39,783 bases of DNA from a virus (taxonomy: Duplodnaviria; Caudoviricetes): positions 1-39,783 of IMG/VR virus record IMGVR_UViG_3300031857_000489; one strand, given 5' to 3'. Each line of letters begins with the position of its first letter. Within the stretch, counting starts at the first letter, position 1. The notes under the pieces are model-generated. The model was not told where the DNA came from. It worked only from the letters and a program-made list of their open reading frames with translations, and did not search any database. The position numbers and the translations under genes were made by a program. Shown piece after piece: positions 1 to 39,783 of the stretch.

Positions 1-65
1 ACGGCCACGGCAACTACTACGTCTCAGCGGCGGATCGTATCGGCGTCGCCCTGAGGGTCGAGGAG

Positions 66-175
66 GGTGACCCGGTCGGGGGGGGCCGGGAGATCGTGTC
101 GAAGCTGAAGCCGTCCTGAAGCTGCGAGCGGCTCGGAACTGAAAAGCAAAACCGGCCCCCCCCGACCGGGTCACC
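66..175. repeat. Perfect 24-bp inverted repeat (66-89 and 152-175) with a 62-nt spacer
   Basis: ggtgacccggtcggggggggccgg at 66-89 is the exact reverse complement of ccggccccccccgaccgggtcacc at 152-175. Confidence 0.9.
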
Positions 176-244
176 AATCGGGGGAGCGTCGGCGAGCGGA
201 CGTGCCGCTCGGGCTTAACGCGGCTACGCCGCAAGGGGATTGAG

Positions 245-556
245 ATGAAGCGAGTGCTGTTGTTCTCTGTCGGCGGCTACCACCCTTCGACGGGCGAATT
301 GTCGTACTCAAACTATCAGGGATTTTCATCGGCCAGCGCGGCCGACGCATGGAAATCCACTCAATTAGGATGGTCGAGTCAAGAAACAATTAGCCATCCA
401 GCCGATGCAGTGCCGCTGCGACCAGGATTGCCACTTGGTAGCCTCGTTTATTGGGACACGGTCGGCGGAAAGAGCCATTTCGGTTGGCTCAAAGAGTACG
501 ACAACGGGACGGCTATGATTCGCATGGACGAACAGACTCGCGCTGTTCGTGCGTAA
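245..556 (+). CDS. Hypothetical protein, 103 aa
   Basis: ATG preceded by AAGGGGA; ordinary amino-acid composition; converges on the minus-strand block. Confidence 0.5.
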   Translation: MKRVLLFSVGGYHPSTGELSYSNYQGFSSASAADAWKSTQLGWSSQETISHPADAVPLRPGLPLGSLVYWDTVGGKSHFGWLKEYDNGTAMIRMDEQTRAVRA

Positions 557-755
557 TGGCCCACACTAGCATGCCCCCAGGCTAGGCATTGCAGTATTTC
601 CCTTTGTTTTTCGGCATGTTTTCGTAGCCTTTCTTGGATGTGTTCCGGGCGGCGACGAGGCTACGGCCCGGAGCCTGGCCGTCAACGAGATCCGCGGCTT
701 GTGCAACAGAGCAGACAGAGAGGACGGAGCAGACACTGAACTGTGGCGCTCCTCT

Positions 756-1169
756 CTAGTGGAGCGAATGTTTGGCTCGAATTCGCTTGGCGGCGCTAAA
801 TTGCGTAGACCAGCGTTGCGGATCGCGCCGCGCGACACCCGCCACAACCACCTCTTCGGCCAGAAGGAGGACTTCGAGGACGGCGCCGGCCTTCGTTCCA
901 TGCTCTGGGCAGTCGCTCTGCGGATCAGGACGAGACGGCAGTTTCTCGCACGCGCATTCGTCGCAGGTCAATGCCATAACTCCGACCGAGTCGAGCTTCC
1001 AGACGGTGGTGTAATGGCGCCATGCCGATTGTGGGTCGACAGAGTCGCCGTCGTATGCCGACAGGAGCTTCTGATCTTTCGGCGTGGGTCGGAATGCCTG
1101 TGAAGTGACGTTTCCCGCTTGAACGAACGATGGGTGAATCTGGCGTAGCAAGAGAGTTGCGCCGGTCAT
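756..1169 (-). CDS. Hypothetical protein, possibly ART/RES-like toxin fold; C-terminus may be truncated or fused
   Basis: LLRQIHP...SQAFRP...LSAYDG...PEH pattern; ATGA-coupled to the upstream gene; sequence after PEH looks unrelated. Confidence 0.5.
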   Translation of the reverse strand: MTGATLLLRQIHPSFVQAGNVTSQAFRPTPKDQKLLSAYDGDSVDPQSAWRHYTTVWKLDSVGVMALTCDECACEKLPSRPDPQSDCPEHGTKAGAVLEVLLLAEEVVVAGVARRDPQRWSTQFSAAKRIRAKHSLH

Positions 1170-1813
1170 TGTGTCGCCCCAAATCGGCGAAGTTTATCCG
1201 AAACCGTCTTCCAATTACCGTCATCGGAAAGTAGTATGGTCTCGCTATGATCGTCATCAGTGGCAAGTTCGAGTACGTGCCACTCACCGATCTTCTTCTC
1301 AACGTCGATTTCGAGTGAAATGTCAAAGTCGTCCAAAGACCATTCCGCGCGGACCATACCTTCCGGAGTAGGGTAGAGGAACGGGAGACGAAGATCATGG
1401 TCATAGTGACCTTCGATTGCCAACATCAACCAAGTCAATCCGTTCGAGTCGATGGCGCGGCCTTGGCCGTTATACCAGCCCGGTTTCAATAATTGGGACA
1501 ATTCGGCCAGACGCACGCCAACGTCGAGCGCGGCCGGACTTGCACCCGGCACGCAAACGGGGCGGCGGGCCTTTTCTTCGAGGGGATCATTCCACACCCC
1601 GCGCCAGCGGCAACCGTCGCCGTGACAGCGCACCGTGTCTAGCACGACGATTTCGCCGCCGTCGGTCTCAGCCGTGTCGCGGCCGAAAAAGTGACTGCCG
1701 CAACGCGGGCAGGTGAAATCCATGGTCGCCTCGAAAATTCCTACGGTGCCGGCGTCGACTTCGACGGACGGCGGCACGAGTGCGTCGTCGTCCGTGGCGA
1801 GGACGGACTGCAC
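1166..1813 (-). CDS. Hypothetical protein: N-terminal Cys-rich (CPRC...C..C) part plus a C-terminal GWxxxxG/PxxxPTPEG...EW domain
   Basis: ORF track and motifs read by eye; looks chimeric. Confidence 0.55.
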   Translation of the reverse strand: MQSVLATDDDALVPPSVEVDAGTVGIFEATMDFTCPRCGSHFFGRDTAETDGGEIVVLDTVRCHGDGCRWRGVWNDPLEEKARRPVCVPGASPAALDVGVRLAELSQLLKPGWYNGQGRAIDSNGLTWLMLAIEGHYDHDLRLPFLYPTPEGMVRAEWSLDDFDISLEIDVEKKIGEWHVLELATDDDHSETILLSDDGNWKTVSDKLRRFGATQ

Positions 1814-1846
1814 CGGATCAAAGACGGCATGTACTCTTTATAGCTC

Positions 1847-2410
1847 CTATGGCCACACCCCCGGCCACTGACACGCGAACCACGCCTGATCCCCCACCAG
1901 CCGCCGAGCCGTCGCCAACGCCTCCCGCTTGCACTCCGCCGAATTCCCCGGCCAGCGAGCCGTCTTGACCGCCGACCAATACAGCCGCAGCCGCGACACC
2001 CGACCGATCTCGTCGTCGACCTGGTCCGTCACAATCGCGTATTCGCGGATCGCGGCCAGTTCCCGGAGCCGTTGATCGCAGAGCACCAGCCCCGCCTCCG
2101 CTTGCCACGCGAACGGCAAGTAGCCAACGTCGTCGAGTTCCGGCAAGCCGGCCACGCGATCGATTGCCGCACGACACCAGAGAATCTCTTGCCTGATCCG
2201 CGTGTCTGACCAGTGGTCCTTGTCCACGGCCGAGAGCCAGAGTTCGTGTCGTTGCCAGAATCGCTCGACAGCATGGCCGACGCCGGGCGGGAAGGTTTCG
2301 GGGAGCGGGCCGTCGCCCATGACCCACAGTTCGACGACCGCATCCGCCGCGTCGGGTGGCATGACAGGCGGGGAGATACTAAGAGCCAGGACGATCGCCC
2401 ATGCGTTCAT
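1847..2410 (-). CDS. Hypothetical protein with a signal-peptide-like N-terminus
   Basis: MNAWAIVLALSISPP; ATGA overlap with the upstream ORF. Confidence 0.6.
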   Translation of the reverse strand: MNAWAIVLALSISPPVMPPDAADAVVELWVMGDGPLPETFPPGVGHAVERFWQRHELWLSAVDKDHWSDTRIRQEILWCRAAIDRVAGLPELDDVGYLPFAWQAEAGLVLCDQRLRELAAIREYAIVTDQVDDEIGRVSRLRLYWSAVKTARWPGNSAECKREALATARRLVGDQAWFACQWPGVWP

Positions 2411-2592
2411 GGCTCAACCCCCTGGCCGCAGGTCCGGCACAAATCACGGGGAGGACGGCGGAAGTCGTCGAGCGCGACCCGCTGTTCGAGCCGTTCGAGC
2501 AGTCGGGCGAGATGCAATTTGAGGGCGTGCCGATCGGGAATCCGGTCGACGATCGCGGCCATTTCGACGTGGGCTTCCTGCCAATGGTCCAT
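2407..2592 (-). CDS. Small hypothetical protein (MDHWQEAH..., C-terminal CxxC)
   Basis: ATG at 2592 preceded by GGAGG; in frame with track ORF 2407..2700. Confidence 0.55.
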   Translation of the reverse strand: MDHWQEAHVEMAAIVDRIPDRHALKLHLARLLERLEQRVALDDFRRPPRDLCRTCGQGVEP

Positions 2593-2594
2593 GG

Positions 2595-2759
2595 TTAGAC
2601 CTCCGGTCGACACTCCTTGCACGGCTCGCCGCAGAATTCGCGCGTCCCCCAGCACAACCAGCATTCGGCTTCCGGCTTCGGAGTCGTTGACGACTGCCAC
2701 AGGGCCAACGCGACAACTCCGACCGCGACACCGGCCAGGAAAACGAGCACGATCAGCAT
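2595..2759 (-). CDS. 54-aa membrane-anchored Zn-finger-like protein (below the ORF-track cutoff)
   Basis: Manual translation: MLIVLVFLAGVAVGVVALALWQ...CWLCWGTREFCGEPCKECRPEV; GAGGTGG upstream. Confidence 0.55.
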   Translation of the reverse strand: MLIVLVFLAGVAVGVVALALWQSSTTPKPEAECWLCWGTREFCGEPCKECRPEV

Positions 2760-3046
2760 TTCACCACCTCATCGCTGTCTCGGTCCATCACCGCGCCGCA
2801 CCTCGGGCACGTTCCGCAGCGGGTGTAGTTGTCGCTGCCGGCGGGCTTCGCACCGCGCGCACCGATCGCGACCGAACACCGCAACCGCTCGGCGGCATTG
2901 TCTGCAAGGACGGTCGGATGGGTGGATAGCTGCCGGTAGAGCCACAGCGTCACGTCGCGGTCAAGTGTGATGGGGTTGTCTGGACGGTCGAGATCGCGAA
3001 TCGTCACGCCTCCGCCAGGATCGATCTTGTAATGCCAGTCGGTCAT
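2753..3046 (-). CDS. Hypothetical protein with a C-terminal CPRC Zn-ribbon
   Basis: Likely start MTDWHYKID at 3046 after GAGGGA. Confidence 0.5.
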   Translation of the reverse strand: MTDWHYKIDPGGGVTIRDLDRPDNPITLDRDVTLWLYRQLSTHPTVLADNAAERLRCSVAIGARGAKPAGSDNYTRCGTCPRCGAVMDRDSDEVVKC

Positions 3047-3078
3047 CGGTGGTCCCTCACATTGCTGCCGAATCGACG

Positions 3079-3462
3079 TCACGCTTGAGCCTCCTTGAAG
3101 TCGGCGTAACTCTCTCGGAGCGACGCTTCGCGGCGGTCGATGCGGGCGCGCTGCTCGGCGATCAAAGCAAGGCCATGAGCGAATGCGGCGTCGATGCTGG
3201 CGAAAAGCCTTAGCGTGTCGTTATGGCCGCCGTGCAGATAGAACACGCCGCCGGTGTCGAGTTGGATGTTCCAACCGCTGCCGAGGATTCCGTTGGTGCG
3301 ACGCACATCAACGACGACCGCCGAATACAATCGCACGCAGACGAGATCTGTCGCCGCGAGCCAGTAAACCGTCTGACCCACGACGAACGGTTCCGCGTCA
3401 CATCCCACACCAGCGCCGCGAGCAGGGCCAGAGCCATCAATCCTGTAATTCCAGTCGGTCAT
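3079..3462 (-). CDS. Hypothetical protein
   Basis: Likely start MTDWNYRID at 3462 after GAGGT; C-terminal coiled coil. Confidence 0.5.
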   Translation of the reverse strand: MTDWNYRIDGSGPARGAGVGCDAEPFVVGQTVYWLAATDLVCVRLYSAVVVDVRRTNGILGSGWNIQLDTGGVFYLHGGHNDTLRLFASIDAAFAHGLALIAEQRARIDRREASLRESYADFKEAQA

Positions 3463-3475
3463 CGGTGGTAGTACC

Positions 3476-3709
3476 TCACAACCCCAGCGGCCAATCCTTG
3501 CGAATCGATGTAATCTGCACGACCTCGACGTTCTCCGCGAACCGTCGCCACGCTTCACGATCCCGGCGATCGTCCCACAGTTCGAGCACGAATTTCGACG
3601 CCCAAATCACGCGACTATCGAACAGGGCTTTCCGCCCGTTGTTTTTCGTCAGCGCGAAGTATGGCCGGAAGTCGACGCCGCACCGCCGGAAGTCGTAGAG
3701 GGTTTGCAT
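3476..3709 (-). CDS. Hypothetical protein
   Basis: ATG at 3709 (MQTLYDFRR) preceded by GGAGG. Confidence 0.5.
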   Translation of the reverse strand: MQTLYDFRRCGVDFRPYFALTKNNGRKALFDSRVIWASKFVLELWDDRRDREAWRRFAENVEVVQITSIRKDWPLGL

Positions 3710-3796
3710 TGTTCGGCCTCCAAATCGCCACGCCCCATCGGTCATACCGCACGCTTTTCGCAACGCCGAACCAGATCGGCATGTCGGGAAGGTCGA

Positions 3797-4057
3797 TCAT
3801 TTCTTGCCCTTCTTCGCGGCCGGCGTGATTCGGTACACGTCGACCGGCTGCATTCTCCCCGTGATCGCCTGGCGAGGCTCGCGGCGGTGATGCATCCGGC
3901 CGGCTGCTTGCGCCAGTCGAAGGATTTTTCGGACACGCTCGATCGAGACATTCCACGCCGCCGCAAGCTCGGGCGTCGTCAGAAAACCTTCGGTTGGCGT
4001 CGCGTCCTGGCCGAGTTCGGCGAGCAGTTCGTCGATGGTGATTGATTCCAGCTTCAT
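3797..4057 (-). CDS. Small winged-helix/HTH DNA-binding protein
   Basis: Start MKLESITIDEL at 4057 (ATGA overlap); LTTPELAAAWNVSIERVRKILR HTH pattern. Confidence 0.6.
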   Translation of the reverse strand: MKLESITIDELLAELGQDATPTEGFLTTPELAAAWNVSIERVRKILRLAQAAGRMHHRREPRQAITGRMQPVDVYRITPAAKKGKK

Positions 4058-4914
4058 GCGACAGCACTCCGGGCCACGGTTTGAACGAAAGAACGACAGA
4101 ACAATTCCCCATGCGCGTATCGCAGAACGATCCCGCCGAATTGCGGGGTCGCCAGACGGGCGCCGGGAATTTTCCACGCAAACGGTGTCTTGCCCTGCCA
4201 GGCCGGCGTCACGACCGCCAGAGCCCGGCCGATGTTGCCGTCGGCCTGACCGGTCGCGCAAGTGATTTCGATGTGCCGATGACGATGGGAACGGACGATA
4301 CAATCGGGCGGCCGTTGCCCCCATCGCGCCGCCTCGACGAACGATTCCGTCAGTTCCTTGTGGACTGCCGTCGCTTCGTAGGCCGCGCTGCCGGTCGTGC
4401 CGACGTGGTGGAGCGCGTGAATCAGCTTCGGGCCAACCATCTTCCACAGGTCGTACCTGGCGTGCTGTCCGAGTTCGTTCGGAATCGCCCCGAGCCGTTT
4501 CGCGACCCGTTCCTCTTCGACGGCCGACTTGCCGACGTGGGCCTCGGTGCCGCGAATGTGATAGTACCGCCCGTCACACGCCGCGACGACCGGCTTGAGC
4601 ACGCTCACCGCGAGATTGCCCTGGTCTTCGAGGTTGTTGCTGATTTGCGTTGTTGAGCCGTGATGTACGCCGTCGATCGCGTCTCCGTTGTGCAAGACGG
4701 CGAACGGCTCGCCGCGAGTCGCCTCGGGAACAAACTCGTCCCAAAAATGCCGCCAGAACGCCCAAAGCTTGAGTTGGAGAGCGGACGGCTTGTATTGGCC
4801 GCCGTCGTCCAGTTCGACGCCTTCGGGCGGGCAGAGTGCGACGCGGCAGCCGAAATGTGTGTCACTGATGACGACGAGATTATTAATCGTCTCGACGGGC
4901 TTCTTTCGCGGCAT
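4054..4914 (-). CDS. Calcineurin-like metallophosphoesterase
   Basis: VISDTHFG (DxH), NGDAIDG (GDxxD), RGTEAH, HH and SHRH (GHxH-like) motifs in the expected order. Confidence 0.85.
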   Translation of the reverse strand: MPRKKPVETINNLVVISDTHFGCRVALCPPEGVELDDGGQYKPSALQLKLWAFWRHFWDEFVPEATRGEPFAVLHNGDAIDGVHHGSTTQISNNLEDQGNLAVSVLKPVVAACDGRYYHIRGTEAHVGKSAVEEERVAKRLGAIPNELGQHARYDLWKMVGPKLIHALHHVGTTGSAAYEATAVHKELTESFVEAARWGQRPPDCIVRSHRHRHIEITCATGQADGNIGRALAVVTPAWQGKTPFAWKIPGARLATPQFGGIVLRYAHGELFCRSFVQTVARSAVA

Positions 4915-4926
4915 CGATGCCCCCTA

Positions 4927-5169
4927 CTATCGGTCGAGACCGTATTTCGTTTCTTGGACGTCTTCCATCGCGCCGGCCCCGCGCCATCGCGGATTTCCTT
5001 CGCGAAACCGCCCGCAGCCCGAGCGGTCTTCGTCGCTGAGCCGGCATCGCCAGCACGTCAGAAAGACGCCGTCGCTGAGGAATTCACGGCCGCATTTGCA
5101 GGGCACGATGCCGAGAGCGGAGCGGTCGATTTCGTCGGGAAAACTGGTCCAGTCAGGCATGGGATTCAC
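4927..5169 (-). CDS. Small Cys-rich hypothetical protein
   Basis: GTG at 5169 overlaps the upstream TGA; CKCG...CWRC. Confidence 0.45.
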   Translation of the reverse strand: MNPMPDWTSFPDEIDRSALGIVPCKCGREFLSDGVFLTCWRCRLSDEDRSGCGRFREGNPRWRGAGAMEDVQETKYGLDR

Positions 5170-5561
5170 CGCCGCCATTGCCGGATGAATTCGAGAACCT
5201 TCGCGATGTCGTCGCGGTAACGAATGAGCAGCATGAGGACCATGAAAATCGGCATCCCGGCCGCGCGGGCCTCTTGCTCGACGTCTTGGGGGATGACGCC
5301 AGCCATCGCCATGTCGCCCGTCGCCATCATCGGCATCGGAGCGGCTTCGGCCTGGGATTTGGCTGCGATTCGCCCGCGAACGTAGGTCACGACAATCGTC
5401 ACCGCGCCGACGAGGGCGATGGCCGACGTCACAATGGTTGTGAGCGCTCCTTCGAGAGTCGCCTTGTCCGCGCTGGACACGACGCCGAGAGCGACGGCGA
5501 AGGCAAGGACGTTGCCGATCAAGCTGAGCCAGAATTCGGTGGTTTTGATGCCTGGTTTCAT
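5166..5561 (-). CDS. Holin-like membrane protein
   Basis: MKPGIKTTEFWL followed by two hydrophobic helices and a third near the C-terminus; GGAG RBS. Confidence 0.6.
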   Translation of the reverse strand: MKPGIKTTEFWLSLIGNVLAFAVALGVVSSADKATLEGALTTIVTSAIALVGAVTIVVTYVRGRIAAKSQAEAAPMPMMATGDMAMAGVIPQDVEQEARAAGMPIFMVLMLLIRYRDDIAKVLEFIRQWRR

Positions 5562-5600
5562 TGCGGTCTCCAAAAAAGTGCGGCATCCATGCCGCAGGGT

Positions 5601-5864
5601 CTAGCGGACGATCGTGCATTGACCGTTGACGCAGTTCATGCGGACGGCGGCTGGCGCCGGTTGATTTGCGGTCGGGCGAATCGAGGGCGGAGCAACCCGC
5701 ACGGACGACGCCGCCGCGGGCGAGACGGACGCCGGAGCGTAGCTGACGGACCGCCGAGCCGAGCCGCAACGCCCGCCGCGGCGGAACAGGCGACAGAACA
5801 AGCCGGCTTCGGCGACAGACGCCAGCGCCAGAAGAACGGCCACGACAAGAGCCAATCGACGCAT
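5601..5864 (-). CDS. Small secreted protein with C-terminal CxNGxC
   Basis: Signal peptide MRRLALVVAVLLALASVAEA; ends MNCVNGQCTIVR; GGAG RBS. Confidence 0.65.
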   Translation of the reverse strand: MRRLALVVAVLLALASVAEAGLFCRLFRRGGRCGSARRSVSYAPASVSPAAASSVRVAPPSIRPTANQPAPAAVRMNCVNGQCTIVR

Positions 5865-5880
5865 TGTAATCTCCGTGAAA

Positions 5881-6714
5881 TCACGCCGCGAACGCGACGG
5901 TCAACGCGACCGCCGAATCAGGGCGCATCCTCTGGCCGGTGATCCGGCCCACTCCGTTGTCTCCGTAATTCACCCAAGAGTTCAGGATGTCCAGGGCATA
6001 GCGGTTGTGGATGTCCCGTTTGTTCGCGGTTCGCTTGGTGTCGACGAATCGCAGGCCGAGCACGGAATGGGTCCACCAGTTGAATTCAACGGGCGTCGGC
6101 ACGTTGTCGATGAGCAGCGTGAAAACCTGTTCGATCGACAGATTGCGTAGGCCAGGGTGCTTGCCGGCGTCCCACCATCCTTCAGAAATGCGGTTCTTGG
6201 CGGCCTCGATCGCCGTCGACGGAGTCCACAGCGACGGACTCGCGTTCCCCTGCGGCCAGAGCGATTGAGGGGCGACGCCATGCGTCATCATGCGGTCGAA
6301 CGCCAGCGCCGCCCACGCGCCCTCATTGCGGCCATTTTTGATCGGCCCAGCGACGGAAAATGCCGACAAAGGGACGTAAGGCTGATTCGCGACCGCCCGC
6401 TGAAGCATCAGGGCGTGAACCGCCGAATGGGCCCAGCAGTAGCCGTAGCGTCCTTGGTCGAGGTACGGAATCGGCCCGCCGTTCGGCCCGCGGCGGTTTC
6501 GGATGTGCCAAAGGCTTGACTGCTTCGCCTCTTGCTCGGCGAGCAGCTCCGGCCACGTGTCGACGTCGTAGGTCTTGAGCAGCGACGGCGACGCCCCGTA
6601 GGCAGGCTGGACGGCGACGTCACGCTCGACGTAGCCGTGCCCGAGTCCGTTGATGGCCTGCGACTCGATCGGCGTCGTGTCGTCAATGATCCATTTCGGG
6701 TCCATGTCACTCAT
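5881..6714 (-). CDS. Papain-like (C1 family) cysteine peptidase
   Basis: DQGRYGYCWAH (oxyanion Gln and catalytic Cys), THSVLG (His), ILNSW...GDNG (Asn). Confidence 0.85.
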   Translation of the reverse strand: MSDMDPKWIIDDTTPIESQAINGLGHGYVERDVAVQPAYGASPSLLKTYDVDTWPELLAEQEAKQSSLWHIRNRRGPNGGPIPYLDQGRYGYCWAHSAVHALMLQRAVANQPYVPLSAFSVAGPIKNGRNEGAWAALAFDRMMTHGVAPQSLWPQGNASPSLWTPSTAIEAAKNRISEGWWDAGKHPGLRNLSIEQVFTLLIDNVPTPVEFNWWTHSVLGLRFVDTKRTANKRDIHNRYALDILNSWVNYGDNGVGRITGQRMRPDSAVALTVAFAA

Positions 6715-7523
6715 CGCTGGAAAACCCCCTTGATCGTGTCGAGAATTTTCCCGCCGTCAGGCAGCGGCCCCGCGAAGCTGTTCTTGCCGTCGGTGACAAT
6801 GAGCCGCGGTAGCACGTCGGCCTTGATCTTCATCGCATCTTGCCACCATGGCGGCGCGTTTTCGAGCCCCTGAATGTCCGGGTCATACATCCGCCATGCC
6901 GGCCAGCCGTTCTCCTTGACGCACGTTGCGTTGAGGTAAGTTTCCATCGCCGCCGATCCGAGCTCCGACACCTGGCTCGGCGTCAGCTTCGCGCCGGTGG
7001 GAGTTCTCTCGAACACGATCAGCACTCGCGGCCCATCGCTGGGGATGACGTCTGGTTTTGGTTCGGGCGGTTTCGGCGGGGTCGGCGGCTTTGGTTCTGG
7101 CGGCTCGGGCGTCGGCGGAGGCAGCGGAGCCAGCCCCATATCCGCCAGGATCCAAATGACCGGGCCAACGCCCTTGTGCTCGCATTGCAATCCCAGGTAG
7201 CAATTCTCCGCAACCTGCGATCGGCGAGACAGTAGGACGTCGTTGCCGAATTGCTCGACCTGAAGATGCTTGGAGTTGCCGGGATACTCCACGACTCGAA
7301 CCGCGCCGATCGTCTTCAGCGGCACGCGAATCATGCCCCGATCCGGAATCACGACCTTGTCCGCGACGATGAGCGGCCGGTCGTCAGTCGGTTCGACAAG
7401 CGGCTTCGGTTCGGGCGGTGCGGGCGGGGTTGAGTCCGGCAGTGTTCGCCACGTGCTCCATCCGCCGAGCAGCAGCGCCAGGGCGATGCCGGCTGCGGTC
7501 AGGTAGGTTTTGATTTGGTCCAT
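6711..7523 (-). CDS. Membrane-anchored proline-rich protein, 270 aa
   Basis: Start MDQIKTYL at 7523 (TGATG overlap); N-terminal TM helix; PEPKP-type linkers. Confidence 0.7.
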   Translation of the reverse strand: MDQIKTYLTAAGIALALLLGGWSTWRTLPDSTPPAPPEPKPLVEPTDDRPLIVADKVVIPDRGMIRVPLKTIGAVRVVEYPGNSKHLQVEQFGNDVLLSRRSQVAENCYLGLQCEHKGVGPVIWILADMGLAPLPPPTPEPPEPKPPTPPKPPEPKPDVIPSDGPRVLIVFERTPTGAKLTPSQVSELGSAAMETYLNATCVKENGWPAWRMYDPDIQGLENAPPWWQDAMKIKADVLPRLIVTDGKNSFAGPLPDGGKILDTIKGVFQR

Positions 7524-7837
7524 CAGCCAGCATCCCCCGGTTCCGTGCCGCATCCGAGGCCACGCAACTCGCACGTTCGTTTCAGTTCGGCGATATTGGC
7601 GGCGGTGCTCGCCCCGGTCCTTTCGATCGCTTCGAGCGACCGCGTCTGTTTTTCCAGGTTGTCCGAAAACGTGTCCACATTTCGCTCGACCTTGTCGAGG
7701 AACTGAAACGCGCGGTCTCGCGACGGGAGCACAATGTCTCGCCACGCGGCAGCGGCGGCTTTCCAGGCTGCAATGGCGAACCCGGCCAGAAGCAGGGTGG
7801 GCAGCCCATAGCGGGCCGCGATTTCCATGGTCTCCAT
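7523..7837 (-). CDS. TM plus coiled-coil protein (holin/spanin-like position)
   Basis: YGLPTLLLAGFAIAAW helix followed by a heptad-like region. Confidence 0.6.
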   Translation of the reverse strand: METMEIAARYGLPTLLLAGFAIAAWKAAAAAWRDIVLPSRDRAFQFLDKVERNVDTFSDNLEKQTRSLEAIERTGASTAANIAELKRTCELRGLGCGTEPGDAG

Positions 7838-7841
7838 CCCA

Positions 7842-7976
7842 CTACCCTTTCTTCCTGTTGACGTCGTAAGCGTCCTGAATCAGCATCGGAACCAACAACC
7901 ACCACATCAGCGGCGAAAAATCCCAGCCGGTCACGAGACCGTAGATTGCCAAAATTCCCAGCCACCAAATCGTCAT
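7842..7976 (-). CDS. 44-aa hydrophobic peptide (below the track cutoff)
   Basis: Manual translation MTIWWLGILAIYGLVTGWDFSPLMWWLLVPMLIQDAYDVNRKKG; AAGGGGA RBS; fills the intergenic gap. Confidence 0.5.
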   Translation of the reverse strand: MTIWWLGILAIYGLVTGWDFSPLMWWLLVPMLIQDAYDVNRKKG

Positions 7977-8009
7977 TGTGTCCCCTTCCGTCTTCGAATC
8001 ATCACCACA

Positions 8010-8696
8010 TCACGCCGCGGCGATTCTGAACGACGCGGCCAGCGATTGTTCGAGTCGCTTGCGGACGGCGGCGGATACGGCAGACGGAACAACGATGCAC
8101 GCGCCAAAATCCAGAGCGGCGTTGAAGCCTCCCGAACCACGGCCGAGCGTTGCGACCGAATCGACGAATCCGTAAGGATTCGCGTTCAGCGACGACGCCA
8201 CGCCGTTACGGAACAGTTGAAACGTCGAGCTGATTACCTGAGACTGAATTTCCGTCACGCTTGAAGCTACCTGGTCGTACTGTTGTTGCCGTTTGTGGCC
8301 CGAGGAATCATGGCAGACGGACGGGTACGAATATCCGTCCCCGAAATAACGATCCCACGAATCCGCAATGTTCGTCGAGAGTAAGAATCGACTAGCGTCC
8401 GGAGAGTAATAGGCCATGACGACGGTCGCCGCGCTTGGCACGATTGATGAGATAGACGCGATCTCCATGTATTGATTCGATCCGAATCTCACCGTTGCCT
8501 GTCCGTTAAGGACAGCCGCTTTGAACGTCGGCTTGTTGCCGGCCGACGATTGCGTAGCGTTATTCGACGTGCCCGACCTCCCCGTCCACGTTTCCACAGC
8601 ATCACCGTCCGCGAAGCCGGTGAGGAAGCGGGCGTCGAGCGCAATGACTGCGCCGCAGGATGCCGGGTTCAAATGTCGTTGGCGTCGCGTGAGCAT
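8010..8696 (-). CDS. Tail-associated protein, LamG/concanavalin-like
   Basis: LDA...DGDAVETWTGRSG..NNATQ....KPTF....NGQATVRF pattern; follows the tail fibre gene. Confidence 0.6.
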   Translation of the reverse strand: MLTRRQRHLNPASCGAVIALDARFLTGFADGDAVETWTGRSGTSNNATQSSAGNKPTFKAAVLNGQATVRFGSNQYMEIASISSIVPSAATVVMAYYSPDASRFLLSTNIADSWDRYFGDGYSYPSVCHDSSGHKRQQQYDQVASSVTEIQSQVISSTFQLFRNGVASSLNANPYGFVDSVATLGRGSGGFNAALDFGACIVVPSAVSAAVRKRLEQSLAASFRIAAA

Positions 8697-10591
8697 CAGA
8701 ACGACACCTCCACCCCGAGAAGCCGAGCGTCAACGCCGAGATTGTCGCTGGCCACGTCTCTGGACACCTCGAACAGGACAAGAGCGTTTGCCGCCGGACT
8801 GCCGGTGATCGTGATCGCGGACGTCGCCGCCGTGCGATGCAGGTCGCCCGCAGTGATGAGCGTATCGCTCACACCGACCGCAGTTCCGCGAGCCGTGTCA
8901 ATCGCGTCGTCATCGGCCAGAGCCCGGCCGGCAAGCTGAAATTGAACCGTTCCGCTCCCGCTGTCGGCGGTCCAGAAAAACCGAGCCGTTACCGTGCCGC
9001 CGGAGTAATTCGACGGCATGGCGAGCATGAACTGGGCGTATTCCTGCGTGGTCGTATCAAAATCAAGCGTGTCGTAATTGGCCCGGTTCGAGCCGCCTTC
9101 GCTTGCGTTGACACCAGGCCCGTTGGTGACGCGGGGAATCATCGCAGCGGCTGGAATCCAGAGATTTCGAGCGCCGGCGGAGACGTCCTGAAACGTCGGC
9201 AACGCCCCGGCCCCGTTGCTCGTCAGAACTTGCCCGGCTGTCCCGACACTGGCGACGGATTGCTGCTCCCCGGTTGATGTCGTGCCCCCACAGACGACCG
9301 CGTAGGCGGTGGCCGACGTCCTCCCCGTTCCGCCAATCGCAGCGCCGATGGGAAACGGGTTGCCTTCGCTGACGACGAAAAAGCCGTTGCTTTTCCACAT
9401 CGCACCGGCGTCGCTTGGGTCGCTGGTCGGAGCTGTTGGGATGATATACCCGTCGTTTTCCCAATCGAGACTGACCCCGCCGGAGGGGCCGTTGAGACTG
9501 CGATTGTTCGGATCGATGCTGACGTTATTCTCGCTAGCGTGGATGGCTCCACCTCCATCGCACCAGATTCTCGACCCGGTCGGCATATAAATAACGCCGC
9601 CGTCCTTCATTTGGATCGAGACATTCTCCATAACGATGTCTGTCCAGCACTTGATGGTTCCGCCGGTGTACGTGACGTAAACGGTGCCATCGGCGGCAAT
9701 TAGTTGCCGGTTATATGGATCGATGGAGGCGTACGTGCCGTCGGTGATGACGGAGCTTCCGCTAAAGGCGACGTTGCCTGTCATCGTGCCGCCGGCGAGG
9801 CTAAGCTTCGCATCCAACGCCGTTTGCGTCGCCGTACTCACCGGCTTGTCCGCGTCGCTTGTGTTGTCGACGTTGCCGAGGCCGACCTGCGACTTTGTGA
9901 CGCTGTGCGGGTTGCTCGTGTTGCCGGTGTGCGAGGAAAGGGAGGACGCAACAGCCGACGCCGAACCGGCCGGATCAGCGCCGACGTCGTCGTAATCCAG
10001 CGTCCACGACCGATTCGCCGACAGGTCGTAGGTCGTGCCGTTGATCGTCAGTGTGCGGGACGTGGGGACGGCGCCGGAAAGCGTCGGCAGCGAAGCGTAG
10101 GGCGTGATGGACAACGCCCCGCCGATGGCCGTCTGCGTCACGACACCTGGCCCGGTCGCCGACAAATTGGCTTCCGTGCCGCCTCGAGACAGAGACAGAA
10201 CAGTCGAGCTGGCAACCGGCACCTCGTCGAACGACGCGCTGTCGTTCAGCGTCCACGAAACCCGCGACAACACGGCTTCAGAGCCAACGTCGACACGACG
10301 GATTTCAAGCAGCCACGAGCGCGAGGCGAGGGCTTGCGTGTCAGACGCCGCGGTAGACAACCTGAACGCGCCGCCGGATGTTTTGTTGGAAAACGACAAA
10401 TCCGTCCACGACTTGACCGGCCTTTCGCCGATCGACGTGGATAAGGTCGCCTTGAGCGTCCAGTTTGTGACGTCGGTCGTCGCCCCGGATTGCGTGAAAT
10501 TGAACGTGCTCGCCTCGCCCACGGTTCCGAGCGCGGACTGGTCGGACAGCGTCGATAGGTCGAGGGACCATTGTTTCGCGTAAGTTGGCAT
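8696..10591 (-). CDS. Tail fibre / receptor-binding protein
   Basis: Fibre signature NPHSVTKSQVGLGNVDNTSDADKPVSTATQTALDAK, LAGGTMTG, GTAGQVLTSNG; Ser/Thr/Gly-rich; likely ATG at 10591. Confidence 0.85.
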   Translation of the reverse strand: MPTYAKQWSLDLSTLSDQSALGTVGEASTFNFTQSGATTDVTNWTLKATLSTSIGERPVKSWTDLSFSNKTSGGAFRLSTAASDTQALASRSWLLEIRRVDVGSEAVLSRVSWTLNDSASFDEVPVASSTVLSLSRGGTEANLSATGPGVVTQTAIGGALSITPYASLPTLSGAVPTSRTLTINGTTYDLSANRSWTLDYDDVGADPAGSASAVASSLSSHTGNTSNPHSVTKSQVGLGNVDNTSDADKPVSTATQTALDAKLSLAGGTMTGNVAFSGSSVITDGTYASIDPYNRQLIAADGTVYVTYTGGTIKCWTDIVMENVSIQMKDGGVIYMPTGSRIWCDGGGAIHASENNVSIDPNNRSLNGPSGGVSLDWENDGYIIPTAPTSDPSDAGAMWKSNGFFVVSEGNPFPIGAAIGGTGRTSATAYAVVCGGTTSTGEQQSVASVGTAGQVLTSNGAGALPTFQDVSAGARNLWIPAAAMIPRVTNGPGVNASEGGSNRANYDTLDFDTTTQEYAQFMLAMPSNYSGGTVTARFFWTADSGSGTVQFQLAGRALADDDAIDTARGTAVGVSDTLITAGDLHRTAATSAITITGSPAANALVLFEVSRDVASDNLGVDARLLGVEVSF

Positions 10592-10663
10592 GCCTGTCGA
10601 GTCTACCCCGTTGGTGGGGTTGTTCAACTCGACTTGGGGGAGGCTACTGGCGGGGGAGGGGCG

Positions 10664-10804
10664 TTAGCCGAGTTCTTCCCAAAATTCTCGGCGATGGCGT
10701 GCTTTCGCGAGAAATCGCCCGATTGCGATTCCCAGCGTCAGGCCGCCAAAAATGAATGACGCCCCCACCATCATTATCAGGTCGAACCAATTAAGTTGGA
10801 ACAT
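10664..10804 (-). CDS. 46-aa single-TM protein (below the track cutoff)
   Basis: Manual translation MFQLNWFDLIMMVGASFIFGGLTLGIAIGRFLAKARHRREFWEELG; GAGGA RBS. Confidence 0.55.
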   Translation of the reverse strand: MFQLNWFDLIMMVGASFIFGGLTLGIAIGRFLAKARHRREFWEELG

Positions 10805-10812
10805 GACATCCC

Positions 10813-12696
10813 TCAAGTGTACTGGAGATGCCGTGTGCAGACCCAGCCCTCATCAAGACTGTTGCTGCGGCGAAACTCCCACGAACCGCCGCTCGACGCG
10901 CCGACGGTGCTTCTTACCTCCGATGCGTCGAGTAGAAGCTGAAACCCGGTGTCGAGGCTACCATTGATGCGATCACCGCTGTACGGCTCGACCTTGACTC
11001 CGACACCGGCCGTAAAATCCCACCGAACCGCAATCAAAACTCGGTCATTTATCGCCGAGTCTGCGAATGACGGCAGAGTGATGACTGGATGCGGGTCGCC
11101 GGGTTGAACCGGGATCGCTTCCCACACGCTCGCCGAATAGTCCGACGTTTTCAGGCTAGTCCAATAATAATCAGTCCCGGCCGCATCGTCAAAGAAAAAC
11201 GCCGCCCCCACCAGGTTATTCGTCACGACGGCCAGCGTATGAGACGCAAAATCACTGGTGACGGTGATAATCCACGGATCGCCTGGGAGTCCGTCGCCGG
11301 TCATCGACACCGTCTCGCCGGACGCCGCCTCAATCGCCGCGTCAACCGCCGACGTCCCAGCCGTGTAGTCGAGTTCGCTCGTCTCCGTGCCGCCGTCCAT
11401 CGCGAGTGTGTACGTGCCCTCGCTGGCGTTGATGACGACCTCCCAGATCGTCGGCGTGTCGCTGCCGTTGCCGTTCTGCGTTCGCGTAATCGTGACCGTG
11501 CCGTCGCCGTCTCCTTCGTCGTCGGCCGATGTCATGTTGACGATTGTTCCGTCGTTGACCCGCCGCCCGTTGTAGCCGACGGCTCCCGTCACCGTCGCTT
11601 TCGTGCCCGATCGACCACCCGATTTGACAATCAGGGGGACATTTGGACCAGTGGCGCACATCTCGACCCAGGAATGCGACGGCACTCCGTCTACCAGCTC
11701 CGACGATGTGATTTTGGCCGGGAAATACTTCTCCCCGTCGTATTCAAAAGCATAGGTCTTCGTCCCCGTCAAATCGTCCGCATCGCTGTCCACCGTTCGC
11801 GACGCATACGAACCGGTCTCCGAAAACGTCCACGGCTCAGCCCGCGTCCCGCTGCCAGAAAACGACGTGAACGTCAGCCCGGTTGCTGATTCCAGTTCTG
11901 TTTTGATGTCCGCCGCCGTGGCGTCCGACGCGATCGCCGACGTCTCGTCGCCGTCGACCGTCAGCGTAAATGTTCCACTCGACACGTCGTCCAGGAACAG
12001 TTCGAACGCCGTCGATACGTCCGCTTCGTTGCCAGCGGTCGTCACCTCGAACGACAGCGTCGGAGAGTCGCCGAAAACGTGCTTCAGCCAAACGATTGTC
12101 CCGAGCTGAACACGCCGGTTGTTGATTTCGACCGTGTTGTATTCGCCGAGAGCGGAATCCGATGGTTCCGACGGCAAATCCGCCATCGTGTCGAATTCCA
12201 ACCGTTCACAGGTGTATTGCCAGACCTTCGTCGAGCTTCCGACACGCCGCCGCGCCGCGATCGACGCCGGGAAAAAGTCGCCGGCGGAAGGCTGAGACGT
12301 CACCACTTCCCAACGGCCGCTGTCCGCGTGCCACGAAACGTAGACCGTGGCCCCGGATGTCGCGACGACGACGCCGGCATCGTGAGCCGAGTCGTAAACC
12401 GTCACCGGATCGCCGCGCAGCGTCATCGTCTTCGCGGCCGCATCGTACAGCAAAAACTCGCCAGCCGCGTACCAGCCGCCGACAAGTTCCTCGTCCAGCA
12501 CAACCCGCCGAAGCGTGATGGTCGTCGGATCAAGCCAGAGGAGCGGGCCGCCGATGCCGTCTTCGATGACCAGAGGCGGCGCGGCCGAAATCGACCGCGC
12601 GGCCGTCACCTCGTCCTGGATGCGAGACACCCACTCGGCCGAGACTCGATCGCCCGGACGTTCGCCGAAATTGCGCAGGGAGGGATGGAGCGACAT
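10813..12696 (-). CDS. Tail tip/fibre-like structural protein with an internal duplicated module
   Basis: Position after the TMP and hub-like gene; two copies of GT(F/Y)TLxxDG..TS..(D/Y)..A..(I/V)...(L/I)E.A.G...G.G....PW. Confidence 0.7.
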   Translation of the reverse strand: MSLHPSLRNFGERPGDRVSAEWVSRIQDEVTAARSISAAPPLVIEDGIGGPLLWLDPTTITLRRVVLDEELVGGWYAAGEFLLYDAAAKTMTLRGDPVTVYDSAHDAGVVVATSGATVYVSWHADSGRWEVVTSQPSAGDFFPASIAARRRVGSSTKVWQYTCERLEFDTMADLPSEPSDSALGEYNTVEINNRRVQLGTIVWLKHVFGDSPTLSFEVTTAGNEADVSTAFELFLDDVSSGTFTLTVDGDETSAIASDATAADIKTELESATGLTFTSFSGSGTRAEPWTFSETGSYASRTVDSDADDLTGTKTYAFEYDGEKYFPAKITSSELVDGVPSHSWVEMCATGPNVPLIVKSGGRSGTKATVTGAVGYNGRRVNDGTIVNMTSADDEGDGDGTVTITRTQNGNGSDTPTIWEVVINASEGTYTLAMDGGTETSELDYTAGTSAVDAAIEAASGETVSMTGDGLPGDPWIITVTSDFASHTLAVVTNNLVGAAFFFDDAAGTDYYWTSLKTSDYSASVWEAIPVQPGDPHPVITLPSFADSAINDRVLIAVRWDFTAGVGVKVEPYSGDRINGSLDTGFQLLLDASEVRSTVGASSGGSWEFRRSNSLDEGWVCTRHLQYT

Positions 12697-13862
12697 TACG
12701 GCACCGAGACAACGTATTTTGAGGGTCGGAACAGATTCGCCATGTTAGCAAAATCAAAGATATTCACGCCTTTTTCCATGACGATGAAATTAGTCCACGG
12801 CGCGTTGAGCGCCGTCGTCCGCTGTGCGACTGCCTCGTACCAGCCTTCCGGCGGATCGTTCGGCGGGTTGGACGAATAGCTGTCCCGCTTGATCGGCGGC
12901 AAAAACACATGGTTGTGGCCTGGGTAAATCTCCTGCCCTCCACGCAGGGCAAATTCGCTGGATCGCTGCGCGAACTTGAACATATAGGTAATGTCGTAGA
13001 ACCGTCGCCCGAACGGCGACATCATCGGCTTCAATTCGACAGCGAGAAGAAGCAGCGTGCCTTTCTTGAACCCGTTGAATTCTCTGTCATTGACACGCCC
13101 CAGGCAATTATCGATCGCAAAATTGGTATTGTCCGGGTTGTATACCCGGCTCGGTACGGCGTCTTCCGGGATCTGATGCCAGGTGACCGACAGATTGACG
13201 GACGAAAGAAGCTTGTTGATGCCGGCCGCGATCGGCACCTCAGCTTTGTTGTTCGCGTTCCCAGAATAGAGCCCCGCGTAAAAGTAAGCGTTGCCGTGGC
13301 CGCCGATCTGGACCGTTTGCACTTCCGTTTGAGGCCGGCAAAGCCGCGTGATGTAGCGTTTCCAAAACGACTCGTCAGGAAAGCCCGATCCCTCGCTCGA
13401 CATTTCTCCGACGAGTTGGGAATCGGAGATGATTCGATACGTCCGCGTCGCGAAATTGACCGTGCATCGTGCTTTCGCGTAGCGGGCTTGAGCGTTTTTG
13501 TCGTCGCCGGTGTAGCAGACCGAATCGTCCGGCACGCCGAGCCCTTCAATGTCTACCGAGGTCGCGTACAGAAACGGCTCGCGCTCGTCCGTGTTGTCAA
13601 AATTCAGCGTCCACGGCAACGATCGTTTGATGTGCCATCCGCTACCGACGACGTTAGTGTCGTCCGTGTGCTGGTAGTGGTCGCCGATCACGTATTCCGC
13701 GAACATTACCGAGTAGTCCCAGGGGATGTCGACCGTTCGAACGGCGCTGGAGCGGTCCCATTCGAGCCGAATTCGCGGGGAGCGAACCGGGCCGATAATT
13801 TCCTTCCAGTCGATCGTTTGACCGCCTGATTCCGGTGTAAAGTCCACTGTGACGCTCTCCAA
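12696..13862 (-). CDS. Tail tip (distal tail/hub-like) protein
   Basis: First gene after the TMP; TAATG coupling to the next gene; start could be GTG at 13850 after GGAGAG. Confidence 0.65.
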   Translation of the reverse strand: MESVTVDFTPESGGQTIDWKEIIGPVRSPRIRLEWDRSSAVRTVDIPWDYSVMFAEYVIGDHYQHTDDTNVVGSGWHIKRSLPWTLNFDNTDEREPFLYATSVDIEGLGVPDDSVCYTGDDKNAQARYAKARCTVNFATRTYRIISDSQLVGEMSSEGSGFPDESFWKRYITRLCRPQTEVQTVQIGGHGNAYFYAGLYSGNANNKAEVPIAAGINKLLSSVNLSVTWHQIPEDAVPSRVYNPDNTNFAIDNCLGRVNDREFNGFKKGTLLLLAVELKPMMSPFGRRFYDITYMFKFAQRSSEFALRGGQEIYPGHNHVFLPPIKRDSYSSNPPNDPPEGWYEAVAQRTTALNAPWTNFIVMEKGVNIFDFANMANLFRPSKYVVSVP

Positions 13863-13886
13863 CCCCCTGCCCGGTGGTTGGCGTCG

Positions 13887-15926
13887 TCATGCCGTGCCGA
13901 CTCGAATATCCCGGACAGCCGTAACTGTGTTGCCGGTGTTGGTGTCGATGGCCGACAAGTGCTTCAGGTTCGGCAGATTGTCCAGCTGGATTTGCAGCAA
14001 CTGTGCTTCAAGGCTGCCGCCGCTGGCCGACGCCTGCTGGATGCGTTTCCACGCCTCTTCTATGCCCATGAACTGAGATTGGAAGTTGGACGAGTACAGC
14101 ATGTCACGCTGCGGCCCGCCGGCGACGCCCTGGATTCCGTTCGCCTTGATGCCTTGAAGCGTGGCAAGCGCCACCCGCAACTCGTTCCCGCGAGCGATCG
14201 GGGCGCGGGCCTGGTCGACGGCCATGTCGCGAGTTTGCATCGGCCTGGTGATGTTCAGTTGCCGGTCAAAGCGGTTCCTGGCCTCATCGCTGACGAATGG
14301 ATTCCAGTTTGCCACTCTCTGCAGCCAGTTATGCGCTTGAACGAATGCGTTTTCGCTCGTCTGTAGTATTGGGTTTTCCGGCTGCGGTATCCGCTGGGCT
14401 CTAGCCACGTTTACGGGCGCAGCCTGCTCCGCCGGCGCATTCGCGGCAATCTGCCGCTGCGTGGCCCGAATCTGCGCGTCGAGAATCGCCTGCCTCTGAG
14501 CCGGCGGGGCTTGCAGGTACGCTTCCCGCAATCGCGGGTCAGCAAACGCCTGCTCGAACTGCGATTGCGTCACCGGCTGACGCCTCATGTTTTGCTGGCG
14601 GATCACTTCGAGATCGTTTTCCGAACGGGCGATGCTGTTCGTGTTGGCTTGCGACGCCTGCGAAAAACTGTAGAGGGCGTACGCGACGCCGCCGACAGCC
14701 GCCGCGATCAGTGCCAGCTTGAGAAACGCGGGATTCGCCATCAACGCCGTCATGTTTTTTGACAGCGATACGATCGCAAGCCCAGCCCGCGTCACAGCCG
14801 AACTGATGATCAGAAAACCGCCGGCGACGGTGCTCGCCACAATCGCCCACTTGCCCCACTGGCCGATAAGCGCCTTCGTTTCCGGCGACAGCTCCCGGAA
14901 CCGCTGCGACATCTGTTGCACCCACCGCGCGACGTCGAGCACGGCCGGCAGAAACACAGTCCCGATCTCGGCGCCGAGCAGTCGAAACGATCCCGTCAAC
15001 GTGTTGAGCGTTTCCGGCGACGCCGAACCGACCGCGCCGAATAGAGACAACGCCCCGCCCGCGGCCCCGGCCAGCGACAGCGTCGACGTCAGTTGAGAAA
15101 TTCCGCCGAGTTTATCCTGAACCTTTTGCAGCGACGCGCCGACGACGCCCTGCTCAGCGACCATCCGCCGCCAGTTCTCGACCTCCATCCGCTGTTTGTC
15201 GATGCGGTCCCGCTGGATTCTGGCCCGCGAAAGCTCCTTGCCCTCCATCGAGTTCGTCAGGTCAAGCTGGGCTTTCGAGTAGGCGATTTGTTTCGTAACG
15301 GCCGCTCGTTCGGACGTCTGGTCGACTTTCGCTCGATTCCGCTGAAGCTCGGCCCCCTGCGGCGTTTTTGCCAGCTCAAGATCGGCATCGGCGTAGTGGG
15401 CCCGTTTCGTAACGGCCGCTCGTTCGGCGAGTTGATCCGCACGCGTCATGTCCCGCTGTAGTTTTTTGCTGTCATACGTCGCTGCCAGTGCCAGATCTTC
15501 GGCCGCGTAATCGGTACGCTTAACCACGTCGGCGCGTTGCTGAGTTTGCGCTTGCCTCGCCTTTTCCCGCTGAAGCTCGGCCCCCTCAGCGCTTCTCGCC
15601 GCATCCAGGTCCGCCCGCGAATACGCCGTCTGTCGCGCCAGTTGGGCGCGTTCTTCGGCAACCGTGGCCGAGCGATCGGCCATCGCCATATCTTGAAATC
15701 GCGACGATTGGAACGTCGCGCGATCCAGTTCCGCCATCTGGTATCGCTTGCCGGCGATCTTCTGGATTTGGGCGATTTTGGCGATGGTTTGTCGTTGATA
15801 GAGATTGGCGCTGTTGTCGAGAGCCTTATCGAACGCACGCAACTCGTCGCGCAGCGCGACCAACTCCACCTTGCCGCCGCCGCGAAGGCTGATGTCAATG
15901 AAAAGTTGTGCGAGTCGTGACATCAT
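13887..15926 (-). CDS. Tape measure protein
   Basis: Follows the chaperone pair; Ala/Gln-rich helical sequence, central hydrophobic segments, 38-aa repeats. Confidence 0.85.
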   Translation of the reverse strand: MMSRLAQLFIDISLRGGGKVELVALRDELRAFDKALDNSANLYQRQTIAKIAQIQKIAGKRYQMAELDRATFQSSRFQDMAMADRSATVAEERAQLARQTAYSRADLDAARSAEGAELQREKARQAQTQQRADVVKRTDYAAEDLALAATYDSKKLQRDMTRADQLAERAAVTKRAHYADADLELAKTPQGAELQRNRAKVDQTSERAAVTKQIAYSKAQLDLTNSMEGKELSRARIQRDRIDKQRMEVENWRRMVAEQGVVGASLQKVQDKLGGISQLTSTLSLAGAAGGALSLFGAVGSASPETLNTLTGSFRLLGAEIGTVFLPAVLDVARWVQQMSQRFRELSPETKALIGQWGKWAIVASTVAGGFLIISSAVTRAGLAIVSLSKNMTALMANPAFLKLALIAAAVGGVAYALYSFSQASQANTNSIARSENDLEVIRQQNMRRQPVTQSQFEQAFADPRLREAYLQAPPAQRQAILDAQIRATQRQIAANAPAEQAAPVNVARAQRIPQPENPILQTSENAFVQAHNWLQRVANWNPFVSDEARNRFDRQLNITRPMQTRDMAVDQARAPIARGNELRVALATLQGIKANGIQGVAGGPQRDMLYSSNFQSQFMGIEEAWKRIQQASASGGSLEAQLLQIQLDNLPNLKHLSAIDTNTGNTVTAVRDIRVGTA

Positions 15927-16321
15927 CGCCCCCAGGTTCGGTCGCGAATCACCTGCGACTGGTACTCAGCGACCCGCCGCTCGATCTCGTCTTTGGCGAC
16001 TCGCTGCTGCTCCAAGGAGAACCGGAAGCCCTCGATCTGAAGGAACTCGGCCCACTTGCGATCGATGTGCTCCTCTGACATGCCCCACGCCCGCCACTTG
16101 TCGCGGAACCTGTCTTCTTCCGATCGCTTCGGCGGCGCCGGCATGGCCACGTTGCCAGCCTCGTCTCTCTCGTACCAAATGATGCCGGCCACCTGCGCCC
16201 AACTCAGGCGGCGGATGGTTGCGATTGTCCATCCGGTTGCGTCGACAATGGAGGCAATGACGAATCGCCATCGGATTCGTGTTGGCTTGGCCCCGGCGTC
16301 GCGGGGCTTCCCTCGTTTGGG
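15923..16321 (-). CDS. Tail assembly chaperone, frameshifted C-terminal part (lambda gpT-like)
   Basis: In the -1 frame relative to 16204..16728; GWTIATIRRLSWAQV resembles gpT-type motifs; ATGA-coupled to the TMP. Confidence 0.75.
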   Translation of the reverse strand, partial: PKRGKPRDAGAKPTRIRWRFVIASIVDATGWTIATIRRLSWAQVAGIIWYERDEAGNVAMPAPPKRSEEDRFRDKWRAWGMSEEHIDRKWAEFLQIEGFRFSLEQQRVAKDEIERRVAEYQSQVIRDRTWGR

Positions 16322-16728
16322 TCGAGCGCCAGTTGGGCCGCGAGATCCTTCTGCACGAGCAGAAACAGCTTTTCCCACTCCGCTTCCACAATCTCCGCGA
16401 CCGTCTTCGAGTCGATGTCGGGGTGATGCTGAAGGATGCGGAAATAGGTAATCTTTTTCTGGCCGCTCAGTTGCGTCAGCCGCTTTTGACTCGTTTCGCC
16501 GAAGAAGTCGAAGACGCCTTCCGCGGACAGTTTCGCGACTGAGTCAAACGCTTCCGCACGCGAACCACCCGACCGCGCGGCGAACCGCAGCAATCGGTCG
16601 AGCGTTTCGCCGGCCAGCCAGTCTTCCCACGCCCCCATCACTTCCAGGGTGATCGGGCCGAGTCGATAGGTTTTTCCGCCGTGCTCGACCGTTCCTTCCA
16701 GGCCCAGGGCTTGCGATAGTTCCGTCAT
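16204..16728 (-). CDS. Tail assembly chaperone (lambda gpG-like)
   Basis: Between tail tube and TMP; GKTYRLGPITL; ordered sequence ends near LDPN at the slippery site. Confidence 0.8.
   Translation of the reverse strand: MTELSQALGLEGTVEHGGKTYRLGPITLEVMGAWEDWLAGETLDRLLRFAARSGGSRAEAFDSVAKLSAEGVFDFFGETSQKRLTQLSGQKKITYFRILQHHPDIDSKTVAEIVEAEWEKLFLLVQKDLAAQLALDPNEGSPATPGPSQHESDGDSSLPPLSTQPDGQSQPSAA
16290..16321 (-). promoter_or_regulatory. Programmed -1 frameshift signal: C CCA AAC (16321-16315), 7-nt spacer, GCCCCG/CGGGGC hairpin (16307-16290)
   Basis: In-frame X XXY YYZ heptamer; a -1 shift joins the two chaperone ORFs. Confidence 0.75.
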
Positions 16729-17132
16729 CAGGACACCGCCGCCCCGGTCGGATAGGACCAGCTACCGTTGCCGGTCCCCTGAATCGTGTCCGACATCGCC
16801 GCTTTCACGTCGGCACGCTGCGGCATGCGACTGATGAACAGATAAGGGATGTACCAGAACGGGCCGGCTGTGTCGTTCAGGTAAAGCTTGACCAAGGCCG
16901 CGTCGTCCCCCGGCTTAATCACGTCGTAAATGTTCTCCAGCCCGTTGTCGTCGAGCTGAATGTTGACGGTCAGCTTCTTGATGCCGCCGATGACCTCGTG
17001 GTAGCCGCCGCCCTCAAAATTGGTCACGTCAAGCTCATCGACCTGCGGCTCGACGTCCCATTGCTTTGCGACGACGACGGTCGCCCCAATGCGAACCTTC
17101 GCGTTTTTCGCGGAGTATGCGATAAAAGCCAT
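16728..17132 (-). CDS. Tail tube (major tail) protein
   Basis: LDVTNFEGGGYHEVIGGIKK tube motif; position before the chaperones. Confidence 0.8.
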   Translation of the reverse strand: MAFIAYSAKNAKVRIGATVVVAKQWDVEPQVDELDVTNFEGGGYHEVIGGIKKLTVNIQLDDNGLENIYDVIKPGDDAALVKLYLNDTAGPFWYIPYLFISRMPQRADVKAAMSDTIQGTGNGSWSYPTGAAVS

Positions 17133-17181
17133 GTGACTTCTCCTACACCCCTGCCAGGCGAAGAAGAAGATTGAGAGCCGT

Positions 17182-17601
17182 TTACGCGACCGAGACGCCG
17201 GTGGAGGTCAAAAGCAGCTTGATGACGGTCGTCGATGTGCCGTAGCCGACGATGAAAACGCGATCCGTCGACCCCAGGTCCGAAAACTCGCCGATGGAGC
17301 CGGCGGCGTCGTTGGCGTAGTACACGGTTCCGGCCACCACGGTTGCGCCGATCGTGATGCTGCCGCCGGTTTGAACGGCCCCCCACTGATTCGCCGAGCA
17401 CGGCGACAGGGCGATGCCGGTCGTGGTGCCTTCGCCGGCCTGGAGCGCGGTGCCGTCGCATTGCAGCTTGTACCACTTGTTATCAGCGGTGCTGCGGTAG
17501 ACGGGTTGACCTTGCGTGACGGCTTCGCCGAATTGTGCCGTTTGCTTCGTCGCGTCCGTGCTGGGAAGGACGTTCGCGGCCGTGATCGAAAGAACTGCCA
17601 T
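17182..17601 (-). CDS. Virion structural/decoration-like protein, 139 aa
   Basis: GEAVTQGQPVY...GIAL...G.VYY beta-rich pattern; lies in the morphogenesis operon. Confidence 0.6.
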   Translation of the reverse strand: MAVLSITAANVLPSTDATKQTAQFGEAVTQGQPVYRSTADNKWYKLQCDGTALQAGEGTTTGIALSPCSANQWGAVQTGGSITIGATVVAGTVYYANDAAGSIGEFSDLGSTDRVFIVGYGTSTTVIKLLLTSTGVSVA

Positions 17602-17640
17602 TTTTGATCTCCCGCACCCCTGCCAAGTGGTGAGGAAAGA

Positions 17641-18090
17641 TCAAGCCCCCACGGGAAGCTCCCGGTGGAGGCTATATTCGTACTCAAAATCCGCCTGGCC
17701 AACAACCGCATTGTCTTCTTGCCGGAGCGCCGCCACGCCGACGCGGTAGCTGGCTTTCGACCACCGCGTCACATGGGCGTCAGTTACCGAAAAACTGGAA
17801 TTCGGCGTCATGATGCACTCGTCGAACACAGCCATGACGGCCAGCGCCAGCCGCTCGACCTCCGCGACGCCCAGGGCAAAAATCGTGAATCCGAACGAGC
17901 CCTGCTCCTCGTAATCGCGTTCCGTCGTGTACTCAAACCGCGCCGGCGCATGCTCGAAGCGGATGAACGGCAGGTTGACCTGCTCTTTCACCATTTCCAG
18001 CCAGAGTCCATCGGAATCCGAAAACTCGTCCGCGACGTCCGACGCGTCGAATTTGGCAATCACAGCCTGCGTCATGGTCGCTGCCGGCAT
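17641..18090 (-). CDS. Tail terminator/completion protein
   Basis: Synteny; LPFIRF...FTIFA....EVERLA..V...FD pattern. Confidence 0.65.
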   Translation of the reverse strand: MPAATMTQAVIAKFDASDVADEFSDSDGLWLEMVKEQVNLPFIRFEHAPARFEYTTERDYEEQGSFGFTIFALGVAEVERLALAVMAVFDECIMTPNSSFSVTDAHVTRWSKASYRVGVAALRQEDNAVVGQADFEYEYSLHRELPVGA

Positions 18091-18707
18091 CAGATAGCTC
18101 CGTCTACGATCCGCTCAATCTGCGCCCGGAATTTGTTCGCGGTTCGCAAGATGAATCCGTGACCCCCTGGACCAAATTCAAGCCGCTTGGCGTACTTCCC
18201 GACTTTGCCGCCCGGTGGACCGTAGACGCCCACGCGGCCCTTTGTTGGCTGCTCGCCGCCCTCGAAAAGCTTCATCGGTTCCAGCATTTCATGCGTGATC
18301 GAGCTTCGCAGTTTGCCCGAGAGTTTTCGCGGCGGGTCGCCCTTGATCGCGGGCGCGGATTGATAGTGAACGCGGATCTTATTCGGCGCCCCGTGGCCGC
18401 CCTTTGGGAACACGAACGACGACGCCCATCGCACCTTGGCCCCCTGCATGTAGGGAGATGGCTGAAGCTTTCTCGGCGGCGCTCCAGGCCACAGGAAGAA
18501 CGCTTTTGCGGTAGCTGGGTCGTAGGTCTGATAGCCGGCGACGTAATACCGGCCGCCCTTCCTGTCGGTCAAAAGCACGCGGGGCGCCGGCACGGACAGC
18601 GTTTCCTTGATCGCTGTTTCCAGGAACACGGTCGCAGCTTCCAGGCCGCGGCCGGCGGCGCGAATCGCGTCGTTGTACAGTCTCGGATTCCACTGGAAGT
18701 TACTCAT
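18090..18707 (-). CDS. HK97 gp10-like neck protein
   Basis: SGKLRSSI...YAKRLEFG...FILR motifs; synteny. Confidence 0.7.
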   Translation of the reverse strand: MSNFQWNPRLYNDAIRAAGRGLEAATVFLETAIKETLSVPAPRVLLTDRKGGRYYVAGYQTYDPATAKAFFLWPGAPPRKLQPSPYMQGAKVRWASSFVFPKGGHGAPNKIRVHYQSAPAIKGDPPRKLSGKLRSSITHEMLEPMKLFEGGEQPTKGRVGVYGPPGGKVGKYAKRLEFGPGGHGFILRTANKFRAQIERIVDGAI

Positions 18708-19039
18708 GACCGCACCTGTTCCTCGACGTCGACAATCGTCGGCCAGACGTCGTAACCGAAAGCTGCGGGCCGCAGTCCTTGAAACAAGAACGTGTGGCCG
18801 TTGCTGACAAGGCGGTCGCCAGGCAAAATCGTGATCGCGTCCGCTAAATAGATCGTGTGTGACACGGCCAAATTTTGCTGCATGTACTGCTCACGAACCC
18901 GCCCGCTGGCAGGCTGAATGTCGCATGCGCGATCGGTGTAGAGGTCGGCGTAGGTTTGCACCATGCCGCCCGAGGCGTCCTTCGTGACGGTTTGTCTTTG
19001 GACCGTAACGCGGCTGCGGCACATGCTGCGGAGGCTCAT
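18704..19039 (-). CDS. Head closure / head-tail adaptor protein
   Basis: Start MSLRSMC at 19039 (ATGA overlap); RVTVQR...DASGG...ILPGDRL. Confidence 0.7.
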   Translation of the reverse strand: MSLRSMCRSRVTVQRQTVTKDASGGMVQTYADLYTDRACDIQPASGRVREQYMQQNLAVSHTIYLADAITILPGDRLVSNGHTFLFQGLRPAAFGYDVWPTIVDVEEQVRS

Positions 19040-19746
19040 ATGTGAACCCCCTTGTAGCGCAGCATTGTCGACCGCACGCCGCCGAGTTCGGGAATTGCCC
19101 CGCTCGCCGACTGCTGACCGACGGAATACGAGTAGCCGCCGAGAGATTCCGAATTGACCGGGACGCCCTTGTCCGCTGAACGTCGGATGTAGGCCGCCAA
19201 CTGGCACACCGCAGACCGGACGTCCATCGGCAACGTCGGAAATCCGGCAATGTACGAAACCTTGATGTTCCCCAGCCCCTCAATCGGCTGCAAAAGAAGT
19301 TGGCCAGGCGTGTACTGCGACCGCATTGGCCAGACCGTGCCGACGCGCTCGAGCATGCCGCTGTAGCTGCATGGCGTCGTTGTTCCTGGAAGGCAACCGT
19401 CCAGCCTCAGAACGTAATCCGTGCCGTAGGTGAGCAGCGTCGCCGACGCAAAAGCGCCGTCAGGGTTTTGGCCGAACCGTCCGCTGTTGTCGAGGTAGAC
19501 CGTCAGCCCGTCCGCGATAACCGGCCGATTTTTCAGGAAGATCGCCCGCGATCCGCTCCCGGAGTAGTAACCGCTGTCGCCGCGGGCGTAGTCGGACGCT
19601 GCGGGGTAGGTCCGCTGGTCGAGATCGCGGCCGATTTCATTCGTGAACGTGGCCCAGGCAGCGTCGAGGAATTGCTGAAGCTGGACGTCGTCGGACGATC
19701 CCGAGACGCCGATGTAGTCCTTGAAAAAGTCGAGCCCGACAGGCAC
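19036..19746 (-). CDS. Head-tail connector (HK97 gp6/SPP1 gp15-like) protein
   Basis: FKDYIGV...DDVQLQQFLDAA...IKVSYIAGF..LP.DVRSAV...SESLGGYSYS. Confidence 0.8.
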   Translation of the reverse strand: MPVGLDFFKDYIGVSGSSDDVQLQQFLDAAWATFTNEIGRDLDQRTYPAASDYARGDSGYYSGSGSRAIFLKNRPVIADGLTVYLDNSGRFGQNPDGAFASATLLTYGTDYVLRLDGCLPGTTTPCSYSGMLERVGTVWPMRSQYTPGQLLLQPIEGLGNIKVSYIAGFPTLPMDVRSAVCQLAAYIRRSADKGVPVNSESLGGYSYSVGQQSASGAIPELGGVRSTMLRYKGVHI

Positions 19747-19830
19747 GTCTGACCCCTCTTAAGTCGGGTGGAGTCCGGGAGCCCCACGCCCCCGGACTCG
19801 CACCGTCACACCGTGGCAGGGGTGACACCT

Positions 19831-20265
19831 CTAATTCGGGACGGCCGTAACGGAAAACGTGAAGCTCGCGTTGGCCGTGGATGCATCGGTGATTGCCCAG
19901 CGAACACGCCACTGATCGCCTATCAGGTTGCGAACGCTGCCAGCCGACAACGCCGAACCCGTTTCGAACATCGTTTCCGCCGCCGTGCCGCTGATCTTTG
20001 CGACGTGCCGCTTGGCGCCGCCGTTGCCGAGGCATTGCGTGAACGCCACGACGTCGATCCAATTCGTGCCGTCCAGCGTCGTTTGGACGTAGACGTTGAG
20101 CGTGTCGCCCGAATCCGTGGCCGCAGCGGTCAGGTCGAGTTGAAACGCGATGCCAGCGCCGGCATCTTTGATCGTGGTCGCCGACCCCGTTCCGGTGGCG
20201 GTTCGCGCCGCCGAGTCGTGCAGGGACGTGGCGTAAGCGAGCCGTCGCTCCATCTGATTCGGCAC
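19831..20265 (-). CDS. Virion-associated beta-sandwich hypothetical protein
   Basis: LNVYVQTTLDGTNW; AAGGAG RBS; lies in the head region. Confidence 0.6.
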   Translation of the reverse strand: MPNQMERRLAYATSLHDSAARTATGTGSATTIKDAGAGIAFQLDLTAAATDSGDTLNVYVQTTLDGTNWIDVVAFTQCLGNGGAKRHVAKISGTAAETMFETGSALSAGSVRNLIGDQWRVRWAITDASTANASFTFSVTAVPN

Positions 20266-20275
20266 GGCTCACTCC

Positions 20276-21178
20276 TTAGCTGTCGGCAGCCGGGTTCAGG
20301 ACGCCGGACACGTCGCCGACGCCGTCCGAACCGTAGTTTTCGATGCAGTAACACGCCCCAGGATCGATCGCCGTTCGCGTGCCGACCGCGGCGAGCGTGC
20401 TGTTGACGACGTTACTCTTGATGACGCCCGTGCAGGCCGACACCAGCTCAATCGCGTGGTCGCCGGATTGCAGGTTGGTGAGCGTGTTGTCGGCGATGAG
20501 AAGCCGTGTCGCGACCGCCGATGTCGGGTTGTGGACGCAGGCGTCGTTGAAGTCGCCGAACACCTCGTTGCCGACGACCCGGATGCGGTCCTTGGCGGCG
20601 CTGATCTTGATCGCACAGTCCGCCCCGGTCGCGACCGACTTGAAATAGCTGTTGGTGCAGAACGTGCGGTCTTCGCCGAGGTCGACAGCGATCGCCCACT
20701 GTTTCGAACTCCCTTCGAGGAATTCGCAGCCGTCGATCCCCGAGCCGGCCCCGGTGACGGGGACCATGACGACCTGGCCGTCGACATCGTTCTTGAACAC
20801 GATGTTTCGGACGACGCAGTTCGCGCCGGTGATGGTGGCCGTCGCGGCGGTCGACGTCGTGAACGTGATGACCGGCCGATTTTCGCCGTTCCCAAGCCCG
20901 ATGACCGACACGCCCGCGACATCCAGCGCGAAACCCGCGGCGCCGGTGATTGTTTCGGCGTGCCCTTCAAGGACGAAAATCACGTCCCCGTTGTTGGCCG
21001 TGGCCGCATTGATTGCGGCGTCGATCGTGGAGAAGGGAGTTTCCGGCGAAAATCCCGGCCCCGACGCCGTTCCGGAATGGTGGACGTACAGGACATTGCC
21101 GGTCGGCTGGTTCGGCTGGTAAAGAGACTCCGACCATTCGTTGCCGCCCACGCGGGGGAAGTGCGTTTTCGTTGGCAT
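20276..21178 (-). CDS. Right-handed beta-helix (pectin-lyase-like) protein
   Basis: PFSTIDAAINAA..NNGDVIFVLEG.H.E start motif, followed by repeated Ix.N.F strands. Confidence 0.7.
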   Translation of the reverse strand: MPTKTHFPRVGGNEWSESLYQPNQPTGNVLYVHHSGTASGPGFSPETPFSTIDAAINAATANNGDVIFVLEGHAETITGAAGFALDVAGVSVIGLGNGENRPVITFTTSTAATATITGANCVVRNIVFKNDVDGQVVMVPVTGAGSGIDGCEFLEGSSKQWAIAVDLGEDRTFCTNSYFKSVATGADCAIKISAAKDRIRVVGNEVFGDFNDACVHNPTSAVATRLLIADNTLTNLQSGDHAIELVSACTGVIKSNVVNSTLAAVGTRTAIDPGACYCIENYGSDGVGDVSGVLNPAADS

Positions 21179-21182
21179 GGTG

Positions 21183-21356
21183 TCAGCGCTCCTCGGTCGC
21201 TTTGAAAAATTCCGTCGCCAGTTCCACTGCTCGCTCCGCTAGCACGTCAGGCCTCGTTGCCGTGTGCCTCGGGTCGACTACGAGCCGTTCGAAAATACGC
21301 TCCGCCAGTTGGTCGCGCGGAGCGTTTCGGTTGTTTGTGGGTGATTCTTTCGCCAT
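21183..21356 (-). CDS. 57-aa hypothetical protein (below the track cutoff)
   Basis: Manual translation MAKESPTNNRNAPRDQLAERIFERLVVDPRH...FFKATEER; fills the gap; AAGGGTG upstream. Confidence 0.6.
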   Translation of the reverse strand: MAKESPTNNRNAPRDQLAERIFERLVVDPRHTATRPDVLAERAVELATEFFKATEER

Positions 21357-21365
21357 GGATCACCC

Positions 21366-21830
21366 TTAGCTGATCTGGTTCGCGGTCAAATCCTGGTAGG
21401 CGAATCGGGGATTCGCGAGCAGGTAAGTGACGACCGCCTCATCGCCCGAGTTCGAGCAGGTCAGGCGAGCCGCGACATATCGCAGGCTGGTGCCCAGCGA
21501 TCGCACCTCGGCAGCCGTGCATTCGGCGACGACAATGTCGCCAACAGCGTCGGCCTCGACCGTGCCAGAATCCTTGACAACGGTCAGATTCGTGCTCATC
21601 GCCGAGTCGTCGGCCGCGACGATTTCCAGCTTGGTGATGCCGGACGACGACGCCGAAACGCTGGTCATGGCGATGGCGGCGAAGTTCTCGTAGTTGGTCA
21701 GGTCGGCCACCCGTTTCGTGGTGCCGCCGTCGGGCGAACAGATGGTCGCCGACGTCCCGCCCGGATCGTGGTCGTACATGGTGATGGAATTGCGACCGAA
21801 CAGTTTTTGTGTCGTAACGGCAGACGCCAT
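21366..21830 (-). CDS. Capsid-associated/decoration protein
   Basis: Immediately downstream of the MCP; AAGGAG RBS; LRYVAARLT C-terminal strand. Confidence 0.6.
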   Translation of the reverse strand: MASAVTTQKLFGRNSITMYDHDPGGTSATICSPDGGTTKRVADLTNYENFAAIAMTSVSASSSGITKLEIVAADDSAMSTNLTVVKDSGTVEADAVGDIVVAECTAAEVRSLGTSLRYVAARLTCSNSGDEAVVTYLLANPRFAYQDLTANQIS

Positions 21831-21867
21831 TTGTCAGACTCCTTGAAGAATCGGTGATAGGGCGGTG

Positions 21868-23082
21868 TTAGCGGGCGCCGAGCGCGACATACGGGCTCAG
21901 CGTGGTGGTGCTGTTCTTCGGGGTGAGCGCCGAACGCCACCAGGGCATGCCGGCGTTACGCGTCCAGAACTTGAACGCCCGCTCGTGATTGACGAAGCGG
22001 ACATGGATCGACTCGGCCGTCTGCATCGGCTGATAGGTGCCTTCAAGGTACTCTCGCCAGTTGACGCAGAGCATGTCGCCAGCATCGCCGAGCGTCGCCG
22101 TGTACTCGGTGAAGTAAATCGGACGACCGAAAAACATGTCGGGGTGATCGTCGCGGGCCGACGGTTGCCACGCCGGGATGTAGGAGCCACTCGCGGACGG
22201 ATGAGCGATCGACATGAGCTGAGGCATCGTGTCGTGGTTGGCGAGCCAGACCGCGTCTTTGTAGCCCCAGCACCGCGAACGCATTTTGACGACGTTCTGA
22301 TAGGTGATGGTGTCGGCCGCCTGGCCGGTTTCCTTCGCGACCGTGACCAGAGCCGGCGAACGCATGACGCCGAGGTACTCGCCAATGCCCGTGCCGTTGA
22401 TTCGCTCGTTGATCAGGTGATAGGTCAACTGATCCTTGAATCCGTCGGCGACGAGCGTAGCGAACGACGTCGGAGAATCGTAAAGCAGTTCCTCCGTGGC
22501 GAACGAGATGCCCATGAGGTTGTGAGCCTCAAGGCTGATTTGCTCGTATTCGGTGCGGCTCGACGAGGTTTCCGTGGTGTCCTCGCGACGATAGAAGCGA
22601 AGACCGCCAGCAACGCTCGTGGTGTGGTTCTTGTCGACGCGGGCCGGGATTTTGATGATGGCCTTGTCCATCGGCACTTTGCGGGTCAACGCGCCGATGA
22701 CGTCCTCTTCCGGATCGAGCTTGAGGATTTCGGGGGAAAACCCGATGGGGAGAAGGTAGCCGCCGTAAGCGTCCTGGACGCCGGAAGCCTCGTCGGACCC
22801 AACCGCCTTTTTGACGGTCAGCGACTTGAGGCGGGGATCGACGCGATTGGACACGGTGGCCTGAAGGACAGCCGTCAGGTATTCGCGGGGCGTTTGAAAT
22901 CCGCCCTGCTTGGCGAGCTTGTGGTCGATCGGCTCGGCCGCAAGCCGGCCGCGATTGTGATCTGGCGCCGACAGGGCTTTTTCGACTTTGTCAATCCGGC
23001 CCGAGACTTCGCCGAACTGCTTGGAGACGTTCGCGACGTCGCCGGCCAGCGACTTGACAGCGGTGAGAACTTCCTTCGACAT
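21868..23082 (-). CDS. Major capsid protein, HK97 fold
   Basis: N-terminal coiled-coil delta domain, GGYLLP, ATEELLYDS, INGTG...GV, FFGRPI. Confidence 0.92.
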   Translation of the reverse strand: MSKEVLTAVKSLAGDVANVSKQFGEVSGRIDKVEKALSAPDHNRGRLAAEPIDHKLAKQGGFQTPREYLTAVLQATVSNRVDPRLKSLTVKKAVGSDEASGVQDAYGGYLLPIGFSPEILKLDPEEDVIGALTRKVPMDKAIIKIPARVDKNHTTSVAGGLRFYRREDTTETSSSRTEYEQISLEAHNLMGISFATEELLYDSPTSFATLVADGFKDQLTYHLINERINGTGIGEYLGVMRSPALVTVAKETGQAADTITYQNVVKMRSRCWGYKDAVWLANHDTMPQLMSIAHPSASGSYIPAWQPSARDDHPDMFFGRPIYFTEYTATLGDAGDMLCVNWREYLEGTYQPMQTAESIHVRFVNHERAFKFWTRNAGMPWWRSALTPKNSTTTLSPYVALGAR

Positions 23083-23109
23083 GGTGAGACGTCCCTGTGA
23101 AAACAGGGC

Positions 23110-23148
23110 GGACCCGGAAAAACCTCGTATGAGGTGTTTCCCAGGTCC
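23110..23148 (-). promoter_or_regulatory. Long stem-loop upstream of the MCP start
   Basis: Minus-strand GGACCUGGGAAACACCUC-AUAC-GAGGUUUUUCCGGGUCC pairs over ~17 bp using G-U pairs. Confidence 0.6.
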
Positions 23149-23241
23149 GTTTGTCGGTCGCTGGAAAGTCCGCCGGTGATTGATTTGCCTTGCCGTCCCG
23201 CCTGCGGTCGCGCCGCTCGGCGTGGTTGTCGGTTCGGCTTT

Positions 23242-23424
23242 TTAACTTTCGCGTTCTTGCCGGTCGAGAGCCACGGTTGGCTCCATAATCGGCCTCAGCA
23301 AGATGGGGCGCCCTTGCTTGACGTCCCAAATGACCCCAAATTTTCCGTAGGCGTCGGGCCGTGACGACATGACTTTAGCGTCGTCGAAAGCCTTGTTCAA
23401 CGCCTGTTCGATTTCCGGCTTCAC
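23242..23424 (-). CDS. Hypothetical protein, 60 aa
   Basis: GTGA overlap with the protease stop; ordinary composition. Confidence 0.5.
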   Translation of the reverse strand: MKPEIEQALNKAFDDAKVMSSRPDAYGKFGVIWDVKQGRPILLRPIMEPTVALDRQERES

Positions 23425-24902
23425 GCCACGACTCCAAAAGCCTTCCGAAGCTTCGCCATGCCGCTCTTGACCGGCTTGAGCCGTTCGCCGGCAGCCTGAA
23501 GAGCCTTGAGGACTTCATCCTCATCCATGTCGTCGACCGGGTCATTGACGACCTGCTCGTCCATCGGCATGTCGTCCACGGGCGGCGGAGGCGCCTGGTC
23601 GTCACCCATGCCGCCCGACTTCAGAAGTTCCATTGCGTCGTCGGCGTGGTAGGTTTTGAACGCCTCGGTCAGTTCGGCGACGATCTGCTCGGCCTGGCTG
23701 CGGAGTTTTTCGGTAACGGGCGACAGTTCGGGGTGAAAGCTGAGATTCGGCATCTCCGCCAAAAGGGCTTCAAAGTGCTTGATGACGTCGAGCAGCGATC
23801 TGACCTGGTCCTGCGCGGTAGCCGTGTCGTCCACCGACTCATCGTCGACCGGCACATCCTCATCGACCGGAACGTCTTCATCCGGGATTTCGTCGGCGGG
23901 AACCTCTTCGGATGGCTCCTCGACCGGCATGTCCATCTCGTCGGGCGTCTCGTCGACCGGCACGTCGTCGGTGTCCTCATCCTCGTCATCGCCATACGCT
24001 TTCCGAACGCCGAGCAGCGCCGCCACGCCCTTGCCCAGCGACTTGCGGCTGCCGGCTTGCAGTTCAAAATCGGGCGATCCGTAGATCAGCAATCCGGGGA
24101 GTTCGGTTTTCTCGACGAAAGACTTGCTGTATCCCTTCGCTCGCAAGAATCGCTCGGCCTGCGACTCGGTGTAGACTTCGGTGTCGAACTCGATTGCCGC
24201 GGTCTTGAGGCTGCTCATGTCGATCATCGCTCCCGGAGACCAAACTTTTTTCGGCGGCAGGATCAAGCTCGCCGTGCGCTTCATGGTTTGAGACTTGATA
24301 ATGCCGTTTGAAAGGGACATCCGCAACACATCTTCGTTCAGCGTGCCCGCGTTGACTGGCTGAAACGTCAACGACCATTCAGTAGGCCGCCATTCGGAGA
24401 AATGCAACCCCTTCGCCCGGCGATGCGACTGGACCGGCAGGAAGCCGATAGAAGCGCCGAGCAGGAATCCTCGGCGAACCAGTTCCCAGCACTCAGCCGA
24501 CAGGTTTTCGCCGTGGAACGGTTGCAGGTGGAAAAAGCACTTGGCGACAATCTTGTCGTCATGGACGTCGAAAAAGAACCCTTTTTGCGGATGCGAACTG
24601 CGCCCGACCGCGCCGAGCTTGGCGTCGTGCTCGTAGAGAACGACCGGGTTTCGCTTGTAATCGGCCAAGTGGGGCATACACCCATTTGGCTCGATGACGT
24701 CGCCTTCGCGGTCCTCTGTGCGGCTGACGACAACGAACGACGCGCAGACGTCTTGATCGGAGATGCTTCCGGGGACGGCTAGGGCCTGCGGCGAAGTGAA
24801 AGAGACCGCGCCGTCGCTGCCGAGGGGGGCGGCAAGAAGTGCGGCGGGACCGAAGTCCTTCCGATTGCGGCGGCGCAGCTCTTTGATGACGGCGGATGCC
24901 AT
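23421..24902 (-). CDS. HK97-family prohead protease with an acidic, scaffold-like C-terminal extension
   Basis: DREGDVI, NPVVLYEHD (His), GASIGF (Ser), EWSL..QPVN; D/E/P-rich tail. Confidence 0.88.
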   Translation of the reverse strand: MASAVIKELRRRNRKDFGPAALLAAPLGSDGAVSFTSPQALAVPGSISDQDVCASFVVVSRTEDREGDVIEPNGCMPHLADYKRNPVVLYEHDAKLGAVGRSSHPQKGFFFDVHDDKIVAKCFFHLQPFHGENLSAECWELVRRGFLLGASIGFLPVQSHRRAKGLHFSEWRPTEWSLTFQPVNAGTLNEDVLRMSLSNGIIKSQTMKRTASLILPPKKVWSPGAMIDMSSLKTAAIEFDTEVYTESQAERFLRAKGYSKSFVEKTELPGLLIYGSPDFELQAGSRKSLGKGVAALLGVRKAYGDDEDEDTDDVPVDETPDEMDMPVEEPSEEVPADEIPDEDVPVDEDVPVDDESVDDTATAQDQVRSLLDVIKHFEALLAEMPNLSFHPELSPVTEKLRSQAEQIVAELTEAFKTYHADDAMELLKSGGMGDDQAPPPPVDDMPMDEQVVNDPVDDMDEDEVLKALQAAGERLKPVKSGMAKLRKAFGVVA

Positions 24903-24944
24903 GGCAACGACGCTACCATTTTTGTGCCGCTGTTCAACTCGACT

Positions 24945-26678
24945 TCACGTCCTTCGCCCGAACGTCAGGCCGATGTCAACTCCCGTCGACGTCGACGCTG
25001 GCCCAAACGCCATAGTTTGCAAGACCGCCATTGCCCGATCGTCAATGTCCGCCGATGAAATCACCGACGTTGTCGTGCAGAAGCAGTTGCTCGAAACTAG
25101 TCCACCAGATACAATATACAGAGAACTTTGTGTCTGTATGTCGTATACGGGGATGACATGGCCGCCAGGGTCGAATTGGATGTCGACGATCTTGTTCGTC
25201 GTTATGAGGCCGGAACTAGCAACAACGAGTTGGCGAAGATTTTCGGCGTGTCGCGACAGGTCATTTACCGATGCCTCCGGGAGAGAGCAGTCCGCATTCG
25301 CGGCATCACGGAAACGATGGCTAGCGTCCTTTCCAAGCGATACGCGACGATGAGCAAAGAGGACCGCAAGCGATTCACGGCTGCGGCCAACGAAGCGGCC
25401 CGTGGCCGAAAGCACTCTATCGAAGAGCGCATCAAGCGTGCTGCGTCCAATGAGCGAACCAAGGCCAACCGCAGCACCCTGGAAGTCTGGCTCGGAGACG
25501 AATTGACCGCCGCGGGGATCGATTTCGTTTCGACCAAGGCCGTTGGCATGTACAACATCGATGTTGCCCTCACAGAAAGCCGCGTCGCCGTGGAGGTATT
25601 CGGGGGCAACTGGCACAACTCGCCGAAGCACTCCGCGAGATTCCGAGAACGAACCGACTACTTGATCGATTCGGGTTGGCTTCCGGTAATTATTTGGTCC
25701 GTCAAGGATAAGCCGCTCGGCGTCGGGGCACGCGATTATGTCATCTCCCTTCACCAGCGACGATGCAAAGGCGAACCCTTCGACGGTAAGGAACATGTGA
25801 TTTGGGGTACAGGTGAGGCTATCCCCGCTGGCCAATACGATCCGAACACGGGGGCCACGGTAAAACGCCTTGAAGGCACCGACCGCCCCAGAGACTTGTA
25901 TGGCCGTTTCTCCAGTTAAACAATGCGGATGAGCCGGCGGGTGGTAGATCATCTGATACGGCCCAGGCTTGCCGATCTTCGCGAACGCTTCGCCGATGCC
26001 TACTTCTTTTCCGTTGAGCCCGCGGCAGATGTCGCACGCATCCGACGACGCGAGCCACCGCAGGCCGCGAACGACGCGAGACGCCCGCGCCGCTTCCATC
26101 GCCCCGGCGTGAAAACCGCGACTCGCCTCCGTCTGAGCAATGCGGGCAGCCTTCGCCGGGTCGGCAAAAATCTGGAACAGACGCCGATTCAGGTCTCGCG
26201 TGGCATCGCCTGCCCCCACTCCCTCCGCGACAGCGTTTCTTGCCGCATTTGCTGCTTCCGTCGCGTGCATGGTCGCGGTCTGTAGCGTTGATTGAGCCAG
26301 GTCGAACGCCGCTCGGCGGATGGATTCGACGACCTCCGGCCGCGACAGGTCGAACGCCGCGTCCATGCCCTGAATGCCGAGCGAGATGTTTTTTCGGACC
26401 AGAGGCAATCGACCGCCCTTGGCGCGACTGATCGCCGCAAGGATGTCTCGTGCCCGATGCCGCATGCCGTCGCGATAGTAGTGCCAGATGACATCGACGA
26501 ACCCGGCAGCAAGGGCCGTCATGTGGGCGTTGAGATCGACGGGGCGCCACGCGTGAATTTGGCCCGCCGCGACCTGGAGAAGGGACGACAACGCCGGATG
26601 CAGGCCGCGGGCGAGAAAGTGGCCAGTCGGGAGTTGCTGGCTATGGCCGGGAACGGTGATGTATTTGGCGTTGGTCAT
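24945..26678 (-). CDS. MuF/SPP1 gp7-like head morphogenesis protein interrupted by an intein
   Basis: RIAQTE, W.ASSDACDIC..LNG, PPAHPH|CFC (HPxCxC motif restored after splicing). Confidence 0.88.
   Translation of the reverse strand: MTNAKYITVPGHSQQLPTGHFLARGLHPALSSLLQVAAGQIHAWRPVDLNAHMTALAAGFVDVIWHYYRDGMRHRARDILAAISRAKGGRLPLVRKNISLGIQGMDAAFDLSRPEVVESIRRAAFDLAQSTLQTATMHATEAANAARNAVAEGVGAGDATRDLNRRLFQIFADPAKAARIAQTEASRGFHAGAMEAARASRVVRGLRWLASSDACDICRGLNGKEVGIGEAFAKIGKPGPYQMIYHPPAHPHCLTGETAIQVSGAVGAFKAFYRGPRVRIVLASGDSLTCTPNHMFLTVEGFAFASSLVKGDDIIACPDAERLILDGPNNYRKPTRIDQVVGSFSESRGVLRRVVPVAPEYLHGDAAFCEGNIDVVHANGLGRNEIDPRGGQFVSEPDFQGAAVGLGSLIGRSTLDALFDRVLSATGRFVGRSRESLAVLFAHRRVSLGKDASHRFRDAANADCSLPEASVNDLSRHAENLRQLVVASSGLITTNKIVDIQFDPGGHVIPVYDIQTQSSLYIVSGGLVSSNCFCTTTSVISSADIDDRAMAVLQTMAFGPASTSTGVDIGLTFGRRT
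25087..25115 (+). promoter_or_regulatory. Putative sigma70-like promoter for the antisense endonuclease
   Basis: TTGCTC (25087-92), 17-nt spacer, TACAAT (25110-15) in an AT-rich patch; GGGGA at 25149-53 before the ATG at 25158. Confidence 0.6.
25158..25919 (+). CDS. HTH + NUMOD3-like + Vsr/DUF559-type endonuclease (putative homing endonuclease), encoded antisense within the intein
   Basis: YEAGTSNNELAKIFGVSRQVIYRCL (HTH); RGRKHSIEERIKRA (NUMOD3-like); YNIDVAL...VAVEVFGGNWH...RTDYLIDSGWLPVIIW (Vsr/DUF559-like). Confidence 0.8.
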   Translation: MAARVELDVDDLVRRYEAGTSNNELAKIFGVSRQVIYRCLRERAVRIRGITETMASVLSKRYATMSKEDRKRFTAAANEAARGRKHSIEERIKRAASNERTKANRSTLEVWLGDELTAAGIDFVSTKAVGMYNIDVALTESRVAVEVFGGNWHNSPKHSARFRERTDYLIDSGWLPVIIWSVKDKPLGVGARDYVISLHQRRCKGEPFDGKEHVIWGTGEAIPAGQYDPNTGATVKRLEGTDRPRDLYGRFSS

Positions 26679-28840
26679 GTGTCCGATTGCGGCTTGGGTT
26701 GCGCCGGCTTGAACATGAAATACATATTATCATCCCCGTCCTTAACGGTGACGCCGTGCGGATCGTCCATCAGGTGAGGCTCATTGATGACCTGGAGTTG
26801 AATCTGGCCGCTGTCTCGCATTTTGCGGACGAGTTTTTGGAATCGCTCGGGCGTGAATCCGGGGCGAGGGTTACCGTTGTCGTCGAACCGCACCTGGTCG
26901 TAGAGCCGAGGCAGCGGAATCAACCCGTTGTCGTACTCGCGGAGATAGCCGAGATCCTTGTAGGCGACCCCGATCGCGTCCATGTCGGTGTTGTCGCTTG
27001 CCGACGATTGCGGCTTGGCTTGCGGCTTGGGTTGCGTCGCCGGTTTCGCTGGCCGGCTTCCGAACGTGCCGAGTTTTGCTGGCGCCGCTGGCCGCATCTG
27101 GTCCTCTTGCGACCGGGCCGTCTTCGCGGGAGCCGGCTTGGGCGGCGGCATCAAATGGTCGTTCTCGGCTGGGTAGCCGCCGTCACCGTCTCGGCGCCGC
27201 GAAAGGAATAGCTGAAGCACGCCATCTTCGACGATGCCGGCTTCACGCTCTTCGGGCTTCAACCCGCCCCGTCCCTCGGCTCCCGTCGTCGTGTACAGAC
27301 CGGATCGGCGGAGTTGATACAGGTGGCGGTCAAAATCCTCGCGCGAGATATTGGGCAACTCCTTCCGCAGATCCACCAGCGACACGAAGTTTGGCCGGCT
27401 GGACCTCGACTCGACCCGCTTCATCGCCCGCGCGAACTCGCCGCGGAATTCTTCGGCGGACAACGGCGGCGATGGCGATGGGCTGGGCGCTGGCTTCTCG
27501 GCAGGCGCGACCGCCGGCTCGGCAGTGGCCGCCAACTCCTGATGTCCGCGAATCTGCTCGACAATCTGCGCCTTCAACTTCGGATTCGCCCCCTTGATGC
27601 CGAGTTCGGTTTTCAGTTCCTTGAGTTGCGGAATCGTCATTTTCGACAGATGCCCGATAAGTTCCTGCGCTGTCGCCCTCGCCTGTTCCGAGTCGCTGGC
27701 CCTGGGGGTCTTGAGGATTGCCGTTGCCGCCTGCCGGGCTTGCTGCTGGCTGTCGGCACGCTTCGGCGCAGCCGGCTTCTTCGCCCCGGCTGCCTGTTGC
27801 TTCTGGGCCGACTGCGGCTTGGTTGTCGCCGCGCCGGCGTTCGGGTTGGCGATGCGGAAAGTTCGCCCGCCCTGCCGCTTGTAGAACCGCCCCGAAGTCT
27901 CCCACGTCTCGCCATCCTTGCGTGCCGTGGCCTTGACGACGTAAACGGCGAGCGACTTTCGCGACATCGGCGGGTCAGCTTCATCGTACCAGTGCCCCAG
28001 GATGTCGGCGATGAGATCGATCCTCTCTTGCTCGCCGCCGTCGTCCGGCTGTGCGGCGCGATCGCCGAGCGATTTGGCGACGAAACGAGTTGTCAAGGAA
28101 TCCTTGACAACTGCCGCACGGGCGTAGATCGGAGACGCCAGAAGTCCGCGGCGGATGGATTTCGGCGTCGGCAGGTCCAGTTTGTGCGTCTCGCCCTCGA
28201 CGACGGATCGCATGGTTTTCATCTTGTTCGACAGCAGCTTGTAGTTGTGCATGTCAACCTTCGTGTTCGAGAAGAGGTAACGAATCTTTGATCGGCTTTT
28301 GGTCGTCAATCGCAGCGTCCGGCCGGGAATCTGAAGGTTTTCAAGAGCCGTCCAGGGCGGCGTCATGACAATCGTCGACCGTGGCCGATCGCCTACCGTG
28401 TCGTCCAGGTTGATGCCGGTCGAGCCCGACGGGATTGTGGTGATGAACACGCGAGCCTTTCCGCTCTGGAACTGTTGCACCGCGTCTTTGTCGGCCGACG
28501 ATCCGCTGTGATATTCGACGACGTCGCTGATGCCGTTTTTGGCGAATTCCTGGCGCAGCAAGTCGACCACGCCCGCCTCGTCGTTGCCGCCAGGGTTGAC
28601 GCTCGACGTGAACAGGATCACCGAATGGCCGGCCTTGATGTCCTCGATCGCCTTCGCGACGGCGTGGGGAACCTTGTGCCGCTCTCGACGCAGGCGGGCC
28701 TGCATGATCGCCTGGGCGGCGTTTTTCGAGTCCCCGCCGGCGATGGATTCGAGTTCGGCTTTCGCCTCTTCGGGTAGGTCGACCGTCTCGACGCTGGCGT
28801 CTATGCGGCGGTAAAGCGGAGATTCCAAAAGCTCGCTCAT
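26675..28840 (-). CDS. Multidomain head-region protein (~721 aa): Strawberry-notch-like SF2 helicase C-domain, Rho-N/SAP-like helix pair, two wHTH-like modules
   Basis: Start at 28840 (ATGA overlap with portal); FQSGKARVFITTIPSGSTGINLDD...PPWTA...QIPGRTLR; LSKMTIPQLKELKTELGIKG. Confidence 0.75.
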   Translation of the reverse strand: MSELLESPLYRRIDASVETVDLPEEAKAELESIAGGDSKNAAQAIMQARLRRERHKVPHAVAKAIEDIKAGHSVILFTSSVNPGGNDEAGVVDLLRQEFAKNGISDVVEYHSGSSADKDAVQQFQSGKARVFITTIPSGSTGINLDDTVGDRPRSTIVMTPPWTALENLQIPGRTLRLTTKSRSKIRYLFSNTKVDMHNYKLLSNKMKTMRSVVEGETHKLDLPTPKSIRRGLLASPIYARAAVVKDSLTTRFVAKSLGDRAAQPDDGGEQERIDLIADILGHWYDEADPPMSRKSLAVYVVKATARKDGETWETSGRFYKRQGGRTFRIANPNAGAATTKPQSAQKQQAAGAKKPAAPKRADSQQQARQAATAILKTPRASDSEQARATAQELIGHLSKMTIPQLKELKTELGIKGANPKLKAQIVEQIRGHQELAATAEPAVAPAEKPAPSPSPSPPLSAEEFRGEFARAMKRVESRSSRPNFVSLVDLRKELPNISREDFDRHLYQLRRSGLYTTTGAEGRGGLKPEEREAGIVEDGVLQLFLSRRRDGDGGYPAENDHLMPPPKPAPAKTARSQEDQMRPAAPAKLGTFGSRPAKPATQPKPQAKPQSSASDNTDMDAIGVAYKDLGYLREYDNGLIPLPRLYDQVRFDDNGNPRPGFTPERFQKLVRKMRDSGQIQLQVINEPHLMDDPHGVTVKDGDDNMYFMFKPAQPKPQSDT

Positions 28841-30399
28841 TGCATCCCGCCTCCAAAAATGTCCGCGATATCGCCGGCGTCGCCGGTTTGCTCGCCGCCC
28901 ATTCCTCCGCCATCGCCCATTCCGCCGCCCATGCCACCGCCGCCCATCAGTTGCTGCATCTGGTCCATTGGCTGTTCCCCCGTCGCCCATCCAAGCGGCT
29001 GCGCCGACATCGGGTTCCCGACCGGATCGTCTCCACCGTGCTCCCACGGCTCGAAGCCCTCAGCCTGTCGCCACTCGTTCGGCGTGACGACGGAGTTTCG
29101 GTGCATCGTTTCGTATTTTCGCAGACGCATTTCCGGGTCGTTGGGAGTCGGATCGTCCCAGTAAATCACAAGGTCGTCGTTGTACCGTTTCGCCAGCTTT
29201 TCCGTCAGCACTTGGCCGGCTAGAGTCAATTTCGGCTTGAGGCACGATCCGTAAAAATTGGCTCGGCTCGCGTCGGCGTTTGCGTAGGTCGATTGTTCCA
29301 CCAGGCCGGCGATGGATTGCGGCACGCGATGAGCCGACATCAGAGAACCGCGGACCTGATCGGCTGACGCGGCGTAGTCCATTTCGACATTCGTTCGCGA
29401 AAACGGGACAACGCGAATGCCAGGCGACAGCACAACCACTTCGCCGGTGTTGCGCACGCCTTGGTACGCCTCCCGGAATCGAGATTTGACGCGGGCGATC
29501 TCCTCCTGGTCGGGGTTGGCAACGTCCTTGTCCATTTCCAGCGCCACGCCGGGGAATGCTCCGTTGGCGAACGTTTGGACGCGGCTGCGGTCGATGTTGT
29601 TGCTGACGTCGATCCATGCGCCGATTGCACCGACCGGAGAATAGCCGTCGATGATCGAGAACGGCGACGGATACGCAATCTTGATGATTTCCGATGCCGG
29701 CCGCCGCTCGATGCCGCCCGCGCCAGGGAACCAGCCTGCTCCGAACGCGCCCACAGCGTCGACCATGACACTGTTCGTCGGCCGAATTTCGTACTCGCCG
29801 ATTAGCTGGTCTTTGCCGGGGATTTCGTACACCCACTGCGACGGCAGAACCCAAAGCTGACTCGGCCGGTCATCGACGTTGATTTTCGCCGGCGGAGCCC
29901 ACATGTACGCCGCCCCGGTTAGTTCCAGGTACATCATGACCTTGTACCAGAAAGTCCAGGCGACATCCGGGCCGTTCGGGTTGAGCAGGATTCGGTAGAG
30001 CGGATGGTCCTGGCTGACCTGTTCGAGGGTGTCGTCGGACCTGATGTTGGTCAACGCTTTTCGCCGTGCGTTGGCCGTCAGAAAACGGCTCTGAAATTCG
30101 GCGTTGACATCTCGACGATCACGGCCGCTGGCGAGAGCCTTTCGGTAGGCTGATCGCACGTCGGCGGCTGCGTGGCGCTTGGCGACAATCGGCTGGAATC
30201 CGCCGACTTCCTCCGCGATGGCTTTGATCGCGACGTAATTCCAGCCGCGGAAATGATTGACCTGCTCGATTCGCTGCCATGAATTGTTGAGGGCGGCGGT
30301 CGTCGCGCCAGACCATGCCGGCATCACGTCGATAACGCGGTCGCGGCGAGCCTTGACGATGCCGCCAAGGAATCCGAAAAGGGATCGGGTCAGTTGCAC
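28837..30399 (-). CDS. Phage portal protein, HK97 family
   Basis: HPLYRILLNPN, LELTGAAY, GYSPV, F.NGAFPG, N.G.VVVL, TPNEWRQAEGFEP. Confidence 0.92.
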   Translation of the reverse strand: MQLTRSLFGFLGGIVKARRDRVIDVMPAWSGATTAALNNSWQRIEQVNHFRGWNYVAIKAIAEEVGGFQPIVAKRHAAADVRSAYRKALASGRDRRDVNAEFQSRFLTANARRKALTNIRSDDTLEQVSQDHPLYRILLNPNGPDVAWTFWYKVMMYLELTGAAYMWAPPAKINVDDRPSQLWVLPSQWVYEIPGKDQLIGEYEIRPTNSVMVDAVGAFGAGWFPGAGGIERRPASEIIKIAYPSPFSIIDGYSPVGAIGAWIDVSNNIDRSRVQTFANGAFPGVALEMDKDVANPDQEEIARVKSRFREAYQGVRNTGEVVVLSPGIRVVPFSRTNVEMDYAASADQVRGSLMSAHRVPQSIAGLVEQSTYANADASRANFYGSCLKPKLTLAGQVLTEKLAKRYNDDLVIYWDDPTPNDPEMRLRKYETMHRNSVVTPNEWRQAEGFEPWEHGGDDPVGNPMSAQPLGWATGEQPMDQMQQLMGGGGMGGGMGDGGGMGGEQTGDAGDIADIFGGGMQ

Positions 30400-30444
30400 G
30401 TCGAATCTCCCTCACCCCCTGCCACGGTGATGAGGGATTGACGC

Positions 30445-30627
30445 TCACAACGCCATACGCACCAGCCACACGACAATCGCCAAAGGCACGCCGATGCACC
30501 AGCCGATTGCTGCGGGAATGATGACGGCCAGGATCATGACCGCCATTCCGGCGACAATGGCGTCGGCGACTTGTTTAAGGGTTTCGTGGATCATATCCAG
30601 GCACTCCAGACCACGATCGACGAACAA
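30445..30627 (-). CDS. Small membrane protein
   Basis: Long hydrophobic stretch; start may be MIHETL. Confidence 0.45.
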   Translation of the reverse strand: MFVDRGLECLDMIHETLKQVADAIVAGMAVMILAVIIPAAIGWCIGVPLAIVVWLVRMAL

Positions 30628-31051
30628 GCCGCCACCATGGGCCCCATGCGCTCCATGCAGACAAGGTCACTGCCTCACGAGCCCTCACCACGAATCGGAG
30701 CGGCCGATTGAGGCAGAAGACTGGTTCGGTGAATACGACCCCGTCCAAGTGGTGATACTTGTCGCGATACGATTCGCAAGTGGCATCCGTCCATGACGCC
30801 GGCTCGTAAGCCTTGAGTTCGCCGACTTTTCGCCACAAGTTCGACAGCGGCTCACACTGCGCCATCACGTCGTACTCGACCAGCGACACCACAGTAGCGC
30901 ATTCTGGGGCATGGCGATCGCCGCGACCGCCGCCGCACCAGAAGCATTGACCGGGATGGCTTGGGCGAATGTCGTCACTCGTCACTCGCACGTCGTGCGA
31001 GTGCGCTTCCGGTCGGGACGCCGCTTTGCGGATCATTCCTGTGGTTGTCAT
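30575..31051 (-). CDS. Hypothetical protein with CxxC...HxxxC
   Basis: ATGA-coupled with GGAGG RBS; CFWCG....HAPEC. Confidence 0.55.
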   Translation of the reverse strand: MTTTGMIRKAASRPEAHSHDVRVTSDDIRPSHPGQCFWCGGGRGDRHAPECATVVSLVEYDVMAQCEPLSNLWRKVGELKAYEPASWTDATCESYRDKYHHLDGVVFTEPVFCLNRPLRFVVRAREAVTLSAWSAWGPWWRLVRRSWSGVPGYDPRNP

Positions 31052-31587
31052 GGGGCCTCCTGGGCAGCGATGTTGCCAGCCGACAATTCGTGCACGATTT
31101 CAACCGCCGCCCCGCAAGCCACGATCGCGACAATGCCGATAATTGCAACCAGGGCAATGTTGATCAATCGGTTCCGAAAATCGGACTCGCGTCGCATCTT
31201 CAAGGAGGCGGACAGCGAATGACATCGATCAACATCGAAAAGGACGATTTTTGCCGCCGAATCCCCAAAAGCATCCCGGCACGCATCCAAAACGGCGTTG
31301 GTCGTTTCCTTGTCGTAGGTCGTGATGATGACGTCAACGCTGGCAACGTCGGCATGAACAGAGTCCGCCGCCTTGATGCTCTTGATGCTCATTTCGCCGA
31401 CCGTGAACCCCGAGCAGTTGCCACCCGCCTTCGCGGCTCTGTCGACTATCTTAAGCATCACGTTCTCGCACGCCTTGAACACGGACCACGCTGCATCCAT
31501 GTCGGCCGTCTTGACGATCGTGTCACACCTGCCCCACCCGGTAGAGGTAAGCGGAATCGTTCTCTCAATCGTGATTTCGCCAGCCAT
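31048..31587 (-). CDS. Hypothetical protein with a C-terminal TM helix
   Basis: Start MAGEIT at 31587 after GGAGG. Confidence 0.55.
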   Translation of the reverse strand: MAGEITIERTIPLTSTGWGRCDTIVKTADMDAAWSVFKACENVMLKIVDRAAKAGGNCSGFTVGEMSIKSIKAADSVHADVASVDVIITTYDKETTNAVLDACRDAFGDSAAKIVLFDVDRCHSLSASLKMRRESDFRNRLINIALVAIIGIVAIVACGAAVEIVHELSAGNIAAQEAP

Positions 31588-31631
31588 TCGGCTCCTCCAC
31601 GGCTTCCGGCCTTCCTTTTCTCCCCCAAAGC

Positions 31632-32969
31632 CTACCACACCGCCAGCCGCTTCGGAACATGCAAAGCCAGCCGGTTGAAGCCTGATGCCGCGGCGTCGAC
31701 CTGGTCGTCGTGCGAGCCGTGGGGAAACAGGCACAATTCGTCCAGAAAAGCCCTGTTCCACTTTCCCCTCACAAGCTTCACGTTGCCGGCCTGCGCCTGA
31801 GATGCCAGCGGGCCGGCGCGGACGGATTTGTCTCCCGTCGACCGTTCGGCGCTTACCTTGTAGCCGGCAAGATCCTTCACGGTTATTTCGGCGGAGTGCT
31901 TGCCGCCAGAACCGCCCTCTTGCTCAAGGAGGACTTGATAGTTTCGCTCTCCAAGCCGCTCGGCGTCGGCGATTGTCGTCTGCTTGATGATCGACTCTCG
32001 TTCGAAACTCCCCCATTGGCCGTGGACAACATCCTCGATGTAGTAGATGCCGTTCGGCGACTTGCCGATATTGACGCCCGCCGTCGGATCTCCGCCGCCA
32101 GCCGTCCCGCCCTTGTCCCACGAGCGGCACCATTGGCAGCCAACCGGAGGCGCATCGACGATCTCGAACCACTCCCGCTGAAACATGCCGCCTTCGTAAG
32201 CTTCCCAGTCGCCGCCCAACAGCTGGGCCCGCGTCACCGGGTCAAGGTTCATCAGGCTGCGCGTGTATTCTTCGCGGTCGAGATGGGGATTGTCGTTGAG
32301 CGTCGCCGGGACGTAGACGCCCTCGATTTCCGGAGGATGGTCTGGCGACCCGACGAACCGATCCTTGACCCAATCGTGCCCGACACCGCCTGGATTGCTG
32401 GCGGATCGCATTCGCAGCGGGACGTCAATGTCCTGCACTCGCCGCAAGCGAGAAAACAAGAACCGATATTGCGTTTCTGTGAAGTTGGTCAACTCGTCGA
32501 AGCCGATAAACTGAAACTCGGACGAGCGGTATCGGTACTTATCGTTTTCCGACTCGATGTAGCCGAATGACAGCGTTGCCCCGCTGGGAAACGTCCATCG
32601 CTTCTCCTGGGCCGACCATTTGGCATCAGTTCCGAGAAGCCAGTCGAAAGCCCGATCCATCAGCGCTCCGGGCAAGGCGAGATCCGTGTAGCTTTGCCGA
32701 AAGATCACGGCCGCGTAATTGGGGATGTCGACGAATTGCAGCGCCGCCATGAGCAACGCGGACGACTTCCCGCCCCCCGCCGCCCCGCCGTAGAACGCTT
32801 CAAGACAATCCATCGATAGGAATTGTCTCTGGCGGGACGTCGGCTGCTGAGTCTCCATGTACTTCGTCGTTCTTGGCCCCATCAGGCTCAGCCAGCGCTC
32901 TCGCTCTGGCACTGTCAAGTAGGGCCAAAGCCTCTTCAATTCGTCTTGCGTTGGAAGTCGGCTCGACAT
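31632..32969 (-). CDS. terL: Terminase large subunit
   Basis: Walker A GGAAGGGKS, Walker B FIGFDE, SNPGG, nuclease WD and HDDQVDA. Confidence 0.95.
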   Translation of the reverse strand: MSSRLPTQDELKRLWPYLTVPERERWLSLMGPRTTKYMETQQPTSRQRQFLSMDCLEAFYGGAAGGGKSSALLMAALQFVDIPNYAAVIFRQSYTDLALPGALMDRAFDWLLGTDAKWSAQEKRWTFPSGATLSFGYIESENDKYRYRSSEFQFIGFDELTNFTETQYRFLFSRLRRVQDIDVPLRMRSASNPGGVGHDWVKDRFVGSPDHPPEIEGVYVPATLNDNPHLDREEYTRSLMNLDPVTRAQLLGGDWEAYEGGMFQREWFEIVDAPPVGCQWCRSWDKGGTAGGGDPTAGVNIGKSPNGIYYIEDVVHGQWGSFERESIIKQTTIADAERLGERNYQVLLEQEGGSGGKHSAEITVKDLAGYKVSAERSTGDKSVRAGPLASQAQAGNVKLVRGKWNRAFLDELCLFPHGSHDDQVDAAASGFNRLALHVPKRLAVW

Positions 32970-33252
32970 AATTGGCGACCTGAACGGCCGTCGTGACGTT
33001 CACCACCGTAGACGGATGATCCGGCTTGTCCGACGCTTGCTGGAACCGCGCATCGACCGAATCCGCCGCCACGAGCACTTTCGACGCCGCGATCCGGTTC
33101 CGCTCATCGTCCGATTCCGTGGCGACCTTCGCCATCTGCTCGACGACGGCGGCTTTGTACTCTTCCGGGACGTTCCATCCGTTTTTGATTGCCCGGCGGA
33201 TGAGGCGCATATTCGCCTTGCCGGGATGCAGGTCGCCGTCGCCGAGTTGCAT
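32800..33252 (-). CDS. terS: Putative terminase small subunit
   Basis: Helical 150-aa ORF directly upstream of, and overlapping, terL. Confidence 0.6.
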   Translation of the reverse strand: MQLGDGDLHPGKANMRLIRRAIKNGWNVPEEYKAAVVEQMAKVATESDDERNRIAASKVLVAADSVDARFQQASDKPDHPSTVVNVTTAVQVANYVEPTSNARRIEEALALLDSARARALAEPDGAKNDEVHGDSAADVPPETIPIDGLS

Positions 33253-33308
33253 TGCTGGGCCTCATCATCGCCCCCGCCACGGTGATGATGTTTCGGCACC
33301 GGCAAGTT

Positions 33309-33422
33309 TCAGAACAGGTCTTTCCCAATTTCGTTGGCCAGGTACGCCGCGAAATAGTCAAAACCTCGGAGTCGCGGAGGATCGGACTCGATTGCTTTCA
33401 CCGCCTTCTCTTCTGGCTTCAT
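33309..33422 (-). CDS. 37-aa peptide (below the track cutoff)
   Basis: GGAGGTG RBS; MKPEEKAVKAIESDPPRLRGFDYFAAYLANEIGKDLF. Confidence 0.4.
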   Translation of the reverse strand: MKPEEKAVKAIESDPPRLRGFDYFAAYLANEIGKDLF

Positions 33423-33466
33423 TTTTTCACCTCCGGGGCGAGGCGGTCGACGTCGGATCATTTTGA

Positions 33467-33937
33467 CTATTCCCCAACTGTATCCACGGTGTTCTCAAGG
33501 ATTTTGACGAGTTGTGGCGACATCCCAAACCTGTTCGCGTTGTGCGAAATGCTCTTGCGAAGATTCCCGTCGTTGTGTCGCATCGTCGCGGCCTTCCAGT
33601 CGCAAAACATCTCGACAATATCGACCAGGCTCATGTCGTCGATGCCGTTCTTGAAATGTTCGGGATGGTGCCGGTTCTTCGCGTAGTGATGGTCCAAGGC
33701 CGGCCCCAACGCTTTGCGAAAACTTTCGTACTCGGCCGATCCGTAAGTACTGCCCGCGAGTTTCGGGGTCCACTCGGCAAATAACTCGACTTCCGGGCTT
33801 GCAAGTTTCGATTGGTCGTGCACGTCCGCCCGGTCGAGCAGTTCTTTGACGAACTTGTGGATCAGCGATTGGACCATGCCGATATGGTGCAAGGTCGCGG
33901 CATTTGTAGCCTGTTCTTCGAGGGTCAGAGTCTTCAT
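33467..33937 (-). CDS. HD-like phosphohydrolase (DUF5662-like)
   Basis: H...HDQSK...HHYAKNRHHPEH...EMFCDW motifs; ATG at 33937 after GGAGG. Confidence 0.75.
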   Translation of the reverse strand: MKTLTLEEQATNAATLHHIGMVQSLIHKFVKELLDRADVHDQSKLASPEVELFAEWTPKLAGSTYGSAEYESFRKALGPALDHHYAKNRHHPEHFKNGIDDMSLVDIVEMFCDWKAATMRHNDGNLRKSISHNANRFGMSPQLVKILENTVDTVGE

Positions 33938-34086
33938 GATTGGCCTCCATAAGTGCTGTGGTGCGTGATGGTCAGGTGCATTGGTCAGGCTCCACTGGTG
34001 AGTTTTCTCCGACCATGCCGCCCCCTTCACGATCTCCCCCAGAACCCCCGATGCTAGTATTACTTTCGCTCATGGTAGTGACAAGG

Positions 34087-34749
34087 TCATAACTTTTGGT
34101 AATATTGACCGTGGGGCGATTCACATCCAGGAAGGAGCGTGCTCAATGGCTCGTGGGGCGTCGATTGTGCCGCGGCTGCGGTTGTCGGTGTGCTCAGTCT
34201 GTGATCGGCCGGCGGTGTGTCTTCGCGATACGCTACGTTACCGTCACGCGGTTGTGTCGCTGGGGCTGCGGCATCAGGTTGTGCGGGTAGAGGGCCGGCC
34301 TCGGTGCTCGGCGTGCGTTGGTCAGGAGTCTCGCGGCCGTCCTCGGGCCGTGATCGAGCATCAAGACGATCCGTTGATGCCTCTGGATCACGCGGCGTTG
34401 CCGACTGAGCACGCACCGGGATCAGCTGGCAAACTCGCCGTGTTGATTTCTCGATTCGCCTACGGGCTGCCCCTCTTTCAATCTGGCGACGCGAAACCGG
34501 ATTTGGGCACGAAGCGGACGATGCCGCTGCTGCCGTTCTGATTTTGTCTGCGGCTGTTGCCGCTTGCCAGAGGGGGAAGCGGCAACACAGACCGCATGTG
34601 CGGCTGGCGTTGACTGTGCGAAAGGTCTGGCATTCGTCGCACAAGACCGCTTCGGGGATGGCGTCAATTTCCGGCGCGCGCCTGGCGGCGTTTTCGATGG
34701 CGGCTTCCATGTCGCGGCGGTATCGTTCAAGGCTGGACATTGTGTTCAT
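34087..34749 (-). CDS. Hypothetical protein with an N-terminal CxxC..CxxC; C-terminal half doubtful
   Basis: AAGGAGG RBS and ATGA overlap; low-complexity tail. Confidence 0.45.
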   Translation of the reverse strand: MNTMSSLERYRRDMEAAIENAARRAPEIDAIPEAVLCDECQTFRTVNASRTCGLCCRFPLWQAATAADKIRTAAAASSASCPNPVSRRQIERGAARRRIEKSTRRVCQLIPVRAQSATPRDPEASTDRLDARSRPEDGRETPDQRTPSTEAGPLPAQPDAAAPATQPRDGNVAYREDTPPADHRLSTPTTAAAAQSTPHEPLSTLLPGCESPHGQYYQKL

Positions 34750-34976
34750 GGTAAACCTCCTTGCGGGTTGTTCAATGCGGGTTGGTCTCCGGCTGGCCGT
34801 TGGCGCGCCGCCTCTCGCTCCCTACACTTGTCGGTCTGAATGAACGCATCTCGCAGTTGCAGCGACCAGCATAGGTCTGGACCGAAACGCGACGGGTAAA
34901 GAAGCTGACTGAGCCAGTCTGGACCGGATCGCGGCAATCCGCATTTTGGGCAATGGTTCAACTCGACTTCATCCAT
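34746..34976 (-). CDS. Hypothetical protein (CPKC)
   Basis: AAGGAG upstream; coupled to the next gene. Confidence 0.5.
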   Translation of the reverse strand: MDEVELNHCPKCGLPRSGPDWLSQLLYPSRFGPDLCWSLQLRDAFIQTDKCREREAARQRPAGDQPALNNPQGGLP

Positions 34977-35006
34977 TCTTCTTCTCCTTTCATCTTCGCT
35001 TCTCCC

Positions 35007-35195
35007 TCAAAGGTCTTCCCGAATTCGCGGGTTGATCAACTCTCCGTCACGTTCCTTGTCGTACTCGAACCACACCGCCCCGCCGAACTTCACTCGTCGA
35101 CGGCATTGGTCTTCGCTTCTCGCGGTATCCAGGACGCTCGCTTTGTCGGGGTCGCCTGTTCTAGCTCGACTGTCGTAAAGAACGTACATCTTCAT
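35007..35195 (-). CDS. Hypothetical protein, 62 aa
   Basis: GAGGGAG RBS; ordinary composition. Confidence 0.6.
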   Translation of the reverse strand: MKMYVLYDSRARTGDPDKASVLDTARSEDQCRRRVKFGGAVWFEYDKERDGELINPRIREDL

Positions 35196-35244
35196 CGCTC
35201 ACTCCCTCAGTTCGCCCAGCCACGCCATGCCGGGTGGGCAAGCC

Positions 35245-35388
35245 TCACACCGCAACCTTCCTCTGCGGCAACGTCTGCGTCGTTTTCCGTTGCGCCTTCA
35301 AACATCGCCCGATAACGCGCCGCTCATCGTCGTCCGAGTGCATGAGTAGCGGCATCGTGCCGATGATCTGGAAATCGACGCTATACAT
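35245..35388 (-). pseudogene. 47-aa ORF, probable gene remnant (MYSVDFQIIGTMPLLMHSDD...)
   Basis: AAGGAG RBS; manual translation; sequence loses character after ~20 aa. Confidence 0.35.
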
Positions 35389-36547
35389 TTCGTTCTCCTT
35401 TTAGGGTTTGGTTTTCACTTCTCGCCCGAATCTCCTCCATCACCGCCCGCAGAAACACCGCCGCGACGTGCGGCACGATGGCATTGCCGTATCCACTCAA
35501 CCGCCCCACCCGATTCCGCCGCGCCTCGCGGATCATTCGCTTAGCGTCTTTTGGATCAACTCCCAACTTTCCCAGCCGGGCGATGAGCGGTCCCAGTTCT
35601 CGGGGAATCCCATGAGCCAACGGCTGAACGCCGCGTCCAACACGCCGCGTCTTTCCGTCGAGGCAGGGGACGAGGCGGTAGTCGCTCCAAGGACCGCATG
35701 ATTGAGCGTGATGTTTTTGGTTGTGAATCCTCCTGGGCTCGGATGCCGCTCCGCGTCGGTTTTTGTCGTGGCCGGCCACCCCGTCAGCGGTTCGTTCTTC
35801 CCCGGCCGCAGCCCCATTGCCGCTTCCACTGACCGGCTGTAGTCGCAGTTGCCGGCCCCCGGCGTCGCTGCCATGGGTGTTGCCCACCCCGCCATCGCCG
35901 CATCCGCCGGCAACGCTCCCCCGGCTTGGTTCGGGCCGGTTGTGTGAACAATCTGCCCCAGAGTGAGCCCGAACCCGTTGCCGTTCCCGGTTCTCTCTTT
36001 GCACTCTTTCCTTCGCGCTAACGTCTTGCCCGGGTCTTTGCACTCGAACTCGTTCGCCACCGGCGTAGGCCACCCAGAACAATCGCTGCCTGATGTGCGG
36101 CGCCCCGACGCTATGTGCGCCCAGATTGACCGCCCCGCAGGTGTAGCCTGCCGCTTCCAGGTCTGCCGATACTCCATCCCACCATTCAAGCCCGCCTCGG
36201 CCAGCAACCTGCTCACCGATGACGCAAGGCGGTCGGACGGCGTCGATGAGCCGGAAGAACTCGGGCCACAGGTGCCGTTCGTCTTCGACCCCCTTCCGCT
36301 TGCCGGCTGCCGAGAACGGTTGGCACGGGCAACTACCCGTCCAGACGGGCCATTCGTCGGGCCATCCGGCGAGTTCGAGGGCGAGTTCCCATCCTGCAAC
36401 GCCGGCGAAGAAGTGGCATCGTCGAAACCCGGCAACATCGGCTGGAGAAACATCCGTGATACTCCTGTCGTCCACAGTCGCGGACGGGTAAAGGTTCCGC
36501 AGCCAATCGGCGGCGAACGGGTCGTGTTCGTTGAAAAAGACGCTCAC
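35381..36547 (-). CDS. C5-cytosine DNA methyltransferase, alpha frame, copy 1
   Basis: GTG at 36547 (GTGA overlap); FFAGVAG (I), GSCPCQPFS (IV), GEQV (VI), GAPHIRQRLF (VIII), GYGNAIVP (X). Confidence 0.88.
   Translation of the reverse strand: MSVFFNEHDPFAADWLRNLYPSATVDDRSITDVSPADVAGFRRCHFFAGVAGWELALELAGWPDEWPVWTGSCPCQPFSAAGKRKGVEDERHLWPEFFRLIDAVRPPCVIGEQVAGRGGLEWWDGVSADLEAAGYTCGAVNLGAHSVGAPHIRQRLFWVAYAGGERVRVQRPGQDVSAKERVQRENRERQRVRAHSGADCSHNRPEPSRGSVAGGCGDGGVGNTHGSDAGGRQLRLQPVSGSGNGAAAGEERTADGVAGHDKNRRGAASEPRRIHNQKHHAQSCGPWSDYRLVPCLDGKTRRVGRGVQPLAHGIPRELGPLIARLGKLGVDPKDAKRMIREARRNRVGRLSGYGNAIVPHVAAVFLRAVMEEIRARSENQTLKGERNV
35533..36453 (-). CDS. Overprinted +1-frame MTase beta polypeptide, copy 1
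   Basis: GWPTP/GWATP/GWPATT modules and LDAAFSRWLMGFPENW (motif IX-like); conserved in copy 2. Confidence 0.7.
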   Translation of the reverse strand: MFLQPMLPGFDDATSSPALQDGNSPSNSPDGPTNGPSGRVVARANRSRQPASGRGSKTNGTCGPSSSGSSTPSDRLASSVSRLLAEAGLNGGMEYRQTWKRQATPAGRSIWAHIASGRRTSGSDCSGWPTPVANEFECKDPGKTLARRKECKERTGNGNGFGLTLGQIVHTTGPNQAGGALPADAAMAGWATPMAATPGAGNCDYSRSVEAAMGLRPGKNEPLTGWPATTKTDAERHPSPGGFTTKNITLNHAVLGATTASSPASTERRGVLDAAFSRWLMGFPENWDRSSPGWESWELIQKTLSE

Positions 36548-36822
36548 ACCTTCCCCCGCTTCGTCGCCGACGAAATCCGCGTCATCCCCAGCGCCGACCG
36601 CTTGATGATCTCCGCATGCCGACGCATTCGGTCGTTCTGCCGCGCCAACACGCGAATTCGGTGCAACAGCGTTTTGTTGGCCGCTTCGAGGCCGCGGACG
36701 ATCTCCGAAAGCGTGCGGCCTGATCCTGGACATGGTCCGTTGCCGTGGCCTGGCAGCTTGCCGGTTCGCGTCTGCCGCAGGTCGTCGCGCAGGCAGATCG
36801 GGCAGGTTGTTGTTGTTGTCAT
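36544..36822 (-). CDS. Small Zn-finger-like protein
   Basis: CPIC...H....CPGSG plus coiled coil; coupled on both sides. Confidence 0.6.
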   Translation of the reverse strand: MTTTTTCPICLRDDLRQTRTGKLPGHGNGPCPGSGRTLSEIVRGLEAANKTLLHRIRVLARQNDRMRRHAEIIKRSALGMTRISSATKRGKV

Positions 36823-37019
36823 TGGTCAACCGCCTTTCGCAACCGATCGCGGCATCGGCGGAAACTGCCCTCGTCGCCATCGCTGCTGAATACCCCGAAA
36901 CCCGCGAGGCCGTCCATGATTGACAGCACCGAAATGACCTCTCGTCGCAATTCGTCGAATGCATCGTCAATTTCCTTGCGGCAGCGGTCCCTCTCCTCTT
37001 GCTTCGCTTCGTTTGTCAT
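36819..37019 (-). CDS. Hypothetical protein (MTNEAKQEER...)
   Basis: ATG at 37019 overlaps the dcm-like stop; GGGAG-like RBS. Confidence 0.55.
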   Translation of the reverse strand: MTNEAKQEERDRCRKEIDDAFDELRREVISVLSIMDGLAGFGVFSSDGDEGSFRRCRDRLRKAVDQ

Positions 37020-38227
37020 TGTTCTTCCCCCAAATGCTTGTCGATCTTCTCGACTCGCTGTTTGAAAGTCTGTATGTTCAAGAGACGACACAGGTGCTTT
37101 CCGAAGACTTTCGCCAGCAGAGGGGGGACAGCGTTGCCGATCTGGCGAGCGATACTCACTCCATGGAATTGATAGCGATCCTGAAAGGACATGAGGCGGG
37201 CTGCTTCACGGTAGGAGAGACTTCGATCTTCAAGAGGATGGATGAACGGCCCTGACGCCACGTTGCGGAAATAGCATGTGATCGTGTACGCGGGCTTGTT
37301 TCTCGCAAGGCGGTGGTACAGCGTAGTGCAGTCCTGGCGGAGTTCCCCGGAGTTGATGCGTCTCATCTTCTTGAAGCGGTCGGGAAGATGTTCGGTCGGA
37401 ACGCTACGAAGTCCGAAACCCTCCTTGACAAAGGGGACGACTTTGCTTGCTTGTTCTGAAACCCCGTTCGCTTGATGCATGGTCAATTGTTTGCAATTGG
37501 AACGAACATACTTTTGATATGAGCACGACGGTGGATGCAGGTACTCCCAGCCATCACGGCGGAGTTCTCCCTTCATCAAGGGCAAATCGCCAATCGCTTC
37601 TTCCACTGTCACGTGCGGTTGAACGTCGAAAAGTCCCGCCTCACCGTGCGTCGGTTCCGGGAAGCTGATGGGCACACCGGTCCGCGTGGCAAGGAAGAAG
37701 ATTCGGCGTCGAAGCTGAGGCACTCCGTAGTCAGCGGCGACCATTACTTTCGCCTCGACCTTGTAACCGATCTCATCAAACGCCTGGTAGATAAGCCGTT
37801 TGAAATGCCCGCCGCGAAACGTCAGCAAGCCAGGGACGTTTTCCATCATCACCCATTTCGGCTGCACTTCACCGACCAGACGAACGAAGTGCTCGAAGAG
37901 GAAATTGCGAGGGTCGTCCTCTTTCCGCTTGCCGTGGGTGCTGTAGCCCTGGCAACTCGGTCCGCCCGTCAAGAGATCAAGCTCCTGACCACCGCATGCT
38001 TCAAGGATTTTTGAGGCAGGGAGGAGGGTGACGTCTTCGCAGAGCGTTTCCGTTTCGGGGTGATTTGCCTTATAGGTCTTTAGACTGTGCTCGTCAAAAT
38101 CGACGGCGAGAGGTGTGCGAAAACCAGCTTGTCGGAGACCTTCTGAAAGCCCTCCGGCTCCGCAGAACAAGTCCACACAGATCGGTTGAATCGCTTTTTT
38201 CAAATCCTTCATGGATTCAGGAATCAT
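37016..38227 (-). CDS. dcm: Conventional single-chain C5-cytosine DNA methyltransferase
   Basis: DLFCGAGG (I), GGPSCQGYS (IV), ENVPG (VI), YGVPQLRRRIF (VIII), REAARLMSF (IX), QIGNAVPP (X); the symbol is a family label only. Confidence 0.92.
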   Translation of the reverse strand: MIPESMKDLKKAIQPICVDLFCGAGGLSEGLRQAGFRTPLAVDFDEHSLKTYKANHPETETLCEDVTLLPASKILEACGGQELDLLTGGPSCQGYSTHGKRKEDDPRNFLFEHFVRLVGEVQPKWVMMENVPGLLTFRGGHFKRLIYQAFDEIGYKVEAKVMVAADYGVPQLRRRIFFLATRTGVPISFPEPTHGEAGLFDVQPHVTVEEAIGDLPLMKGELRRDGWEYLHPPSCSYQKYVRSNCKQLTMHQANGVSEQASKVVPFVKEGFGLRSVPTEHLPDRFKKMRRINSGELRQDCTTLYHRLARNKPAYTITCYFRNVASGPFIHPLEDRSLSYREAARLMSFQDRYQFHGVSIARQIGNAVPPLLAKVFGKHLCRLLNIQTFKQRVEKIDKHLGEEQ

Positions 38228-39204
38228 CTCCCAATTTCCTCCATCACCGCCCGCAGAAACACCGCCGCTAGCTGCGGCACGATGGCGTTGCCGTATCCCC
38301 TCAATCGACCGACGCGATTCCGCCGGGCGTCTCGGATGATCCGGCGAGCGTCTTTTGGATCAACTCCCAACTTTCCCAGCCGGGCGATGAGCGGTCCCAG
38401 TTCTCGGGGAATCCCATGAGCCAACGGCTGAACGCCGCGTCCAACACGCCGCGTCTTGCCGTCGAGGCAGGGGACGAGGCGGTAGTCGCTCCAAGGGCCA
38501 TTTCCGAAAGCGCCAACGCCGCATCCGCCGGCAACGCTCCCCCGGCTTGGTTCGGGCCGCCGTTGCTGCCGTCCGTCGCTCGGGGCGTGTTCCAGCCGGT
38601 TGTGTGAACAATCTGTCCCAGAGTGAGCCCGAACCCGTTGCCGTTCCCGGTTCTCTCTTTGCACTCTTTCCTTCGCGCTAACGTCTTGTCGGGGTTGTTG
38701 CACTCGAACTCGTTCGCCGCCGGCGTCGGCCACCCAGAACAGCCTTTGTCTGATGTGCGGTGCCCCGACGCTGTGTGCGCCCAGATTGATCGCCCCGCAG
38801 GTGTAACCTGCCGCTTCCAGGTCTGCCGATACTCCATCCCACCATTCAAGCCCGCCTCGGCCAGCAACCTGCTCACCGATGACGCAAGGCGGTCGGACAG
38901 CGTTGATGAGACGGAAGAACTCGGGCCACAGATGCCGCTCGTCTTCGACCCCTTGCCGTTTGCCGGCTGCCGAGAAGGGCTGACAGGGACAAGATCCCGA
39001 CCAGATCGGCCAATCGCCCGGCCATCCGGCGAGCTGCAAGGCAAGCTCCCATCCCGCAACGCCGGCGAAGAAATGGGCTCGTCGAAAATCTCGAACATCG
39101 GCTGCTTGAACATCCGTGATACTCCGCGTGTCCACCGTCGCGTCGGGGTACAGGTTGTGAATCCACTCGGCGGCGAAGGGCTCGATTTCGTTCATGTAGG
39201 TCAT
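38224..39204 (-). CDS. C5-cytosine DNA methyltransferase, alpha frame, copy 2 (start 39204 or 39255)
   Basis: Same motifs as copy 1: FFAGVAG, GSCPCQPFS, GEQV, GAPHIRQRLF, GYGNAIVPQ. Confidence 0.88.
   Translation of the reverse strand: MTYMNEIEPFAAEWIHNLYPDATVDTRSITDVQAADVRDFRRAHFFAGVAGWELALQLAGWPGDWPIWSGSCPCQPFSAAGKRQGVEDERHLWPEFFRLINAVRPPCVIGEQVAGRGGLEWWDGVSADLEAAGYTCGAINLGAHSVGAPHIRQRLFWVADAGGERVRVQQPRQDVSAKERVQRENRERQRVRAHSGTDCSHNRLEHAPSDGRQQRRPEPSRGSVAGGCGVGAFGNGPWSDYRLVPCLDGKTRRVGRGVQPLAHGIPRELGPLIARLGKLGVDPKDARRIIRDARRNRVGRLRGYGNAIVPQLAAVFLRAVMEEIGR
38301..39113 (-). CDS. Overprinted +1-frame MTase beta polypeptide, copy 2
   Basis: GWPTP/GWNTP modules and SRWLMGFPENW; ATG at the same position as in copy 1. 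Confidence 0.7.
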   Translation of the reverse strand: MFKQPMFEIFDEPISSPALRDGSLPCSSPDGRAIGRSGRDLVPVSPSRQPANGKGSKTSGICGPSSSVSSTLSDRLASSVSRLLAEAGLNGGMEYRQTWKRQVTPAGRSIWAHTASGHRTSDKGCSGWPTPAANEFECNNPDKTLARRKECKERTGNGNGFGLTLGQIVHTTGWNTPRATDGSNGGPNQAGGALPADAALALSEMALGATTASSPASTARRGVLDAAFSRWLMGFPENWDRSSPGWESWELIQKTLAGSSETPGGIASVD

Positions 39205-39302
39205 TCCGCCCGCCTCTCGATCGACGTCGTCGTGATCGATTACTTCCTTGCGCATTCGATTCCTCCCGCAAACCGCACTCGTCTCCACACCCGCCGCCGA
39301 TA

Positions 39303-39783
39303 TCAGCTTCCAGCCCCTGCCAACGTCGCGATGACATAGAGGTAAGATTCGTCGACCAGGAACGCAGTCGGCAGCTTTTCGTCGGTGAACATGATCGAGA
39401 CAACTGCCTCACCGTCATGCACCTTGAGCATGTCGGTGAGGAACTTCGGCGAGAAGCTGATGCGGACATTGCCGCCGCTAAACTCGATCGGCACTTCAAC
39501 CTTTGACCGGCCAGCGCCGGCCGAGTTGCTTTGCAAGGTGAGCTTTCCGTGCGAGAACTCGCACACGACGCCGACACTTTCCTCGCTGGCCATGATTGCC
39601 GCTTGGCGAACTGCCCGGTAAAGCTGCCCGCATGGGATCTCGACTTTGTGCGCGGGGTTCTGCGGGATGACTTGGCGATAGTTCGGGAATCGCCCTTCGA
39701 CGAGTCGGCTGTAGATGGTTACCGTGCCGACTTCGAAAGCGACGTCATTGCTTGACGACGTGACGACCACCTTGCCCTCGCCG
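39303..39783 (-). CDS. dnaN: DNA polymerase III beta sliding clamp, C-terminal part (5' end outside the window)
   Basis: SRLVEGRFPNYRQVIP, L.RAVRQAAI, ISFSPKFLTDML, YLYVI. Confidence 0.88.
   Translation of the reverse strand, partial: GEGKVVVTSSSNDVAFEVGTVTIYSRLVEGRFPNYRQVIPQNPAHKVEIPCGQLYRAVRQAAIMASEESVGVVCEFSHGKLTLQSNSAGAGRSKVEVPIEFSGGNVRISFSPKFLTDMLKVHDGEAVVSIMFTDEKLPTAFLVDESYLYVIATLAGAGS

Follow-up and report, generated by a model that had tools for sequence, protein, structure and literature searches.

A MuF intein of a tailed phage carries, on its opposite strand, a gene for a Vsr-like nuclease that is likely a homing endonuclease

Canonical class 1 inteins with an in-frame LAGLIDADG endonuclease, such as PI-PfuI and TliVMA, release that enzyme as part of the spliced polypeptide, and several described systems depart from this plan. 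Antisense VSR-like full inteins have been reported in actinobacteriophages by Gosselin, Arsenault and Gogarten (bioRxiv 10.1101/2025.01.02.630785), who name minor capsid proteins as one of the host types for non-canonical inteins, identify 1CW0 and 3R3P as matches of the nuclease, and attribute its origin to an invading free-standing endonuclease. A second preprint (bioRxiv 10.64898/2026.09.14.751524) describes antisense LAGLIDADG inteins in MuF (Gordonia phage Lennon group) and a cyanobacterial dnaX intein whose endonuclease is out of frame, and in both the endonuclease occupies a separate frame that is kept by frame-specific selection. The EDxHD enzymes, including I-Bth0305I, combine an N-terminal DNA-binding arm with a Vsr-like catalytic domain and are encoded in a group I intron or between the halves of a split intein (PMC3239194; PMC2677866), and mutation of D222 in I-Bth0305I stops cleavage (PMC3239194). 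Ward et al. noted in 2004 (PMC517821) a further MuF intein, in which no endonuclease could be recognized.

The DNA analysed in this study (the window, 39,783 nucleotides in full) is a phage record of 39.8 kb with a completeness of 56%; its main genes are on the minus strand, with PHROG matches to terminase, portal, MuF, protease, capsid and tail. The window is 61% GC and long antisense ORFs are common in it. An initial annotation, made from the letters alone, had proposed that the MuF gene is split by an intein whose homing endonuclease is encoded on the opposite strand; the coordinates of the gene, the intein and the plus-strand ORF all hold, and the features are as follows.

24945..26678, minus strand: MuF (phage Mu gpF / SPP1 gp7-like) head morphogenesis gene, 577 aa including the intein; Pfam Phage_Mu_F, E 1.4e-8.
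25086..25922, minus strand: class 1-type intein, 279 aa, with Cys1, T39-x-x-H42, S278-N279 and Cys+1, inserted at HPH|C.
25158..25919, plus strand: antisense ORF, 253 aa, putative homing endonuclease; its ATG lies opposite the CAT codon of intein His255.
25179..25283, plus strand: HTH domain, residues 8-42 of the antisense protein; Pfam HTH_7, resolvase-type.
25467..25832, plus strand: Vsr-like PD-(D/E)xK nuclease domain, residues 104-225 (E109, D135, E146, H153, R165).
25797..25808, minus strand: block B TPNH, in which the His is residue 42; in solved inteins it is about 30 residues further from Cys1.
25548..25697, minus strand: sense residues 76-125, partly folded by prediction (strand-helix-strand-strand), overlying the nuclease core.
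25581..25592, minus strand: sense H-G-D-(G/A) motif, residues 111-114, opposite antisense residues 142-145 (RVAV), directly before catalytic E146.
25087..25115, plus strand: candidate promoter TTGCTC-17-TACAAT (TTGCTC 25087-92, TACAAT 25110-15), a weak, shifted variant.
25149..25153, plus strand: candidate RBS GGGGA, 4 nt before the ATG, a 3/5 match.

Judged by its PHROG neighbours, MuF lies in the head module of the phage fragment (portal ... MuF, protease, major capsid). The intein has the termini CLTGET...VSSN between the flanks HPPAHPH and CFCT, and carries the class 1 motifs, with Ser rather than His as penultimate residue. Both frames are open with their codon boundaries aligned, and the TAA stop of the antisense ORF is the exact complement of the second intein codon, Leu2 (TTA), a codon that is as rare as had been noted, being used once in 13 long ORFs of the 39.8-kb stretch (6606 codons in all). 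The two-strand layout in this MuF intein is real and beyond chance.

This layout is already published, which answers the question, left undecided in the initial annotation, of whether it had been reported. The inteins of Gosselin et al. share with the present one the layout and the host class (minor capsid, IPR006528), and their nuclease has the same helical stretch before the Vsr fold, the same likeness to I-Bth0305I and nearly the same score against 1CW0 (Z 10.6, compared to 10.7 here); their 225-aa REQ3 minor capsid intein also equals in length one of our loci (L021). Their study covers actinophages only, whereas the family described below spans phages of Proteobacteria and many phyla. Start signals in the codons of blocks F and G are absent from the main text of the preprint, where the words 'promoter' and 'express' have 0 occurrences, and the text examined is likewise silent on the overlap with blocks A and B, the short N-terminal Hint half and the HGD motif, some of which its supplements might hold. 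In our literature search, which covered mainly openly accessible papers, the combination of intein, anti-sense, VSR-like and minor capsid appeared only in the 2025 preprint, and the promoter and HGD points were not found. The Lennon intein occupies the same MuF site (HEVIN|C) with a different nuclease, and the dnaX endonuclease ORF lies in the +2 frame, unlike the antisense ORF here.

The initial annotation had expected an HTH and a Vsr-like nuclease from the antisense ORF, and both were recovered. Pfam matches the protein to HTH_7 above the cut-off (E 1.2e-7) and to MTES_1575 below it (E 5.8e-7), with weak signals for Vsr and DUF559, and the HTH varies in copy number among relatives, with 1-5 matched stretches. 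A model built from 14 sequences (mean pLDDT 80) contains the HTH, a helical arm and the nuclease domain, and its fold matches Vsr (1cw0, Z 10.7), 3hrl (Z 10.2) and I-Bth0305I (3r3p, Z 9.7). Foldseek ranks 3r3p and Vsr first for the same model, with no match at E<=0.001 (best 2.9e-3); searching the PDB with phmmer and the protein alone returned nothing useful, and the family profile finds 3hrl and 3r3p. In the alignment with I-Bth0305I, the E, D, E and H of that enzyme fall on E109, D135, E146 and H153, which together with R165 are kept in 82, 84, 81, 81 and 84, in the order E109, D135, E146, H153, R165, of 84 divergent homologs. The counterpart of D222 (His+9) is F162, in a column with F in 40, L in 11, Y in 10 and H in 10 of the 84, and none of its seven commonest residues (78/84) is acidic; the copies in Jerseyviruses also lack the H153 equivalent. 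The nuclease is Vsr-like and not a strict EDxHD member, since the last Asp is absent, and it further differs from I-Bth0305I in its resolvase-type HTH and in having no detected NUMOD. A NUMOD3-like segment had been claimed and was not detected: no Pfam match to NUMOD3 was found for the whole protein and no family for residues 55-121, the best NUMOD-type signal being NUMOD1 at E 0.1, which falls on the HTH. The gene also differs from those of the EDxHD enzymes in lying antisense within a contiguous intein. With this modelled fold, the antisense ORF likely encodes a homing endonuclease.

Selection on the two frames was compared using 191 parsed inteins (121 unique), which gave 20 disjoint pairs, 12 of them at a DNA identity of at least 75%. 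Within these 12 pairs, the middle of the intein (codons 71-235) has pN/pS values of 0.23-0.34 in the antisense and 0.66-0.95 in the sense frame, so that the middle follows the antisense frame, as the initial annotation would have it. Codons 3-70 give 0.39 for the sense and 0.45-0.62 for the antisense frame, which indicates that both are held where the tail of the nuclease overlaps blocks A and B, and for codons 256-278, which precede the ATG of the antisense ORF, the values are 0.15 in the sense and 2.2 in the antisense frame. These are family values; for the present locus against L148, its sole close relative with DNA, the separation of the frames is weak, and over codons 71-150 there is none (0.52 vs 0.54). 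The antisense frame is unbroken in 84/84 divergent homologs: beyond intein codon 30 none of them has a stop in that frame, over a total of 1786 Leu and 1886 Ser codons of the sense frame. Identity to relatives is higher in the antisense (33-37%) than in the sense product (23-26%). The stop at codon 2, which had been taken for a feature of the element, is the commonest position (24 of 84) and is not fixed: 10 homologs have it at codon 3 and 41 at other positions no further in than codon 30, and in 9 the ORF continues through Cys1 and ends in the extein. The substitution pattern in the family pairs shows selection maintaining the antisense frame in intein codons 71-235.

On the sense strand, the Hint fold expected of the intein termini was obtained when the check was run on an AF2 model (37-sequence alignment; pLDDT ~90 for residues 1-70 and 231-279), which matches the Hint fold with a Z of 12.2 (rmsd 1.3, 104 residues aligned) and, by Foldseek, Hint-type inteins at E 1.3e-5, PI-PfuI and TliVMA being among the inteins matched. 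Fold and motifs predict a class 1 intein as the sense product, which would restore MuF on splicing. It shares the Hint domain and motifs with inteins of the PI-PfuI and TliVMA type and differs from them in that the nuclease lies outside the spliced polypeptide and that some 30 residues are missing from the N-terminal Hint half: position 25 of the profile corresponds to position 56 of the Mtu RecA intein, model residues 1-67 span residues 1-99 of Npu DnaE-N, and the block B His is found at residues 41-44 in 84/84 homologs. The Lennon intein, our one control, has this His at 66 and no HGD.

The initial annotation had read the middle of the intein as filler, and this part of it fails. Sense residues 81-120 are modelled with a pLDDT of 78-86, a confidence to which the signal of the antisense protein may contribute, and H111, G112 and D113 are held by constraint in the sense frame. 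With the antisense residue held fixed and synonymous choice otherwise free, H111 would be expected in 20% of the 84 homologs and is observed in 93%, G112 in 36% and 98%, and D113 in 40% and 95%, respectively, with z values of 11-17; T39, N41 and H42 of block B score 14-16 in the same test and no column of codons 131-160 and 201-235 exceeds 5, all z values being inflated by shared ancestry. The third bases of the HGD codons vary, and where the residues change, H is replaced by Y and D by E, which indicates constraint at the level of the protein.

The reading of the codons of blocks F and G as start signals for the nuclease stands at the level of the family and not for this copy. On the reverse strand of the family cassette, the x-Ser-Ser codons read TTGACA, the Ser-Leu-Tyr codons read TATAAT 17 nt on, the Asp-Leu-Gln codons read GGAGG, and the His codon just before VYDL reads ATG. 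The best promoter site per cluster has a mean score of 9.8/12 in 73 clusters, compared to 6.5 when codons are resampled synonymously with the amino acids fixed; a perfect 12/12 TTGACA-17/18-TATAAT is present in 19/73 inteins, 38 score 11 or more, 40 have their site at one fixed position, and GGAGG is perfect in 28. Codon choice follows at both ends of the ORF, with the start-codon His being CAT in 64 and CAC in 6 (201 : 227 in exteins), and Leu at intein codon 2 being TTA/CTA in 25/32 (18% in exteins). Inteins ending in His-Asn have an alternative TG-n-TATAAT over their last codons in 8/21, and 37/84 homologs fit none of the three promoter classes defined. The His before VYDL is also present in the solved KlbA intein, so the start codon was probably co-opted. 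A conserved folded leader was considered and rejected (mean z 0.18, 0/82 below -2), the leader of this copy being no more stable than its shuffles. Across the family, the block F/G codons spell a sigma70-type promoter, an RBS and an ATG, and we infer that these act as start signals; with all three inside blocks F and G, the nuclease would come from its own transcript, apart from splicing, and a promoter of the host type would permit its expression apart from the late head operon. The early expression and the damping of MuF that the initial annotation had suggested are conjectures.

In the present copy, the promoter-like TTGCTC-17-TACAAT and GGGGA strings are where they had been reported to be, and the promoter scores 8/12 (p=0.40 against synonymous resampling). 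The family promoter positions read TCGAAA (25091-96) and TACAGA (25117-22) with a 20-nt gap, one extra block G codon having broken the family spacing, and the family GGAGG spelled by D-L-Q is lost here (D-I-Q). Scanning 24700-26800 for consensus promoters gave 0 sites. The closest relative, L148 (nuclease 56% identical), carries a TATAAT at this shifted position, and two further loci (L018 and L064) share the shifted register. The candidate site gains some support from L148. No RNA sequencing run was listed as carrying the sequence. The weaker promoter and RBS may mean that the nuclease is expressed at a low level here.

The family is large. With the antisense protein, tblastn found 118 phage records, and profile searches found 1360 clusters at E<=1e-30 (counted whether intein-borne or not), 587 viral stretches, of which the best 80 were kept, and 35 genome loci in many phyla. 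The antisense protein matches homologs in Gordonia phages, and MuF inteins of Gordonia, Mycobacterium and Rhodococcus phages match at 27-40%. The antisense ORF lies opposite an intein-bearing host frame, in register 0, in 97/97 loci (18 named phages, 78 viral contigs and the present locus) and in 35/35 genome loci, 3 of which were read by eye. Of the 97, 93 were parsed into 73 clusters; the other four lacked Cys1 (one) or a C end that could be parsed (three). The antisense protein served as query for most homologs, a sampling that favours intact ORFs. Retrieval with the sense N-terminal part yielded 78 further loci, 68 parsed and 57 non-redundant, with an intact antisense ORF in 57/57, in a set that largely repeats contigs of the antisense-retrieved one; the 10 unparsed loci comprised 5 contig ends, 4 missed by the pattern and 1 (L239) with a sense stop after block B. 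The ORF was also intact in three phages taken from the list of a sense-frame search. Free-standing copies of the nuclease gene were absent among the parsed loci, a count that leaves out 80 metagenome loci handled by the intein-finding script only.

Relatives in Jerseyviruses bear on mobility. The inteins of phi135 and dunkel are 100% identical in exteins of 76.7% identity, and PK2 and the empty f18SE share 90.7% extein identity. Searching with the PK2 gene returned 493 related phage records, 67 of which cover the whole intein-bearing gene; most of the other matches listed align in two pieces, and the three Jerseyvirus records fetched are clean empty alleles (HPN|CRS). For the MuF gene of the present phage, no empty allele was found, the search giving only two identical intein-bearing contigs. 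From these sequences, the Jerseyvirus distribution is the pattern expected of homing, and the proposal of a mobile element coded on both strands is supported by it; recombination between mosaic phages could also move the intein.

We consider it probable that a self-splicing MuF intein is combined here with an antisense nuclease that copies the element into intein-free MuF alleles. MuF would be translated with the intein, which would splice out and restore it, while a separate reverse transcript from blocks F and G would yield the nuclease, not released by splicing. The HTH and helical arm would bind the empty site, the E109/D135/E146/H153 centre would cut or nick near the HPx|C junction in empty MuF alleles, whether of a co-infecting or a resident genome, and repair templated by the genome with the intein would copy the element into the cut allele.

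Several other readings were weighed against this one. That the family homes while this particular copy is nearly silent, its ORF persisting from recent ancestry or low read-through, is unlikely in our judgement, though less so than the alternatives that follow: the promoter score and its p value, the RBS, the empty consensus scan, the extra block G codon and the D-I-Q change all favour it, but the TATAAT of L148, the shared register of L018 and L064, and an ORF that is intact with all its core residues count against it. We find it improbable that the product is a DNA-binding or nickase-like factor, with the intein spreading by ordinary recombination. Such a factor would agree with the missing D222 equivalent, with the loss of the H153 equivalent in Jerseyviruses, and with a fold that fits the repair enzyme Vsr as well as I-Bth0305I, yet E109, D135 and E146 are almost invariant, identical inteins sit within divergent exteins, and the gene is inside an intein at every locus examined. 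More improbable still is that the antisense promoter serves mainly to damp or time the head operon, MuF included, and that the nuclease is its by-product; consensus promoters do point into the MuF gene in many relatives, and no terminator-like site was found on the plus strand from the antisense stop to 26800, but the empty alleles in close relatives imply that phages manage without an antisense promoter, and selection acts on the RBS and the ATG as well as on the protein sequence. An ORF that is a chance shadow of the GC-rich coding strand, as the abundance of long antisense ORFs in the window might suggest, has next to no probability left and is refuted by the frame-specific selection, the 84/84 unbroken ORFs and the Vsr fold match, alongside the domain matches and the higher antisense identity.

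Homing by the antisense nuclease can also be joined to a further reading, which we offer tentatively and think somewhat doubtful, namely that the two genes are inseparable in a rearranged intein. Sense residues 76-125 with the HGD motif would then supply, out of order, the gap of about 30 residues between blocks A and B, the same codons would build, on one strand, part of the splicing fold and, on the other, the active-site strands of the nuclease, and the splice-junction codons (Ser-Ser-Asn, not His-Asn) would double as a consensus sigma70 promoter. A displaced Hint segment was not detected by sequence, residues 74-132 giving an hhalign probability below 1% against the intein's own halves and finding no intein in the PDB and Pfam. 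If true, this rearrangement would account for a nuclease that is intact in every fully parsed copy, without mini-intein forms, and if the HGD segment belongs to the splicing fold, the intein would represent a naturally rearranged Hint domain.

For the family as a whole, a promoter, RBS and start codon built into the splice-junction codons show how an antisense endonuclease could be expressed at all. Counted by nuclease clusters, intein-borne or not, the family is much larger than reported, and it includes cultured phages, among them the Gordonia terrae phages Vivi2 and Malisha and coliphage Snoke, in whose records the gene is mostly unannotated, so that homing is testable in the laboratory. 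With about 250 codons read on both strands and measurable selection on each, these inteins are a natural model of overlapping-gene evolution.

One antisense-nuclease intein was located in a gene other than MuF, the head morphogenesis gene that carries the intein in the window:

L309:865-2217, antisense-nuclease intein in the dCMP deaminase of Virus Rctr197k (KX853510)

The host gene was recognized as a dCMP deaminase by Pfam (E 5e-11) and carries the annotation "head morphogenesis", and the insertion point follows HLPCVA, ahead of a Cys within a Cys-rich motif, as in MuF; this copy is a host switch from MuF to dCMP deaminase. Within head genes, an intein was found between DSRTSTT and C, upstream of the usual site between HPx and C, in Escherichia phage KMB36 (L019), and another between KVWV and C in Mycobacterium phage Sejanus (L010).

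The clearest homing pattern was that of the Jerseyvirus inteins, despite the fact that their nucleases (PK2, L008, and other Jerseyvirus copies) read GGGWAC and lack an equivalent of His153, a conserved Vsr-like core residue of the window's nuclease. Among the intein-bearing phage regions fetched, the antisense ORF was annotated only in the PK2 record (L008:1244-2053), as a hypothetical protein.

Two copies were atypical. The intein of Rhodococcus phage REQ3 (L021) is 225 aa long with Ala as its first residue, and it may be a decaying copy, because its antisense ORF has neither the HTH nor the usual start. In a further relative, L050, the intein start reads HPG followed by VAFGP and Cys1 is absent, yet the C end, promoter region and antisense gene appear intact.

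Two other features of the window were also recorded:

26675-29047, minus strand, 790-aa ORF between portal and MuF (Pfam and PHROG)
35381-39288, minus strand, three consecutive DNA methyltransferase genes upstream of the terminase

At its N terminus the 790-aa ORF has a region resembling the C-terminal domain of helicases (Pfam E 7e-4; PHROG 62 E 7e-15), after which the sequence is of low complexity. A helicase-like region is unusual between portal and MuF, and this one is possibly a remnant.

The related antisense proteins (P0015-P0160) ranged from approximately 200 to 446 aa, with one to five matched stretches each, as would be expected if the number of HTH repeats differs between them, and intein lengths among the parsed copies clustered near 273 and 320 aa. 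If the repeat number in the nuclease does vary, the sense frame must carry the repeats as an insert.

What the first reader, a model, noticed from the sequence alone, without database searches (positions are those of the whole stretch)
35381..39204. Two C5-methyltransferases with an overprinted +1-frame partner that supplies motif IX and swappable GWxTP modules
Seen: each alpha frame has motifs I, IV, VI, VIII and X, but low-complexity text where the TRD and motif IX belong. The +1 frame is open for 306 aa (35533-36453) and 270 aa (38301-39113), starts at the homologous ATG (MFxQPM) in both copies, and contains GWxTP modules plus FSRWLMGFPENW. The copies differ mainly by module-sized in-frame indels: GWNTPRATDGSNG (39 nt, flanked by GCCG microhomology) only in copy 2, and GWATP/GWPATT modules (net 183 nt) only in copy 1. 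Motif II/III-like text (NE.DPFAA.W, D.RSI.DV) precedes motif I, which is a permuted order. Established knowledge: M.EcoHK31I uses an alpha chain plus a beta chain carrying motif IX from an alternative internal frame, and multispecific Bacillus phage MTases carry modular TRDs. Inference: these are heterodimeric, possibly multispecific MTases whose specificity modules are shuffled in the overprinted frame; alpha/beta mixing between copies is possible.
Basis: partly seen in the sequence, partly recalled or inferred. Interest (0 to 1): 0.75.

Follow-up and report, generated by a model that had tools for sequence, protein, structure and literature searches.

The report
Nested two-chain phage methylase, shuffled cassettes
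A phage DNA cytosine methylase gene carries a second conserved gene in an overlapping reading frame, whose product is predicted to bind the enzyme and carries short exchangeable cassettes that likely choose the DNA sites to be methylated; the two copies in this contig probably come from two related phages joined in assembly.

Summary
The sequence observations hold: both alpha frames, both +1 frames (306 and 270 aa), the shared ATG, the 39-nt and 183-nt indels, and motifs II-III before motif I. The +1 frame is a real gene: open over alpha motifs VI-VIII in 214 of 215 non-redundant homologues (about 18% expected), with motif IX usually 14 codons before alpha's motif X. An alpha+beta model scores 0.92 against 0.00 for controls. 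Beta holds 1-5 W-x-T-P cassettes, reused in different orders across unrelated phages. That they are specificity domains is inferred (about 55-60%), not shown.

Two corrections. The 39-nt block is half a cassette, lost from copy 1. And the two copies probably do not share a genome: a 57-kb circular assembly of this phage has only copy 1, and run contigs branch at both ends of the intervening dcm gene, so 38228-39783 likely belongs to a second phage.

The nested layout is known from M.EcoHK31I, both frames have PHROG families, and this scan noted the family on at least ten other findings. The cassette array and the II-III-I order did not appear in my nine paper searches. Verdict: new variant of a known kind.

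The parts
35381..36547 (-). alpha chain, copy 1 (388 aa from a GTG overlapping the stop of the upstream 92-aa ORF; start inferred): motifs II-III-I-IV-VI-VIII, variable linker, X
   Evidence: (phrog_363, E 2.8e-69)
35533..36453 (-). beta chain, copy 1 (306 aa, +1 frame)
   Evidence: (phrog_1008, E 8.9e-18)
36462..36466 (-). Shine-Dalgarno-like AGGAG for beta1, written in the Arg-Ser codons of alpha motif III, 8 nt before the ATG
   Evidence: family statistic
35935..36072 (-). beta1 cassette 1 (WPTP...LGQIVHTTG), same family as copy 2 cassette 1
35887..35934 (-). beta1 half cassette (second half of the WNTP cassette; first 13 codons missing)
35779..35886 (-). beta1 cassette WATP...; also found in L002
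35686..35778 (-). beta1 last cassette WPAT...; contigs of runs X2 and X3 skip 35695-35775, i.e. residues 227-253
   Evidence: (table 5)
35593..35640 (-). motif IX in beta1 (LDAAFSRWLMGFPENW)
36544..36822 (-). 92-aa ORF of unknown function, stop overlaps alpha1 start
   Evidence: (no family)
36819..37019 (-). 66-aa ORF of unknown function, ATG overlaps the dcm stop
   Evidence: (no family)
37016..38227 (-). ordinary monomeric C5-methyltransferase (dcm-type, 403 aa, canonical motif order); shared segment at which assemblies branch
   Evidence: (PF00145 E 5e-61)
38224..39204 (-). alpha chain, copy 2 (326 aa from ATG 39204, or 343 aa from ATG 39255); probably from a second phage
   Evidence: (phrog_363, E 3.9e-66)
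38301..39113 (-). beta chain, copy 2 (270 aa, +1 frame)
   Evidence: (phrog_1008, E 2.9e-23)
38595..38732 (-). beta2 cassette 1; its W-P-T-P start and its end dock on alpha in the model
38511..38594 (-). beta2 cassette 2 (WNTPRATD...), a family of 29 members; its first 39 nt (38556-38594) are absent from copy 1
38397..38444 (-). motif IX in beta2
38228..39783 (.). segment absent from the 57,460-bp record G001 of the same phage (copy 2 plus the 3' part of a sliding-clamp gene, 39303-39783): suspected graft from a second phage

Best explanation
Each locus is one stretch of phage DNA with two conserved reading frames that likely make a two-chain DNA cytosine-5 methyltransferase: alpha supplies the catalytic motifs (in the order II-III-I-IV-VI-VIII-X), and beta, likely started internally, is predicted to bind alpha and supplies motif IX plus a tandem array of 30-45-residue W-x-T-P cassettes that likely act as alternative DNA-recognition modules. 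The DNA is collinear with a one-chain enzyme: I-VIII in frame 0, variable region and IX in frame +1, X in frame 0. Alpha crosses the cassette array as an unconserved linker and beta crosses the catalytic motifs as an unconserved leader. Cassettes are gained, lost and exchanged in multiples of three bases, which keeps both frames open. Inferred: one cassette docks at a time, so a multi-cassette beta gives several specificities, protecting phage DNA from several host restriction enzymes. The two copies are likely alleles from two co-occurring related phages that share a dcm gene and were joined by the assembler.
For: Shown: +1 frame open over VI-VIII in 214 of 215 homologues; 0 stops against 308 expected, controls as expected; IX-to-X offset 14 codons in 154 of 197, 16 in the EcoHK31I-like gene; codon-position variability switches from alpha's third position over motifs I-IV (0.20/0.19/0.55) to beta's third position at the first W.TP (0.55/0.39/0.37); GGAG accompanies the ATG in 51 of 82 loci against 4 of 36 without it. 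Cassettes: 1-5 per beta; the 12 largest families occur in different slots and arrays and in carriers no closer than average (median alpha identity 0.65-0.73 against 0.66); arrays repeat a family 0 times against 6.9 shuffled. In a canonical-order clade (L037-L045) IX and X are both in alpha while the TP modules stay in +1, so beta is kept for more than motif IX. Predicted: complex score 0.92, best control 0.00 (mark reached by 116 of 157 solved and 2 of 215 mismatched pairs; runs agree in 78% of contacts; partner pLDDT 62 or more); cassette 1 and motif IX touch alpha, cassette 2 is not in the confident interface. Join: G001 matches window 1-38227 at 99.9-100%, overlaps itself by 141 nt inside dcm, and has another gene upstream of dcm and only copy 1; four of four runs show that other flank.
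Against: No methylation, expression or DNA-binding data. No detectable homology between the cassettes and the SPbeta MtbP variable region (hhalign E 0.62). Published work places the EcoHK31I TRD in alpha (PMC2836561, PMC3404938, passages read), and the EcoHK31I-like alpha does have a T-L motif there. The complex may pass by likeness to solved one-chain enzymes, of which alpha and beta are two parts. The beta-versus-alpha conservation inside cassette families (50% against 27%) is biased, as families were defined and aligned in beta. Absence of repeated cassettes could also reflect deletion between direct repeats. The alpha2-dcm junction itself exists in short records of X1 (38 letters) and X3 (45 letters), and contig depths do not add up cleanly, so a natural two-copy recombinant is not excluded.
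Confidence: 0.62

Rival explanations
1. Two-chain enzyme as in M.EcoHK31I, but the cassettes do not set DNA specificity: the enzyme has one (perhaps short or relaxed) target fixed by conserved parts, and the array varies for another reason, such as escape from host sensing or binding of host proteins.
For: No match of cassettes to known TRDs; cassettes have middling model confidence (pLDDT about 55-65 over much of the array); EcoHK31I's TRD is assigned to alpha (PMC2836561).
Against: The array lies exactly between VIII and IX, where C5 enzymes hold the TRD (PMC5944983, PMC3404938, passages); alpha's linker is unconserved; loops are rich in G, R, S, K, T, N; cassette 1 docks on alpha.
Confidence: 0.25
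2. Cassettes are specificity modules, but only one slot (for example the first) is functional; the rest are a silent reserve brought into use by deletion or recombination.
For: Only cassette 1 docks in the model; half cassettes exist (copy 1); near-identical alphas differ by whole cassettes.
Against: The same families occur in first, middle and last slots with conserved sequence; Bacillus phage enzymes use tandem TRDs for several targets (PMC8936443, passage).
Confidence: 0.1
3. One polypeptide made by two programmed frameshifts (0 to +1 after VIII, back before X).
For: The motifs are collinear on the DNA; a few loci have frame switches (L013, L032, L137).
Against: Both frames are kept open where such a product would not need them: +1 over VI-VIII and upstream, alpha across the array in 27 of 30 untruncated loci found with the N-terminal domain alone; SD and ATG co-occur; EcoHK31I works as two separate chains (PMC2836561).
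Confidence: 0.03
4. On copy number only: the window is a true recombinant phage with both copies flanking dcm, so alpha1/beta2 and alpha2/beta1 hybrids form in one infection (about 25% on this separate question).
For: The contig is assembled so; k-mers joining alpha2's end to dcm exist in X1 and X3; alpha2's stop overlaps dcm's ATG.
Against: Circular G001 has one copy and a different dcm flank; dcm branches at both ends, and the copy-2 side has about half the depth of the copy-1 side in X1 (5.9-6.8 against 10-13); no listed piece spans dcm with both flanks; none of the other fetched loci held two nested copies.
Confidence: 0.25

Closest known systems
M.EcoHK31I (E. coli, YGGCCR; Lee, Kam and Shaw 1995, not held; known through passages of PMC2836561 and PMC3404938 and supplement 1 of PMC2836561). 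A gene matching its published primer was fetched as L306.
   Same: Beta nested in +1 of alpha; IX in beta, X in alpha; IX-X offset 16 against 14 codons; beta's N-terminus variable or dispensable; alpha profiles align (hhalign 97.7%, E 1.3e-12); IX aligns weakly (E 0.009).
   Different: L306 has canonical I-II-III order, no W.TP array, a T-L motif in alpha, and a neighbouring restriction endonuclease. Ours is an orphan phage gene with II-III-I order and a cassette array in beta.
PHROG 363 (alpha) and PHROG 1008 (beta); GenBank genes such as N15 gp58, K1G ORF31/ORF30 ('putative Mte8-like protein') and Paenibacillus phage Diva g49/g50 ('g49 internal gene')
   Same: Same family; both frames are already catalogued as 'DNA methyltransferase', and the nested ORF is annotated in K1G and Diva.
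   Different: Annotation only; most records viewed name one frame. Diva has canonical motif order.
Multispecific C5-MTases of Bacillus phages (SPR, phi3T, rho11, H2, SPbeta)
   Same: Phage orphan enzymes with tandem TRDs between VIII and IX (PMC8936443, passage); SPbeta MtbP shows two PT-L-T / FT-V-N motifs loosely like W-P-T-P-T.
   Different: One chain, one frame; no significant profile match to our cassettes; specificities were shown by experiment there, not here.
Naturally permuted C5-MTases (M.BssHII, M.Alw26I, M2.Eco31I, M.Esp3I, M2.BsaI)
   Same: Non-canonical motif order.
   Different: All are circular permutations cut in the variable region, IX-X before I (PMC5944983, passages; its search only asked for X before I). 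Ours swaps II-III with I and leaves X at the C-terminus, which is not a circular permutation.
M.AquI
   Same: Two-chain C5-MTase (PMC3404938, passage).
   Different: Split into I-VIII and IX-X; X is not on the large chain.

Membership tests
C5-cytosine DNA methyltransferases (PF00145) | Catalytic motifs I, IV (PC), VI, VIII, X and the C5-MTase fold | tested here: met
   PF00145 above cut-off; model matches M.HhaI at Z 15.1, rmsd 2.6, 166 aligned; motif VI reads EQV and is invariant
C5-cytosine DNA methyltransferases (PF00145) | Methylates cytosine C5 in DNA | not testable with these tools
   no activity data
C5-cytosine DNA methyltransferases (PF00145) | Canonical order I-X on one chain | tested here: not met
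   II-III precede I; IX is in the other frame
EcoHK31I-type nested heterodimer | Second ORF wholly inside alpha in another frame, under selection | tested here: met
EcoHK31I-type nested heterodimer | Motif IX in beta, motif X in alpha | tested here: met
   L037 clade shows the same segment directly before X in one frame
EcoHK31I-type nested heterodimer | Chains associate and both are needed for activity | tested here: inconclusive
   model supports binding, 0.92 against 0.00; need for activity untested
EcoHK31I-type nested heterodimer | TRD on alpha (as published) | tested here: inconclusive
   alpha's region between VIII and the WSD block is unconserved and pLDDT under 50, which argues against; the conserved WSD...PLAHG block of alpha could still touch DNA
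Bacillus-phage multispecific MTases | Tandem exchangeable units between VIII and IX | tested here: met
   (in the nested frame)
Bacillus-phage multispecific MTases | Units homologous to known TRDs | tested here: inconclusive
   no significant match to SPbeta MtbP, PDB sequences or folds; units are short and low in complexity
Bacillus-phage multispecific MTases | Each unit confers one target sequence | not testable with these tools
   needs methylome mapping
Circularly permuted C5-MTases | IX-X precede I | tested here: not met
   X is C-terminal in alpha
PHROG 363 / PHROG 1008 | Profile match over most of the length | tested here: met

The most novel reading that the evidence does not exclude
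Thousands of phages and prophages run a combinatorial library of DNA-recognition cassettes in a hidden reading frame: several hundred cassette types, each open in two frames, are shuffled among two-chain methyltransferases, one large clade of which has also rewired its SAM-binding fold (II-III-I). Each beta would give as many methylation specificities as it has cassettes, making this the widest multispecific antirestriction system known and a ready kit of 30-45-residue programmable specificity modules.
Probability: 0.5. Interest if true: 0.78.

Novelty: new variant of a known kind. Interest (0 to 1): 0.58.

Why it matters
If the cassettes set specificity, phage m5C methylomes cannot be predicted from current annotation, which usually names one frame only, and the family offers hundreds of small natural specificity modules that can be tested by simple swaps. 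It would also be one of the most widespread long same-strand gene overlaps in prokaryotic viruses, with graded intermediates (IX in alpha or in beta; canonical or swapped N-terminus) that make the origin of an overlap directly traceable. The tandem duplication in this window should not be cited as biology until long reads support it.

Tried and rejected
Beta against PDB sequences: no match, alone or as a 64-row profile. Beta model alone (pTM 0.31) against 48,161 chains: best Z 2.2, uninformative. Pfam and NCBIfam: nothing for beta. Segment HMMs for the permutation gave only weak scores (best E 0.005), so the claim rests. Cassette HMM against SPbeta MtbP, the window's dcm and EcoHK31I-like alpha: no signal. 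No RNA holder listed among 20 runs. Chance openness from high GC was rejected (controls; antisense frames open in 10 of 197). A plain duplicate-assembly of one gene was rejected: the copies are 86-92% identical in aligned blocks. The missing cover at 36600-36919 in X3 was not used (88% of that run read). Bujnicki 2002 and Lee 1995 were not held. The tree of motifs IV-VIII (34 rows) does not settle whether EcoHK31I shares one origin with this family: long branches meet.
Full report
Context. The window is a 39,783-base virus record, 56% complete by CheckV, with terminase, portal, capsid and tape-measure genes. The finding lies at its right end on the minus strand: part of a sliding-clamp gene, alpha2/beta2, an ordinary dcm-type gene, two small ORFs, alpha1/beta1.

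Observation. All four frames are as described. Alpha matches phrog_363 and beta phrog_1008, both labelled DNA methyltransferase. Pairwise alignment gives three blocks of 86%, 90% and 92% identity, separated by a 39-nt gap in copy 1 and a 183-nt gap in copy 2, with identical tracts of 92, 72, 43 and 111 nt. The 39 nt are the first 13 codons of a cassette that is complete in copy 2 and belongs to a family of 29; copy 1 keeps the second half, so this is best read as a deletion in copy 1.

Is beta a gene? A motif-IV pattern found 286 hits in 297 loci; 266 were of the window's type, 215 after removing those over 90% alike (one of them, L001, is copy 1 itself), and 197 were complete to motif X. The +1 frame is open from IV to just before X in 186 of 197; eight others first stop 206-321 codons after IV and three stop at codon 13, ahead of a later start; +2 is open in 0 of 197. 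Over motifs VI-VIII, +1 is open in 214 of 215, and the exception has a Met just after its stop and a full array. Synonymous recoding predicts 36 of 197 open and 308 stops; 0 were seen. Controls behave as chance: +2, 383 stops against 368; +1 upstream of beta's start, 254 against 215. Alpha is open across the array in 186 of 186 against 9 expected, but that set was chosen for complete alpha. In the unbiased set found with the N-terminal domain alone (33 of 35 loci parsed), 27 of 30 untruncated loci have alpha intact to X and 3 are frameshifted. Beta's start is not fixed (ATG at -15, -21, -11, +17 or +42 codons from motif I), which fits the dispensable N-terminus of EcoHK31I beta (PMC2836561, passages). 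Where alpha reads RSIxDV, GGAG accompanies the ATG in 51 of 82 loci against 4 of 36 without it (p 2e-7, loci not phylogenetically independent).

Motif IX and the complex. IX lies 14 codons before X in 154 of 197 loci. In a canonical-order clade (six of eight loci examined by pattern), the same segment is in alpha directly before X while +1 still holds TP modules. This identifies the segment as IX and shows that beta is kept even without it. A gene found with a published EcoHK31I primer (80 of 5,426 E. coli genomes) has a 309-aa alpha, a 176-aa +1 beta and an offset of 16. The alpha2 model matches M.HhaI at Z 15.1, rmsd 2.6, 166 aligned, with residues 194-237 under pLDDT 50. Alpha2 with beta2 residues 86-254 and SAH scores 0.92 against a best control of 0.00; the mark was reached by 116 of 157 solved and 2 of 215 mismatched pairs, runs agree in at least 78% of contacts and partner pLDDT is at least 62. 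Being two parts of a known fold, the pair may pass by likeness. Motif IX and the start and end of cassette 1 touch alpha near VIII and X; cassette 2 is not among the confident contacts.

Cassettes. In 186 of 197 betas that could be parsed there are 1-5 units, median 35 aa, with consensus W-P-T-P-x-A-x-D...L-x-x-A-A-x-L-A-G and a variable G/R/S/K/N-rich loop. Among 213 distinct loci (18 exact duplicates dropped first), 525 units fall into 239 families. The 12 largest occur in several slots and in nearly as many arrays as members, in carriers with median alpha identity 0.65-0.73 against 0.66 for all pairs. Of 16 pairs at 95% or more alpha identity none share the whole array and 8 share a family (the duplicate removal lowers that first count). 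No array repeats a family (0 against 6.9 shuffled; 2 against 13.5 at a looser cut). By eye, two families also appear in canonical-order L048. In runs X2 and X3 a contig skips 35695-35775, exactly the body of beta1's last cassette, with unknown letters between (laid at 90% likeness, 39 letters on the shorter side, so a relative's allele is possible). Exchange is thus well supported. A role in DNA recognition is inferred from position, composition and docking; homology tests to known TRDs were blank.

Permutation. Profile alignment with EcoHK31I-like alpha pairs motif I with motif I and then shows a 33-residue gap where II-III sit in the canonical enzyme; the structural alignment starts at model residue 1 and HhaI residue 36 (that this is the motif II strand is recalled). 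Motif I lies 23-25 residues before IV throughout the clade. On a tree of motifs IV-VIII alone, the 25 swapped rows form one branch (100/100), next to the canonical nested enzyme of phage Diva (95/92), which suggests one swap within an already nested family. PMC5944983 (passages) lists only circular permutations cut in the variable region, from a search that would not have caught this order.

Are there two copies? G001 (57,460 bp) equals window 1-37423 at its end and 37283-38227 at its start, so it closes into a circle inside dcm. Upstream of dcm it has a different 132-aa ORF, and it holds only copy 1 and no match to the sliding-clamp fragment. In run contigs dcm is a single unit from 37020 to 38227. 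All four runs show G001's flank at 38227; all four show a second branch at 37020; X1 and X2 show alpha2's end also leading into another gene that shares dcm's first 22 nt. In X1 the copy-2 side has depth 5.9-6.8 and the copy-1 side 10-13. Against this, short records carry the alpha2-dcm junction in X1 and X3, below the tool's bar for bridging, and depths at dcm do not sum. The simplest reading is two related phages that share dcm, one with copy 1 and one with copy 2, joined across a 1.2-kb repeat (about 75%). The copies are then alleles, which still shows cassette turnover between close relatives (alpha identity 0.93, one cassette shared).

Prior knowledge. The nested layout is published for M.EcoHK31I (PMC2836561: passages and supplement 1 read, whose Figure S1 sequence is a picture I could not see; PMC3404938: passages). 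GenBank already lists the inner ORF in K1G and Diva; PMC5582158 mentions 'Mte8-like protein' once without comment (passage). Tandem TRDs in Bacillus phage enzymes are from a passage of PMC8936443; PMC12707154 was searched by term and added only a reference. Nine paper searches, read as listings except for these papers, showed no description of the family, its array or its motif order; the library lacks most subscription and older papers and REBASE. The scan's own notes report the nested family, the cassette idea and the permutation on other genomes; I had reached that reading before opening them.

Verdict. A real, widespread two-chain phage C5-methyltransferase gene (about 90%), whose hidden chain carries shuffled cassettes that likely set specificity (55-60%). 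New variant of a known kind; interest 0.58. The tandem pair special to this window is probably an artefact.

Noticed in passing
window 37016-38227: A canonical dcm gene sits between genes as a unit with ATGA overlaps at both ends and lower GC (0.54-0.55 against 0.61-0.66); it is shared by at least two genome contexts, and another gene begins with the same 22 nt, as if a cassette site.
   Followed up: partly
window 38228-39783: Absent from the circular 57-kb record G001; holds the 3' part of a DNA polymerase III beta-clamp gene. Probable graft from a second phage.
   Followed up: partly
L037-L045: A canonical-order clade in which motifs IX and X are both in alpha and the nested +1 frame holds only TP modules: a likely intermediate or alternative split.
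   Followed up: partly
L013 and L032, inside the array: Two assemblies of one gene differ in the length of a G run (8 against 9) that switches frames; phase variation or sequencing error.
   Followed up: partly
L093, L234, L257 (also L094, L125, L191): Alpha carries 140-210 extra codons between beta's motif IX and motif X, after beta stops; insertion of unknown nature.
   Followed up: no
L305:831-1826 (phage N15 gp58): N15's 'possible cytosine-specific methylase' has an unannotated +1 frame with two full cassettes and motif IX: a cultured model for tests.
   Followed up: partly
L306:1514-2443: EcoHK31I-like gene in 80 of 5,426 complete E. coli genomes; in the record viewed only alpha is annotated.
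   Followed up: partly
L302:4299-5303 (G001): The same phage encodes a third methyltransferase (phrog_56 match, E 1.5e-17).
   Followed up: no
window 24945-26678: Head morphogenesis (Mu F-like) gene with a weak intein match (PF14890, E 0.001, below cut-off).
   Followed up: no
window 26675-29047: A helicase-like gene with a weak endonuclease VII match lies between the portal and head genes, an unusual place.
   Followed up: no
P0007 (Logan protein): A relative with copy 1's upstream context but copy-2-like sequence and a 37-residue insertion after motif VI: further mosaicism.
   Followed up: no
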